Shown here one piece after another: positions 1 to 64,000 of a stretch of 64,000 nt of DNA. The notes beneath the pieces are model-generated. The model searched no databases, had not been told where the DNA came from, and saw nothing but the letters and a program-made list of their open reading frames with translations. Each line of letters begins with the position of its first letter. The stretch's first letter is position 1. Made by a program: the position numbers and the translations under genes. Source of the stretch: Rebecca billardiae RCC1528 (lineage: Eukaryota; Protista; Haptophyta); the NCBI GenBank assembly GCA_965240325.2, contig OZ251244.1:62001-126000 (forward strand), in the 5' to 3' direction.

Positions 1-304
1 GCTCGAGCGGCCGTCGCTCTCGCTGCACGACGTGAGCGCGGCGGGCGCGGCGCTCGGCGCCGCGCCCGACCCCGCGGCCGCGGCAGGCGCGGACGGCGCG
101 CACGCCGACGGCGCGCACCTCGCGCGGCTCGGCGCGTGCGCGGCGCGCGGCTGGGCGGCGCTCACGCTGCCGCGCGCGCGCTGGCAGGAGGCGGCGCGCG
201 CCGAGCCGGCGGCGGACGCGCTCGCCGCCGAGCTCGTCGCGCTCGTCGAGCAGCACGGCGCCGCGCAGCTGCTCGAGGACGCGCGGCGGCGGCAGCGGCC
301 GTAG
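1..304 (+). CDS. 3' end of a hypothetical protein (partial, starts before the window)
   Basis: Open Ala-rich frame with host-like codon usage ending in TAG at 302-304, followed by intergenic microsatellite-like sequence. Confidence 0.5.
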   Translation, partial: LERPSLSLHDVSAAGAALGAAPDPAAAAGADGAHADGAHLARLGACAARGWAALTLPRARWQEAARAEPAADALAAELVALVEQHGAAQLLEDARRRQRP

Positions 305-452
305 CTGCTAGTGACGATGACGACGCCGATGACGACTGCTTAGAATGATGGCGGCGCGCACGGCAGCGCAGCATTAAGATCAGAAGCCATCATCAGCGTA
401 TGCGCGCATATCGCGTATGCTGATATGCGCGCGATATACTGATGAACGAATA

Positions 453-960
453 CAGGCCATCGCGGGCAATAAGGAGCTGTCACGTTAAGAAACTGGGGCT
501 TGCTATCTGCGGATCTGGCCTAGAAACTGAGGCTAGCGATTGGCTGGTTCGCTATACGCATAGTCACACTAAGAAACCGGGACTACGTCGTCCCGGCTGA
601 CGAGTGGTCCGCCGAGGGGCGAGGCGCAGTCGGCCCGTCGGGGACGCGGCGCGCGGCCCGACTACGAGTACAGGCCAAGTCCCGACTTCTCCTGATGACT
701 GACTCCTGGCCAGTGCACCGCAGCATCCATGCAACATCATGCCAGATTTGCTCCAAAAAGGCCCAAAATTTTCGTCGGCCTCGCCGGCCGGGCCTAAAGA
801 CTCAGCGGGGGGCTCTGCCCCCCTTATGGGCCCCCCGCGCCTGCGCGGCGGGCGGACCTAGCTAAGAAACTGAGACTCCGTAGGCGCTCGGGCTACCGAA
901 CGGCTAAGAAACTGAGGCTAGCCGTGAGATCTCTGACTTCTTATTGCCCGCGATTGCCTG
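453..960. mobile_element. MITE with ~24-bp TIRs and TA target-site duplication (Tc1/mariner-type ends)
   Basis: Left end TA|CAGGCCATCGCGGGCAATAAGGAG; right end CTTCTTATTGCCCGCGATTGCCTG|TA (2 mismatches); internal repeated motif (T)AAGAAACTGAGGCT; no ORF. Confidence 0.8.
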
Positions 961-1252
961 TACTTAAGTTACAACGATAGCGACGACGACGACGCGAATG
1001 CATCAGCATCGAGTCCGCGACGCGTCCCCGGCCGGATATCACTACGTACTGCTACAGCATACGCTCGTCATCATCGTCATATATGCGTAGTCGTCATCAG
1101 CATATATATATATATATCATCATCATTCACGGGCTGTCACGGCCAGTGCGGCCCAGTCGGACTCACACGGTCCGATATACTCGGGCCGGCGGCAACACGC
1201 ACGGACATGTTGAGCCGCGTCCACCAACGGGCGGCAGTGCTCGCCGTCTGCA

Positions 1253-2368
1253 TCAGCCCTGGCTGCTGCTGTCGTCCGCCTCGCAGTGCTCGATGGTGGG
1301 CCAGAGCGCGGGGAGCGCCGCTGTGCACGCCGCGGCCTCGGCGGCCTCGGCGGCCTCGGCGCGGGGCCGCGGCCGCGCCCGAGCTGGCCCGCTCGGCGAG
1401 GCAGTCGAGGCGTCGTCCGCGCCCAGCTTGCGCTTGGGCGCCCGCTTGGGGTAAGCGCGGACCATGCCCGGCAGCATGTGCGTGCCGCACATGCTGGGCG
1501 ACTCGCCTGGTAGCCCGAACGTCCGGTGCTTGCCGCAGCCGGGCTCGGCACACATGCGCTGCTTCACGTTGACCATGCCCGCCAGCTTGTGCTTGCTGCA
1601 CCGGCTCGGCCGCTCTGCCGGCAGGCCGAATGAGGGCGCCCGCGTGCAGCCATCCTCCACGCAGGATGGCTGCTTAGTGCAGGCGGCAGGCTTCCTCCCC
1701 AGATGCCTGTGCGCTGCGCACCAACGGCCCACTTTGGCCGTCCTGACCGCACACGGCGGCTCTTTGCACCCTGGTGCTGCGCAGCGTCGGCTGCTACGGC
1801 TCACCATGCCTGCGAGCTTGTGCGCGCTGCATCGGCTGCACCGCTTCTCGTCCGGCATGCCGTAGCTCGGCCGCGCCCGGCAGCCAGCAGCCTCGCATCT
1901 GGGGCTCTTGACGTTCTCCATGCCCGCCAGCCTGTGCTTGCCGCACCGGCTGGCGTGCGCACCGCCCGGCAGGCCGTAAATTGCCTGCTTGAAGCAGCCA
2001 GCCTCCTCGCACAGGCGGTTCTTGACGTTGACCATGCCCTCCAGCAGGTGCTTCGCGCAGCGGCGGGACGGGCCACCCTCCATGCCGTACGAAGCCGCCG
2101 TCGTGCAGCCCGCTTCCTCGCACAGCGCGTGCGTGACGATCACCATGCCGCCCAGCTTGTGCGTGGAGCAGCGCACAGGCCGCTCGCCCGGCAGCGCATA
2201 GAGCGCCTGCCTGCTGCAGCCGGCCTCCTCACACGTACACGTGGTGCCGCCATATATCATACCTGTCAGCTTGTGCAGGGAGCATCGGCTGCGCCGCGGG
2301 CCGCCCGGCATGCCGAATGACGCGACCACCCCGCAGCCGTCGTGCTTGCATATCACTGGGGGCGACAT
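1253..2368 (-). CDS. EsV-1-7-like cysteine-rich repeat protein
   Basis: About 8 repeats of C-x4-C...YG.PG...RCxxHKLxGMVNVK; intronless; likely start MSPPVICKH at 2368. Confidence 0.8.
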   Translation of the reverse strand: MSPPVICKHDGCGVVASFGMPGGPRRSRCSLHKLTGMIYGGTTCTCEEAGCSRQALYALPGERPVRCSTHKLGGMVIVTHALCEEAGCTTAASYGMEGGPSRRCAKHLLEGMVNVKNRLCEEAGCFKQAIYGLPGGAHASRCGKHRLAGMENVKSPRCEAAGCRARPSYGMPDEKRCSRCSAHKLAGMVSRSSRRCAAPGCKEPPCAVRTAKVGRWCAAHRHLGRKPAACTKQPSCVEDGCTRAPSFGLPAERPSRCSKHKLAGMVNVKQRMCAEPGCGKHRTFGLPGESPSMCGTHMLPGMVRAYPKRAPKRKLGADDASTASPSGPARARPRPRAEAAEAAEAAACTAALPALWPTIEHCEADDSSSQG

Positions 2369-3101
2369 GCTGGGCGCAGCGAACGGGGTGTGGCCGGACC
2401 GAAAGGCGTCCCCGCCGACGCCTCGATGGCTGCCGCACGTGCGTGCCCCGCGTGCCTTGCGTACATGCACGGCACGGGCGTCCCGACCGCGAGGGCGGGG
2501 TGGCGTAGATGGTCTCGTGGAAGGTGTGTCCGTGTGCCGGAGACGCGTCGACACCTTGGTGGCGTGCCCACACCTCTCCTTGTCGCCGCTTGCCTCCGGC
2601 GGGCTCGCCCTCGGCCAGCCGTGTTCGGAATCACGGAGTGCACGCCTGCGTGTGCACGGGTGCACGGTCAGTGTCGGGCGGATCGAGCCGTAGTGAGTGC
2701 GCGTGCGGGTACTCCTACCCGATGCGCCTCTCTGACGCCGTCGTAGTAGCTCTTGTACGTCAACCCTAAGCTGTGCACTCCGGAACCCGCGGGCACCGGT
2801 GAGCCTTGGCACTCTGGTTGACGGTGTCTGAACGGCACTCGGGCTAGTATCGGTGGTGATGATGAGTCTATGACGACGGATACTATACGTCTACTGCTGA
2901 CTACGAAGTGCTACTGATGACTGCGCGTCTGCTCGACCTCGTCCTCGCGGCCCGGCGGCGGCGCCCGGCTGCCCGAAGGCGTGACTCATTCGTCGCCCAC
3001 TATGCCTGAGCCCTGAGGCTGATGATGCTCGGATCTGGCGGGCGGAACGCTTCAATAAAAGGCGCGCATCTCGTCATCGCAGCCGGGCCAGCGCCGACGA
3101 G

Positions 3102-4632
3102 TCAACCGGCGGCGGCGGCGCTGCTGCTGCGGCTAATGCGGGCTCCGTTGCCTACGCCAGCAGCTGCGGTGGTGGCCTCGGCCCCGGCGGCGTCGGCGCC
3201 GCGCGCGTGTGTGTGCGGTGCGGCGCCCGTTGCGTGCCGCTGCTTGGCGAGCGCCTCATCGAGGGCGGCGCGGTACTCGCTGGCTGGCGGCGCGCTCACG
3301 CCCTCGGGTGGCGCGCGGCCGCGGCCGAGCCAGCCGCGCGCGCCCCCCTCCGCCGCGTGCAGCTGCGCGCGCACGAGCCGCGCCGCCCAGCGCCGCTCGG
3401 CCGCGTCGCACGCCGCGCGGATGTCGCGGCCCGACGCGCCCGCGGACGCTGCGGCGAGCGCGGCCCGCTCCTGCGGTGGCAGGTGCGGGGCGTACTGGCC
3501 CCAGATCTCCTCGCGCGTCGCGCCGTCCGGCAGCGGGAACGAGACGCCGAGCGTGAAGCGGCTGAGCAGCGCGGGGTCGAGGTCGGCCGCGCGGTTGGTC
3601 GCCCCCACCACCACCACCACCGCGCCGCTGCCGCCACCGCCACCGCCGCCGCCACCGCCGCCGCCACCGCCACCGCCGCCGCCACCGCCGCCGGGCTGCG
3701 GGGCGGGCGGCGGCGCGGTGTCGAGCCCGTCGAGCTGGCGCAGCAGCACGCTCAGCGTACGGCGCGTCGCCTCGTGCATCGAGCCTGGCAGCGACGCGCG
3801 CCGTGCCGGGCGGGCGGGCGGGCGGCGCAGCAAGTTGCCGCGGCCGTGAGCGGCGAGCGAGCGCGCGCGCACACCGCGCGGCGCGCGCGCGGTGCATGCG
3901 GTGCGTGCTGCGGTGCGTGCGGCTGGTCGCACACGCACACACCCGAGTCTCGGGAGGTGGCGAGCGCGTCGATCTCGTCCAGGAACAGCACGCAGCCCCC
4001 CACGCCGCCGCCGCCGCCCTTCTCCGCTCCCCCCGAGGCCGCGGCCGCGCGCGCCGCGTGCTGCGCGCCGAGTGCACGCGCCGCCTCGAACGCCGCCGCC
4101 AGCCGGCTCTCAGACTCGCCGTACCTGCGGGGCGAGCGGGCGCGTGTGCGCGGGGTCGGGGGCGGGGCGCGCGTGGGCACGCCGCCCGCGCGCGTGCACG
4201 CCGCGCGCCGCCGCTCCGGCCGCACCATCTGGACGCCACCGCCTCCAGCGGCAGGTACACAAACGGAAGCCCGAGCGCGGACGCGAGCAGCCGCGCGGCG
4301 GAGGTCTTGCCCGTGCCGGGGGGGCCCTCGAAGAGCACGCCGCGGGGCACGTGCGCGCCCGCCGCGCCGGCCTCCTCGGACCCCGCCGCCGCCGCCGCCC
4401 CGCCCCCGTGCGGCGCCCTCGCCGCCCTGCCCACCGCCGCATACACGGCGGGGTGTCGCAGGGGCAGCAGCAGACAGTCCTCCACCTGTCCCTTCACACC
4501 CTCGTACCCGGACAGTCCGGCCCAGCACGCGGAGAGCGGGGGCAGCGCGGAGGGCAGCGTGCCGTGCGCGTTGTACACGCGCGCGCCCAGCTCGTGCAGC
4601 GTCGCCACCGCCTCCGCCGTGCTGCTCGGCGG

Positions 4633-4670
<38 letters not shown>

Positions 4671-5853
4671 GCGCCTCGGCGCCGCCCGCGGCCGGCGGCG
4701 GCCTGGGCGATAGAGGCGCCACGCCCACAGAGCCGCCGTCCGGCCTGCCGGGCGGCCAGCCGGGCTCGAGCTCGCCCGGACGCGCGAACAGCCGGCCGAA
4801 CGGCTCCGGCAGCTCGTCGAGCAGCGAGCCGCCGCCAAACACGCCGCCGCCGCCGAACGGCGCCGCGCCCGGGGCGGCGGCGGCGCGCGGCAGCCGCGGC
4901 GCCGCGTCGTCGTGGGCTGCGGCGTATGCGCGCGCGGCGAGGGCGATGCCCGCCTCCTCCGCGAGCGCGCGCGCCGCGTCGTCGGCGGTTGCCGCGCCTT
5001 GCCCACCGAACCACCCGCCCAGCCGCCCGCCACCGCCGCCGCCCTCGCGCGCGCACGGCACAGTCACGGCGAGAGACGGGCGCACGGCGCCGCCGTCCGC
5101 GCGCAGCCCTGCGCTGGCGGTGGCGGTGGTGGTGGTGGTGGTGATGGTGGTGCCGTCGGCGGAGGTGGTGGTGGTGCTGCTGCGCGTGGGCGCGGGCAGC
5201 ACGAGCGTCAGGCGCACGGCCGGCGGCGCCGACCCGCTCGTCCCGCCGCCGCCCTCCGCCGCGCCCGCGCCGGCCGCCACCGAGGGCGTGGCCGGCGTGG
5301 CCGCGGCCGCTGGCGCCGGCTGGAGCGTGCCGAGGAAGGTGAGCGTGCGCGCGCCGCCGACGAAGCGCTCGTCGGGCTCGGCCGCGCCATCATCGGCGGA
5401 CGCCACGCGCCACGCCAGCCGCGCCCCCTGCACGCCCGCCGGCTGCTGCCCCCCGGGCGGCGGCGCGGCCCCAACCGCGCCCGCGCCGCCCGCGCCGCCC
5501 GCGCCCAGCAGCGGCAGCAGCAGCTGCAGCGCGTCGAGGTCCGCGGGCAGCGGGAAGCGCACGCGGACGCACTCGGACTCGCCCGCGTGCACGGACGCGT
5601 ACGTGATCGGCGGGAGCGGCGGCGCGGCCGAGTGGCGGCGCTGCGCGTCCTGCCGCGCGCGCAGCCCGCCCAGCCTGCCCTCCACACCCGCCCGCACGCG
5701 CGCGACGGCGCCCGCGCCGCGCCCGCCGTCATCGGCGTGCGCGGTGGTGCTCGCCGCGACGGCGGTGGCGGCGGCAGCGAGCCCCGCCGAAGCCGCGCGC
5801 GCGCCGGGCGCGGCCCAGCGCGCGAGCCAGCGCGGCGCTGCCCGCGCGGCCAT
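3102..5853 (-). CDS. AAA+ ATPase (3 exons)
   Basis: Walker A GPPGTGKT, Walker B VLFLDEID and SRH VGATNRAADLDPALLSRF lie in successive exons joined by GT-AG introns (~4226-4124, ~3943-3785). Confidence 0.85.
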
Positions 5854-6121
5854 CGAGACCGTCGAGACGCTTCCTGAACTCAGACCTGAAGCGCCGCCGC
5901 CCGCGGCCAGATTCGCGCCCAGCCACCCACTCCGGTCACCGGTGCCGCTCTGCAGCTGGGGCTGGGTCCGGCGCTCTCGCCGTTCCGCACGCAACCTGCG
6001 CCGTCGAATAGCAGGCGCGTCGATACTCGATATAGTCGATAGTGCGGTCACCAGTGTGCCGCCTCATCTGACTGCAGTCGTCTGCAGTGGCGCGGTGGGA
6101 CGTAGCGGCCAAAGGCACGCA

Positions 6122-7591
6122 TCAGCAGACATGAACACGCCACGCCGTCTCGACGCATACGGGCGTGGCGATCCGCTCGGCGGGCGCATCATCTCGCTCG
6201 AGCTCGCTTGACAGTCCGAGGCCGAGCGCAGCCGACTGCTTGCCGCACACGTACACGTTGCCGTCCGCACTCACAAACAGCGAGTGGGCCATGCCCAAGG
6301 CACAGTGCACCACGCGCGTTTGGGCGAGGGCACCCACGCGCCTAGGAATCGCGGAGGTCTTGCGTCGGTGCCCATGCCCCAGCTGGTCGAACCAGTTGTC
6401 CCCGAACGTGTGCACGCTGCCGTCTGCGCCCAGCACCGCGCTGGTGGCTACGCCTGCGCACGCGCGCACGATGCGCACACCAGCGAGTCGGACAATCCGC
6501 TTCGGCGTGAGCTGCTCACGCGTGTCTCCGTACCCGAGCCTACCGAGCTCGCCATACCCAAATGAGTACACCGCCCCCTCGTTGTCCACCACCAGGCTGT
6601 GCAGCAGGCCCGCGCTCACGTGCACGGCGCGCACGGCCGCGAGCGCCTTGATGCGCCTGGGCGTGCGCTGATCACGCTGGGCCCTCTGGTCGCTGTGGCC
6701 GAGACGGCCGCCCTCGCACTCGCCACACGAGTAGACGGCGCCACTATTGGAGAGCAGCAACGTGTGACTTCCAGCCGCGGCGATGCCGCCGACGCGCACG
6801 CCGCCCAGCGCCGCGATGCGCGTCGGCTCCCGCCGCTCCTTCTGGTCGCCGAGGCCGAGCTGGCCGCTGCCGTTGCGGCCCCAGCTGTACGCACAGCCAG
6901 CGGCAGTGAGCGCGAGGCTGTGTTGGTAGCCGGCCCAGATGCCGACGACGGTCTCACGCGCCGGTAGCTTCACAGGCGCGAATGAACGCCGCTCATCCGT
7001 GTCGCCCAGCCCCAGCTGGCCGCACCCGTTGTGGCCGCAGCCGTACACGGCGCCGGCGTCGCTGAGCGCGAGCGTGTGCCACCCACCACCAGCCACCGCG
7101 ACCACGCGGACTGCGCTGAGGGAAGGGACGCGCGTCGGCACATGCACGGCCAGCATGCCCGAGTGACTGAGACACGCGTGCGGTCGATACGCCCACCGTC
7201 TGTGCTCGTCCTCCTCCACGCCGCACACGCGCAGCCCGCCCTCCGCGTCCACAAACGCGCTGTAGCCCATGTCGGCGTTGACGACTGCGGCGTGCGCGCG
7301 GGCAAGAGCGAGTGTGTGCTCGCGTGCGAACAGCTCCTCCACCCACGTGCGCACGCCCGAGGGCAGCGACGCCGGCAGCGTGCGCTCGTGCCCCCGCGCG
7401 CGCGCGCGCTCGCGCAGCGCGCGCTCGACCGCCGAGCACCCGCCGGGCGGCGCGGCGTGGAAGAGGCGCGCGGTGGCGTTCAGGCTGGCGAGGTCGCGTG
7501 GCGGAAGGAGCACGAGTATGCGGTCGACCACTTCGCGTGGCAGGTCGTCGAGCGCGAGACGGCGCGCGTGCGCCTGTGCCGTGCTGGCCAT
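6122..7591 (-). CDS. F-box plus RCC1-repeat protein
   Basis: N-terminal LDDLPREVVDRILVLLPPRDL (F-box); multiple AG.xHSL...G.VYxWGxNxxGQLGLGD repeats; intronless. Confidence 0.88.
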   Translation of the reverse strand: MASTAQAHARRLALDDLPREVVDRILVLLPPRDLASLNATARLFHAAPPGGCSAVERALRERARARGHERTLPASLPSGVRTWVEELFAREHTLALARAHAAVVNADMGYSAFVDAEGGLRVCGVEEDEHRRWAYRPHACLSHSGMLAVHVPTRVPSLSAVRVVAVAGGGWHTLALSDAGAVYGCGHNGCGQLGLGDTDERRSFAPVKLPARETVVGIWAGYQHSLALTAAGCAYSWGRNGSGQLGLGDQKERREPTRIAALGGVRVGGIAAAGSHTLLLSNSGAVYSCGECEGGRLGHSDQRAQRDQRTPRRIKALAAVRAVHVSAGLLHSLVVDNEGAVYSFGYGELGRLGYGDTREQLTPKRIVRLAGVRIVRACAGVATSAVLGADGSVHTFGDNWFDQLGHGHRRKTSAIPRRVGALAQTRVVHCALGMAHSLFVSADGNVYVCGKQSAALGLGLSSELERDDAPAERIATPVCVETAWRVHVC

Positions 7592-7766
7592 CGCCCCCCG
7601 CCACGACGAGGGCGAGCGCCGCCTTCACCTGCCCTCGGATTGTCCGGCGCGGTGGCTGCCTTGGTCCTGATGAGCTGGCCCGCGGCAAAGCATTTTGTAT
7701 GCGCAAAAGCCCTTGCTGGCCATTTTGGCTTCGCAATTAGCCGCCATCGTGCGACCGACGCCCGTG

Positions 7767-9807
7767 ATGACGATGCCGATGGCTCGCGCGTGCGCGCTGG
7801 CCGCGCTGCTGCTCGCCGGCAGCGCGTCGGCGAGCGCTGTGCTCAACAGCCGGCTCCTCGCGCTGCGCGGTGGGCAGAAGGAGAAGGTCGCCATCATCGG
7901 CTCGGGCAACTGGGGCTCCGCCATCGCCAAGATTGTCGGCCGGTGCGCGCGTGCCACCGCGCGTGCGGACTGCCTCGCGCCGCAGCCGCCGCAGCTGCCG
8001 AGCTGCCGCCCGCCGGGCCCAGCGCGGTGGCGAGCGACGCGCCCGCCCGAGCGCTGCGCCGCACGGCCTCCCGCCCGCCCCGCTCGCGCGCCGCTGACGC
8101 GCGCGCGCGCGCGCACACGGCTGCGTGTCGGGCCCGTGTGCTGTGCTGGGTGTGCGGGATGCGTGGCGCTGCGCTCGCCTTGTGCTTGCAGCAACGTGCT
8201 CGAGAAGGAAGGGTTCGACGCGGAGGTGCGCATGTGGGTGTTCGAGGAGCAGGTGGACGGCAAGAACCTCACCACCATCATCAACACCGAGCACGAGAAC
8301 GTCAAGTACCTCAAGGCGCGGCAGACCGCGGCGCGCGGCGCGTGCACGCGTGCGCGGTCGCACGCAGCCCAGCCCAGCCCAGCGGCGCCCAGCCCAGCGG
8401 AGCCCAGCCCAGCGGAGGAGTGGAGCGGAGCTAGCGGCTGAGGCCGCCGCGCCGCCGCGGCCGCGCCGCGCGCGCAGGGCGTCAAGTTCACGGAGAACGT
8501 GGTGGCCGACCCGGACCTTGAGTCCGCGGTGAAGGACGCGACGCTGCTCATCTTCGTGCTGCCCCACCAGTTCCTCGGCCGCATCTGCCCCAAGCTGAAG
8601 GGCGCGCACGCGCGCGGCGCGCGCGCGTGCTCGCTGATCAAGGGCATCGAGTTCGACGAGGCGGGCCCCGCGCTGATCTCCGGGATGATCAAGGAGGAGA
8701 TGGGCGGGATGGACGTGAGCGTGCTGATGGGCGCCAACGTCGCCAACGAGGCCGCGCGCGACGAGTTCTGCGAGTCGACCGTCGGCTTTGCCAACGCCGC
8801 CAACGGTCGGGCGCACGCCGCGCCGCGAGCGGGCGCGCCGAGCGCGCGCGCGCGCCACGCTGCGCCTGCGGCATTGCGCGCGCGCGCGCCTCACGCGGGC
8901 GCGGCGGTGCGGCGTGCGTGTGCTTGCGCGCGCGCAGGCGCCGTGTGGCAGCAGCTCTTCGACTGCCCCACCTTCCGCGTCAACTCCATCGGTGCGCACA
9001 GCGCACAGCGCGCACACGCGGCGGGGGCCGCGCGCGGCAGGCGGCGGCGCGGCGCGGGCGGGCGGGCAGCCAGAGAGGAGGGGCGCGGGCGGGCGGCGCG
9101 GCGCCGCGCCGCCACCGCACCCATTCTGCCCGCGCCCACCCCACACCCCGGCCCCCTGCCCCCTGCCTGTGTGCGCCCTGTGTGTGCGCCCTGTGTGCGC
9201 GCCCTGTGCGCAGGGGACGTTGCGGGCGTGGAGCTGTGCGGCGCCCTCAAGAACGTGATCGCGCTGGGGGCGGGCTTCTGTGACGGGCTGGGGCTGGGGG
9301 GCAACACCAAGGCGGCCATCATCCGCATCGGGCTGGGGGAGATGATCGCCTTCACCAAGGCCTTCTACGGGGGCGGCGTGAAGGACCAGGCACGCGCACG
9401 CGCACGCGCGCGGCGCGCGGCGCACGGCGGCGTGGCAGCCGCAGCCGCAGCCGCGCGCGGCTGGCCGCGGCCTCACGCGCCCGCCGCCCGCGCGCGCCGT
9501 GTGCACGCGCCGTGTGCACGCGCAGACCTTCCTCGAGTCGTGCGGCGTGGCCGACCTGATCACCACCTGCTTCGGCGGGCGCAACCGCAAGTGCGCCGAG
9601 GCGTTCGCCAAGGGCGGCGGCAAGGTCCCCTGGGAGAAGATCGAGGCCGAGCTGCTCAACGGGCAGAAGCTGCAGGGCACCATCACCGCGCAGGACGTGG
9701 TCGCGGTGCTGCGCAAGAAGAACATGCTCGACAAGTTCCCGCTCATCGCCAAGATCCACCAGATCGCGTTCGAGGGCGCGCCGCCCTCGGAGATCGTCTC
9801 GTTCTGA
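7767..9807 (+). CDS. GPD1: NAD-dependent glycerol-3-phosphate dehydrogenase with N-terminal signal peptide (6 exons)
   Basis: [73 protein letters not shown]; 5 introns, two with GC donors (~8316, ~9390); start could be 7767, 7773 or 7779. Confidence 0.95.
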
Positions 9808-10461
9808 GGACTGAGGCGGCGGCGCAGCCGATCGAGCGCGTGATGCGCGCGGCGGCAGCCGGCCTCAGCCTCACGCGCGTCGTCAGGGCGTCAGGCGGCG
9901 GGCGGCTCTGCACCGCTGCGGAGTGCGGGGTGCGCATCGCGGGCGGCGCGCGCAGCAGCACGGTGTAGCAGGTGGTCATACGGACGATATGGTGTGAGCC
10001 GGATGCACGTGTTATGCGCGCTATTATTAGATATCTTGCTCAGACTCCATCAGACTGAATATGACGAAGGCTTGACATAGTATGTACCGTGTACAGTATG
10101 TACGAGCTTCGGCCGGAGCCCGTGACGAGCAGTGGCCACTCTGGCCAGTCCGCTTTTTCGGCGGTCGCAGCTGAACCGCCGAAAAAAAGCGCCACTCTTA
10201 TTGTTGGAACCTGACTCTGATGCTTGCAATCAGCTTCATTTCCGCATGCATGTGTCGGCCCCATCAATTTTGAGACCTCCCGTAGTGTACCGGTACTGGA
10301 ACCGAATACACCAGCTTAGAATCTCAACGGCAGTCAACGGGCGACCGCGGCGCCAAAGCTGCGCGGTCATCCCCCGGCGGCTGCTGGTGGCCGGCGGCTG
10401 CGCTGCTGAAAAAGGCGCCAAACGGCAGCCGCGTCCAAACGCCAAAGTTGGGAGCGCGCGC

Positions 10462-12764
10462 ATGGCGGACAACGCGGCGGCCTCGCTGGAGGACGTGCGC
10501 GTCGAGGGCGGCGAGGGCGGCGGCGGCGCTGGCGCGGGTGGCTCGGTGGCCAGCCCGCCGCGCGTTGTGATCACGCCACCCGCGGGCTCGACCCCGAGAG
10601 GGCCGCGCGTCGTCACGCCGCCCAGGCGCGCCGCACCGGGCGCGCCGCTCGCGCCGGCCGGCAACGCTGCGCCGCCGCCCGATGCGGAGAGCCGCGCGAA
10701 GCACAAGCGGCGGCTGCAGCTCGTGGTCGGGCTGATCCTGCTCCTGCTCCTCGGCGGCGGCATCTTTGTGTACTGGGTGAGCCAGCTCGGGCCCACCGCA
10801 GCCAACCGCACGGGCGAGGCTGGTCAGCCGCCCTCGAGCGGCAGCAAGGCCTCCGCCTCCTCCGAGGGCTCCGGCAGCTCGAGCGCGACGGGCGGCGGGG
10901 ACGACGAGGAGGACGAGGACGGCACGAGCACCATCGGCCTGCCCGACCTCCCCGACCTCCCCGACTGGTTCCCCGGCGGCGGCGACGGCCCGTCCCCCTC
11001 CCCCGCGCCCGTGCTGCCGTTCACGCCCCTGCGCCAGGCGGCAGAGGGCAGCGGCGTGCTCTTCGGCTCCATCCACAACGGCGTGCGGTGCGCGCGCGGA
11101 GAGGGCGCACGAGGGACGCGTCGGCGTCGCGCGCGCCGCGTGTCCACCCGCGCGCGCCCACCGTGTGCGCGCACCGGCTCATCCAGCCCCGCGCCTCCCC
11201 TGCGCGCGCCGGCGTGTGCGCCCGCGTGCGCTCCCCCTGGTTGCAACCCTCCTCCTCCTCCTCCTCCTCCTCCTCCTCCTCGTCGTCGTCGTCGTCGTCG
11301 TCCGCAGCGTGTGGGACACGGCCTCCGAGGCGGAGATCGCGCAGTACGAGCAGATGCTCACGGACAACTTCAACCTGATCACGCCGGAGAACGCGTGCAA
11401 GCCAGAGATCGTCTTCGCCGACGGCCCGGACTCGGCCGACTTCTCGCGCTGCGACCGGATCATCGCGTGGGCGGCCGCGCGCGGCATCAAGGTGCGCTTC
11501 CACGTGGGCGCGTGGGGCGACTGGAACCCGGACTGGATGAACGCGCTGCGGCCGGAGGAGAAGCGGCCGGCGTTCATCGCGTACATGAGCACGATGTTTG
11601 CGCACTTCCGCGGCATGGACGACGTGATCTACTTCGACGTGGTCAACGAGGCGGTGTGCGACAACAACCTGGGGCGGCGCACGTGCAACGACGACCCGTC
11701 CTACGGCCGGCCCGAGGACATGAACCTGCTGCGCGGAGGGGAGGGCGTCTCCACGTGGTACCCGGTGCGCGCACGCACGCGCGCAGCACGCGCGCGGGGG
11801 CGTGCGCGGCATGTGCGCACGCGCGCCCCCGCCCACCCCCTGCCCCCGCGCCCCCTCCCTCCCTCCTGCCGCACACGCAGGACATCCCGGACTACATGGA
11901 TCTCGCGTTCGAGATTGCGCGCAGCCAGCTGCCCAACGCCATGCTGCTGTACAACGACTACGGGCACGAGTCCACCGACGACCCGGCGGACCCGGGCAAG
12001 TTCCAGCGCGTCTTCGACTGGGTGCAGGCGGCGCGCGCGCGCGGCGTGCCCATCGACGGTGCGGCGCGCCCCGCATTGGCGCGCGCGCGCGCGCGCCCGC
12101 CTGCGGGCCGCAACCGCCAGCCGGCGCGCCTCGCCCTCCCGGCTCCTGCTGACCCACGGCCCCGCCGCCCCGCCGCCGCCCCGCAGGCATCGGCTTCCAG
12201 CTGCACGTCTCGACGTACCACGACGACGGCATCCCGGGCGGCATGTTCAGCGGCTGGGTCGAGGGCGTGCGCACCGCCATCCGCCGGTACGCCGCCATCG
12301 GCGTGGAGGTGCACATCACCGAGATCGACATCGGCTGCAACTTCATCACGGTGCCGTGCCTGCCCGACACGTCAGAGGCGGTGCCCGTGCCGGGCTTCCC
12401 CGACCTGTTCGGCATGAGCGACCAGGAGGCGAAGAAGGCGGTGCTGTACGCGAAGCTGCTCGACATCTGCCTCACCGAGCCGGGCTGCACAGCGTTCCAG
12501 CTGTGGGGCAGGTGCGCGCGCGCATGCGCGCGCGCGCGAGAGCGCGCCCGACTGCCCACCGCCCCGCGCGCGCACTCACGCGCGCAATCCCGGTGCTTCG
12601 CGCCGCACGCTCGCCGTGGCAGCACGGACAAGTACTCGTGGCGCACAGCAGGCGGGCTGAACGACCACGACGCGCACATCTTCGACAAGCAGTACCGGCC
12701 GAAGGCGTCCGCGTACGCGCTCGCCGCCACGTTTGCCGCGTACAAGGCGACGCTGCCGCCCTGA
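10462..12764 (+). CDS. Glycoside hydrolase family 10 (xylanase-like) with N-terminal type II transmembrane anchor (5 exons)
   Basis: ITPENACK, FDVVNE (acid/base), LLYNDY, PIDGIGFQLH across an intron, VHITEIDI (nucleophile); TM segment LVVGLILLLLLGGGIFVYW. Confidence 0.9.
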
Positions 12765-13478
12765 GCGGCGGGACACCGCTGGGGAGCACGTGCAAGCTGC
12801 TTTCAGCTTTACGACTGCGGGTGCGGTGCGCCGTCGTCAGTGAGTCGAGCGGGAGTGCGGGATGCCCGCCACCAAGCGCGCAGCTAGCGTGCGTGCATCG
12901 ATCATGCGCCGCATGATACCGCATGAGGCGCGCGCGCGATCATCGCGATCCGATCTGCGCATCATCAGCATGATATATATGCTGCTAATCATCTGATCAT
13001 CATCGTCATCGCGTCTATATCGTCGCCGTCTGGCAGTCATATCCGATCAGCGCGCGCGCGTCACACAGCCAGTGAGTAGTCACGACTACGAGTACGACTC
13101 GACTGACGACGAGACTCACGAGTGACTACGAGTACGACGCCGGGCGGCGGCCTGGTGACAGTCACTGACGACGGCAGCGGCGGCCTGAGCTGGCGACGAC
13201 GATCTATGCTGCTGCGCTATATATATATATATATACGACGACGTACTACTATACTGCTAGACTAGCGCTTGTTACAAACGTACTACATACTGCTGCTCGT
13301 CGGACACAGCGACAGCCAGCGTGACGAGCGTCGTCGGCGCCAGTTCGTTGTCAGCAGCACGCGCGCACGCAGTCACTGACGACGGCTGCTGCTGCTTAGC
13401 ACGCGCCGGCGCCCGGTCCTCCGGCCGCGGGCCCCAGCACGGCCCGCCCGGCGCTACCGGCCACAGGCACCACCTCCC

Positions 13479-14864
13479 TCACACGCGCGCGGCGGCGGCG
13501 GCGCGCTGTCGCGGCTCGTCCGCGCCCGCCTCGCCTCGGCCGGCGCCGCTCGGCGCGGGCGGCGGCGCGCCGGCGGGCAGCGGCCTGGCGCTGAGCAGCA
13601 CGACGAGCTCCTCGTGGCTCAGCACCACCAGCGCGTCGAGCCGCTGCTCCTCCGGCACGGCGAACGTGGCGCCGTGCACGTCTGCTGGCTGGTGCAGCTC
13701 GCAGCGGAAGGAGGCCTGCGCCTGCGCCAGCGCGTCGCCGACCGTGGCGTGCGCGGGCGCGCGCCAGCGGAGGCGGCCGCGTCCGGGGACGGTGAAGACG
13801 ACGCTCACGTCCTGGGGCGGCTCCGCCGCCGCGCCGCCCGCGCGCCGCCCGCCCACGCGCGCGCCGGGCGCGTCGAGCACGCTGCGGCCGCCGCCCAGCT
13901 TGCCGGCGAGCGCGCCCGCGACGCTGCCGGTCACCGAGCCGGTGACACACGGGAGGTAGCCCTCGTCAGGGCCGCCTGCGCCCACCACGACGGACTTGGC
14001 GCGCTTGCCCATCGCCTTCGCCACCTCGCCCAGGCTCGGCCGGCGCGCGCCCTCCCCGGGTAGCTCGCCCGCCGTCAGCTGCCTCGACAGCCGCCGCCTG
14101 TCCCTCAGCGCCTGGATCTCAGACTCGGAGAAGCGGCCGAGCTGCAGCTCACGCCGGGGCAGGGCGAACGCGCGCCCGATGAACCGGATGTCGCGCGTGA
14201 GCTCGTACATGGCGAGGAGCACGAGCACGGCCAGCCCCAGCGCCGCGCCCCAGAAGTCCGCCTGCAGCGCCACCCACAGCACCGACGCGAGCAGCAGCAG
14301 CCGCAGCCCGCCGATGAACCCCTCCCACGCGCCCTTGAACGACACCTGCGCACAGACCGGCACGCACGGGCGCGCACAGCGGGGCGCGCACAGGGGGCAG
14401 AGGGGGCGTGGGCCCGTGCCTCGCGCCCCGCGCGCGCACGGGCGGAAGGGGCCCACGCGCCACCACCTCCGCGTGCGCGCGCCTCGGCTCGGCTGCGCGG
14501 CGCGGTGCGGCGCGGTGCGCACCTCCATCATCTGCACGGCGCGGTGCATCGCCTCCGGCCCGGAGCCGCGCAGCGCGAGCGCGCGGCCCATCAGCGCGAC
14601 GAGCGTGGCGCGCGTGGTGGCGAAGATCTCGGCGAGCATCGCGCCCGCGATCAGCCCAAAGTACAGCGCCTCGAGCGCCCAGTGCGTCCCCTCCGGGATG
14701 GCCACCTGGTTGGTCGTGCCGACGTACGCAAAGCCTGCGAGCAGCGACGCCGGGCCGGCGAGCGTGAAGAGGCAGTTGGAGAAGTGGTCGAGCTCCTTCT
14801 GGCGCAGGGCGAGCAGGTCCACCTCCAGCTGCCGCTGCAGCATCACCTTGTCCGCGTGCAGCAT
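13479..14864 (-). CDS. Orai-like four-TM membrane protein with C-terminal extension (2 exons)
   Basis: ASLLAGFA TM1 motif after a helical N-terminus; four hydrophobic segments; intron ~14521-14346. Confidence 0.55.
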   Translation of the reverse strand: MLHADKVMLQRQLEVDLLALRQKELDHFSNCLFTLAGPASLLAGFAYVGTTNQVAIPEGTHWALEALYFGLIAGAMLAEIFATTRATLVALMGRALALRGSGPEAMHRAVQMMEVRTAPHRAAQPSRGARTRRWWRVGPFRPCARGARGTGPRPLCPLCAPRCARPCVPVCAQVSFKGAWEGFIGGLRLLLLASVLWVALQADFWGAALGLAVLVLLAMYELTRDIRFIGRAFALPRRELQLGRFSESEIQALRDRRRLSRQLTAGELPGEGARRPSLGEVAKAMGKRAKSVVVGAGGPDEGYLPCVTGSVTGSVAGALAGKLGGGRSVLDAPGARVGGRRAGGAAAEPPQDVSVVFTVPGRGRLRWRAPAHATVGDALAQAQASFRCELHQPADVHGATFAVPEEQRLDALVVLSHEELVVLLSARPLPAGAPPPAPSGAGRGEAGADEPRQRAAAAARV

Positions 14865-15052
14865 CGCCGCCGAGCCGAGCGCGGGCCGCGAGCAAGGGAG
14901 GGCAAGGGGGCCGCTCTGGCCGTCAGGAGGAAGCCATCCTTGAGCTCGACGGCGGTCTCGATTTCCTCAGCGGATTCGGTCCGGACCAAGGCCCGGACTT
15001 TCAACTTGGTGCCGAGGCTGCCCAAACCCGATCGTCGATCGATGGCGGCGCG

Positions 15053-15724
15053 ATGATGTGCTGCAGCAGCGCGTGCGTGTACGTCACGCTCGGCCTCGTG
15101 TCGGTGTGGTGGTTCTGGGCGTGGCTCCCCGAGCTGCCCGCGCTCGAGCTAGGCGCGTTCGAGCTGCCCTCGCCGGAGCTCTCGCCCGCGTGGACGCGCT
15201 GGGGTACGCGCATCGGCGCGTTTGCCGCCGCGACGCTCGCGCTGCAGGCGTGCGCGCGCGCCGCGCCGGCGCGCGCCGAGCGCGCGGCGCGAGCGCCGCC
15301 CATGCCGGTCGAGCGCGGGGCGCCGCCCGACGCGCAGCCGCACGCCGAGCCGCCGCCGGGCGCCGCGCTCGCCGCGCTCGGCGCCGCGCGCGGCGTGCCC
15401 TTCCGGCAGTGGCTGAAGCTGCTGCTGTGCGTCGCGCTGGACGCGTGCGGCGACCTCAGCTACCTGCTGCCCGGACTCGGCGAGCTCGGCGACCTGGCGT
15501 GGGCGCCGACGAGCGCGGCGCTACTGCGCGAGCTCTTCGGCTCGAACGCCATCGCGAGCATCGACTTCGTCAAGGAGGCGCTCCCCTTCTCCGACGTGCT
15601 GCCGGTGGCGACGTGCGCGTGGGCGCTGCAGACGTTTGCGCCCGGGAGCTGGGTGGCGTGGGCGCTCGGCGTGCAGCCGCACGCGGCGGCGGCGGCCGAG
15701 GGCGCGAGCGCGCGGTGGCGGTAG
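15053..15724 (+). CDS. Conserved hypothetical membrane protein
   Basis: Hydrophobic core LDACGDLSYLLPGLGELGDLAWAP...FVKEALPFSDVLPVAT; host-like codon usage. Confidence 0.7.
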   Translation: MMCCSSACVYVTLGLVSVWWFWAWLPELPALELGAFELPSPELSPAWTRWGTRIGAFAAATLALQACARAAPARAERAARAPPMPVERGAPPDAQPHAEPPPGAALAALGAARGVPFRQWLKLLLCVALDACGDLSYLLPGLGELGDLAWAPTSAALLRELFGSNAIASIDFVKEALPFSDVLPVATCAWALQTFAPGSWVAWALGVQPHAAAAAEGASARWR

Positions 15725-16080
15725 GCGGGGTCGCCCCTGCCGCGGCGCAGGTGCCGCCCCTGGCGCGCGGCACTCACGGAATGGTCAGCGCGAGAGGCGC
15801 CGCCCCTGACACGCAGCACTCACGAGCTCGCGAGTACATTTTTTTAGAAAAGAAAAGCCGTGAATCGATGACGATGATTTCTCCGGCTCTTCTTTCTCAT
15901 TGTCAGCGACCAATTAGCGCACTCAAGACGCAGAAAGTTCACGGAATGGGTTTCGGCGCATGGGCGGACTTGGGTCCGTCCGGCCACCTCATTGGCTGAA
16001 GTGACCGCCCGAGCGTCTTTTCAAGCGGAAAAGGAGCCAAGCAGCGATCGACGCCCAGCCGTCACCACCCGCGCTATACC

Positions 16081-17233
16081 ATGGCCGGCGCGCTCCTCGC
16101 GCGCGCCGGGCACGCGATGCACTACGCATTCCACGACGACGCGCGGCCGACGCAGCACCCGCGCATGCCGCACTTCGACGCCGTCCTGATGGGCTTCGCC
16201 GAGCACCCGGCCGACATCGAGCCGGGGGCGGACGAGGCGGAGGCGTCCAACTTGCTCTCGAGCTCGAAGCGCTCGGACAAGTCCTTCTACAACGGCGACC
16301 ACTACATCGGCGAGACGCAGGGCGGGAGGCGCTCGGGCCACGGCGCCTACTACTACCAGTCCGGCGACAAGTACGTCGGGCAGTGGGAGCGCGGCATGCA
16401 GAACGGCTCGGGCGTGTACACGTACGCAAACGGAGACCGGTACAACGGCGCGTGGAAGGAGGGCAAGCACCACGGCAAGGGCACGTACTACTTCAAGAGC
16501 GGCAAGATGTTCGTGGGCGAGTACAAGGAGGGGATGCCGCATGGTGCGCGCGCGAGCCGCGCCCGCGCCCGACCCGACGGCACCCGGCGGCACTCCTGAC
16601 GCGCCGACACGTCGGCGCGCTCGGCGTGCGCGCGCGCGCGGGCTGTGCGGTGCCGTGCAGGCTTTGGCGTGTTCCACTACCCCAACGGGGAGCGGCTGGA
16701 GGGCGAGTGGCGCGGCGACGCCTTCCCCGAGGTGGGCATCTACGTGTACGCCAACGGCGACTCGTACGGCGGCGGCTGGCTGCGCGGCAAGAAGCACGGC
16801 TTCGGCTCGTACCACTTCGCCTCCGGTGCGCACGCAGCCTGGCGCGCGCGCCCGCGCGCGCGCGCGTGCGGCCGGGCTGCGGCGGGCCGCGGGCGTGCGT
16901 GGCTGAGCGCGCGTGCCCCCGCGCGCCGCGCGGCGCCGTGCGGTGCCCTGTGCAGGCGCGCGCTACCAGGGCGGGTACGAGCACGGCCAGCCGCACGGCC
17001 AGGCCGTGTACGTGAGCGCGGAGGGAGAAGCGTTCGCCGAGCAGTGGGAGAAGGGGCAGCGGCTGAGCCGGAAGCCGATCGGCGACCTGAGCGACGCGAT
17101 GCACCCGCACCCGGTGCTGCACGCGCCGCACCCGGCCAAGGCCGGGCTCGCCAACGCGGACAGCGCAGCAGGCGACACGGCGCGCGCCGTCCACCAGCCG
17201 CTCGTGGCGGCAGCGGGCGCCGCCGGGAGCTAG
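16081..17233 (+). CDS. MORN-repeat protein (3 exons)
   Basis: Repeated YxGxWxxGxxHGxGxYxYxxGD motifs; introns ~16544-16660 and ~16826-16955. Confidence 0.9.
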
Positions 17234-18264
17234 GGGCGAGGGGGGCGCAGTGCAGTGTGCACGCCGACGGCGTGACGTCGTCTGCCGCGGGCGCAGGGCC
17301 CGAACCGACCGCCACGCGGAGCGGTCGAGCGCCGACTTGAACGTGTGCGGGCTGAGCGGGGCGACCGCGCCCGTGCGGCGCGGCCACGCGTCAGTGGACG
17401 CCGGCCACCCGCAGCCGCCCATTGTATCTGCAGCGCGCTGCTGCAGTGCCCACAGCAGCGGCAGCGCCGAGCCCGCGCCCGGCGTTCCTATTCCTATGAT
17501 GATATCCGGCCTAATCGGCGGTGGTAATCATATACTCACATCCGCTACTGGCTAGCTGACTGAGTAGTAGACCGGACTGACGAGTCACGCGGAGTACTGA
17601 CCCGTCGGAAAACAGTCGGATCCGCCCCGCGGCGACGGTGCCGTCTGCCGATCCGGGCCCTGGCCGCCCGGGGCCCCGGCCGCCCCGGGAGCGGCGCGGA
17701 TTAGACGGGGACTCGGTCCGCGGAGTATAACGGTACCAGTCGGAGTCCGAGGCCGAGGGCCACTACTCACAGTCACACTAGCTGACAATGAGTCACTACT
17801 CTCACGCGGTACGGCTCGGAGCTGTGAGCATTGTGGCCGACGCGCATGCACTACGGCGGCACTCCGCGACAGTGATGCGGCGGGCAGCCCGTGACAGCTG
17901 ACTCACGGAGGCCGTCGGATCGGCGGTCACAGCCGGCCCAGCAGCGGCGGCAGTACCGTGAGTTCGGCCGTAGCGGCCTCGGAACTGATCGTTCGCGGAG
18001 TGACCGCGCCGCGATTGCGGTGCCCGCCGCGGTGGCCCGAGACGCGTGGGATCGTCTCTGAATATATATATATATAGTCTGAATTGCACCGCCCGCCGTT
18101 ATAGTTTGACTACTTTGTCTTTGCCATGGGCATGGCGACGACGTCGCCTGCAGCCGCCTTCGGATCAGGGCTCTGGCTTCGGTTGACCCCTGCCAGAGAC
18201 GGGCACTGTGAGCTCCTTCATGAAGTCACTCGTGAAAACTGCACAGGAGGACCTCAATGGATGC

Positions 18265-19643
18265 CTAGCGTCTTAACCCCTATTGTGGAACGGACCCCTA
18301 TTGTGGAACGGCGCCAGTTTTTCCTATGTAGAGCTCGGATGTCGCGGAGGCGATGAGATCGGCGGCTACCGCCGTGTGCGCCTGGCCAAGGCGCGTCCAA
18401 CGAGCCCAAGAACGTCGCCATAGCCCCACCCCAGCGCCGTCCGCTGCCGATCGTTTGCTGGAGTCAGAGCTGAGAATCTGGTGTGAAAAAATGGTTTTCG
18501 GCTCCTGTAGGCCGAAGCTTCGGCCGGGAGGGCGCGCACGGTATTTTTGGGAGCTCCCCGAAAGCAGCCCGGGCAGGGAATCAAGCCGGCTTGCCGCTGC
18601 CGCACTCGTGGATGGAGCGCGAGTGACACGAATTGGGTCAGGTCAGCATGGCTGATTCCTGGGTTGGAGGGTCGAGGACGCCCCGCCGCGGCGGGGGGCG
18701 GTGCGGCGGCGCGAGCTGACTGGTGGCGATGATGAACGCGTAGCCGAAGGTGCCGGACCGTCAGGCGACGCCCAACCCCGCAAAGCAGCTGCATCGCCTG
18801 CCGACCGCGCGAGAGCCGCGCCGCGCGAAGCGGCTGGGCGCGAGTGGACTACGACCCGCCGGATGCAGCCATCAGGGACTGTGTGTAGAGCGGGGAGCTG
18901 GCGTGAGGGCACAGCTGTCGCCGACTTCGGCTCATATGCCGTGACAACGGGCCACGCTCTGTCGGATGGTGAAGGACCCGACCAGCCCGTCGAGGCCGCT
19001 GGGGCTGAAGCCGCGGCTGAGCGGCTGTGACGGTCGAGCAGATGCACACCAACTGGGTCGCGGAGATAGCGCTACTCGGCTTCGCGCCGACCACGCGGCA
19101 GGTCTGCATCGATGCGGCGCTTCTCTTCCTGCGTAGCGGCGCGCCCTTCTCGACGCTCTCCAGCATGCCCTGGAAGCGGTGGTGTCGGCGGCGGCTCAGG
19201 CGCCACGCGAAGGCGAGCGAGCGTCGATGACGGACACGCTCGTCGACCGCATCACTCATCGTGGAGAGGGTTCGCGCGGGCAAGACGTGCCCCCCGGCGG
19301 CTGCGGGGTCGAGGGCGGGTGCCCACACCACCAGCACGCCGGCGAGAGCCAGTGGGCCGACTGCGAACGCTCAGGAGCCAGCAGTGGCACCGTCCTGAGC
19401 GAGGAACCAAAATCGTTCCACAATAGGGGTCAGTCGACCGGCGTCGACGCACCTCGCGGGCGCGCGCGCGCGCGCGCGCGCGCGCGGGCTAGTTCCGAGC
19501 TCCGCACCCTCAGCGGTGTATGGTCCCTTCGGTAGGACCCATGGCCAGTACCTGACACCTTAAGATCGCTCGCCGAGCCGCACTACCTCGCCCTAGGGGC
19601 GGAAAACCCGAAAATCGTTCCACAATAGGGGTTAAGACGTTAG
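18265..19643. mobile_element. Non-autonomous TIR DNA transposon (~1.38 kb)
   Basis: 28-bp TIR CTA(G/A)CGTCTTAACCCCTATTGTGGAACG with 1 mismatch; subterminal copies of CCCCTATTGTGGAACG at ~18295 and, inverted, at ~19414; TSD ambiguous; no intact transposase. Confidence 0.75.
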
Positions 19644-20104
19644 ATGAGATGACTTCAGAGCGATATTGGGCCAACAAGCACTTCCTCTATAGTTCAGACT
19701 CTATATTGTTACTATGTATTTACCCATTTCAGACTCTGGTCAGAACACGGTCCGGGAGCGATCCGGATGCACCCGTAGCTATTGGAAATATGTCACCGGA
19801 CTGGGTAAATAGCTATATGAAAAATAGAGTCTGAAGTAGTCACAAACTGAGTTTCAGACCCTGGGCACTTATTATTGGCCATCCATATAGTAACCCTACT
19901 TGGAGCCCTGTGGGACACTTCGGGCGTTCATTCGGCCGCAGGAATGCGAAGATCATTTTCGGTACGCCCGGTTTCTATGACCGGACTGGCAGGGGTCAAC
20001 CGGAGCCAGAGCCTCAGAGCAATGAGCTCGTTGCGGACGCGCCCTCGGGTGCGGCGTCGGCGCTAGCCGCCGATCTCATCGCCTCCGCGTCCTCCGAGAC
20101 AGCC

Positions 20105-22425
20105 CTACTCCAGCTCGCCCAGCTCGGGCAGCGCGCCCAGCGCCTGCTTCTGGTAGCCGAACTTTGCGCTCAGCTCATCCACGAGCGGCAGCGCCACAAC
20201 CTCGCCGCGCTCGCCGCACTCGGCGCACGGCCCCGCCTGCCGCCCGCCCGACGAGCCGGCGGCGCACTCGCCGCAGAGCACGTGCGTGCAGCTGGTGCGC
20301 CCGACGCTCGAGCGGAACGGGCGCATGCACGAGAGGCACGTCAGCGCCGCGTCTACCGCCTCGGACGCGTTGAGCACCTGCGCGCGCGCGCGCGGCCCGT
20401 GCGCGGTCGAGCGGGCGCGGCGCGGCGCGTGAGCGGAGGGAGCGGCGGCGGCGGCGGCGGCGCGGCGGCGGCGCGCGCGAGGGCGCGCGCGCGCCTTGGC
20501 GAGCGCCGTCTTGAACTCGACCTCGCGCGCGAGCAGCCGCGCCAGCCGCCCCTGGAACTCGCCCTCGCGCGCCTGCAGCGCGGCCGCGCCGCCCTCGTGT
20601 CCCTCCAGCCGCTGCGCCAGCCGGCGCGCCTCCGCCTGCGCCTCGCGCAGCGCGGCCGCGCCGATGGAATGCTCGCGCCGCAGCCGCGCCGCCTCGGCCT
20701 CCGCCTCGTCGCGCGCGGCGGAGGCGTGCGCGGCGCGCGCCTCGAGCTCACGCACCGCCGCGCCGCCCGCCACCGCCTCCGCCGCCGCCTCGCGCCGCGC
20801 CGCCTCGAGCGCCGCCTCGGCGGCGGCGGCGCGCGCCGCCGCCTCGTCTCGCGCGGCGCCGAGCGCGGCCGCGGCCGCCTGGGCCGCCGCCGCCTCGTCC
20901 GCCGCGGCGCGCGCGCGCGCCTCGGCGGCGGCGCGCGCCGCCGCCGCCTCGTCCGCCTCGGAGCGCACGCCCGACAGCGCGCGCTCCACCTCCGCCGCGT
21001 TCGCGCGCGCCGCCTCCGCCTCGCCAGCCAGCCTCTCCGCCTCCGAGCCGCGCGCCGCCGCCTCGGCCGCGCGCGCGGCCGCGGCCGCCTGCTCGGCGCG
21101 CAGCGCCTCGCGTGCGGCGCCGAGCTCGGCGGCGAGGCGCGCGGACTCGTCGGCGGTGGCGGCGAGGCGCGCGGACGCGTCGGAGCGCGCCGACTCCGCC
21201 GCGCCCGCCGCGAGCGCGCGCTCCGCCTCCGCGCGGTCCGCGGCCGCGCGCGCCTCCGCCGCGTCCGCCGCGCGCTGCGCCGCATCCTGCCGCGCGCGGC
21301 CGAGCTGCGCGTTCAGCGAGCCAATCAGAGCGTGCGCCTCGGCCGCGGCGGCGCGCGCGCCGTCGGCGTCGCCGCGCGCCGAGGCGGTCGCCTCCTCCGC
21401 CGCGGCGAGCCGCTCGCGCAGCGTCGACGCGTCGCCCGCCGCGCCCTCGCGCGCGGCCGCCGCGTCGGCGCGCGCCGCGGCCGCGTCCGCGGCCGCCGCA
21501 TCGGCCGCCGCGGCCGCCGCCGCGCGCGCGCGCTCGGCCGCGTCGGCGGCGGCGCGCGCGTCCGCGGCTTCGCGCTGCGCCGCGTCGCGCGCCGCCTCCG
21601 CCGCCCTCGCCCCCGCCTGCGCCGCCTTCTCCCGCTCGCGCGTCGCGTCGAGCAGCGCGTCCGCCTGCCCCTTGGCGTGCGCCAGCGCCTTCAGCTCCGC
21701 ACGCAGCCGCTCGGCGGCGCCCTCCGCCTCGGCCGCGCGCGACGCGGCCTGTCCCGACGACGAGTGCGCCGAGGCCTCGGCGGCGGCGGCGCGCTGGCTG
21801 AGCGCGGACACCTCCTGCTCGAGCGCGTGCACGCGCTTCACCAGCTCGCCCTTCTCGCGCACCACCGCCTGCGCGCGCGCACCGCGCACCGCGCACCGCA
21901 GCCACAGCCGCAGCCGCAGCCGCAGCCGCAGCCGCAGCCGATGATCAGCGCGCGGCGCGCGGCGCACGCACGGAGCGCGGCGCGGCGCGCGGGCGGGGCG
22001 GGGCGCGCACCGCGTGCTCGCCCTTCAGCCGCTGCAGGTCCTGCCGCTCGCGCGCCGAGAGCTGCGAGAGCTGCTCAAAGTTGCGCTGCACGGTCGCCAC
22101 CGCCTCGGCGCGCTCCTGCAGCTCCGTGCGCTGCGCGTCGAGCCGCAGCTGCGGAGGGCGCGGGCGGACGCGCGGCCGCGCGGACGCGTGAGCGCGCGAC
22201 GCGCCCACCCAGCGGTGCGCCCGTGCGCGCGCGCACCTGCAGCGTCTGGATGAGCTGCTTGTCGTCCTGCGAGAGGGCGGCCATCTTGCTCAGCCGGTCG
22301 CCCACCGGCACGGCGGCGGAGGAGAGGCCGGCGGAGAGCGCGGCGGCGTGCATGTCGCTCACGCTGTTCTCGCGCGAGGCGCGCAGCGAGCGCGCGCCGC
22401 GCAGCCCGGCGCCCGCGCTCGTCAT
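20105..22425 (-). CDS. Long coiled-coil protein with C-terminal RING finger (multi-exon)
   Basis: Ala/Glu/Arg heptads; LTCLSC...CTHVLCGEC...CAEC; introns near 22235, 22010 and 20495. Confidence 0.75.
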
Positions 22426-22920
22426 CGCCGCGAGCTCGTCTTCACTCGGCGCGCCCAGCAACGGTCGCGGCCGCCATGGACGTTTTCCTGATTTCAAAGC
22501 AGGGAAGCTTGCATGCTTCACACTCGCACAGCAATACTGTACTGTTAAAAAAACCAAAAGGGTCTGAATCGATGAAAAGGAAGCAGCTGGCCAGTAATCA
22601 GTATTCTCATCCTGACGCACGCCCTGACAGCTCACCCCAGCCTCAGCCTGCGCCGGGCAGCTGGTCAGTGCCTCCCTGATGCCGTCGCGATGCCTAGCTG
22701 CAGACCCTCAGCAGGTAACGCGACTATCCGGTCTAGCAACAGGCGTATTATTCGTCAGCTGTCGTCTCAGAACAGCAGCGGCGGCAGCGCGCGGCGTGCC
22801 GGCGTCGTCGTCTGGCCGCCTGGCTTCGGCCGCTTCGGAGCATAGTACATTAGTAGTAGTCATTTAAGAATAAGAGCGCCGCGGGCCCGGCGCCGCGCGC
22901 GCGCGACCGGCCGGTCGCGA

Positions 22921-23850
22921 TCAGCCTCGCAGGCCGAAGATGGCCGAGCCGACGCGCACGGACGTCGAGCCCTGCCGGATCGCGCGCTCCCAGTCGCCCG
23001 ACATGCCCATCGACAGCTCGAGCTCCGCCTCCGCGCACCCGAGCGCGGCCGCCACGTCCCGCCTGGCGTGGTGCAGCGCCGCAAAGTCCGGGTTTGGAGA
23101 GTCCGGGGGCAGGTCCGGGCGGATGGCGCCGATGGTCATCAGCCCGGCGAGGCGGAGGTTGGCGCACTCCGCCGCGATCGTCCGCGCCAGCGCCGCCGCC
23201 TCCGCCGGCTCCACGCCCGACTTGGCCGCCTCCCCGCTCGTGTTGAGCTGCAGGAGCACCGACAGCCGGCCCGCGGCCGCGGCGCGCGCGCCCGAGCCGA
23301 GCGCGTCGCCCACCGCGCTGTCGAGCGCGCGCGCGACCTTTGGGCGGTCGACGGTCTCGACGCACGCGAGGTTGGGCACGCCCGCGACCAGCGCCTTGCA
23401 CTTGTTCGACTGCAGCGCGCCGATGTACCGCCACTCGATCTCGGGCGCAATCTCGGGCGCGCGCTGCTGCAGCTCCGCTGCCTTGCCGATCAGCTCCTGC
23501 GCGTAGTTCTCGCCGAAGTGGGTCTGCCCCGCGGCGTGCGCGGCGAGGACGAGGTCGAGCGGCTTCGTCTTCGACACCGCCACCAGCCGCGGCGCGCTCG
23601 GCAGCCCCAGCTCCGCCGTGAGCGCGTCGATGCGCGCGCGCGTCTCGCACACCGACTGCTGCACGTCCGCCGCGCTCGGCAGCGGCGGCGCGGCGGGCGG
23701 CGGCGGGGCCGCCGCGCTCATCGTAGCGAGCGCGCGCGGCAGTGGCCGCCCGGCGAGCAGCGGCCCGGCGGCCGGCATCCCCGCCGCGCACGCCCGAGCC
23801 GCGACGAGCGCGAGCACCGAGCGCGAGGCGAGGCCGCGCATCGTCAGCAT
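22921..23850 (-). CDS. PLPBP: YggS/PROSC pyridoxal-phosphate homeostasis protein with N-terminal targeting peptide
   Basis: LVAVSKTKP, FGENYAQEL, IGALQSNK, GLMTIG, ELSMGMSGD, GSTSVRVGSAIFG. Confidence 0.95.
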   Translation of the reverse strand: MLTMRGLASRSVLALVAARACAAGMPAAGPLLAGRPLPRALATMSAAAPPPPAAPPLPSAADVQQSVCETRARIDALTAELGLPSAPRLVAVSKTKPLDLVLAAHAAGQTHFGENYAQELIGKAAELQQRAPEIAPEIEWRYIGALQSNKCKALVAGVPNLACVETVDRPKVARALDSAVGDALGSGARAAAAGRLSVLLQLNTSGEAAKSGVEPAEAAALARTIAAECANLRLAGLMTIGAIRPDLPPDSPNPDFAALHHARRDVAAALGCAEAELELSMGMSGDWERAIRQGSTSVRVGSAIFGLRG

Positions 23851-24341
23851 CGCTCCAGACCGGATGGATTTTCCGATTTTCAGCAGCGCAGCATTTTCAA
23901 TTTCCGCCGCCGACGCACTACCGTCACGCAGCAAAGCGCCGCGGAATTCCCTTATCGTCCCCTGACGAGAAGGTTACATCCGCACACCTACTAGACGCTG
24001 ATAGTAACACCTAGTACGACGCGGAGGATAATCAGATTCGTCACTGGAGACAACGAAACATCCGAGACCGAAGGCCTCAAACCACACACACACAAATATA
24101 TATATAATTTAATGTCAAAATATATAGAACACAAAATTAAAAACCAAAATAAAATTCATGCACCATTTACGCATGCCAACGGCATCATGATCATTTTTAT
24201 TACTATCTAAATTTTATTTTGATAGTAACATTGTTATTACTAACTAGTATAATGACGTTGTTACTGCTATAGTTAGTAGCATTGGTAGCTATCTCGGTAG
24301 TGACACTGTCACTACTAAGCTAGATCTATACTTCAATCTAT

Positions 24342-25668
24342 TGTCTGAGGGAATGAAGAGCCCGAAACGACTGAGCTAAATCGGTTCGCGCGAACCGATT
24401 TAGCTCAGTCGTTTCGGGCTCTTCATTCCCTCAGACACAACCGTAAAGTCACCTGTTCGAATCCAGCGACCGACCGACGCGGGCAACTCTTGGCCTTTCA
24501 CGCGAAGCGCTTTCGACCTCGCGAGAGCCTCGCGGCTCCGGGGGGGAATGAAAAGCGAGGAGTCGGCAAAAAGACGAACGAAAGAGGGGAGCACGAAGAA
24601 GATGACCGACAAAGAAAGACGACGACCAAAAAAAAAACGAGCACGGTCCGCGACGCGCAACCTCCGGGTACAGTCGCCCGGGTGAACAACAAAGACACAA
24701 AAAGAGCCTCATCACAAAGCCACAGCAGCAAAGAAGGGCTCACCGCCCACAAAAGACGGAGTCTCTACGAAGCCAGAGAGCAGACGAGCACGCAGGGTGG
24801 AACACCTGGGAAAGACCAGGCGGGGAGAGAAAAACCTCGACAACAAATCCGTCAGAACACTGGACGGGACTACAGCCCCTCGCGGGGTGTCCCACAGGAG
24901 ACTTACGGTTATGTCTGAGGGAATGAAGAGCCCGAAACGACTGAGCTAAATCGGTTCGCGCGAACCGATTTAGCTCAGTCGTTTCGGGCTCTTCATTCCC
25001 TCAGACATGTCGAAGGGAATGAAGAGCCCGAAACGACTGAGCTAAATCGGTTCGCGCGAACCGATTTAGCTCAGTCGTTTCGGGCTCTTCATTCCCTCAG
25101 ACATAACCGTAAAGTCACCTGTTCGAATCCAGCGACCGACCGACGCGGGCAACTCTTGGCCTTTCACGCGAAGCGCTTTCGACCTCGCGAGAGCCTCGCG
25201 GCTCCGGGGGGGAATGAAAAGCGAGGAGTCGGCAAAAAGACGAACGAAAGAGGGGAGCACGAAGAAGATGACCGACAAAGAAAGACGACGACAGAAAAAA
25301 ACGAGCACGGTCCGCGACGCGCAACCTCCGGGTACAGTCGCCCGGGTGAACAACAAAGACACAAAAAGAGCCTCACAAAGCCACAGCAGCAAAGAAGGGC
25401 TCACCGCCCACAAAAGACGGAGTCTCTACGAAGCCACAGAGCAGACGAGCACGCAGGGTGGAACACCTGGGAAAGACCAGGCGGGGAGAGAAAAACCTCG
25501 ACAACAAATCCGTCAGAACACTGGACGGGACTACAGCCCCTCGCGGGGTGTCCCACAGGAGACTTACGGTTATGTCCGAGGGAATGAAGAGCCCGAAACG
25601 ACTGAGCTAAATCGGTTCGCGCGAACCGATTTAGCTCAGTCGTTTCGGGCTCTTCATTCCCTCGGACA
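24342..25668. mobile_element. Tandem dimer of a ~665-bp element with 96-bp palindromic termini, TGT...ACA ends and 5-bp TSD TCTAT
   Basis: Palindromes at 24342-24437, 24912-25007, 25008-25103 and 25573-25668; two near-identical ~470-bp A-rich cores in the same orientation; TCTAT at 24337-24341 and 25669-25673. Confidence 0.85.
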
Positions 25669-26017
25669 TCTATACTTGCTATAATACTATACTTCAATCC
25701 CGGTCAGTCATCTCAGACATTGATAGATAGATATCCGACTCGAGTCGTCTCGGCGTCTGTCATTCTCTTGAAAGTTATTCTGGCGTCCGCCGGAACAGTC
25801 ATCAGCATAGTCTAGCTGCTCTCTCTCTCTGTCTCTAGCTAAGCTGCTACTAGAATCATTATCATCGTCATCATCATCCATCATCATCATCATCATCATC
25901 ATCATCGTCGTCGTCTGAATAGTAAAGCTTGTTACAAAGTACGACTACTAAATATACTAACTTTAGCGTGTATCTGTGAAGTCCTGTCTAACTACCCGTT
26001 CGACCGCCTATGCCCTA

Positions 26018-26462
26018 TCCGGACGGGGCATCGAGCTCGAGCCAGGCCCGCATCCAGACCTGCGTGTAAAGTTGCAAAGTGTAAAGTAGGTCCGGGAGCC
26101 CAGCCGGACTTGTCCGGCCAGTCCGACCGGACGCGTGCCAGCTGCCACCGGGCCCGGCACTCTCCGGCGCCTCCGCCCGGCGCCGGCCGGTCGCCGGGGC
26201 GCCGCGGCCGAGAGGCAGTGCAAAGTTGTAAAGTGTAAATTACATCCGGGAGCCAGGCCGGACCTATCCGGACAGCCGTCCGGCCACGCACGCGTGCGGG
26301 CTGTGCCGACGCGCCGCGCCGGCCGGCTGCCGGGCGCACGAGGGCGTGTATGACAGTGTGAAAAAGTAAATCCGGGCGCCTCCGGACGGGGCATCGCGCG
26401 CCGCGCAAGCTGCTTGGCCCAGCAACCCCCCGTAAAAGTTGTAAAGTGTAAAGTAAGTCCGG
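26018..26462 (-). repeat. Inverted, degenerate copies of the ~200-bp satellite unit
   Basis: TGTAAAGTTGTAAAGTGTAAAGTA-type boxes at ~26065, ~26219, ~26432 (weaker one ~26350), with reverse-complement GC spacers of the 28.6-30.6 kb array. Confidence 0.85.
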
Positions 26463-26749
26463 GGCTTTCGCGGGTCCAATCCGGGATCCCGCAGCCCGAG
26501 CGGCGGCGCGATGTTCGCCGCCATGGTCGATGGTGTTCGCAAGCACGTTCAGAAGCCGCCCGCCCTCGACGACGCGATCTGCACGTGCGCGCGTTGGTCA
26601 GAGCACACGCGTGACGTGGGTGAGTCGGGGGACTACCCACTACGAAGCAAAGTAGAGCGTGAAGCAAGGTAGAGTGTGTTTCCGCGTGCGCGCTCGGGCA
26701 GCTCTGCTGTGACCCCTCGGCCACGTCGTGATGTGTGCGTCCGCGCGCA

Positions 26750-28030
26750 CGGCCACGCCAGCGTGGCCAGTGCGCTTCCTCTTCAACGACACCAACGAGC
26801 TCGCCCTGGCGCACAACGTTGGCAGCAGCGCCGTGACTACACGGCTGCTGGTGGTGCGCGTGTCCGGTTGGCCACACCCTCGTGACTCTGCGGCTGCGCG
26901 CAGAAGCAGCGCCACCGGCGTGCTGCTGCCTGCCGGCATGCTGGTGGCGCCCGCGCCCGCGCCGCCGCCGCCATTTTGTGACCGTCCCACAGTGCGCCCC
27001 GCTGCATGCGCCTTGTGGCGCGCGTCCGGTTGGCCACAGCCTCGTGACTCTGCGGCTCTGCGGCTGCGCGCACAAGCAGCGCCACCGGCGTGCTGCCGCT
27101 GCCGGCATGCTGATGGCGCCCGCGCCCGCGCCGCCGCCGCCATTTTGTGACCTTCCCGCGCCGTGCGCCCCGCTGCATGCGCCGTCTGGGGCGCGTCCGG
27201 CTGACCGCAGCCTCGTGACTCTGCGGCTGCGCGCGCAAGCATCGCCACTGGCGTGCTGCCGCTGCTCGCATGCTGATGGCGCCCGCGCCCGCGCCGCCGC
27301 CGCCATTTTGTGACCTTCCCGCGCGGTGCGCCCCGCTGCATGCGCCGTCTGGGGCGCGTCCAGTTAGCCACAGCCTCGTGACTCTGCGTCTCTGCGGCTG
27401 CACGCGCATCTACCGCGGCGGGCTGCGCCTGCTGTTCACGGCCAAGGCGGACGGCGAACCCCGTACATCCCCGCCGCGGTCGTTGCCACCGCCGGCGACG
27501 GCGTCGTGCGCTGCGAGTGGCTTGCGCGCCTGCCCGCGTGGCACGCCCTCCGCACCCGCACTGTGCCCGCGGCTTGGCCCACACGCGTGCACAACGAGGC
27601 GGTCGAATGGGCAGCGCGTGCGTAGACGGCACCTGCGCCGTCGGGTCAGCGCCGCCCGTGCGCCGGGCGTGCGCACCTTCCCGCCTCGCCAGCTGGCGCG
27701 CGAACCGCCCTCGCCGCGTGGCTAAACGAGCAGCTCGGCTCGCGCGGCGCGGGCGAGCCGATCAGTGCGCGCCCGGCGGCGCCGGGCGCTGGCCGCCGAT
27801 TACGCGCGTGTACGCGGGGCGCTCGCCGGGTCTACTCGCGACGTGCTCGACGGCGAGTCGATGGTGTGACTACAAGCGCAGTGAGCACTGGCGGCGGATT
27901 GTCTTCTACTTCGCCAAGCTAGACGGCATCGACCTCTGCTGCGTGGACGACGCGTGTGTCCACGCGCACGGCCGCGCAGGCGCAGCTGCCGTGCGCCTTC
28001 GTGGCTTCCTTTTGACGGTGCCGACGGGCT
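26750..28030 (+). pseudogene. Decayed archaeo-eukaryotic primase (PrimPol / NCLDV-type) with UL52-like zinc finger
   Basis: H-x-x-(frameshift)-WP at 26754; RIYRGGLRLLFTAK at ~27405 followed by frameshifted PYIP; SRWCDYKRSEH...VFYF...GIDLCCVDDAC at 27856-27957; motif I not found. Confidence 0.5.
26860..27400 (+). repeat. Tandem repeat of about 3 x 165-170 bp
   Basis: CTCGTGACTCTGCG recurs at ~26879, 27041, 27212 and 27375; CCGCCATTTTGTGACC occurs three times. Confidence 0.85.
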
Positions 28031-28599
28031 CGCCCCCTCACCACGCGTGGCCTGCGCGGCCGTGCAGCGCGGGCACGGTGGCTCGCGCGGCAAGGCGCCG
28101 GTTGCGCGCTCGCAGCAGTTTGCAGCCCTCCGGCGCGCGGCGTTTGCTGCAGCGCCGTGACCACGCGGCTGTGGGCCGCGCCACTGGTGCTGCTGGCCGC
28201 CGCGGCCATGCCGCCGCCGCCATGATACGACCTTTTCGCGCTGTGCGCCCCGCTACACACAGCATGCGTGGACGACCGCGCTGCGCCTCGCGCCAAATGG
28301 CGCCCAGCAATACGGATGCGCACTGCACACTGCGTGCAGCGGGTTGAACGGCCCTGGCTGTGGCGTGCAACGTGCGCCGTAGAGGCGTGACTCGCCAGCC
28401 CGCGGCGGGCGTAGCGCGCGCACGCACGGGCGAGCAGCACTACTGCGTGTTGCTCAGCCGCGCCCGCGCCGCGCCATCGGTAGGTGGTGGCGCCCTCGAC
28501 CGGTATCGAATCGCCCTCCCTCACCTACCTCCCTCGCCCGGGCGGGTCGATCGCGGGCGCCGGCATCGCGATCAAATCGCGTCCGGCCGCGTCGTCCCG

Positions 28600-30597
28600 C
28601 CCGGACTTACTTTACACTTTACAACTTTACAGGCCCTCTCGCGCCCGCGGCCCGGCGGCGGCGCGGCGGCCGGCGGGCCAGCATGCGTCCGGTCGGACTG
28701 GCCGGACATGTCCGGCTGGGCTCCCGGACCTACTTTACACTTTACAACTTTACACGCCGGGCTGGGTGCTGGCCTGGCTCGTGCTCGATGCCCCGTCCGG
28801 ACGTGCGCTCACGGACCTACTTTACACTTTATACAACTTTACAGGCCCTCTCGCGCCCGCGGCCGGCCGGCCGGCGGCGCGGCGGCCAGCACGCGTCCGG
28901 TCGGACTGGCCGGACATGTCCGGCTGGGCTCCCGGACCTACTTTACACTTTACAACTTTACACGCCGGGCTGGGTGCTGGCCTGGCTCGTGCTCGATGCC
29001 CCGTCCGGACGTGCGCTCCCGGACTTACTTTACACTTTACAACTTTACAGGCCCTCTCGCGCCCGCGGCCGGCGGCGCGGCGGCCAGCACGCGTCCGGTC
29101 GGACTGGCCGGACATGTCCGGCCGGGCTCCCGGACCTACTTTACACTTTACAACTTTACACGCCGGGCTGGGTGCTGGCCTGGCTCATGGTCGATGCCCC
29201 GTCCGGACGTGCGCTCCCGGACCTACTTTACACTTTACAACTTTACAGGCCCTCTCGCGCCCGCGGCCGCGGCGGCGCGACGGCCAGCATGCGTCCGGTC
29301 GGACTGGCCGGACATGTCCGGCTGGGCTCCCGGACCTACTTTACACTTTACAACTTTACACGCCGGGCTGGGTGCTGGCCTGGCTCGTGCTCGATGCCCC
29401 GTCCGGACGTGCGCTTCCGGACTTACTTTACACTTTACAACTTTACAGGCCCTCTCGCGCCCGCGGCCGGCGGCGCGGCGGCCACGGCATGCGTCCGGTC
29501 GGACTGGCCGGACATGTCCGGCTGGGCTCCCGGACCTACTTTACACTTTACAACTTTACACGCCGGGCTGGGTGCTGGCCTGGCTCGTGCTCGATGCCCC
29601 GTCCGGACGTGCGCTCCCGGACCTACTTTACACTTTACAACTTTACAGGCCCTCTCGCGCCCGCGGCCGCGGCGGCGCGACGGCCAGCATGCGTCCGGTC
29701 GGACTGGCCGGACATGTCCGGCTGGGCTCCCGGACCTACTTTACACTTTACAACTTTACACGCCGGGCTGGGTGCTGGCCTGGCTCGTGCTCGATGCCCC
29801 GTCCGGACGTGCGCTCCCGGACCTACTTTACACTTTATACAACTTTACAGGCCCTCTCGCGCCCGCGGCCGGCCGGCCGGCGGCGCGGCGGCCAGCATGC
29901 GTCCGGTCGGACTGGCCGGACATGTCCGGCTGGGCTCCCGGACCTACTTTACACTTTACAACTTTACACGCCGGGCTGGGTGCTGGCCTGGCTCGTGCTC
30001 GATGCCCCGTCCGGACGTGCGCTCCCGGACTTACTTTACACTTTACAACTTTACAGGCCCTCTCGCGCCCGCGGCCGGCGGCGCGGCGGCCAGCACGCGT
30101 CCGGTCGGACTGGCCGGACATGTCCGGCTGGTCTCCCGGACCTACTTTACACTTTACAACGTTACACGCCGGGCTGGGTGCTGGCCTGGCTCGTGCTCGA
30201 TGCCCCGTCCGGATCTGCGCTCCCGGACCTACTTTACACTTTACAACTTTACAGGCCCTCTCGCCCCCGCGGCCGGCGGCGCGGCGGCCAGCATGCGTCC
30301 GGTCGGACTGGCCGGACATGTCCGGCTGGGCTCCCGGACCTACTTTACACTTTACAACTTTACACGCCGCGGGCTGGGTGCTGGCCTGGCTCATGGTCGA
30401 TGCCCCGTCCGGACGTGCGCTCCCGGACTTACTTTACACTTTACAACTTTACAGGCCCTCTCGCGCCCGCGGCCGGCGGCGCGGCGGCCAGCATGCGTCC
30501 GGTCGGACTGGCCGGACATGTCCGGCTGGGCTCCCGGACCTACTTTACACTTTACAACTTTACACGCCGGGCTGGGTGCTGGCCTGGCTCATGGTCG
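28600..30597 (+). repeat. Tandem array of 10 units of ~198-210 bp, each with two TACTTTACACTTTACAACTTTACA boxes
   Basis: Unit starts at ~28603, 28813, 29021, 29219, 29419, 29619, 29819, 30027, 30225 and 30425. Confidence 0.95.
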
Positions 30598-31248
30598 CGC
30601 CAGCCAGATCAGTCGCGCGCGCGCGGCGGCACTGCGCGCGCGCGGGGCGCGCGTGCCTTTCCTAGAAACTTCCGCAGAGCCGCGAGAAGGTTACACTACT
30701 TTACATAGTGACAGGGCTGGACCAGGCTTACTAGTTACACATAGGAGACACGACGTTACATATAGGAGGCATAGGCTACATTTCTACTATACGGCTTTTC
30801 TGGGGGGTGTAACCTTCTCGTGACAGGACCACCACCCGGAATTCGACGCGTTAGCGCAGCGCAGATGTGCTCACTGTAGCTACAGTCACTGCGCATTTAT
30901 CAGTCAGTCTGAGTCAGTGACAGTGTGCTGACGAGGATGCCAGTGACATTGATCGCATCGTCATGATCACGTCACCGTCATCAATTCTCGCCAGAGAAAA
31001 ATTGGCAATATAATATTTGCTGTCGCCTTGTCGCCCTTGTCCGCGGCCCATTGTCGGCACTCGGCGGGGGTGTGCCGGGCCGTACTCCGTACGGGCCTGC
31101 CCGCCCGGGTGGCTGCAGACTGTGCCATCCGCCGCGCCGAAAGAGCCGCCGCCGGGAGCGCGGCGACGCTTGAGGCGCGGCGCCCGGCGGCGCCGCCGCG
31201 CCGCGAGCTGGCAGCAGCTGGCAGCAGCGGCGGCGCTGACGCGCTCGC

Positions 31249-32211
31249 TCAGCGCCGGCTCAGCTCGATGATGTGCACCGGCGCGTCGCCCACCTCCTGC
31301 ACGGCCTTCTCGGCCCAGCGGAAGCCCGCGCCCTCGAAGAACACCTTGACCGAGTTGAACTCGCCCGGGTACCGGTCCGTCATCGCGAGCAGCACGCGCG
31401 TCGGCCGCTGCGCACCCGCGGACGGCTCGGCGGGCGCGCCGCCCAGCGCGCGCAGCGCCGAGCCGAGAGAGCCCCACGCGTTGGCGTTGTACGTGAGGTC
31501 GGAGCCGACGACCCAGTCCCACCGCTCGCCCTCCTTGGCGCAGAACGCGCGCGCGCTCTCCGCGCCCCAGCCCAGCTCCGCCGTGCCCACGCTCCCGCCG
31601 CCCTGCGCCAGCCGGTTGGTCGCCAGGTTGGCGGCCGCGTTGGCCAGCAGGGCGTCGTTGCCGTCGGTCGCGACGACGCGCGCGGCGCCGAGGGAGTGCG
31701 CGACGACGGAGCACAACGCGCAGCCCGCGCCGAGCTCGAGCACGCGCGTCCCCGCGAACGCCTCGCGCCCGAGCCCGTCCATGTACGCCGAGAGCGCGAG
31801 CGCTCCGTTCCAGACCGCCGCGCCAGTGCTGCCGGCAGACACTGCGCTCTGCTGCAGGACGAGCACGCGGCCGGCGCGGGGTAGCACGCGCGCGGGGAGG
31901 CGCATGCACCGGTTGGTGAACACGTTCACCTCCGCCTCCTCCAGCAGGTCGCTCGCGCCCTGCCCGCACGTCGCCGCCGCGCCGCCGCTCGCGCGGAGCG
32001 CGTCCGCCACCGCGCGCTCGTTCGAGTTGCCAAGCATCTCGCGCGTCCAGAGGCCGTCGACGAGGGCGTCGTCCGCGGCGCGGGAGGCGGCGGGCAGGCC
32101 GCACGCGCACGCCGCGCCGGCAGCCACCGCGCGCCGCCGGCCCATCTCCGCCGGCCGCGCCACGCCCGCGGCACACAGGCCGAGCACAACCGCGGCCGTC
32201 GGCGCCACCAT
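31249..32211 (-). CDS. Methyltransferase family 16 (METTL21-like lysine methyltransferase) with N-terminal signal peptide
   Basis: TGAAVWNGALALS, RVLELGAGC, VVATDG, ELGWG, DWVVGSDLTY. Confidence 0.9.
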   Translation of the reverse strand: MVAPTAAVVLGLCAAGVARPAEMGRRRAVAAGAACACGLPAASRAADDALVDGLWTREMLGNSNERAVADALRASGGAAATCGQGASDLLEEAEVNVFTNRCMRLPARVLPRAGRVLVLQQSAVSAGSTGAAVWNGALALSAYMDGLGREAFAGTRVLELGAGCALCSVVAHSLGAARVVATDGNDALLANAAANLATNRLAQGGGSVGTAELGWGAESARAFCAKEGERWDWVVGSDLTYNANAWGSLGSALRALGGAPAEPSAGAQRPTRVLLAMTDRYPGEFNSVKVFFEGAGFRWAEKAVQEVGDAPVHIIELSRR

Positions 32212-32356
32212 CCTGCCGTGATTGCGCGGCGCGGCGCCGGGCGCCCTCCCGGACGCTCGGTGGGCAGCGCGTGCGCCGGCCGGTTCTGCAAGGGTGGTCT
32301 GGTCGTTCTGGAGGTTTGCGACATTCAAGCAGCAGCCGGGCGGGAAACGCGGCCCA

Positions 32357-33133
32357 ATGCCGTCGCACGCGGCGACGCGGCTCGGCGTCTGCCCCGGCTG
32401 GTCGAACGTCTCGCAGGTCGCTTTCGCCGCGTCGCTGCGCGCGCCGCGCCCGGGCTCGCCCCCTGCCGGCTCGTGGACCCGCGAGCTCGAGCGCCTCGAG
32501 ACGAACGCGGCCGCAGCGCGGCGGCAGCTCGCGCACCGCTCCGCGCTGATCCGGCTGCTGCTCGGCGAGCTGCGCGGCGCGGAGCGCGAGATCGAGCGGG
32601 CGGCGGACGCGGCGGCGCTCTCGAACGCGGCGCGAGAGCTCCTTCTCGACGAGGTACGCGCGCTCCGCGCCCAGCTCGACGACCTCGGCCACCCGCGCTA
32701 CGCCGAGGCGGCGTACATTGCGCAGCGCGCGCGCGACGCGATCGCCGAGCGCGACGACCGCGTCGCCGCGCTGCAGGCGGCGCTGAGCGAGCGCGAGGCG
32801 GAGCTGCGCGATGCGCGCAGCGCGCTCGCGCTCGGTGCGCGCCTCTCGCACGAGGCGCGCGTCGTTGCTGCCGAGAGCACGGCGCGCGAGCGCGAGCTGC
32901 GCGCCGCCGAGGGCGAGCTCGCAGACACGCGCGCGCAGCTGCGCGCGGCGAGCGGCCGCGCGGCCGAGCTGGAGGAGGCGCTGGCCGAGGCGCACGCGCG
33001 GCTGCGTGCGCACATCACGCGCACGAGCACGCACGCGCGCGCGCGCTCGGCCGAGGCGCTGCGCGCCGAGCTACTGGCGACGGCGGGCGGCGGCGGCATC
33101 GAGCGGGCGGATGCCGCCGATGGACGACGATGA
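32357..33133 (+). CDS. Coiled-coil hypothetical protein
   Basis: Heptad-rich E/A/R/L ORF with host codon usage. Confidence 0.65.
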   Translation: MPSHAATRLGVCPGWSNVSQVAFAASLRAPRPGSPPAGSWTRELERLETNAAAARRQLAHRSALIRLLLGELRGAEREIERAADAAALSNAARELLLDEVRALRAQLDDLGHPRYAEAAYIAQRARDAIAERDDRVAALQAALSEREAELRDARSALALGARLSHEARVVAAESTARERELRAAEGELADTRAQLRAASGRAAELEEALAEAHARLRAHITRTSTHARARSAEALRAELLATAGGGGIERADAADGRR

Positions 33134-34070
33134 CGACGGCGATGGCGACATCTGGCGATGGCGATGACACCGATGATCATTGATGATCATTGATGGCCCG
33201 TGTTGGATCGCGGATGCATCCGAGGTCAGACGACGTGCGCGGCACACTACGGTTCACGGCGACGACGAATAATATCGCACGTGTCGCCACACGAGTACCC
33301 CGGCGGACCAGTGGCGGACCGACCAGCGCGGCCGCCGCATCATGCGCCATGAATTTATTTCATGCCGGCCGATCTGAGTATCATCGTCGTCATCGTCAGC
33401 GATATATATATCGCGACGACATCGTCATCGTCGCGTCATCATCCGATCATCGTCGTCGTCAGCGCTAGCTACTAGCTAGCAGCAACGCGGCGCCGCATGG
33501 GGCACACAGCAGTACTAGTAGTATAAACTATAATAAATATAAGCAGGCGCCTAAAGGCGTAAAGCCGGGGCCGGGCAGTTGACATGACGTCCGCGCGCAA
33601 ATATATTCCGGTCGATCGATCGCGCCCTGCTGCGCGACTTGATGGCCGGCGACTGCGTACCAGTACGGGCAGTATGGCGTAGATATGCCGTAGATATGCC
33701 GGGCGTCGTATGCGGCTCGGCGGTACTAGCGCGCTATAGTGAGTCTAGACGCGCGACTCTAGTGGATGAGATAGTACGCGACTACTACGACATTACCGAT
33801 AACCCGCGTCGCGTCAATTACATTATTTAATCAGCAGTGGCTGCTACTGATTATCTAGCTCCGCCGCCCGTACTCAGCGAGTCGGTCAGTCGCGACGGCG
33901 TCATCGGAGACATCAGCCGGCTAGACTGTCTAGACGGTGCGGTGGAGACCACGGATCCCGATCCCCACGCGGCCCGTGAGTATTGTGGGCACCACAGCTG
34001 CCGCCGCCGACATTGAGCGGACGCCGGCGGCGCAGCCGCGCAGCGCGCTCGTGCAAGCAGCGAGCGTGTC

Positions 34071-37000
34071 TTACGACGTGCTGTTGGCGCGCTGCGCATC
34101 GCTGCTGGTGCGCAGCAGCGGCAGCAGGTCGCGCAGGTCCGAGGCGGCGACGCGCCCGCCGCCGCCCGTGGCCGGCCCGGGCCCAGGCGGCGCCACCAGG
34201 CTCTCGAGGCCTTCGGCGAGGAAGACGGTGGCGCCCACCGAGTTCGCCGCGGCTTGCTCGAGCTGCTGCACCGCGAGCAGCCTGCCGGCAGGCAGGGGCA
34301 GGGGCAGGGGCAGGGGCAGGGCGGGGGTGGGGGCGGGTCAGGGCGGGGTGAGGGGGCGCAGGGGCAGCAGCAGTAGCAGCAGCAGCGGCGGTCGACCCGG
34401 CGAGCGTCAGGGCCGCGCATGCGGCACACGCGTGCGGCGCACCTGTGCGGCGCCCTTGCTTTGAGAAGGACGTGCACCAGCCGCTCGCCCTCCTCCACCG
34501 CGGCGCGCGGCCCCTCGAGGCTGAGCGTCTGCGCGCGCCCGTCCAGCTGCACGCGCGTGCCGCCCAGCGCGCGCCGCAGCGCGTTGACGGTGCGCCCCTT
34601 CACGCCGATCAGGACGGGCACCTGGCTCGGCTGCAGCCGCAGGGAGACGCGCGCCGTGCGCGGGGGCGACGGCGCGAGGCGCGGGCTCTCCCTGCGGCTC
34701 TCGCCGCCGCCGCCGCCGCCGCTCGCGCCGCGCGCGCCGCCGCCACCGCCGCTCCCAGCGCGCGAGGACGCGGCAGAGGCGGCCGCGGTGCCGCCGCCCG
34801 GCGCGGGCGGCGGCTGCTCCGACCCGCCGGCGGCGGCGCCAGCGGCGGCGGCGGCGGCGGCGGTGGCGGGGCTCCCCGCGCGCGGCCGCGGCGGCGCGGC
34901 GGCGGTGTCCGCGGCGGCGGCGGCGGCCGCGGGCGTGTCGGGCGTCGGGTCGGTGGCGGCGGTGACGGTGGCGGACGCGCCACCGGCGCCACCGGCCGCC
35001 GCGGCCGCGGCCGCGGCCGCGGCCGCGGCCGCGGCCACCGCCGCCTGCGCGCGCGCGCCCTCGATGATGAGGACGAGCGCGGAGAGCGCACGCTCGCGCG
35101 CCGCGCCGTCCGCACCCTCGATGGACAGCGCGGGCCACGCGGCCGCGCCCCCCTGCGGGTCTGGCAGCGCATGCCCTGGCACGAGCCGACAGAGCGTCGA
35201 CAGGGTGACCGCCTGCCGCAGCGCGCCGCCGGCCTCGCCCATCAGCGCCTCGTACAGCGGAGGCGCGGCGCCCACGAGGATGCGCGCGCGCTCGCGCTCG
35301 ACGCGCGGGCTGGGCATCGGCGGGGCGGGCTGCGCGGGCGTGCCGGGCGGCTGCGCCGCGCCCGAGCCGCTGCCGCCGCCGCCGCCCGCCGCGTCGACGG
35401 CGGCGGCGCGCGGCGCGGGCGGCGCGGGCGGCGCGGGCGGCGCGGCCGGCGCGGCCGGCGCGGCCGGCGAGGGCTCGCGCTGGCCGGAGGCGGGCGCGGA
35501 CGGGCGCGGGCTTGGGCGCGGCCAGGGCGGGTGCGCTCGGCGCGGCGAGGGCCAGCGCTGCGCCGGGCGGCGCGGCGGCGAGGGCGAGCGCACGCCGCGC
35601 CGCCACGGCGGCGAGCGGGCGCGGTGCGCCGCTGGGCCGCGCGGCGGCGGCGAGGGCGAGCGCGACGAGCGCGGCCCTCGGGGCGGCGGGCCGCGGCGCG
35701 GCGGCGAGCCCGCGGCGCGGCGGCGCGGCGAGGGCGAGCCGCGCGCCGGCGAGGGCGATGGCGTGCGGCCGGCACGGGGCGGCGGGCCGCGGTACGGCGG
35801 CGGCGACGGCGAGCGGCCGCGCGGCGCCGCCCACGCGCCGCGCGCCGGCCGCGCGCGCGGCAGCGGCGGCGAGGGCGAGCGGCCGCGAGGCGGCGGCCCG
35901 CGCGGCGGGCTGCGCGGCCGCGGCGAGACCGAGCGGCTGCGCGGCGGCGAGGGCCGGTGGCCCGCCCAGTGCGGCGCGGCGCGCGGCGGGCTACGCTGTG
36001 GCTCGCGGCGGCCGCGGCCGCGGCCGCCAGGCGGCGAGTGGTACGGCCGCGGCGGCGGCGGCGGCGGCGAGCCGTCTCCGCCGCGGCCGCGGCCGCGCTC
36101 GGCGCTGGGGCCGAGCCAGCCGCGGTGCGGCGGCGGCGAGGGCGAGCGCGACGAGGCGCGGTACGGCGGCGCGCGCGCAGAGCGCGGCGGCGAGCCCGCG
36201 CCTCGGCGGTACGGCGGCTCGGCCGGCCACCGCGGGGAGCGGGAGCGCGGCCGCGGCGGCGGCGAGGGAGGCGCTCGGCTCAGCGCGTGCGACCCCGCCT
36301 CGCCGCGCACCCCGCCGCTCGGGCCCCCCGCGGCGCCGGGCGGTGCCTCGCGCTCGGCCACCACCTCCGCCTCGAGCCGCGCCACGGCGTCCGAGACGCC
36401 GGACCCCGCGAGCTGCGCCGCCAGCACGCGCGCCATCGCCGCGCCCGCGCGCGCGCAGCCCGCCTCGGTCGGTGCGCGGATCTGCAGCTCGGCCGGCGCG
36501 CCGAGCGGCGTGGCCACGTGCATCGTGTGCGCATCGCACAGCCGGCGCAGCGCACGTATGTTCACGCCGCGGGCGCCGATGAGCCCACTCACAGCGGCGG
36601 GCGACACGGGCAGCTCCAGCGCCCACCCGAGCTCGGTCAGTCTGGGCGCGGGCGTGGGCGGCGCGGGCGGCAGCGGCGCGGAGCGCGCCGCGCCGCCGCC
36701 CGCCGCGCCGCTGCCCGCGGGCGGAGCCTCGACGCGCCCGGCCGCGCCCGCGCCCGCGCCCGGCCCTGCCTGGCCGCCACCGTGCGGCGCGGCCAAATGC
36801 GCGGCGGGAGGCGCGGCGGGCGCGGGCGGCGGCGGCGGCTCGGCGCGTGGCGGCGGCGGCGGCGCTGCCGGCAGCGGCGAGCGCGGATGGGTGTGGGTGT
36901 GCGGTGCGGCGCCGCGCGCGCCGTCGTCCGCGCCAGCCGCCACCGCCACGGCCGCCGCTGCGCGCGGCTGCTGCTGCTGCGGCGGCGGCGGCGGCAGCTG

Positions 37001-38726
37001 CTGCTGCGCCTGCTGCGCCTGCTGCGCCTGCTGCGCCTGCTGCGCCTGCTGCGCCTGCTGCGCCTGCTGCGCCTGCTGCGCCTGCTGCGCCTGCTGCGCC
37101 TGCTGCGCCTGCTGCGCCTGCTGCGCCTGCCCCCACGCCGCCTCCGCCCGCAGTGGCTCAAAGACCTCGTGCCACCGCCAGCCGTGGCCGTCCACCGCGC
37201 ACTGCGCGCACAGCCGCAGCGCCAGCCCCGCCGCGTCTGGGGGCGCGCGAGGGGAGAGAGAGGGGCGGGGCATCGACAGCGTGCTCAGCGCGCGCGCCAC
37301 GCCGCCACGCCCCAGCCGCGCGCCACCGGCGCCCCCGGCGCGCCGCGCGCACCCACAAGCCCCGTGCCATCATACGCTCGGAAGAGGCGGCGCGCCGGCG
37401 GCGGCGGGAGGGAGGACTCAGAGGCGGCGCGCGCGCACGAGGCGCAGACGCCGCGCGCCCAGCGCACCGCGCCGTCCCCGTGCGGCTGCTGCAGCTGCAG
37501 CTGCGCGCTCGTCGCCGCCTCCTCCGACAGCAGCCCCTGCGCCCTGTGCGCGCCAAGGGGCGGGGCCGGGCGCGCGCGGCAGCGGGCGGGCGTGCGTGCG
37601 TGCGCGTGGGCGCGTGGGCGCGGGGCGGCCCGGCGCGCACGCCGCGCCGCGAGCGCGCGCCGCGCGGCATGGCAGCCCCCGCGGCGCAGCCGGCGGCGCA
37701 GCGTGCGCTGCCCCGCCGCGCACGCACCGCATGTCCTGCAGCAGGTTGGCCAGCACGCGCCGCTCGCCTTCGTGCGGCCGCGCCCACTCGAGCAGCAGCA
37801 CGAGCGTGAGCGCGTGCATGCGCAGCGCCTCGCCCCAGGAGGAGGCCTGGTCGTACGGCGGCGGCTCGCCGCGCTGGCGCAGGCGCAGCTCGATCTGCGG
37901 GCGAGGCGCGGCGGCGGCGACAGCGGGGCGGCGGCACGGCGGACGGCCGGGGGCGGCGCGGGCGGCGCGGTCGGCGCGGCGCGCGGCGCGCGCGCCCCAC
38001 CGCCAGGCGACGCCGCCGGCGCGCGCGCGCGCGCACCAACGCCGCCTGCCGCATCACGCTCAGCAGGTTGAGCCGGCTGCGCGCCTCCCTCTCTTCCACG
38101 TAGAGCGCCGCGTACTCGTACTGCGCGGACGTGGGCTCCAGCGCGTGCAGCGCGCGCACCACGACCTCGGAGACGGTGAGCGTGCTCAGGTAAGAGTCCA
38201 GCGCGAGCAGGCGGCGCAGGTCCACGCCCCACTCGGCCAGCGAGTACGGCGCGCCGCCGGCCGGGGGCGCGGCGCTCGGCGGCAGTGGAGTGGGCGAGGG
38301 CGGCATCGCCGGCCGCGGCGGCGCGACCGGCAGCCGCGGCTCCGCGCCCGCCTCCTCCCCGCGCGGCTGCACGCACGCCTCGCCGCTACCGAGGCCGCGC
38401 GGCGACACGGGCGGCGGCGTGAGCGCGTTGCCGTCCGCGTCGAAGGCGGGCAGCGCGGCGTCGTGGTGCCACTGCTGCGCCAGGCGCCACTGCGCGGCGG
38501 CGCGCGCGGCCTCGGCCGACGGGTCGAGCGCGTGCGGCCCCGCTGAGCCGCGCGCGCCGTCGGCGCCGCGCGCGTACTTGTGCGCGCCGCCGCCCTCGCC
38601 CCCGTCGCCGTCGGCAGGCGCGGGCCGTTTGGCCGCGGCGGCCGCGGCGGCCGCGGCGGCGCAGCGCGGGTCGGCGCGGACACTCGCGTGCGCGGCGCGC
38701 TGCGCTGCGCCCGGCTCGGCCGCCAT
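34071..38726 (-). CDS. KH-domain RNA-binding protein with RS/RP-rich region (multi-exon)
   Basis: Two KH GxxG motifs (LIGARGVNIRAL; LIGVKGRTVNAL), RSPSPP repeats and a QQA repeat; exon structure is approximate. Confidence 0.75.
37001..37130 (-). repeat. Coding 9-bp minisatellite (CAGGCGCAG)n encoding QAQ repeats
   Basis: About 14 exact copies of CTGCTGCGC on the + strand. Confidence 0.9.
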
Positions 38727-39220
38727 GCGCGCAGGGAGCGAACGCCGTGCGTGCGCGTGGCGCGCCAGCCCCGCCTCGTTCGGCTCAGCCGCTCAGGCGG
38801 TCAGGTCAGGCAAGGGTGTCCATCCTTGGGTCAGGCAACCTACAATCATCAGAGTGTTACCTGGCTACCATCACGACGGTATACTTTAATAAAGCACAGC
38901 TCAGGCAGTACTGGTACGGTAGTGTGAAAGCTTTTGAAGCGCCTACTAACTGTATGGGGGTACAGACGTACTGTCAGCAAACGGGAGTCTCTCACTACTA
39001 CTATCATGTACGGTGTACCCCTATACTATCAGGTCATGTGGTCCCCCGGACCGGAGGGACATCCCCTACCCCGGCGGCAGTGCTGCCCGGCCCGGTGCGT
39101 CTCGATCTCGCCGCGGCGATCTCGACATCGCCGCTCGATGAGCGGACGGAGGGCGCAGCCAGCAGCGCGGCGGAGCTGACGAGAGCGGAGCGGATCGCGT
39201 CTGGACGCGCACGCCGCCAG

Positions 39221-40153
39221 ATGGTGCTGGCGCTGCCGTTGCACATGCTGCTCCTCGCCGCCGGCCACACGGGCCGGCTCGCCGTGCCACACGTTGCCCG
39301 GCCGCTCGTCGCGGCCAGCCGCCTCGCCAGCTCGCGCGCACGAGGCGGCGCGCCTTCGATGGCCGACGTGGCCGACCCGAACACGCCGCCCGTGCGCAAG
39401 CTGCTCGGCGACCTGACGTTCATGGGGCCGGTGCGCTTCATCGTGCAGGGGCAGTCGGCGATCATGGAGACCGTCGCGGAGGCCGAGTCCGTCGCGTACA
39501 AGACGCTCGACGACGGCACCGAGCTCGCGACCATCAAGACGGACGATGCCGAGTTTGAGGTGCGCGCACACGGGTAGGGGTAGGGGTAGGGGTAAGGCGC
39601 GCAGCTGTGGCGCGCAGCTGTGGCGCGCAGCTGTGGCACACAGCGTGCGCAGGGCGCACGCACGCACGCGGTGCGAGGGCGGCGGGCGGCGGCGCGCTGC
39701 TGCAGGGGCACAGGCCACGAACGAGCCGACCGCTGCAAGCGCGCGCCGTGCGCCGTGCGCCGTGCGCCGAGCGCTCAGCCTCGCCCCTGCGCGCACCTGC
39801 CCCGGCCTCACACCACACGCAGGCGCACCTCAAGCTGGGCGCGCTCAGCGCCGTCAAGTTCGAGACGAAGGAGAAGGGCGGGCGGCAGCTCTACTTTGTG
39901 CGCTTCGTCGACGCGAACGACGCACCGGGTGCGTGCGGCCGCGTGCGCGCACGCCGCGGCGCGCGCGCGTGCGAGCCGCTCAGTCGGCGGCTCGCGCGCG
40001 CGCCGCCCCGGCCGCGCCCCACCCCGCGCCCGCTGCCGTGCGCCAGCCCTGACCTGCCTGCTGCACGCGGGCGCGGACGGCGAGTACGACGCGTCCGCGG
40101 TCAAGTTCTGGGAGGGCCTCAAGGAGCACTTTGGCGAGAGCGTGCGGCTCTGA
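39221..40153 (+). CDS. hutX: ChuX/HutX-like heme-utilisation carrier protein with bipartite-like presequence (3 exons)
   Basis: MGPVRFIVQGQSAIMET, FE|AHLK, LYFVRF, FWEGLKEHFG; introns ~39560-39822 and ~39929-40047. Confidence 0.65.
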
Positions 40154-42529
40154 GCCCCTGCAAGGGTGGCCCCCGCGCTGGCGGCGCGGGGCAGCCGACC
40201 GGGGGCGTCGATGCGCGCGGGCAGCCACGCAGCCGACAGCCGCCACCCCCTCGACCGGCGGGGCACACCGCCATACGGCCACACGCCACCGTGGTGGGCA
40301 TCAGCCAGCGCGCAGGCGCCATGTTGATTGCGGGGAGTGTCGGTCGTTACGTGGCGGCAGGTGGCGGGTGCACTGGGCTGCCCGTGTGGCGCACCGGGCG
40401 CGCGGGCGTCGGCCATGGCTGCAGCCGACCACCCGCGCACGACAGCGGGCCCGCAGACCGGGCGAAACGATGCCCCAGCCACAGGCCGCCCGGGCCCGGG
40501 GTCGGTGCGGTCAGCGGGTCCGCTGCAGCTGACTCCGAGCTGCACTAGGTCATGCTCGTACTCGTATCTAGTCGCGCCCCGGCCGAGTTATACCGCGGTT
40601 CGCGCCACACTCACCAGAGACTGGCAGTCGTAGGATCGTACGGTCGTCGCCGCCGCGGCGGACCCGCGGACCGTGGCGGCACCCCGCCGCGGGACCCGCC
40701 GCGGGCTGATGCGCGGCCCGAACCGGCGCGCCCGTCGCCGAACCGGGACCGGCAACCAGTCCGCGGACCCGGTCCGGGCGACCGCCCCTCAGGCCGCCCG
40801 CCCGCCCGCCCGCCTACCCGTCAGCCTCAGGGCGCGGGCGGCCACCCACTGACCGTCAGACCCGCGGGGCAGTCGATACCGTATGAACAATAGCAGGCTG
40901 CTAACTGGCAGTAGTAGTCGCCTGACACTTCTATCTGAACGACTCCTAATCGCCAGAGCGCGGGACTGAGCTCGTGATCGACGACTCATACGCACCTGTC
41001 TGTCTGACAGCTGTCTGTCCGGTCCGGCCAGCTAGTCAGGCCGGGTCCAGGACGCGCGCGCTATATACTGTCAGGTCCGAGCCGGCCCCGACACGGCCCG
41101 GTCCGGGCCGGGTCGCGGTCGGGCCACGGCGCGTCCGATCGTCAGCCGTCGTCGTCTCGTGTGTAAAGTAGTCGTCGTGCGCAGCGCCCCCGCCCGCGGG
41201 CGCGTGCCCGCCTGGCGCGCGTGCGCCATGCGGCGGGCTGACAATTTATTGTGACACAGTTAATCATGCACGCGCGGGGCGATGATGAGCATCCGTTGGC
41301 CTGGCCACGCAGAGCAGCGCAGCGCATCGGCCCAGCCGTCGACACCGCATGGTGCGCCACGGCGCGCGGAGCAGCCGCGCGAACTGCTTACTATATATAT
41401 GTGGCACCGCGACCACCGCGGTGGCGCGCGCGCGTCGACGCCAGACGGTGCGTCGAGCTTCCGCTCGGCGATGGAGCGATGGGCGACTACGAGGGGGGGG
41501 GGGGGGACGACGGCGAGGAGCGCTGATCCTGGTGTTTGTCTCTGCTGCTCGATCTGCTGCTACAGCTTGCTGACTCTGACGCCTGCCCGTTGCATACCAC
41601 GTCGTTAATATATATATATATATATAGAGGTATATTTATTATAATATATATATTATAAAAGTGACCCGTTGCAAGCGTGAGTGCCGAAAAAACGACACTT
41701 CTGCGGCCTAGAGTGACGATAGTCTTGCCGGCGGCGGCGGCGGCGGCGGGAGCGTGACAGTGCGTCTACCATCACATTCCGTTTAGCGCGCTACGCCGCG
41801 CGTGCCGGGTAGTGCCCCCGGCCCGCCGCAGCAGCAGTCGACAAGTAGTGAAGAGACGATGACCGCGGACGCAGCGCCGCAGTACAGCCTGCATCCACTT
41901 GCAGCGCGGCGCGCACTGTAGTTGCACTTGCAGCGCTCGCGCTCAGCGAGCATGGGCGTGCGCTCAGGCGTGTCAAGTGCTGTGTCGTCGGCGCGCTTCG
42001 CCTGTCACCTCGCGCACCCGTGCACGCAGCTTCATCGTCTTCATGAGGACTGCTCGGTGCTGCTGTCGCCATCCGACCCGAGTCCGCGGTCGCGCGGCGC
42101 GCGCGGTGGCAGCTGTGCACCGCAGAGTGTCACCGCTGCTGCTTCGCAGCAGTCGTCAGCAGTTGCGTCGTCATCCTCCTCGTCGTCGGCTTCCACTGCC
42201 GCAAGAGGGAACGCTGCCAAAGCTGCAGTTGGGAGGCAAGTCCTTCTCTCTTCCCACCGCGGCGCGCGCGTTGTGACAGCCCTCCCCGTTTGGCTTCTCT
42301 TGACCACCTGCTGAGGGTTTTGCAGCTCGATCTCGGCAACGGCACCACCTGGCGACGAACGGATTGGATTGGTGCACGGGGAATTGGATTCCCCGTGCAC
42401 CAATCCGCTCGGTTCGTCGCGCCCGGCCGCCATCGCCCAGCGCTAGTTGCAAAACCGTATTTTCACCGGTACGTCGCATTTTCACCGCCCTACGGTCACT
42501 CACCCGTGCAACGGGTCAAGTATACTACC

Positions 42530-43426
42530 GGCCTGTTTTATTTCTACCAGATTCCATTTACTATGTCACGGCGACAAACCCGTGCCCGCCAGTGGGAATG
42601 GGTGTCACGCCCCGTTCAGTGTACCTCTCACGGCCGATGGCGGCCCCCACGTGCGTGAGGAATGCGATTCGTGCACTCCTCGGTGACCGGTGAGTGCACG
42701 AATCCAGTTGCGGCGCTCGTCCGCCTCGTCGTCGTCGCACACGAGGTACACCTGAAGAGCACGGGTCAGAAGCCAGATCTCTCTGCGCGCTCGCGCCCGC
42801 GTGGTGAGGCACTGGCAGGCTTGTTCTCATCATCTTGGCCAAGACTGCAGCCTGCCAGATGCGCGATGACGCGTGTGCACGCCTTTCTGCGCGCCATGGG
42901 TGCGCGGGGCACGCACCTTGTCGTCATCTACGCCGAGGAGGCCTGAACAACCGGCCCACCAACCTGCCGTGACAACGTTCAAATGCAGGCGGCAAGCTGC
43001 ATGCGCAAACATCTCACGCTCGACAAGGAAGTGGCGGCGGAGCGAGTAGAGCTGGTATCGTTTGCAGTCCATCTGTCGTTCGACAATCCTGGTTCACCAA
43101 CTGACACGGGCGCGACGCAGCTAAGGCAGAGTGCTTGCAGCTTGCAACGCGCCCGCAACCGCGGTTTGCTGCCGCGGCGCGGCGATCGTCACACTGCCGT
43201 GCGCTGCGAGTGACCCGTCTGTGTCATGGCGAAGCACCATGGCAAGGCTTAGCAGCAAGCATTGGCATGATCTTTAGCTACAGCTCAGCGCCCTAGTACG
43301 AACATGCGCCAACGACGTGCCATCACTACTCCGCAATCGCGCCGGTACCCACCACCAGCGGGCAAGCCGCCATTTTACCGCGTTGGCGAATGTCGCCGTT
43401 GGGCTCTGGTAGAAATAAAACAGGCC
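42530..43426. mobile_element. Degenerate inverted-repeat element
   Basis: 22-bp perfect inverted repeat GGCCTGTTTTATTTCTACCAGA (42530-42551) / TCTGGTAGAAATAAAACAGGCC (43405-43426); fragmentary ORFs between. Confidence 0.55.
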
Positions 43427-43519
43427 TACCGTAAGCTCGGCCGCGACTAAGTAGCCAGGCGCGACGGCGCGTATCAGACAGATCGTCACTTAATTCCGGA
43501 CGACTCCGCCCTAGCTAAG

Positions 43520-45715
43520 CTACTGATGACGAGACTCTTGCACGCGCACCACAAGCTTCTTGCCGCTCACTTTGTTGGCGCGCATCAGGTCGAAGCCTCC
43601 GCTCACCTTCTCAAGGCCGCCAAGCACCTCGATGGGATTCGGCTTGAGCGCCAGTGCGGCCAGGAGCTCGCTGATCTCCTTCACATAGCCCGCCACCATC
43701 TGGAATGTGGCGAGGTTCTGATACGTCTCGCCAAGCATAGCCTCCTGCACCTCCACGCCGGGCACCTGCTCGTCCATTGTGGTACCGCCTGTGGTGACAA
43801 TGCGTGCCTCCGACGGACCGTGCCCACCACATGCGACGATGATGCGAGCACATGCGCTCACCGTCTGCGGGTAGGCGATGCAGTCGAGGGCGATGGGCTG
43901 CGATGCCTTGCCCCCGATGAGCTCGACGGCGCGTGCTTCCCACCCCGAAATCTTGTAGTCCACGAAACCGTCCGCGCCGATGCCAGTGAGCAGCTCCTCG
44001 TTGTGCGATGACGCGACTGCGACCACCCTGCGCCCTTGCGCCTTCGCGAGCTGGACAGCGTACATGCCGACGCTCGTGCTCGCCCCGTAGATGAGGGTCG
44101 GCGAGCACATGTTCGTGCCTTCGAGATGGTGCTTGAGCATGAGCTGCGCCGTGAGGGCGCCGGCGCCGAGAGAACACGCCTCGTCCATGGACATGCCAGG
44201 CGCCACCTTGCCGAGGACCTGGCATGGAACGACGCACAGCTCCTTGAAGGCGCCAAACGAAAAGGTCCACACCTTATCGCCCGGTTTGAAGTCCTGCGCA
44301 GCCTCGTCGCCCACCGCCTCCACTGTGCCAGCCAAGCCGCAGCCAAAGACGTGTGGCCAACTTGGCACGAGGAACCCCGTGTCGAGCATCTTCCAATCGA
44401 CTGGGTTGAGGGCAGAGGACTCGATGCGGACGAGCACGTCAGCTGGCGACTTGATGACGGGCTTGGGGAAGTCAGCATCGATCACTAGGGCGCCGCCGAC
44501 CTCGTGGGCAACGAGAGCGCGCATCGTTCGCGGAGCAACACTGCGCGGGCGGACACCGTGAGCGACGACGGCGGTTCCGCCGCCTCCTCTGCCGACGAGT
44601 CTCGCCGAGGGTGACTGCCTGTGCTGCAAGCCGGACCACGAGGAGGCCTCCGACGAGCTTGCTGTGGCAGACAGAGGCAGAAGGCTGCTGCGGTCGCCTT
44701 CCTTTGCCCTGCTCTTGCGCACAGCTTCGCTAGCAGTCGAGAGCACAACACCAAGAGCGACCAGGCCCGCGCCAAGGGCTTCGAGGAGTCCCCAGGCATG
44801 ACCAAACACCAGCCACTGCCACACGGCAGCAAAGACGATGCCCAGCAGGCGCACCGTGGCGATGACAGACGCCTGCGTGACACGCACGGCGAGGGCGAGC
44901 AAGACCGTGCCTAGCAATGCCACGACGACACCCGTTGCGGTCAGTGCCCACTGCTGCCAGCTGCTCAGTCGAAGCACGAACCCGGTGAGTGAATGGTCGA
45001 GGGCGCAAAAGGTGCCCGCCAGGCCAAAGAGCCCTGCAGCATAGGCAAATGTGATGGTGAACAGGTGTGTGCCATGGTCGCACCGGAGCTTCCGCATCAC
45101 CACCGTCGTGAGGCCGTTCGCAATCGCGCTCCCAGTCGCCATGCATGCACCCAGCCAGTAGTGCGGCTCGCGTGCAGCTGCGCGCATCTCCTCGCCACCA
45201 AAGATGGCATCGGGTTGAATGACGAGGATAGTGCCAGCAGCGCAGAGGACGGAGACGGTCAGGTGCTCCAATCTCAACGGCTCGCCAAGCAAAGCCCAGC
45301 CAAAGAACGCCGCAAAGAGAACGTAGGTGAACGCGAGTGTCATGCCGTCGGCGAGCGGCATGTTGCACAGTGCGAGGCACAGCATGATGTGCGTGCTCGG
45401 GCCGACAACACCGCGCGTGATGAGCCAACGGCGCTCGGCCGGCGAGCGCCACCCGAGCGGCAGCAGGCCATCAACACCATCACGTGCGATCGTGCTCGGG
45501 AACCACGCCATGAGCTTGCGACCAGCAAGCAGAGCCGGTAGAATCACGCAGGCGTAGATGAGCAAGATCCACATGCCGACAGTGACATGCGCTTGAACGC
45601 CAGCCGCGCGCACGATGGTGGGCACGACGCAGAACTCGATCGACGTGACCAAGGCACACGCCATGGCAAACGCCACGCCGAGAGCCATATCATCAGCCCG
45701 TTCTCCGGAAGTCAT
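43520..45715 (-). CDS. EamA/DMT transporter fused to an MDR-family enoyl-reductase-like oxidoreductase
   Basis: About 10 TM segments with RG..G, PLADG and LLGEPL motifs; then ALNPVDWK, LIYGASTSVGMYAVQLAK, GADGFVDY, VSGKKLVV; single intronless ORF. Confidence 0.85.
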   Translation of the reverse strand: MTSGERADDMALGVAFAMACALVTSIEFCVVPTIVRAAGVQAHVTVGMWILLIYACVILPALLAGRKLMAWFPSTIARDGVDGLLPLGWRSPAERRWLITRGVVGPSTHIMLCLALCNMPLADGMTLAFTYVLFAAFFGWALLGEPLRLEHLTVSVLCAAGTILVIQPDAIFGGEEMRAAAREPHYWLGACMATGSAIANGLTTVVMRKLRCDHGTHLFTITFAYAAGLFGLAGTFCALDHSLTGFVLRLSSWQQWALTATGVVVALLGTVLLALAVRVTQASVIATVRLLGIVFAAVWQWLVFGHAWGLLEALGAGLVALGVVLSTASEAVRKSRAKEGDRSSLLPLSATASSSEASSWSGLQHRQSPSARLVGRGGGGTAVVAHGVRPRSVAPRTMRALVAHEVGGALVIDADFPKPVIKSPADVLVRIESSALNPVDWKMLDTGFLVPSWPHVFGCGLAGTVEAVGDEAAQDFKPGDKVWTFSFGAFKELCVVPCQVLGKVAPGMSMDEACSLGAGALTAQLMLKHHLEGTNMCSPTLIYGASTSVGMYAVQLAKAQGRRVVAVASSHNEELLTGIGADGFVDYKISGWEARAVELIGGKASQPIALDCIAYPQTVSACARIIVACGGHGPSEARIVTTGGTTMDEQVPGVEVQEAMLGETYQNLATFQMVAGYVKEISELLAALALKPNPIEVLGGLEKVSGGFDLMRANKVSGKKLVVRVQESRHQ

Positions 45716-45848
45716 GCCTGCGAGCTCACCGAGGGGTGCGGCGCCGAGGCGCCCACGCGCGAGGGGCTTCACGAAGACGATCCACGCGTGCGCACTGCGC
45801 ACCGGAATCCGCGGTTAGCAGTACGTAATTTTTGTTCAGGCAGTACTG

Positions 45849-45894
45849 TCTCGCCTGCCTGAGCTGTGTGCGTCTCTTATTCTTAGTAAACTGT
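45849..45894. repeat. 46-bp dispersed repeat, copy 1
   Basis: TCTCGCCTGCCTGAGCTGTGTGCGTCTCTTATTCTTAGTAAACTGT, identical to 63471-63516. Confidence 0.95.
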
Positions 45895-46790
45895 AAAGTT
45901 TACCGGAGTACGAAGTTTACCGGAGTACGAATATGGTGGTACGAAGAAGCCAGGTCGGAAATCGAGAACTCATGATGTCGTTAACCTTTCGGGAGCGCGC
46001 CTCATAGACGAGTGTCGTTGCGATTCCCATACACGCGACGACAATTGCTTTTGCAATCATTCGTCGAGGACGCGGAGGAGTCTCAGTCTCACTCTCAGGG
46101 GCGTTCTTCCGAGCCCCCCACCAACTCAGACCAAGGGAGGCCTCCCTTGCCCCCACGCTTTTTCCCCAGCCCGAGCCCGAACATTGTTGTATGAGGACCT
46201 ATTGCGAGCGCGGGGGCGTGGAGGCCTCCCCATGCTCAAATCCGAAGAGAACGAAGTTGTAACATTCGGCCTGGTCCCTAGATACTATGCTGTCGTCCGG
46301 GTCCAACCCGGGGCGGATCTGAGCAGCCGGATTTTCCGCCCGGACCCGGAGGCCAGAAATGGGATTTTCACCCTATACTGTATAAATGGTGTAGTCGTCC
46401 TCGTGCCGGGCTGCGCGCTGGCTGAGGCGCGCGCACAGTGACTCAGCTGTCAGCACGCGCTGAGCGCGGGTCCACGACAGGAGTCCACCGTGACCACCGT
46501 CCGCCGGTCGCAGGCAGCAGCCCCGCAGCCCGGACCGGGGCAGCGTGCTGCGTGGCGGCCGAGAGTGGTACACGCGTGGCTAAGCGTTCGCTGGGCCCGG
46601 AGCGCCGATCGTCGAATAATAATGCGCGCGCGCGCGCCCGGAGCGGACGGTGGCGGCGCGCGCGCAGGCCTGCGCACCGCGACTGCAGCACGGCCGTCCG
46701 CTGCTCGACGGCAGCGCGCGCGCGCGTGCCGCCGCCGCCGCGCGCCGTCGGCCGCGCGCCGCCGGCGCGCCACCCCAAACCCCCGCCGTC

Positions 46791-47196
46791 TCACATCGTC
46801 GCCGGCTCGTAGTCGTCGTCGGAGCCGGCCCGGCCCGCGCCCGCCGCGCCCGCGCCCCCGTCGGCGCCGCCATCGCCCGTGCCGCCCACGTTCTTGAACG
46901 CGGACTTGGGCGCGCCGCACTGCGGGCACTTGAAGTCGTCTCCAAAGAACTTCCACTCGCGGCCCGCGGCGGGGAAGAGCGTGTAGCCGCACTCGCCGCA
47001 CTCGTACTCCGCGCCGTCGGAGGGCGCGGCGGGGGCGTCGCCGGCGGCGCCGCCCGGCGCCGGCGCGTCGGTCGACGGCGGCGCGGCGTCGGGCGCCGCC
47101 GGTGCCTCGGGCGGCACGCCCAGCCCGCCGACCGCGCCGCCGAGCCCGCCCAGACCTTTCAGGTCGCCGACGGCGGGCGGCGGCGCGTCCGCGGCG

Positions 47197-47228
<32 letters not shown>

Positions 47229-48759
47229 CTCGACGGGCGACTCGGCCTGCACCTTCGCCAGCAGGTCGAGCCGCGCGCGCTCGGCCGCCTCCACCTCGTC
47301 CGCCTCCGCCGCCGCCTTGCGCTGCACCTCCGCCTCCTCCTTGCGGAAGCGCTCCAGCAGCCCCTCCGCGTCGGCCATGCTGAGGCCCAGCGCCTGCGCC
47401 TCGGCGGCCGGGACGCTCGCGCTGAGCAGGTCGGCCGACGACTTGAGCACGGCCTCCTTGAAGGTCTTCTCGAGCATCATGCGCTGCGGGCGGGGGAGTG
47501 GGGCGGCGGGCGGCGGCGCGGCCGTGTGCGGGCGCGGGCGCGCGTGAGAGGGCGAGAGGGCGCGCGCGGGTCGCACGGACGCGTGCGCGGGCGTTCCTTA
47601 GCGCGCCCGAGGGCGAGGCTGCGGCCGTGCGCGCGTGCACACACGCACGCACACACCCAACACACGCGCACACGCACGCACGCGCGTGCCACACGGGCCA
47701 CACGGGCCGCACGCCCGTTCCACCCGTTCGCCCAACACGGCTGCGCCCCCCCGCGCGCACAGCCGCGCGCACACCTGCAGCGAGTCGACGTACTCGGCGC
47801 CGTACGGCAGGCGGCCCCGCAGCGAGGCCACGGACGCGGGGTTGCCCACCGCGCGCTCGGCGATGAAGACGAGCTTGCCGAGCACGGAGGGCCTGTCTGC
47901 GAGGTGCTCCTCCGCCGCCGCCTCGAACGCCGCGGGCACCGCCGCGTCGGGCACCCCGAACGCGCGCTGCGCCAGCCGCACCGCGCGGATGGCCGCGCCG
48001 CCCGCAGGCCTGTCGGTGGCGAGCTGCGCAATGTAGCGCGAGAAGAGGCGCGGCGTGTACGGGCCGGGGCCGAGCTGGCCCTTGAACGAGCGCACGGTCG
48101 CCTCAAGCTCCGTGCTGCGGGGAGGGGCGGCGCGCGCGAGAGAGAGAGGCGGCGGGCGGCGTCAACGGGGCGCGGGGCGGCTCGCGAAAACAGCGCGTGC
48201 GCGGCGCGCGCCCGGCGCCGAGGGCCGGCAGGGGCGGCCGTCGGTGCGGCGTGGCGCACCTGCTCTCGCCGTGGTAGACCATCGTCGCGGCGCACGCGTC
48301 AATCAGCTCGCGCTGCCGCCCGCGGAACAGCCGCTGCGCCTGCCAGCCCGCGGCCGAGAGCGCGGCGGCGATCGTGATGCCGACCATCCCGCCCTTGGCC
48401 TTGGAGAACCAGCCGGACTGGAGGACGGCGTCGGAGGAGCCGCCGGTGGAGACGCGGGAGCGGCGCATCTGCGTGCGCAGCTGCTGCCGCGACATCCCGC
48501 CCATCTGCTGCTGCCGCAGCTGCGCCTCCGCCTGCAGCTGCTGCGGAGACTTTGAGACGTAGTTGCCCTGCGGCACGCGCAGCTCGCGCTGGTCGCGCCC
48601 GCCGCCGCCGCCGCCGCCGCCGAGGGAGGACATGCGCGGGCGGGCGGGCGGGCGGACGAGCGGCCGCGACGAGCCGAGCCGCGCGAGCGGCCGCGACGCC
48701 GCCGCGGGCGACGCCGCCGCCGCGAGCAGCGCCAGCACGGTGCAGCACGTCGCGCGCAT
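46791..48759 (-). CDS. Plastid-type protein with C-terminal rubredoxin domain (3 exons)
   Basis: Signal peptide MRATCCTVLALLAAAA; YECGECGYTLF...FKCPQCGAPKSAF; introns near 48258-48113 and 47774-47486. Confidence 0.8.
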
Positions 48760-48914
48760 GGCTCTCGCGGGATGGACCGGCCTAATTCGTGACCGCGTGG
48801 CCGGGCTCGGCCAACTCGGTCCTGCCGCGCGGCCGCCGGCCAGCGGGCGGAAAAGCCCGGACACCTTGGACCAATTCTATGATTTAAAGACACAGGCACG
48901 AGGGCGCAGCTCTC

Positions 48915-51900
48915 CTGTATACACTTCGTACACATAGAAAACAAGAAGCTGGCATAAGTTTTCAAGGTGTGAGGCTGTCTCATCTCGTCTTTGCAAACAT
49001 ACGGCTTCAGCCCCGGCTGAAGCCGTTCTGAAGCGCGCAGAAGCGGGCTGCCGGACCGAGCAGCGAGCGCCCGGACCAGCGCCACGCGCGCGCGCCTGCA
49101 AGAGCAATAAAATGGCGGACCCCGGTTCCCGCCACCGCCGTGCCGGCGCCCCCGCCCCTGGCCCGCCCCTGCATGGGCCCGCTCGTGGTCGCGCGCCCGC
49201 CCCGGCGTGGCCCGCTCGTGAGCTTGCGTGCCCGCTCGTTGGTCCCAGCTCCCGCCACCACCGCCGGCTCCCCGTCCCCGTCCCCGCGTAGCCGCTCTCG
49301 GCGCCGCCGCGCGGCCGCAGCCCGCCGAGCTGGTGCATGGTGCAGCACCTGGAGGCAGACCACCAGCAGCTTGAGGCAGACCGGGGCGTGCCTGGGCCGG
49401 GGCGTGTCTATTGGGCCCTCGTGCGCCCTCGCCAGCGGCCGATTCCGGCCGTGAGTGCAGCCTGACACCGAGCAGCGTCGCACGGCTCGGCGCCGCCGAC
49501 CGCCAGCCGAGCTGAGCCACTGGGCGCGGCTGTGATCTCACCCGCGCTACCCTCACCACCGGCTTGAGCCGAGCCCTGCGGCGCAAAGGCGCAGAGGCTA
49601 CGCACGCACGCACGCGCAAACCGCTGCTAGTCTTGAAACCAGCCCTCGCGCGCCCTTGTCGGCGGCCAATTGTGGCCGCGAGCCAGCAGTGTCGCAGCCG
49701 CGCAGCAATTACAATAGCATGCGATCGCCTGGCCCGCCCGGCACTCGACAGCCCTGGGCGCGGCTGTGATGTCACACGCGCTACCACCACCACCGCGGGC
49801 GGGCTAGCCCTCCACACACACCCGCTACTAGCATCAGTCCACGCAGCCGACTGTAGCCGCGAGCCAGCGAGAAGTGGCATCGCAGGGCTCCGCGCAGCCG
49901 CGCCGCGCACGGTCTGCCCGCCGACAGCCTGGGCGTGGCTGTGAGTGTGATCTCACCCGCGCTACCACTACCGTGGCCCGGTTGTCCGCTGAGTCTTCGA
50001 CGTCGCGGTCGCGCAGACAGCTCCTGATGGCATCCGAGTTGGAAGGGGCGCTGCCGCTCGCCTCAGCATCGCGCTCGCACCGCCCCACCTCGTCCGCTTG
50101 CTGCCGGAACCTTACAGCCTCAGCAGGGACTGGATGCGCTTGCGCCCGAGCACGTAACCATGCTGAGCATGGTCCAATCCGCGAGAGGCGTATCGAAGCA
50201 AGACATCATCTTCGCCCTCCTCATCATCATGCCAGCTGTCTCCGCGTTCATGTCTTCGTGGAAGATGGCGAACTCGCAGCCGAGCCGGCGCAGCCGTATT
50301 CGGTTGGCGCCACCGCCGCGCCGCCGTTGAGCCGGCTGCCGCGCGGCTCCTGGTCAGCGGGGCGGACAGGGTCAGGTGTCTTATACGCGGAGGCAGAGAC
50401 TCCACCATCCGCATCGGCCGCTCTCGCGCCTCGCATGAAGGCGGAGACGGCGGGGATCGTTGCTCGCGCGGCCTGCGCGATCCGCCGCCCCGCGGCAGAA
50501 CCGGCTTCGTGCCGCTTCGACCGGCTTCGTGTTTTAAATATGCAGGCTTCAGACGAGAGAAAAATACCGTCCCTGTATACACTTCGTACACATAGAAAAC
50601 AAGAAGCTGGCATAAGTTTTCAAGGTGTGAGGCTGTCTCATCTCGTCTTTGCAAACATACGGCTTCAGCCCCGGCTGAAGCCGTTCTGAAGCGCGCAGAA
50701 GCGGGCTGCCGGACCGAGCAGCGAGCGCCCGGACCAGCGCCACGCGCGCGCGCCTGCAAGAGCAATAAAATGGCGGACCCCGGTTCCCGCCACCGCCGTG
50801 CCGGCGCCCCCGCCCCTGGCCCGCCCCTGCATGGGCCCGCTCGTGGTCGCGCGCCCGCCCCGGCGTGGCCCGCTCGTGAGCTTGCGTGCCCGCTCGTTGG
50901 TCCCAGCTCCCGCCACCACCGCCGGCTCCCCGTCCCCGTCCCCGCGTAGCCGCTCTCGGCGCCGCCGCGCGGCCGCAGCCCGCCGAGCTGGTGCATGGTG
51001 CAGCACCTGGAGGCAGACCACCAGCAGCTTGAGGCAGACCGGGGCGTGCCTGGGCCGGGGCGTGTCTATTGGGCCCTCGTGCGCCCTCGCCAGCGGCCGA
51101 TTCCGGCCGTGAGTGCAGCCTGACACCGAGCAGCGTCGCACGGCTCGGCGCCGCCGACCGCCAGCCGAGCTGAGCCACTGGGCGCGGCTGTGATCTCACC
51201 CGCGCTACCCTCACCACCGGCTTGAGCCGAGCCCTGCGGCGCAAAGGCGCAGAGGCTACGCACGCACGCACGCGCAAACCGCTGCTAGTCTTGAAACCAG
51301 CCCTCGCGCGCCCTTGTCGGCGGCCAATTGTGGCCGCGAGCCAGCAGTGTCGCAGCCGCGCAGCAATTACAATAGCATGCGATCGCCTGGCCCGCCCGGC
51401 ACTCGACAGCCCTGGGCGCGGCTGTGATGTCACACGCGCTACCACCACCACCGCGGGCGGGCTAGCCCTCCACACACACCCGCTACTAGCATCAGTCCAC
51501 GCAGCCGACTGTAGCCGCGAGCCAGCGAGAAGTGGCATCGCAGGGCTCCGCGCAGCCGCGCCGCGCACGGTCTGCCCGCCGACAGCCTGGGCGTGGCTGT
51601 GAGTGTGATCTCACCCGCGCTACCACTACCGTGGCCCGGTTGTCCGCTGAGTCTTCGACGTCGCGGTCGCGCAGACAGCTCCTGATGGCATCCGAGTTGG
51701 AAGGGGCGCTGCCGCTCGCCTCAGCATCGCGCTCGCACCGCCCCACCTCGTCCGCTTGCTGCCGGAACCTTACAGCCTCAGCAGGGACTGGATGCGCTTG
51801 CGCCCGAGCACGTAACCATGCTGAGCATGGTCCAATCCGCGAGAGGCGTATCGAAGCAAGACATCATCTTCGCCCTCCTCATCATCATGCCAGCTGTCTC

Positions 51901-52230
51901 CGCGTTCATGTCTTCGTGGAAGATGGCGAACTCGCAGCCGAGCCGGCGCAGCCGTATTCGGTTGGCGCCACCGCCGCGCCGCCGTTGAGCCGGCTGCCGC
52001 GCGGCTCCTGGTCAGCGGGGCGGACAGGGTCAGGTGTCTTATACGCGGAGGCAGAGACTCCACCATCCGCATCGGCCGCTCTCGCGCCTCGCATGAAGGC
52101 GGAGACGGCGGGGATCGTTGCTCGCGCGGCCTGCGCGATCCGCCGCCCCGCGGCAGAACCGGCTTCGTGCCGCTTCGACCGGCTTCGTGTTTTAAATATG
52201 CAGGCTTCAGACGAGAGAAAAATACCGTCC
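48915..52230. repeat. Head-to-tail tandem duplication with a 1658-bp period
   Basis: Copies begin CTGTATACACTTCG at 48915 and 50573; identical ORF translations offset by 1658. Confidence 0.95.
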
Positions 52231-52239
52231 CTGATTCGT

Positions 52240-53441
52240 CTGTCGAAGTACTGAATGGAGTTCAATGGAGGATGTCGGAGCGCGTTGGCCGCGGGTGAGG
52301 GAGTCGTCGTATCCGATGCTGAGCACATGGTCACTGAGGTAGTAGGCGCCCGGGGATGCCGCTGTTTTGCAGTCGTCGTCGGCCTTGGTCATCATGTAGT
52401 TGCCCGCGTCGTCGACCGAGGCTGTTCAAGTTGATGCCGTAGTGCAGGTAGTGGGTGTGGTCGCCCGGGCCGGTGTGCGCGGCCTAGTGGCCTTGCCGAG
52501 TTGAGGGAGTAGTCGCCCTTGCCGTTGAGGAAGTCGTCGTCCTTGCCGTTGAGGAAGTCGTCGCCCTGGCCGCAGAGGAAGTCGTCGCCCTTGCCGTTGA
52601 GGATGTCGTCGCCCTGGCCGCTGAGGATCAGGATGCCTGCCCTGCCCGGCTGGGCGCACCTGGCGCGCCAGCGCCGCGCGCGGCTCTAGGCCAGCGACAA
52701 CGGCGCGGCAGCAGCCAGAGCACGGGGGGCGGCGCCGGGGGGGTCGGTGCGGGCCTGCTTGGGCGGCTTGGCGTCGCCCCCGCCGGCGGAGGGAGGCCCA
52801 CCCTCCACCGCCGGCGTGGACGGCTCGGCCACCGCGCGGTTGCCAGCCGCCGCGGCGCCGGGGAGCAGCACCAAGCGGTTGTTGGACTCCCCGAGCACCG
52901 GCCTGGCCTGTTGCACCTCGGGCCCGTCCGACGGCGCGGCCGCGGTTGGCGGCTGGGGTGGCGGGATGGCACCGTCGGAACCCCCCCCCTCGGACTCCTC
53001 CGCCTCCGGGCCGGCGGGGTCCGCCGCCTGTTGGTCGGCCGGCTGAGGAGCAGGGCGGCGCGCAGCGGCGGGCGGCGCGGGCGGCGCGGGCGGCACGCCC
53101 CAAAGGTTGTGCGGGACGCGGGCGGCGCCGGCGATGCGGCGGCTCGGCTTGAGCGGCGCGAAGAAGATGGGGCGCTCGGGGTCGATGGGCATGAAACGCA
53201 GGCGGAGGAAGATCAGGTTCACACCGCCGGCATAGATGTTGGTCTCGACGTGCTCAAAGTTGGTCACGTACTTGTTGATGTCGGGCACGATCTGCTCACT
53301 CCCTTGCCTTGGAGGCGGCTTTTCCGCCTGCACTTGCCACTTTTCGCTGCTGGCGTCGGATTTTATTTGTCGCCCTGCGCGGGTCGGAGGACTAATCCGT
53401 TTCCCGTTGTGCACGGGTCCGTGCGCGCGGTCCAATGACAA
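52240..53441 (-). pseudogene. Frameshifted gene relic with RTX-like GxGDDxLN repeats
   Basis: Protein-like segments in different frames; 24-bp repeat x5 at ~52500-52630 translating SGQGDDILNGKGDDFLCGQGDDFLNGKDDDFLNGKG. Confidence 0.5.
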
Positions 53442-53869
53442 CGACTCATCGACGGTACCAGCGCGGCAAGGCCCACCCGGGCGCCCGGCCGCCCTCTGCG
53501 CTAACAGACAACGGTCTGAGGATACTCGGACTCGGAGCCTGCGGCTGCAGTCGCTGGCGCAGCATCAGCCGCACTCGCAGCACTGACGACCGACGCGCGT
53601 GGCGTCGCTGTGACTCGTTGTCTCGCCGTTGCGAGCACTGGATCAGTGGTGAGTGGATGGATCAATGGATGGATCAGTGGATGGGTGATTCGTGTGGCCT
53701 GGCCGTGGGCGCCGACGCACAGCCACCGCGCATCGGCACCGCCCGCCTCGCGGTGCAGCCGCGGCGCGCCCCGCTGCGCCCGCGCTGCCGGCTGGCCGGC
53801 CTGCGCCCTGAGAGTGAGCCCTGATAGTGATGCCTGCCGTCGGCGCGCGCCTCGCGCCCGCGCCACGTG

Positions 53870-55070
53870 TCAGGAGACCACGCAGCACCCTTGGCGCTTT
53901 GCCCTCCTGTCGTCCATCTCGTCGTACTTTGCAAACTTGGCGCCGAGGATCGCCTTCGCCAGGTACTCGCTGTACGTGAGCGTTCTGCCCTTGGCCTCCA
54001 CCTCGGCCTTCTCCGCGCGGAAGTCGTCCGTCACGTCACAGCTGCGGCGCGCGCGCGGCGGGGCGGGCGGCCGGCGCGCGCCTCGGCCTCAGCGCAGCGC
54101 GCTGGGGTCACCGACCCGCGCGCCCAGCCCCGGCCCCTCCCCCTCTGCGGACCCGGGGCGCCGCTCCCTCCGCTTCTTGCTTGGCTGTGCGGCTGTGCTG
54201 GTCCGCACAGTCGAGCGTGCACACGGGTGGCACACACGCACACGGGCGCGCACACACGCACACGGGCGCGCACACACGCACACGGGCGCGCACACACGCA
54301 CACGGGCGCCCCCCGCTCAGTCGCTCCGCCAGCCAGCGCGCGCGCACCCCTTGATCGGGTCGACCGTCTCGTTGTACGCCTTGAGCACCTCCTTTTCGTT
54401 CGTGCACATGACGAAGCTGGTGGGCGGGCGCGCGTCGCGGGCGCGGGCGCGAGGGTGGCGACACGCCTCAGCCCGCGGCGGCGGCGGCGGCGCGGCCGCT
54501 CGGCGGCGCGCACACGCGCGCCCGCTCGCACCTGACGTACACGCGGTCGTCCTTCTCCTTGAGGGCGAGCTGCAGGCCGGTCATGTCCGTGTCGCTGGGC
54601 AGCCCGTCCGTGAGCACGACCACCAGCGTGTCGTTCTCCGGCCGCGCGTTCTCGCCGCGGTACCCTCCGAGCACCGCCTGGAGCGTGCTGAGCAACGGCG
54701 TCTCGCCCTTCGGCTTCCGGCTGCGCAAGAAGCTGTTGAGCTCGGCCTCGGTGCGCACCATGTAGAACATGGGGTCGCTGAGCGGCTTGAGCAGGATGCC
54801 CCCCGTGTCGACGGTGAGCATCATCGAGAGCAGCGTGGTCAGCGTCTGCGTGAGCTCCTGCCAGCGCGTCTTCGGGTTCTTCGTGTTCTCCGGGTTGGCG
54901 ATCTGGTTCATGGAGGAGGAGTCGTCGACGACGACGACGATGTTGGCGCCAGAGAAGGTGAGGAGGTCCTTCACCACGGATGCGGGCAGGTCGAGCTTCT
55001 CCTGCATCGCCTGCAGCCGCTCCTGCACCGTCACCTCCGCCTCCAGCTCGACCTCGCTGGGCGCCGCCAT
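53870..55070 (-). CDS. von Willebrand factor A (MIDAS) domain protein with C-terminal CaaX (3 exons)
   Basis: VVVVDDSSSM, TRWQEL, GETPL, VVLTDGLPSD; last exon ends ...KRQGCCVVS*. Confidence 0.85.
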
Positions 55071-55326
55071 CTCGGCTGAAGATGACCAATGAAGATGAGC
55101 GCAATCTCGCTCAGCACGCAATAGGTAGCTCGCGGCCATCCGCAAGCACAGCAGCCAATCAGCACGCGCCCGTGCGAAACGCGCGCCCACACCTTGCTTG
55201 ACACCACCCGCCGAGGCAAAGGGGGCTTCGTTGGCGCGCCCGCCTGCCGTTGAAAAAGGGCAAAACAAACGGGCCACAAGGCCCCCTTGGCCCTTGCGCC
55301 TCGTGCTGCTCAACAGCCCGCCGGCC

Positions 55327-56088
55327 ATGGGCGCACCGCACGCGCTCGTCGAGGCCGACGCGGGCTGGGAGCCCTCCGCGTCCGTGCGCGAGGCGGAGGC
55401 GCGGCTCGAGCGCGCGCGGCTCGACGCGCTCGAAGACCCGAGCGTGCTCCCCGACCCCGCGCCACCCGCCGACGACGAGCTCGCCGCGCTGCAGCAGGAA
55501 GTGGCGCGTGCGTCCGCTGAGGTGGCCACGCTGCGCGCGCACGCGGAGGGCGAGCTGTCCGGCGTGTCCGCGAGCGTGGAGGGGCTGCACGACGACGAAT
55601 GGCGGCTCTCCGCGTACATCGGCCTCGAGCACATCAAGGACCAGCTCCTCTCCGGCGACATGGACGGCGCGATGCGCGCGCTCTCGCTGATGGAGCCGGC
55701 GGCAACGCCGCGCGCCGCTCACGCGCACGCGCACGCGCGCGCGGACGGCGGCGCGGACGGCGGCGCGAACGGGCGGCAGCGGGCGGGCGGCGAGTGGGCG
55801 CGCGACGGCGAGAGCACGCAGAGCGCCGCGCCGCTGCAGCTCGACCCCGACGACGAGGCGCTGCGCGCCCAGCTCGAGCGCGCGGCTGCAGAGGCTGCCG
55901 AGCTGCGCGCCGCGCGGGACGGCCTGGAGGCCGAGCTGCGGCAGATGCGCGAGCTGCTGGCGCGCGCCGAGGCGGATCCGGAGGGCGTGTTCGGTGGCGC
56001 GGCGGGTGGGGAGGAGGCGGCGGACGGGGCCGAGGAGGAGGCGTGGATGAGCGACGACACGCGCGCCAGCGCGCCGGCGGCCGCCTGA
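55327..56088 (+). CDS. Acidic coiled-coil hypothetical protein
   Basis: Host-like ORF, divergent from the vWA gene. Confidence 0.65.
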   Translation: MGAPHALVEADAGWEPSASVREAEARLERARLDALEDPSVLPDPAPPADDELAALQQEVARASAEVATLRAHAEGELSGVSASVEGLHDDEWRLSAYIGLEHIKDQLLSGDMDGAMRALSLMEPAATPRAAHAHAHARADGGADGGANGRQRAGGEWARDGESTQSAAPLQLDPDDEALRAQLERAAAEAAELRAARDGLEAELRQMRELLARAEADPEGVFGGAAGGEEAADGAEEEAWMSDDTRASAPAAA

Positions 56089-56892
56089 GCCAGCCCGAGG
56101 CGCGCGCGCGCTCCGGCCGCCCTGGGCAGCTGCTGCTGCCTGCCGCCTGCTGCCTGCCGCCTGCCGCCCGCACCGCACCGGCATGCACCCCAGCGCTGCT
56201 TGCGCGGTGCACGCAGGCAGCGGGCCACGAGGCGCGCGGCGCCGTGAATACCGTTCCGGCGAGTGCCGCACGCGGCACGGAAAGAGGCGCTGTCCTGCTG
56301 ACTCACTAGTCACTGCTCCACGCCCGTGCGCATGCCGTGGCGCGCATGATGATATATTCGATGCGCGCTGCCAATGCCGCACGCTCGCAGCGCCATCGCG
56401 GCGCGCGCGCTGCTGAGCAGATATTATTATCATCTGAGTCGTTCGTCGTTACAGCAGGCGGTGCAGCCGATCATCACTCGTCGGCCGACCGCGTCTGCGG
56501 GCCCTGTCACTGATCAGTATGATATATGGCGACGATCGATGCCCAGCATGGCCATGATGCACGCACTGCGCTATAGCTATATACCGCGTCTACCTGACTA
56601 TACACAGAGTCACAGAGATCAGGCAGCGGCAGCGCCATCAGTCTGCCGAGCGCCGCGAGTCATGGCATCGTCATCATCATCAGCGCGTCGTCGTCATCAT
56701 CATCGTCGTCGGCGATCGTCCGGGCACATCTCACGTCGATCACGTCTTTCGGCGGCACGATCACGACTCAAGAGCCAGGAGGATGGCCGGATGGCGCCGT
56801 GCCACTGCGGCCGGCCGCGTCGGCTGCCTGCGCGCAGGCCGTCGGCCAGCCGGAGGCACGGCCGCCCGGCTCCCCGCTTCCACGCGGGCGCC

Positions 56893-58422
56893 TCAGCGGA
56901 GGTCCGCGTCCGGCGAGGCTGCCGGTGCCGCCACGGCGACGGCCGACGCTTCGGCGCACGGGCCCGCGTCACGCGGCGCGTGATGCGCGGGCGATGGCTC
57001 GGCGCTGCCCGGCTGTGACGGGTGGCTCAGCGCGCCCGCGCTGCCCGCGCCGACGCCCATCGCGGGCGAGAGGGCGGGCGACGACGCCTCGCTCCGCGCG
57101 GCCTGCGCGGCGGTGCCGGCGCCGCCGCTCGGGGAGAGCGAGTCCGGCGCGCGCGAGTCCGGCGTGGCCTCTGCGACGGGCACGGCGCCGACCTCGGCCG
57201 GCGCGGCGGGCACGGCCACGGCCGGCGGGCGCGGCAGCGGCGCGCGCTCGCGCTCGGCTCCCTCCTCTGGCGCGCCCGGCACCGCGCCCAGCTCGACGGC
57301 GGCGTGCTCGGCGTCGGCCTCGGCGTGCGCGGGCTCGTCCGCGAGCAGCGCGAAGCCGAAGCGCTGCAGCTCGCCCCCGCGCACGCGCGGCAGGCCCTCC
57401 TCGAGCGCGCGCACCCGCAGCACGGTGCCGCAGTACAGGCAGCCGCCTGAGAGCCCAATCAGCGCGGCCGCACCGAGCGGCGGCAGCGCGAGCAGCCAGA
57501 GCGGCACCTGTGCGAGGAAGAGGGTGCGGCCGGCGACGGGCCACGCGAGCACGCGGAGCAGCGCAGCCGGCGCGCACAGGCTCGGCCCGACCCCCACCCC
57601 GTCCGCCCTCGGCCCGCGCTCGATGCGCAGCTCGCGCGCGCCGAGCGCGCTCAGCCGCAGCGCTACTTCGTATGCGCACGCGACGTTGAGCGGCATCGCC
57701 ACGCCCGCGAAGACGAAGGCCCAGAAGACGAGCCAGTCGAAGTCGATGTCGGGGATCGCGTCCGCGTACGCGCGCGCGCCCGCCCCGCGCGCCTCGTCCC
57801 TCGCCACCGCCGCCATGTGCACCATCAGCCACGACACGTACAGAGACAGCAGCAGCGAGATGGCGCACGCGTGCCCCAGCGAGGTCGCGACGGTCGCGAT
57901 CGCAAAGCCCTTGGCGGAGGCGGGGCCGAGGCGGTGCTGCCGCTTGTACATGGCCCAGCGCGCGAAGTTGAGCTTCCACACCTCCTCCACCGCGATGAAC
58001 GCCCCGAACCCCGCGAGCAGCGAGCACACGTACACGTACAGCGAGGGCAGCCCGGCGCTGAAGAGCAGCACCTCCACCACGCCGCGCGTCAGCTCGAACG
58101 CGGGCAGGCCCGAGGCGACGGCGATGCCGGCGAGGAGCCAGAAGCCCTGGCCGAAGCTGGAGAGCACGTGCTCCAGCGGGCACGCGTGCGCGCTGCCGCG
58201 CCACCACTGCAGCAGCAGCAGCTTGGGCGGCAGCAGCAGCAGCAGCGCGACCACACCAAACTGCCACCGCCACAGGAGCGAGCCGAGGACGAGCGCGGGG
58301 TACGAGGCGAGGAACGCGAAGGTCAGCGGCTTGAACAGCTTGCGCTCGGGCTTCTCCGCGCGCACGCGCGCGGGCGCGTCCGCGCCGCCGTCCTCCGCCA
58401 CGTCGGGCTCCGCGGGCGTCAT
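56893..58422 (-). CDS. PrsW-like multi-pass membrane protein
   Basis: About 8 TM segments; AVEEVWK resembles the PrsW EExxK motif; later motifs are degenerate. Confidence 0.55.
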   Translation of the reverse strand: MTPAEPDVAEDGGADAPARVRAEKPERKLFKPLTFAFLASYPALVLGSLLWRWQFGVVALLLLLPPKLLLLQWWRGSAHACPLEHVLSSFGQGFWLLAGIAVASGLPAFELTRGVVEVLLFSAGLPSLYVYVCSLLAGFGAFIAVEEVWKLNFARWAMYKRQHRLGPASAKGFAIATVATSLGHACAISLLLSLYVSWLMVHMAAVARDEARGAGARAYADAIPDIDFDWLVFWAFVFAGVAMPLNVACAYEVALRLSALGARELRIERGPRADGVGVGPSLCAPAALLRVLAWPVAGRTLFLAQVPLWLLALPPLGAAALIGLSGGCLYCGTVLRVRALEEGLPRVRGGELQRFGFALLADEPAHAEADAEHAAVELGAVPGAPEEGAERERAPLPRPPAVAVPAAPAEVGAVPVAEATPDSRAPDSLSPSGGAGTAAQAARSEASSPALSPAMGVGAGSAGALSHPSQPGSAEPSPAHHAPRDAGPCAEASAVAVAAPAASPDADLR

Positions 58423-58637
58423 CACAGCGCGCGGCGCGCAGATCTGGCAGCGGCGGATGCACGCGTGGAAGTTGCGGCTGGCGGGCTGGGCGTGGAAGTT
58501 GCTGCAAGCGCCAAGCGGTCCGGTGGGTCCGGTTTCATTGCCCTCGGATGCGCCGCGACCGCGAGTGACCGTGACAGTCCGTGACTAGTTCCGGCACAAC
58601 CTCGCGTGTGGCCGTGTGCTGCCACAGCTGCCAGGAC

Positions 58638-60491
58638 TCACGGCCCGTCGCGCCAGCCGCGCAGCTCGACGGGCAGAGCAGCGCCTCGGCCACCGCGGCC
58701 CCCACCGCCCGCCCCAACCGCATCCCTCGGCGCGCCCCCGGCCGCACGCGCGGCGGCGGCGGCGCCACCGGCCGCACCGGCCGCGGCCGGTCCGGCGGCG
58801 CGTCGCTTCGGCCTGCGCAGCCCGCCCGCCCCGGCGGGGAAGTTCCACTTGAAGGAGCAGCCGTAGTACTCCTCGCCGTCGAGGTCGTGGAAGTGCGCGT
58901 ACGCGCTGCCGTACCGCAGCGCGTACGCCAGCCGGCCGTAGTTGGACGAGAAGGTGCCGACGAACCAGCGGCAGCGCGCCATCAGCAGCAGCTGCGAGAC
59001 CATCGACAGGCCCTCGTCCACACCGGACTTCCCGGACTGCCCGCCCGGACTGGGGCGCGCGTCGTAGTACCCGCCGCCGCCGCCCGGGCCGCCGAGCGGG
59101 TTGCTCGAGCCGCGGAGCAGCGCCGCCATCGACTGCGCGCGCTTCTCCGGCGTGATGAACTGCGCCGCTCGGGCGGGCGGGATGCGGGCGGTGCGGGCGG
59201 TGCGGGCGGGGCGGGCGGTGCGGGCGGTGCGGGCGGTGCGGGCGGTGCGGGCGGTGCGGGCGGTGCGGGCGGTGCGGGCGGTGCGGGCGGTGCGGGCGGT
59301 GCGGGCGGTGCGGGCGGTGCGGGCGGTGCGGGCGGTGCGGGCGGTGCGGGCGGTGCGGGCGGTGCGGGCGGTGCGGGCGGTGCGGGCGGTGCGGGCGGTG
59401 CGGGCGGTGCGGGCGGGGCGGGCGGGGCGGGCGGGGCGGGCGGGGCGGGCGGGGCGGGCGGGGCGGGCGGGGCGGAGGCGGCGGCGGCCGCGCTGAGCGG
59501 CGCGCGTGCGTGGCGGCGCGGCGGCGGCGGCGCGCGGCGCGCGGCGCACCTCGTCGCCGGGCACGGAGAGCACGCGCACGCCGGGCGCGCCCGCCGCCGC
59601 GAGCGCCCTCGGCATCTGCTCGAACACCGCCGGGTCGTCCGAGCCGAGCAGCACGGCCTCGCAGCCGTGCCAGCGCGCCAGCAGCGCCACCTGTCGAGCG
59701 TACGCGCTGCTCGGGTGGTGCACGCCCTCGTGCTTGTCGCCGTGGCGCACGTGGACGGCGGCGACGCGGGCGTACGCGCGCGGCGCGTCGAGGCCGAGCT
59801 CGGCCTCCAGCCGGCGCACGTTGCTCGCCAGCCGGCGCGTCGGCCGCGTCACGTACCGCAGCGCGTGCGCGCGGAACCAAAGCGCCGAGCGGCCGCGAGA
59901 GAGCCGCGCGGCCGCGGAGAGCGCCGCCGCGTCGAAGCGGTTGTTGAAGCAGCCGGTGCGCGTCTCGGGCACGCTCTGCGCGGGCAGGCGCGGCGTGCAG
60001 TTGGTCAGCGGGCGGAAGTAGCACTCGAACGAGCGCCGCGCGCACAGCCGCGGGTCGGCGTACGCCAGCTTGGCCGCGCCCAGGCTGAAGACCCGGCCCA
60101 CCTGCGCCGCGCCCACCAGCGACTCGGTGAGGGAGGCGAGCTGCGAGCCGATGCCGGACTTGCGCCCGCCCCAGCGGACGAACCTGCGCACGGACGCGCA
60201 GTCGCGCGGGTGCTGCTGCGCGTGCAGCCAGCGCAGGAACACCACCGAGTCGTTGGCCGCGGCCGCGCCGCCGCCGGACGGATGCGGCGGCGCGTCGTCG
60301 CGACGCGCGAGCCGGCCGCCGTCGAGGCTGAGGCGGCCGGCGCCGTCGTCGCCGTCGTCGTCGTCGTCGCCCGCGCGCCTGCGCTCGAACGGCACAGCGC
60401 CGTCCGCGACGGGCGCGGGCGGTGCGGCCGCGCGAGGCGCGCACGCAGCGCAGAGCAGCAGCAGCAGCAGCCGCCGGCCGCTGGCTGCCAT
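58638..60491 (-). CDS. Alpha-1,6-fucosyltransferase-like glycosyltransferase (GT23; 2 exons)
   Basis: SGIGSQL, FECYFRPLTNC, VAAVHVRHGDK, LGSDD, FVGTFSSNYGRLAY; intron ~59549-59161. Confidence 0.85.
   Translation of the reverse strand: MAASGRRLLLLLLCAACAPRAAAPPAPVADGAVPFERRRAGDDDDDGDDGAGRLSLDGGRLARRDDAPPHPSGGGAAAANDSVVFLRWLHAQQHPRDCASVRRFVRWGGRKSGIGSQLASLTESLVGAAQVGRVFSLGAAKLAYADPRLCARRSFECYFRPLTNCTPRLPAQSVPETRTGCFNNRFDAAALSAAARLSRGRSALWFRAHALRYVTRPTRRLASNVRRLEAELGLDAPRAYARVAAVHVRHGDKHEGVHHPSSAYARQVALLARWHGCEAVLLGSDDPAVFEQMPRALAAAGAPGVRVLSVPGDEVRRAPRAAAAAPPRTRAAQRGRRRLRPARPARPARPARPARPARPARTARTARTARTARTARTARTARTARTARTARTARTARTARTARTARTARTARTARTARTARTARTARPARTARTARIPPARAAQFITPEKRAQSMAALLRGSSNPLGGPGGGGGYYDARPSPGGQSGKSGVDEGLSMVSQLLLMARCRWFVGTFSSNYGRLAYALRYGSAYAHFHDLDGEEYYGCSFKWNFPAGAGGLRRPKRRAAGPAAAGAAGGAAAAARAAGGAPRDAVGAGGGGRGGRGAALPVELRGWRDGP
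59183..59475. repeat. Intronic 9-bp minisatellite (GCGGGCGGT/GCGGGCGGG)n
   Basis: About 30 tandem copies inside the GT23 intron. Confidence 0.9.
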
Positions 60492-60559
60492 CGTTCTCCG
60501 CCTGGGCGTGGGCACGCGCTTCCGCGAATGACGGTTGGCCGGGTCGCGAGCTCGCCAGC

Positions 60560-61648
60560 ATGACGGCATCGCGCGCGCTCGGACTCGGGCTCGCGCTGGT
60601 GGGCGCGCTCGCGCTCATCGGCTCGCTGCCGCGCGAAGCGCGGCCCGCGCCGGCGGCACACCCGCCGGCGGCGCCCCGCCGGCGCTCGCTCCTCTCGCGC
60701 CTGCGCGGCGTGCGCCGGCCGGCGCGCGGCGCGTGGAGCGTGCTGACGCCCACGTCGGGCGCGGCCGAGCCTCGGCACGAGTGCACGCTCGCCGAGCTCG
60801 GCGGCAAGCTGTACCTGATCGGCGGGCGCGGGCGGCACCACGTTGACGTGTGGGACCCGAGCAGCTCGAGCTGGCGCCGCGGGCGCACGCGCCACGCCGA
60901 GCTGCACCACGCGCAGCCGATCGCGTACCGAGATACAATCTGGCTGTGGGGCGGGATGGTCGGCCCGTACCCGGACGAGAAGCCGGTGGCGCACGTGCTG
61001 CTGTACGAGCCGCGCTCGGACACGGTGCGCAACGGCCCGCGCCTCCCGCGCGGCCGCGCGCGCGGCTCGGGCGGCGCCGCCCTCGCCGACGGGCGCATGC
61101 TCTTCGCGGGCGGTATCGTGGACGGTCACAACGGCGGCGCCGTGCCGTGGCTCGACGCGTACGAGCCGGAGCGGGGCGCGTGGGCGCGGCTGCCCGACGC
61201 GCCGCACGCGCGGGACCACTTCGCCGCGGTGGCGCTCGGCCGCGCGCTCTACCTCGCGGGCGGGCGCACCACCTCGCTGCGCACCGGCCAGCTGCTCGAC
61301 CTCACGGTCGCCCCCGTGGACGTGTTCGATTTCGAATCTCAGCGCTGGAGCACGCTGCGCGAGCCGCTGCCGACGCTGCGCGCGGGGGTGGCGGCGGTGG
61401 CGCTGGGCGGGGAGCTGGTGGTGATCGGCGGCGAGAGCGCCGCGCAGCGTGCCGCGCACGACGAGGTCGAGGCGTACGACCCCCGCGCGCGCGCGTGGCG
61501 CGCGCTGCCGCGGCTCGCCGAGGGCGCGCACGGCACGGGCGCGGTCGCGCTCGGCGGGCGGATCTACCTCGCGGGCGGAGCGGCGACGCGCGGCGGAGAC
61601 GCTGGGCCGCCGCGCGAGAGCGCGCTGGTGCAGGTCTACCAGCCCTGA
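60560..61648 (+). CDS. Secreted Kelch-repeat protein
   Basis: Signal peptide; RHE...LYLIGG, HH.Q...WGG, RDHF...LYLAGG, VVIGGE...VEAYDP repeats. Confidence 0.9.
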   Translation: MTASRALGLGLALVGALALIGSLPREARPAPAAHPPAAPRRRSLLSRLRGVRRPARGAWSVLTPTSGAAEPRHECTLAELGGKLYLIGGRGRHHVDVWDPSSSSWRRGRTRHAELHHAQPIAYRDTIWLWGGMVGPYPDEKPVAHVLLYEPRSDTVRNGPRLPRGRARGSGGAALADGRMLFAGGIVDGHNGGAVPWLDAYEPERGAWARLPDAPHARDHFAAVALGRALYLAGGRTTSLRTGQLLDLTVAPVDVFDFESQRWSTLREPLPTLRAGVAAVALGGELVVIGGESAAQRAAHDEVEAYDPRARAWRALPRLAEGAHGTGAVALGGRIYLAGGAATRGGDAGPPRESALVQVYQP

Positions 61649-62148
61649 GCGCCGGCCGCCACCCACCCGCCGCCGGGTGGTCGGCACCAATAACCCGCCG
61701 CAGCGCTTCGACGGTCGTCCCGGAGCAGCAGCGCGGAGCAGATTGAGTTTGCTTGCTATTAAAGTATTATTATAAACGGACTACGACAGTGCGGCGATTA
61801 ATTGGCAGCCGCGGCGCACCGGCGCCGAGTAGGGCCCCGCGGACTCGCGATCCGCGCGAGATCCGGTGGAGAGAGAGAGAGACGAGAGCAGAGTAGACGA
61901 CGAGAGTCACTGAGAGAGACGACAGACAGATCGAGGCACGGCGTCACTCAGGCACGGAGCAGTCCGTCTTATTATTATTATTATTATTAGTATATATATA
62001 TTAATTATACATATATAATTATTATTATATATATTGCATCATCATACGTATAGTGACTGGCGGGCTGGCACCGCGCGGACGACAAGGCATCAGAGCCGCC
62101 TATATGCATCGTCGGTGTGCATCCGCTACTATCGTCGCGTATATTTCG

Positions 62149-63363
62149 TCAGCCCAGCCGACCAGTGACGGTGCTCCAGCCCGCGAACGGCTCCACGCCC
62201 AGCAGAGCGAAGAGTGCGTCGTTGTGTGGCGCGTAAAACTCGCGCAGGGCGGCGCGCGTGTGGTTGGCCATGGGCGCCTCCGGAGCTTTGTGTCTGCGGT
62301 GGGCCCGCGTGCCGTTTGCGCCCGCCTCGGCACTCGCGGCGCCGCCAGCGCTCGCGCCCAGCTGCTCGCGCCGCACCCACGCGGCGATGGCCTCTGCGCA
62401 TGCGATCTCGTCACGCCCCACGCAGCGCGAGAAGTCGACGAACCGGATCGAGGCGGCGCGGTGGTAGTGCAGCCAGCCCGGGAGGAAGCGTGCGTACATG
62501 CCGCGGCGCACGGGCAGGAACTGGAGTGCCCTGCCCCTCCCCATGTGGCACCCTTGCCAGCCGGTGCGCCCGCAAAGGGGCGGGTACGCCGCGCACGCGG
62601 CCACATCGCAGCACCGCCTCAGTCGCTCTGCGGCCGCGGATGCGTTCGGGGCGTCGTACGAGGCGGCAGGCGGCTCGAGGCACGCGCGCGCGATGGCCAT
62701 GTCGACGCGTGCGAGCACGTCGAACCCTTCGACCACCCCCTCCCCCGAGGCGTTCATGCCGAGCTCGGGCAGGATCGACTCTTTGAACATCCCGTACCCG
62801 GAGTACGCTCTGGCCACGGGCTCGCGAAGTATGATCACGATGGACACCAGCTTCCCGGCGGAGGTGAACGCCTCACACACGCGGCGCGGCGTCCAGGGGT
62901 TGTCCAGGTACGCCGGCGTCTTCTCGATGCGCACGATGATGCGCGAGTGCGCCCTGCGGCAGTGTGAGAAGTGATCCAGCGCGTACTGCCTCAGCGCGGC
63001 CGCGGTGACCATGGCGTCCTGCCAGCGACGGCCGCTGAAGAAGTGGGGTTCGCCCGCGGCCGAGCATGTACGCAGCGTGGCGGCGCTCGCTCCGAAGCGA
63101 TGCATCAGCGTCGACGTGCCGCCCTTTTGCACGCCGGCGACCAGCAGATGCGGCAACGTCCTGCACACAAAGTCCTTGCACACCTCGCGCCGCTGGCTAG
63201 GGACGGTCGCACAGCCGCGGTATAGATCCAGCGCCGAACGGCTCGTCGCCAGGACGAGCCCAGCTTCGTGCTCGGCCTGTGTGACCTGGCCGAGTGCCAT
63301 GACGTGGCCGTCGCTTGCGCGGGGCGCCGCCGCAAGGACGATGAGGACGACGACGACGCCCAT
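62149..63363 (-). CDS. Sulfotransferase (heparan-sulfate sulfotransferase-like fold) with signal/anchor
   Basis: 5'-PSB GVQKGGTSTL, EPHFF, EKTPAY, 3'-PB ILREPVARAYSGY, LREFYAPHN; intronless. Confidence 0.9.
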   Translation of the reverse strand: MGVVVVLIVLAAAPRASDGHVMALGQVTQAEHEAGLVLATSRSALDLYRGCATVPSQRREVCKDFVCRTLPHLLVAGVQKGGTSTLMHRFGASAATLRTCSAAGEPHFFSGRRWQDAMVTAAALRQYALDHFSHCRRAHSRIIVRIEKTPAYLDNPWTPRRVCEAFTSAGKLVSIVIILREPVARAYSGYGMFKESILPELGMNASGEGVVEGFDVLARVDMAIARACLEPPAASYDAPNASAAAERLRRCCDVAACAAYPPLCGRTGWQGCHMGRGRALQFLPVRRGMYARFLPGWLHYHRAASIRFVDFSRCVGRDEIACAEAIAAWVRREQLGASAGGAASAEAGANGTRAHRRHKAPEAPMANHTRAALREFYAPHNDALFALLGVEPFAGWSTVTGRLG

Positions 63364-63470
63364 GGCGGCGGCGCGAGATAGTACTCATCCAAGATTCATG
63401 CAAGCGCATCATACCGGCGGCGCTACCATCGGCGACGGCTTCATGGGCGGTGACAGTTGGCGGGCGTCAA

Positions 63471-63516
63471 TCTCGCCTGCCTGAGCTGTGTGCGTCTCTT
63501 ATTCTTAGTAAACTGT
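63471..63516. repeat. 46-bp dispersed repeat, copy 2
   Basis: Identical to 45849-45894; partial third copy TAGTAAACTGTA at ~63558. Confidence 0.95.
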
Positions 63517-64000
63517 TCTGTAATGCACGTTATGTTTTATAATATAATAGTACGTACTAGTAAACTGTATCAGCGCTGTCGTCAGTCGTGACGCTTCGGC
63601 GCGTCAACAACCCGCGCTGTAGTGCAGTACCACACGCGTCGCCGACGAGGCTGCACACGCTCGCGCCTGGCCGATACACACGGCCGGCTCGCTCTGCGTG
63701 TGGTGAACCACGCTCGCAGATGAGCGGCCGGGGCGAACCTCGGAGATCGGGCCCGGTGACGAAACATGGCAGCGCCCCGGGACGCGTGGCCGGCGCTGTG
63801 CCGGGCGACACGCATCAGGTGCTCGTTTCGCGTGGTGCGGCGTCGGACCAGTCGCGGGCTTGGGCGCTTGGCACATTGCCGCACCTTCCCACTCTTCGGC
63901 CACTCCCGCCTCAGGTCCGCGCACGCGCGCCTCTCTCGCCGCTCGCGTGGGGCTCGCTTTCACCAGCCGCCCGTGCACCCGCCTCACAATCGAGCCGCGC

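Follow-up and report, generated by a model that had tools for sequence, protein, structure and literature searches.

A transposon-like element of unusual form, a head-to-tail dimer with palindromic ends, at one locus of a GC-rich haptophyte alga

What kind of DNA begins and ends with the same long palindrome, stands twice in a row, and is enclosed by a single copy of a 5-nt repeat on each side? This question is raised by a locus of Rebecca billardiae RCC1528, within a 64-kb stretch of DNA that we analyzed as a whole (hereafter, the window). We regard it as an unusual form of transposon-like element, in a GC-rich haptophyte alga and known from one locus. The best explanation, to which we give a probability of about 0.5, is that an integrase-like DDE enzyme inserted, as a joined-ends dimer, an inverted-repeat element that is non-autonomous and has self-palindromic ends. 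From this one locus we infer that the element was mobile, that it belonged to a family, which class of enzyme inserted it, and that it passed through a concatemer intermediate.

Anatomy and setting of the insertion

Positions 24342-25668 of the window are a head-to-tail dimer with monomers of 666 and 661 nt, which are 98.2% identical (Table 1). Each monomer has the layout P-core-P, where P is a loop-less palindrome of 96 nt that is found four times in the dimer. The monomers differ by 7 substitutions and by indels of 2 and 3 nt, and both cores have the same orientation. They meet as CA/TG at 25007/25008, with zero bases between P2 and P3, and this junction presents two full ends without a copy of TCTAT. 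The initial annotation had described the locus as TCTAT-[P-core-P][P-core-P]-TCTAT, with exactly abutting monomers and with core ends that extend the inverted symmetry, and all of this was borne out. Its term "loop-less palindrome" is exact for P1, P2, and P4, but P3 has two unpaired stem positions.

Table 1. Features of the dimer and its flanking repeats (positions in the window)
Feature	Position	Strand	Remarks
Left TCTAT, putative 5-nt target-site duplication	24337-24341	.	Identical to 25669-25673
P1, outer left terminus	24342-24437	.	Perfect 96-nt loop-less palindrome; begins TGTC
Core of monomer 1	24438-24911	+	474 nt; non-coding; T-poor on the + strand
Core 1 edges continuing the terminal inverted repeat	24438-24456; 24894-24911		First 19 nt; last 18 nt
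P2, right terminus of monomer 1	24912-25007	.	Perfect palindrome; same sequence as P1
P3, left terminus of monomer 2	25008-25103	.	Directly adjoins P2
Core of monomer 2	25104-25572	+	469 nt; 4 substitutions and 2 indels (2 nt, 3 nt) against core 1
P4, outer right terminus	25573-25668	.	Perfect palindrome; position 5 and mirror position 92 changed against P1
Right TCTAT, putative 5-nt target-site duplication	25669-25673	.

The sequence shared by P1 and P2 is self-complementary across all 96 nt, and no word of at least 6 nt is repeated inside an arm. All the differences among the four P copies sit at positions 5-6 or at their mirror positions. In P3, two adjacent changes (positions 5-6) affect the left arm only and leave the two stem positions unpaired, whereas P4 is altered in both arms and is still perfect. 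None of 100 shuffles matched P, and its predicted hairpin energy as DNA ranged from -54 to -61 kcal/mol, with z-scores of -15 to -19. Because of these two results, a chance origin of P is excluded. Nowhere else in the 64-kb window do the arms of a loop-less palindrome exceed 20 nt.

Long perfect palindromes are unstable in chromosomes. By our own estimate, two independent hits would produce the mirrored complementary change of P4 with a probability of ~0.004 (about 1 in 285). This change suggests that the arms of the palindrome correct each other, although it is a single event and no mechanism is carried by it alone. The correction may take place where the palindrome sits, through pairing as a hairpin or cruciform and mismatch repair, or it may take place during copying, when one arm is templated by the other.

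Two kinds of symmetry coexist at the ends of each monomer. The inverted symmetry reaches 19 nt past P, so that the ends are ~115 nt long and 97% identical with one indel, whereas the direct repeat is exactly P and stops at its edge. Since the inverted symmetry passes P and the direct symmetry does not, the ends, as far as their sequence tells, behave as terminal inverted repeats of ~115 nt and not as LTRs.

The insertion lies in the largest and most AT-rich patch of the window (23951-26100, with a minimum of 27% GC). The patch is intergenic, upstream of a YggS-type gene on the minus strand (22921-23841), and has a foldback-like repeat array on its other side; the neighborhood is a repeat island. 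In 2-kb bins, window GC ranges from 62 to 85%. The window proteins are ordinary eukaryotic ones: an F-box/RCC1 protein, an EsV-1-7 cysteine-repeat protein, an ADH/EamA reading frame, a GH10 fragment, and AAA, KH, Kelch, lysine-methyltransferase, and fucosyltransferase-like proteins. The YggS-type gene encodes a PLP-homeostasis protein whose closest named relative is from Diacronema lutheri (58% identity). From this match, the host is a Pavlovales-like haptophyte. No synteny with D. lutheri emerged from the methyltransferase match, which reached just 43% over 108 aa and is of doubtful orthology.

When the insert is taken out together with one TCTAT, a locally regular AT-rich site is left. At the local composition, a 5-nt flank match would arise by chance with a probability of ~0.0014 per boundary; in the rebuilt patch, such a match is seen for 3 of 678 pairs of neighboring 5-mers. 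The flanks hold short local repeats, and the TCTAT motif is among them. Since the target is locally repetitive, the flank match is weaker evidence than usual. Thus, the single 5-nt repeat that had been reported around the whole dimer is indeed there, and that it is a target duplication is likely but uncertain.

A long-read assembly artefact, from fold-back or chimeric reads or from two alleles placed in tandem, is very improbable here. Four window proteins have exact copies on Logan short-read contigs of runs ERR14847148 and ERR14847151, and therefore the same organism was sequenced independently. The independent contig that carries the YggS gene (L005) ends at window position 23978, 364 nt short of the element, which leaves some room for an artefact. 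However, fold-backs invert whole reads and would not set a 96-nt palindrome four times at the ends of an element. Moreover, the two monomers and the four P copies have distinct differences, and the element boundaries coincide with the flanking repeat.

Composition, coding content, and search for relatives

The + strand of the core has 33% A, 28% C, 29% G, and 9.7% T. It is purine-rich, with no run of four T, and its AT skew of +0.55 is the window maximum among stretches with appreciable A+T. With 57% GC, against 27-40% in the flanks and ~72% in the genome, the composition of the core is foreign to both. A blastn search with the monomer retrieved no sequence similar to the core elsewhere in the window, and neither a second copy nor a solo P.

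These results bear on whether the locus arose without any mobility, as a one-off product of replication errors (fold-back priming and template switching) followed by tandem duplication in an unstable AT-rich region. We consider this unlikely. A single known locus in a repeat island, with a foldback-like array adjoining and flank repeats that include TCTAT, is what such errors could leave behind. Against it, the core resembles neither the flanks nor the genome in composition and has nothing similar in the window, and the same 96-nt palindrome is present four times in exactly symmetrical places. Besides, a duplication driven by microhomology would leave TCTAT at the junction, and there is none.

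The element is non-coding, because the 2-nt indel shifts every core frame between the monomers. P contains a stop in every frame. The products of the element's ORFs had no relatives, either in a word search (142-aa ORF on the + strand) or in a full HMMER search against 1.84 billion representatives (115-aa ORF on the minus strand). Exact look-ups of the products of 20 ORFs, in the element and in its flanking DNA, gave no further copy of the element.

RNA-based origins were also considered. No Rfam family matched the element at curated thresholds. With E values up to 10, there were generic hairpin (microRNA-precursor) models, far below thresholds, and weak C/D-box-like alignments in the arm of P, but no ribozyme, tRNA, or 5S match. 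ARAGORN found no tRNA in the element. We therefore rejected a ribozyme or retrozyme repeat, given that no ribozyme family appeared at E up to 10, and a tRNA-derived element, for which both ARAGORN and Rfam were blank. A structured RNA core was rejected as well: its fold differs from shuffled sequences by a z-score of only -2.35, mostly due to the inverted ends. The sole tRNA call in the window (47908-47991) has very GC-rich surroundings and is unlike a real tRNA gene.

To search beyond the window, we used exact DNA patterns for the P centre, the P arm, and the inner repeat. Neither the P nor the inner-repeat patterns matched viral contigs, metagenome contigs, or prokaryote genomes, and blastn of the monomer against phages and plasmids was blank. 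The ~50 kb of loci that we fetched, including 35 kb of D. lutheri, contained no copy of the element and no empty site. Among 30 large ORFs of the window, none encoded an integrase, transposase, reverse transcriptase, Rep, nickase, resolvase, or polymerase.

As a check, the initial annotation had suggested looking for further copies of P or the core and for longer copies that enclose a partner gene (integrase, RT, Rep, or polymerase). Neither the window, nor the ~50 kb of loci that we fetched, nor any public collection that we searched yielded a further copy, and no partner gene turned up among 30 large ORFs of the window. Its proposal of a non-autonomous element is consistent with the insertion anatomy, the foreign composition, and the non-coding sequence, although neither an autonomous partner nor a second copy was found.

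Comparison with known element classes

Both monomers, at 666 and 661 nt, have the short (< ~800 nt) non-coding format of the MITE-like class. The class is further defined by terminal inverted repeats with a target duplication of constant length and by many dispersed copies. Here, the inverted repeats are of ~115 nt at 97% identity, and the single insertion has one 5-nt flank repeat and no further copy in the sequences searched.

The combination of a 5-nt duplication and TG...CA ends typifies the retroviral-integrase-like DDE group. The enzyme class is a putative assignment, made by eliminating other classes on how long the duplication is and which dinucleotides end the element. The integrase-type signature of the initial annotation holds for the TG...CA ends and the 5-nt flank repeat, but the TGTNR end pattern is found only as TGT at the outer ends.

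That Ginger/Gypsy pattern is found in Ginger2/Tdd elements, DNA transposons with a Gypsy-integrase-like transposase, which have TIRs of 50-180 nt, duplications of 4 nt (5 nt in TDD-4/5), TGTNR ends, and AT-rich RTATAY targets (PMC2836005). The ~115-nt TIR of our element falls within the 50-180 nt of the family (PMC2836005), and it shares the TGT...ACA ends. For this single insertion, the AT-rich target would be in line with the family and the 5-nt duplication with TDD-4/5, and the rebuilt site around TCTAT agrees with the published target preference in all but one of its 6 nt. However, TGTCT is the sequence of the outer left end and TGTCC that of the outer right end in the inward direction; both have a pyrimidine as their fifth base, instead of the purine of the family pattern, and the inner P3 alone reads TGTCG. 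The element also differs in that its termini are wholly self-complementary, that it forms an exact end-to-end dimer, and that no transposase-bearing copy is known. Autonomous Ginger2/Tdd copies carry an integrase-like DDE transposase with an H2C2 zinc finger. Since only the TGT of the end pattern matches, we do not file the element as a member of Ginger2/Tdd, although it works like an element of that type.

The same ends admit a second reading, in which P is a 96-nt LTR of a miniature LTR retroelement (TRIM), possibly with a Pol III promoter in the LTR; it would be copied via RNA, and two cDNAs would be joined before their integration by the integrase of an LTR element. We consider it improbable. 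It draws on the features described for TRIMs, including those mobilized by Copia with TG...CA ends and a 5-nt duplication (PMC10886601). Like TRIMs and TRIMp3 such as Helenus and Cassandra, the element is small and non-coding, its terminal direct repeat measures ~100 nt, and TG...CA ends are combined with a duplication of 5 nt (PMC10886601). P is direct at both ends, which, with the 5-nt flank repeat, gives the arrangement of direct LTRs, TG...CA ends, and a 4-6-nt duplication. The purine-rich, very T-poor + strand of the core, without a four-T run, is also in line with this reading. Two stretches, 24401-24411 in the inner arm of P and 24454-24464, 53 nt downstream, presumably resemble the two internal control boxes of tRNA-type promoters; a Vault RNA model aligned there with 11.8 bits and a non-significant E = 4.2.

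Other features are hard to reconcile with a TRIM. Inverted symmetry running 19 nt past P, with direct symmetry stopping there, is unexpected in LTRs. There is no evident primer-binding site, as the stretch after the left P mirrors that beside the right P, and no polypurine tract, since the 18 nt beside the right-hand P contain pyrimidines among the purines. ARAGORN and the Rfam tRNA model were blank, and neither ARAGORN nor Rfam at E up to 10 detected the tRNA- or 5S-like LTR sequence of TRIMp3. Tandems of LTR elements normally share one LTR (PMC5932611), whereas the dimer junction here has two repeats. Moreover, we found no precedent for a wholly self-complementary LTR. Therefore, on sequence features, the inverted-repeat DNA transposon appears the better reading and is ranked above the TRIM, because the symmetry passes P and neither a primer-binding site nor a polypurine tract is apparent.

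Palindromic MITEs and foldback elements are likewise non-coding and hairpin-forming, with short flanking duplications and positions near genes. In those, the whole element or its sub-repeat arms make one fold-back, whereas here each end is its own loop-less palindrome. In place of the tandem sub-repeat arms with little middle that are characteristic of foldbacks, the element has a 470-nt asymmetric core. Helitrons and Helentrons, rolling-circle elements that make no target duplication and have asymmetric ends with just a short hairpin at the 3' side, do not fit, as the element has a 5-nt flank repeat and symmetric 115-nt inverted ends.

Replicons with hairpin ends have identical self-complementary termini, with a short non-palindromic inverted stretch beside each one. 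The locus could then be the remnant of a small linear replicon, either of rolling-hairpin (parvovirus) type or with hairpin telomeres resolved at the P centre, that was captured as a concatemer. The terminal geometry of the element is the same as in parvovirus-type terminal repeats: self-complementary ends that are both direct and inverted repeats, with the short inverted stretch adjacent. The mirrored change of P4, which leaves the palindrome perfect, the head-to-tail dimer with complete termini, and the strong strand asymmetry of the core are also compatible with such an origin.

Despite these likenesses, we consider a hairpin replicon quite improbable. It predicts head-to-head or tail-to-tail units with a single palindrome between them, and here the cores are direct and separated by two palindromes. 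The 5-nt flank repeat and the TG...CA ends point to integration at a staggered cut, and the minus strand is not C-depleted, contrary to the expectation for single-strand deamination. In addition, the window has no Rep, nickase, resolvase, or polymerase gene, nothing similar appeared among the viral contigs, phages, and plasmids searched, and the element has no genes and an algal host, unlike parvovirus-type replicons.

In the literature, we found no transposon family with wholly palindromic termini, and there is thus no precedent for an enzyme that handles such ends. The initial annotation likewise knew of no described family with fully palindromic termini; this statement stands provisionally, as does "undescribed", for the literature searched.

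Origin of the dimer and its meaning

Three routes to tandem dimers of an element have been described (PMC5932611). Recombination between terminal repeats leaves one shared repeat at the junction; double insertion at one target keeps the target duplication between the two elements; and in the third route a circular form gives rise to a concatemer, which is then inserted (PMC5932611). The first is excluded here by the two complete ends at the junction, and the second by the lack of TCTAT in it. Drosophila P and hobo dimers are also head-to-tail dimers of complete elements (PMC5932611). Dimers from double insertion, however, retain the target duplication at the junction (PMC5932611), and this one does not.

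Because the junction consists of two complete ends with no target copy, a joined-ends concatemer is the most likely source of the dimer, and two linear copies linked by end-joining ahead of insertion would account for it just as well. The hairpin or concatemer intermediates of the initial annotation fared differently: a concatemer fits the junction, but the hairpin depends on the one mirrored pair of P4. The 1.8% difference between the monomers may mean that the insertion is old and has diverged since, or that two different family members were joined.

Two other ways to parse the locus were considered. Nothing favors the core as a separate TA-flanked element nested between two P, as the TA belongs to the unbroken inverted symmetry. 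The insertion of a P-core-P unit at the centre of a P was set aside.

For the inverted-repeat element that we prefer, the following course can be proposed. It would be a MITE-like non-autonomous DNA element of ~665 nt, with inverted repeats of ~115 nt whose outer 96 nt are self-palindromic. Two units would be joined end to end before or during insertion, as a circular joined-ends multimer or as end-joined linear copies. An enzyme acting in trans would then join the TG...CA ends to an AT-rich intergenic target cut with a 5-nt stagger, so that the outer ends of the two-unit concatemer become integrated. Candidate enzymes would be retroviral-integrase-like DDE enzymes, such as Ginger2/Tdd-type transposases, LTR-element integrases, and Polinton or virophage integrases. 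The palindrome arms would stay alike either because they pair with each other in a hairpin or cruciform whose mismatches are then corrected, or because one arm is copied from the other.

In a bolder version, which we think improbable, the palindromic termini would be the working part of the element. It would represent an undescribed group of mobile DNAs of algae. While these are copied, their ends would form 48-bp hairpins, the palindrome would be rebuilt from one arm, and an integrase-like enzyme would insert the joined-ends multimers; such an element would combine replication by hairpins with integration of the DDE type. Regeneration of the palindrome from one arm would explain the mirrored change in P4.

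If the locus is a single oddity, it has little importance. The exact end-to-end dimer would also be a clean natural example of concatemer insertion, which is one proposed first step on the way from transposon to satellite DNA. If the family exists, there would be an integrase-type enzyme able to handle fully self-complementary ends, and a natural system in which to study what keeps palindrome arms identical. It would also add a type of mobile element to haptophyte genomes, whose repeats are poorly described.

Composition and short motifs of the element

At the compositional level, the two cores, which are the stretches between the palindromes (P) of each monomer (24438-24911 and 25104-25572), are poor in T on their plus strand (T 9.7%, A 33%, C 28%, G 29%). 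Their AT skew is the strongest in the window among stretches with appreciable A+T, and runs of four T are absent from the plus strand of both cores.

We regard two short stretches, 24401-24411 in the inner arm of the first P and 24454-24464 in the core, 53 nt downstream, as similar to the pair of internal control boxes found in polymerase III promoters of the tRNA type. At these stretches, neither ARAGORN nor Rfam gave a tRNA, and a Vault RNA model aligned non-significantly (11.8 bits, E = 4.2). Archaeal C/D-box sRNA models matched the P arm (24342-24389 and each other arm) weakly, scoring 16 bits where the threshold is 50, and these alignments reflect box-like words within the arm. Besides, the 5-nt word CTGAG occurs twice in the arm, at a spacing of 26 nt and in similar contexts, and the two occurrences might represent paired protein-binding sites.

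AT-rich patch and adjoining repeats

The element lies in a patch (23951-26100) that is the largest and most AT-rich of the window, with a minimum of 27% GC, whereas the other intergenic dips span 200-450 nt at 40-51% GC. The patch also contains a microsatellite (see table). The independent short-read Logan contig of the same organism (L005) stops at 23978, the left edge of the patch. On the other side, a foldback-like repeat block (26018-30700) adjoins the element, and its ORFs present no codon-position GC bias.

Repeats and annotated features in the window
Feature	Coordinates	Strand	Description
ORF with seven EsV-1-7 cysteine-rich repeats	1253-2812	minus	Pfam PF19114, E = 1e-74
(ATC)n microsatellite	25855-25921		inside the AT-rich patch
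Degenerate 200-nt units	26018-26500		about 2.5 units; inverted complement (89-93%) of the array at 28600-30700
Tandem repeat	26886-27405		163 nt x 3.1; between the 26018-26500 units and the 28600-30700 array
Tandem array of 200-nt units	28600-30700		6.9 or more copies at a period of 200, with 94% matches
tRNA-Pro call	47908-47991	minus	84 nt; ARAGORN; probable false positive

Gene order compared with Diacronema lutheri

We compared the region from the YggS-type gene to the Methyltransf_16 gene (22921-32211) with a Diacronema lutheri locus (L006:4989-10819). In D. lutheri, YggS is preceded at a distance of 3.8 kb upstream by a Methyltransf_16 gene that has the same orientation, and three genes separate the two. 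In Rebecca billardiae, a Methyltransf_16 gene (31249-32211) is located 7.4 kb upstream of YggS, and nothing but the element, its AT-rich patch and repeats occupies the interval. The Methyltransf_16 proteins of both loci match at just 43% over 108 aa and are putative orthologues at most.

Other features of the window

Two stretches (20400-22200 and 34000-38500) are very GC-rich (83-85% GC) and packed with degenerate GC-rich tandem repeats; long ORFs overlap on both of their strands, and one frame within them presents a KH domain. The tRNA-Pro call is probably a false positive, since its sequence is very GC-rich and unlike a genuine tRNA gene. Finally, the ORF at 1253-2812 carries repeats of the EsV-1-7 family, first known from a brown-algal virus and from stramenopile and haptophyte genomes.
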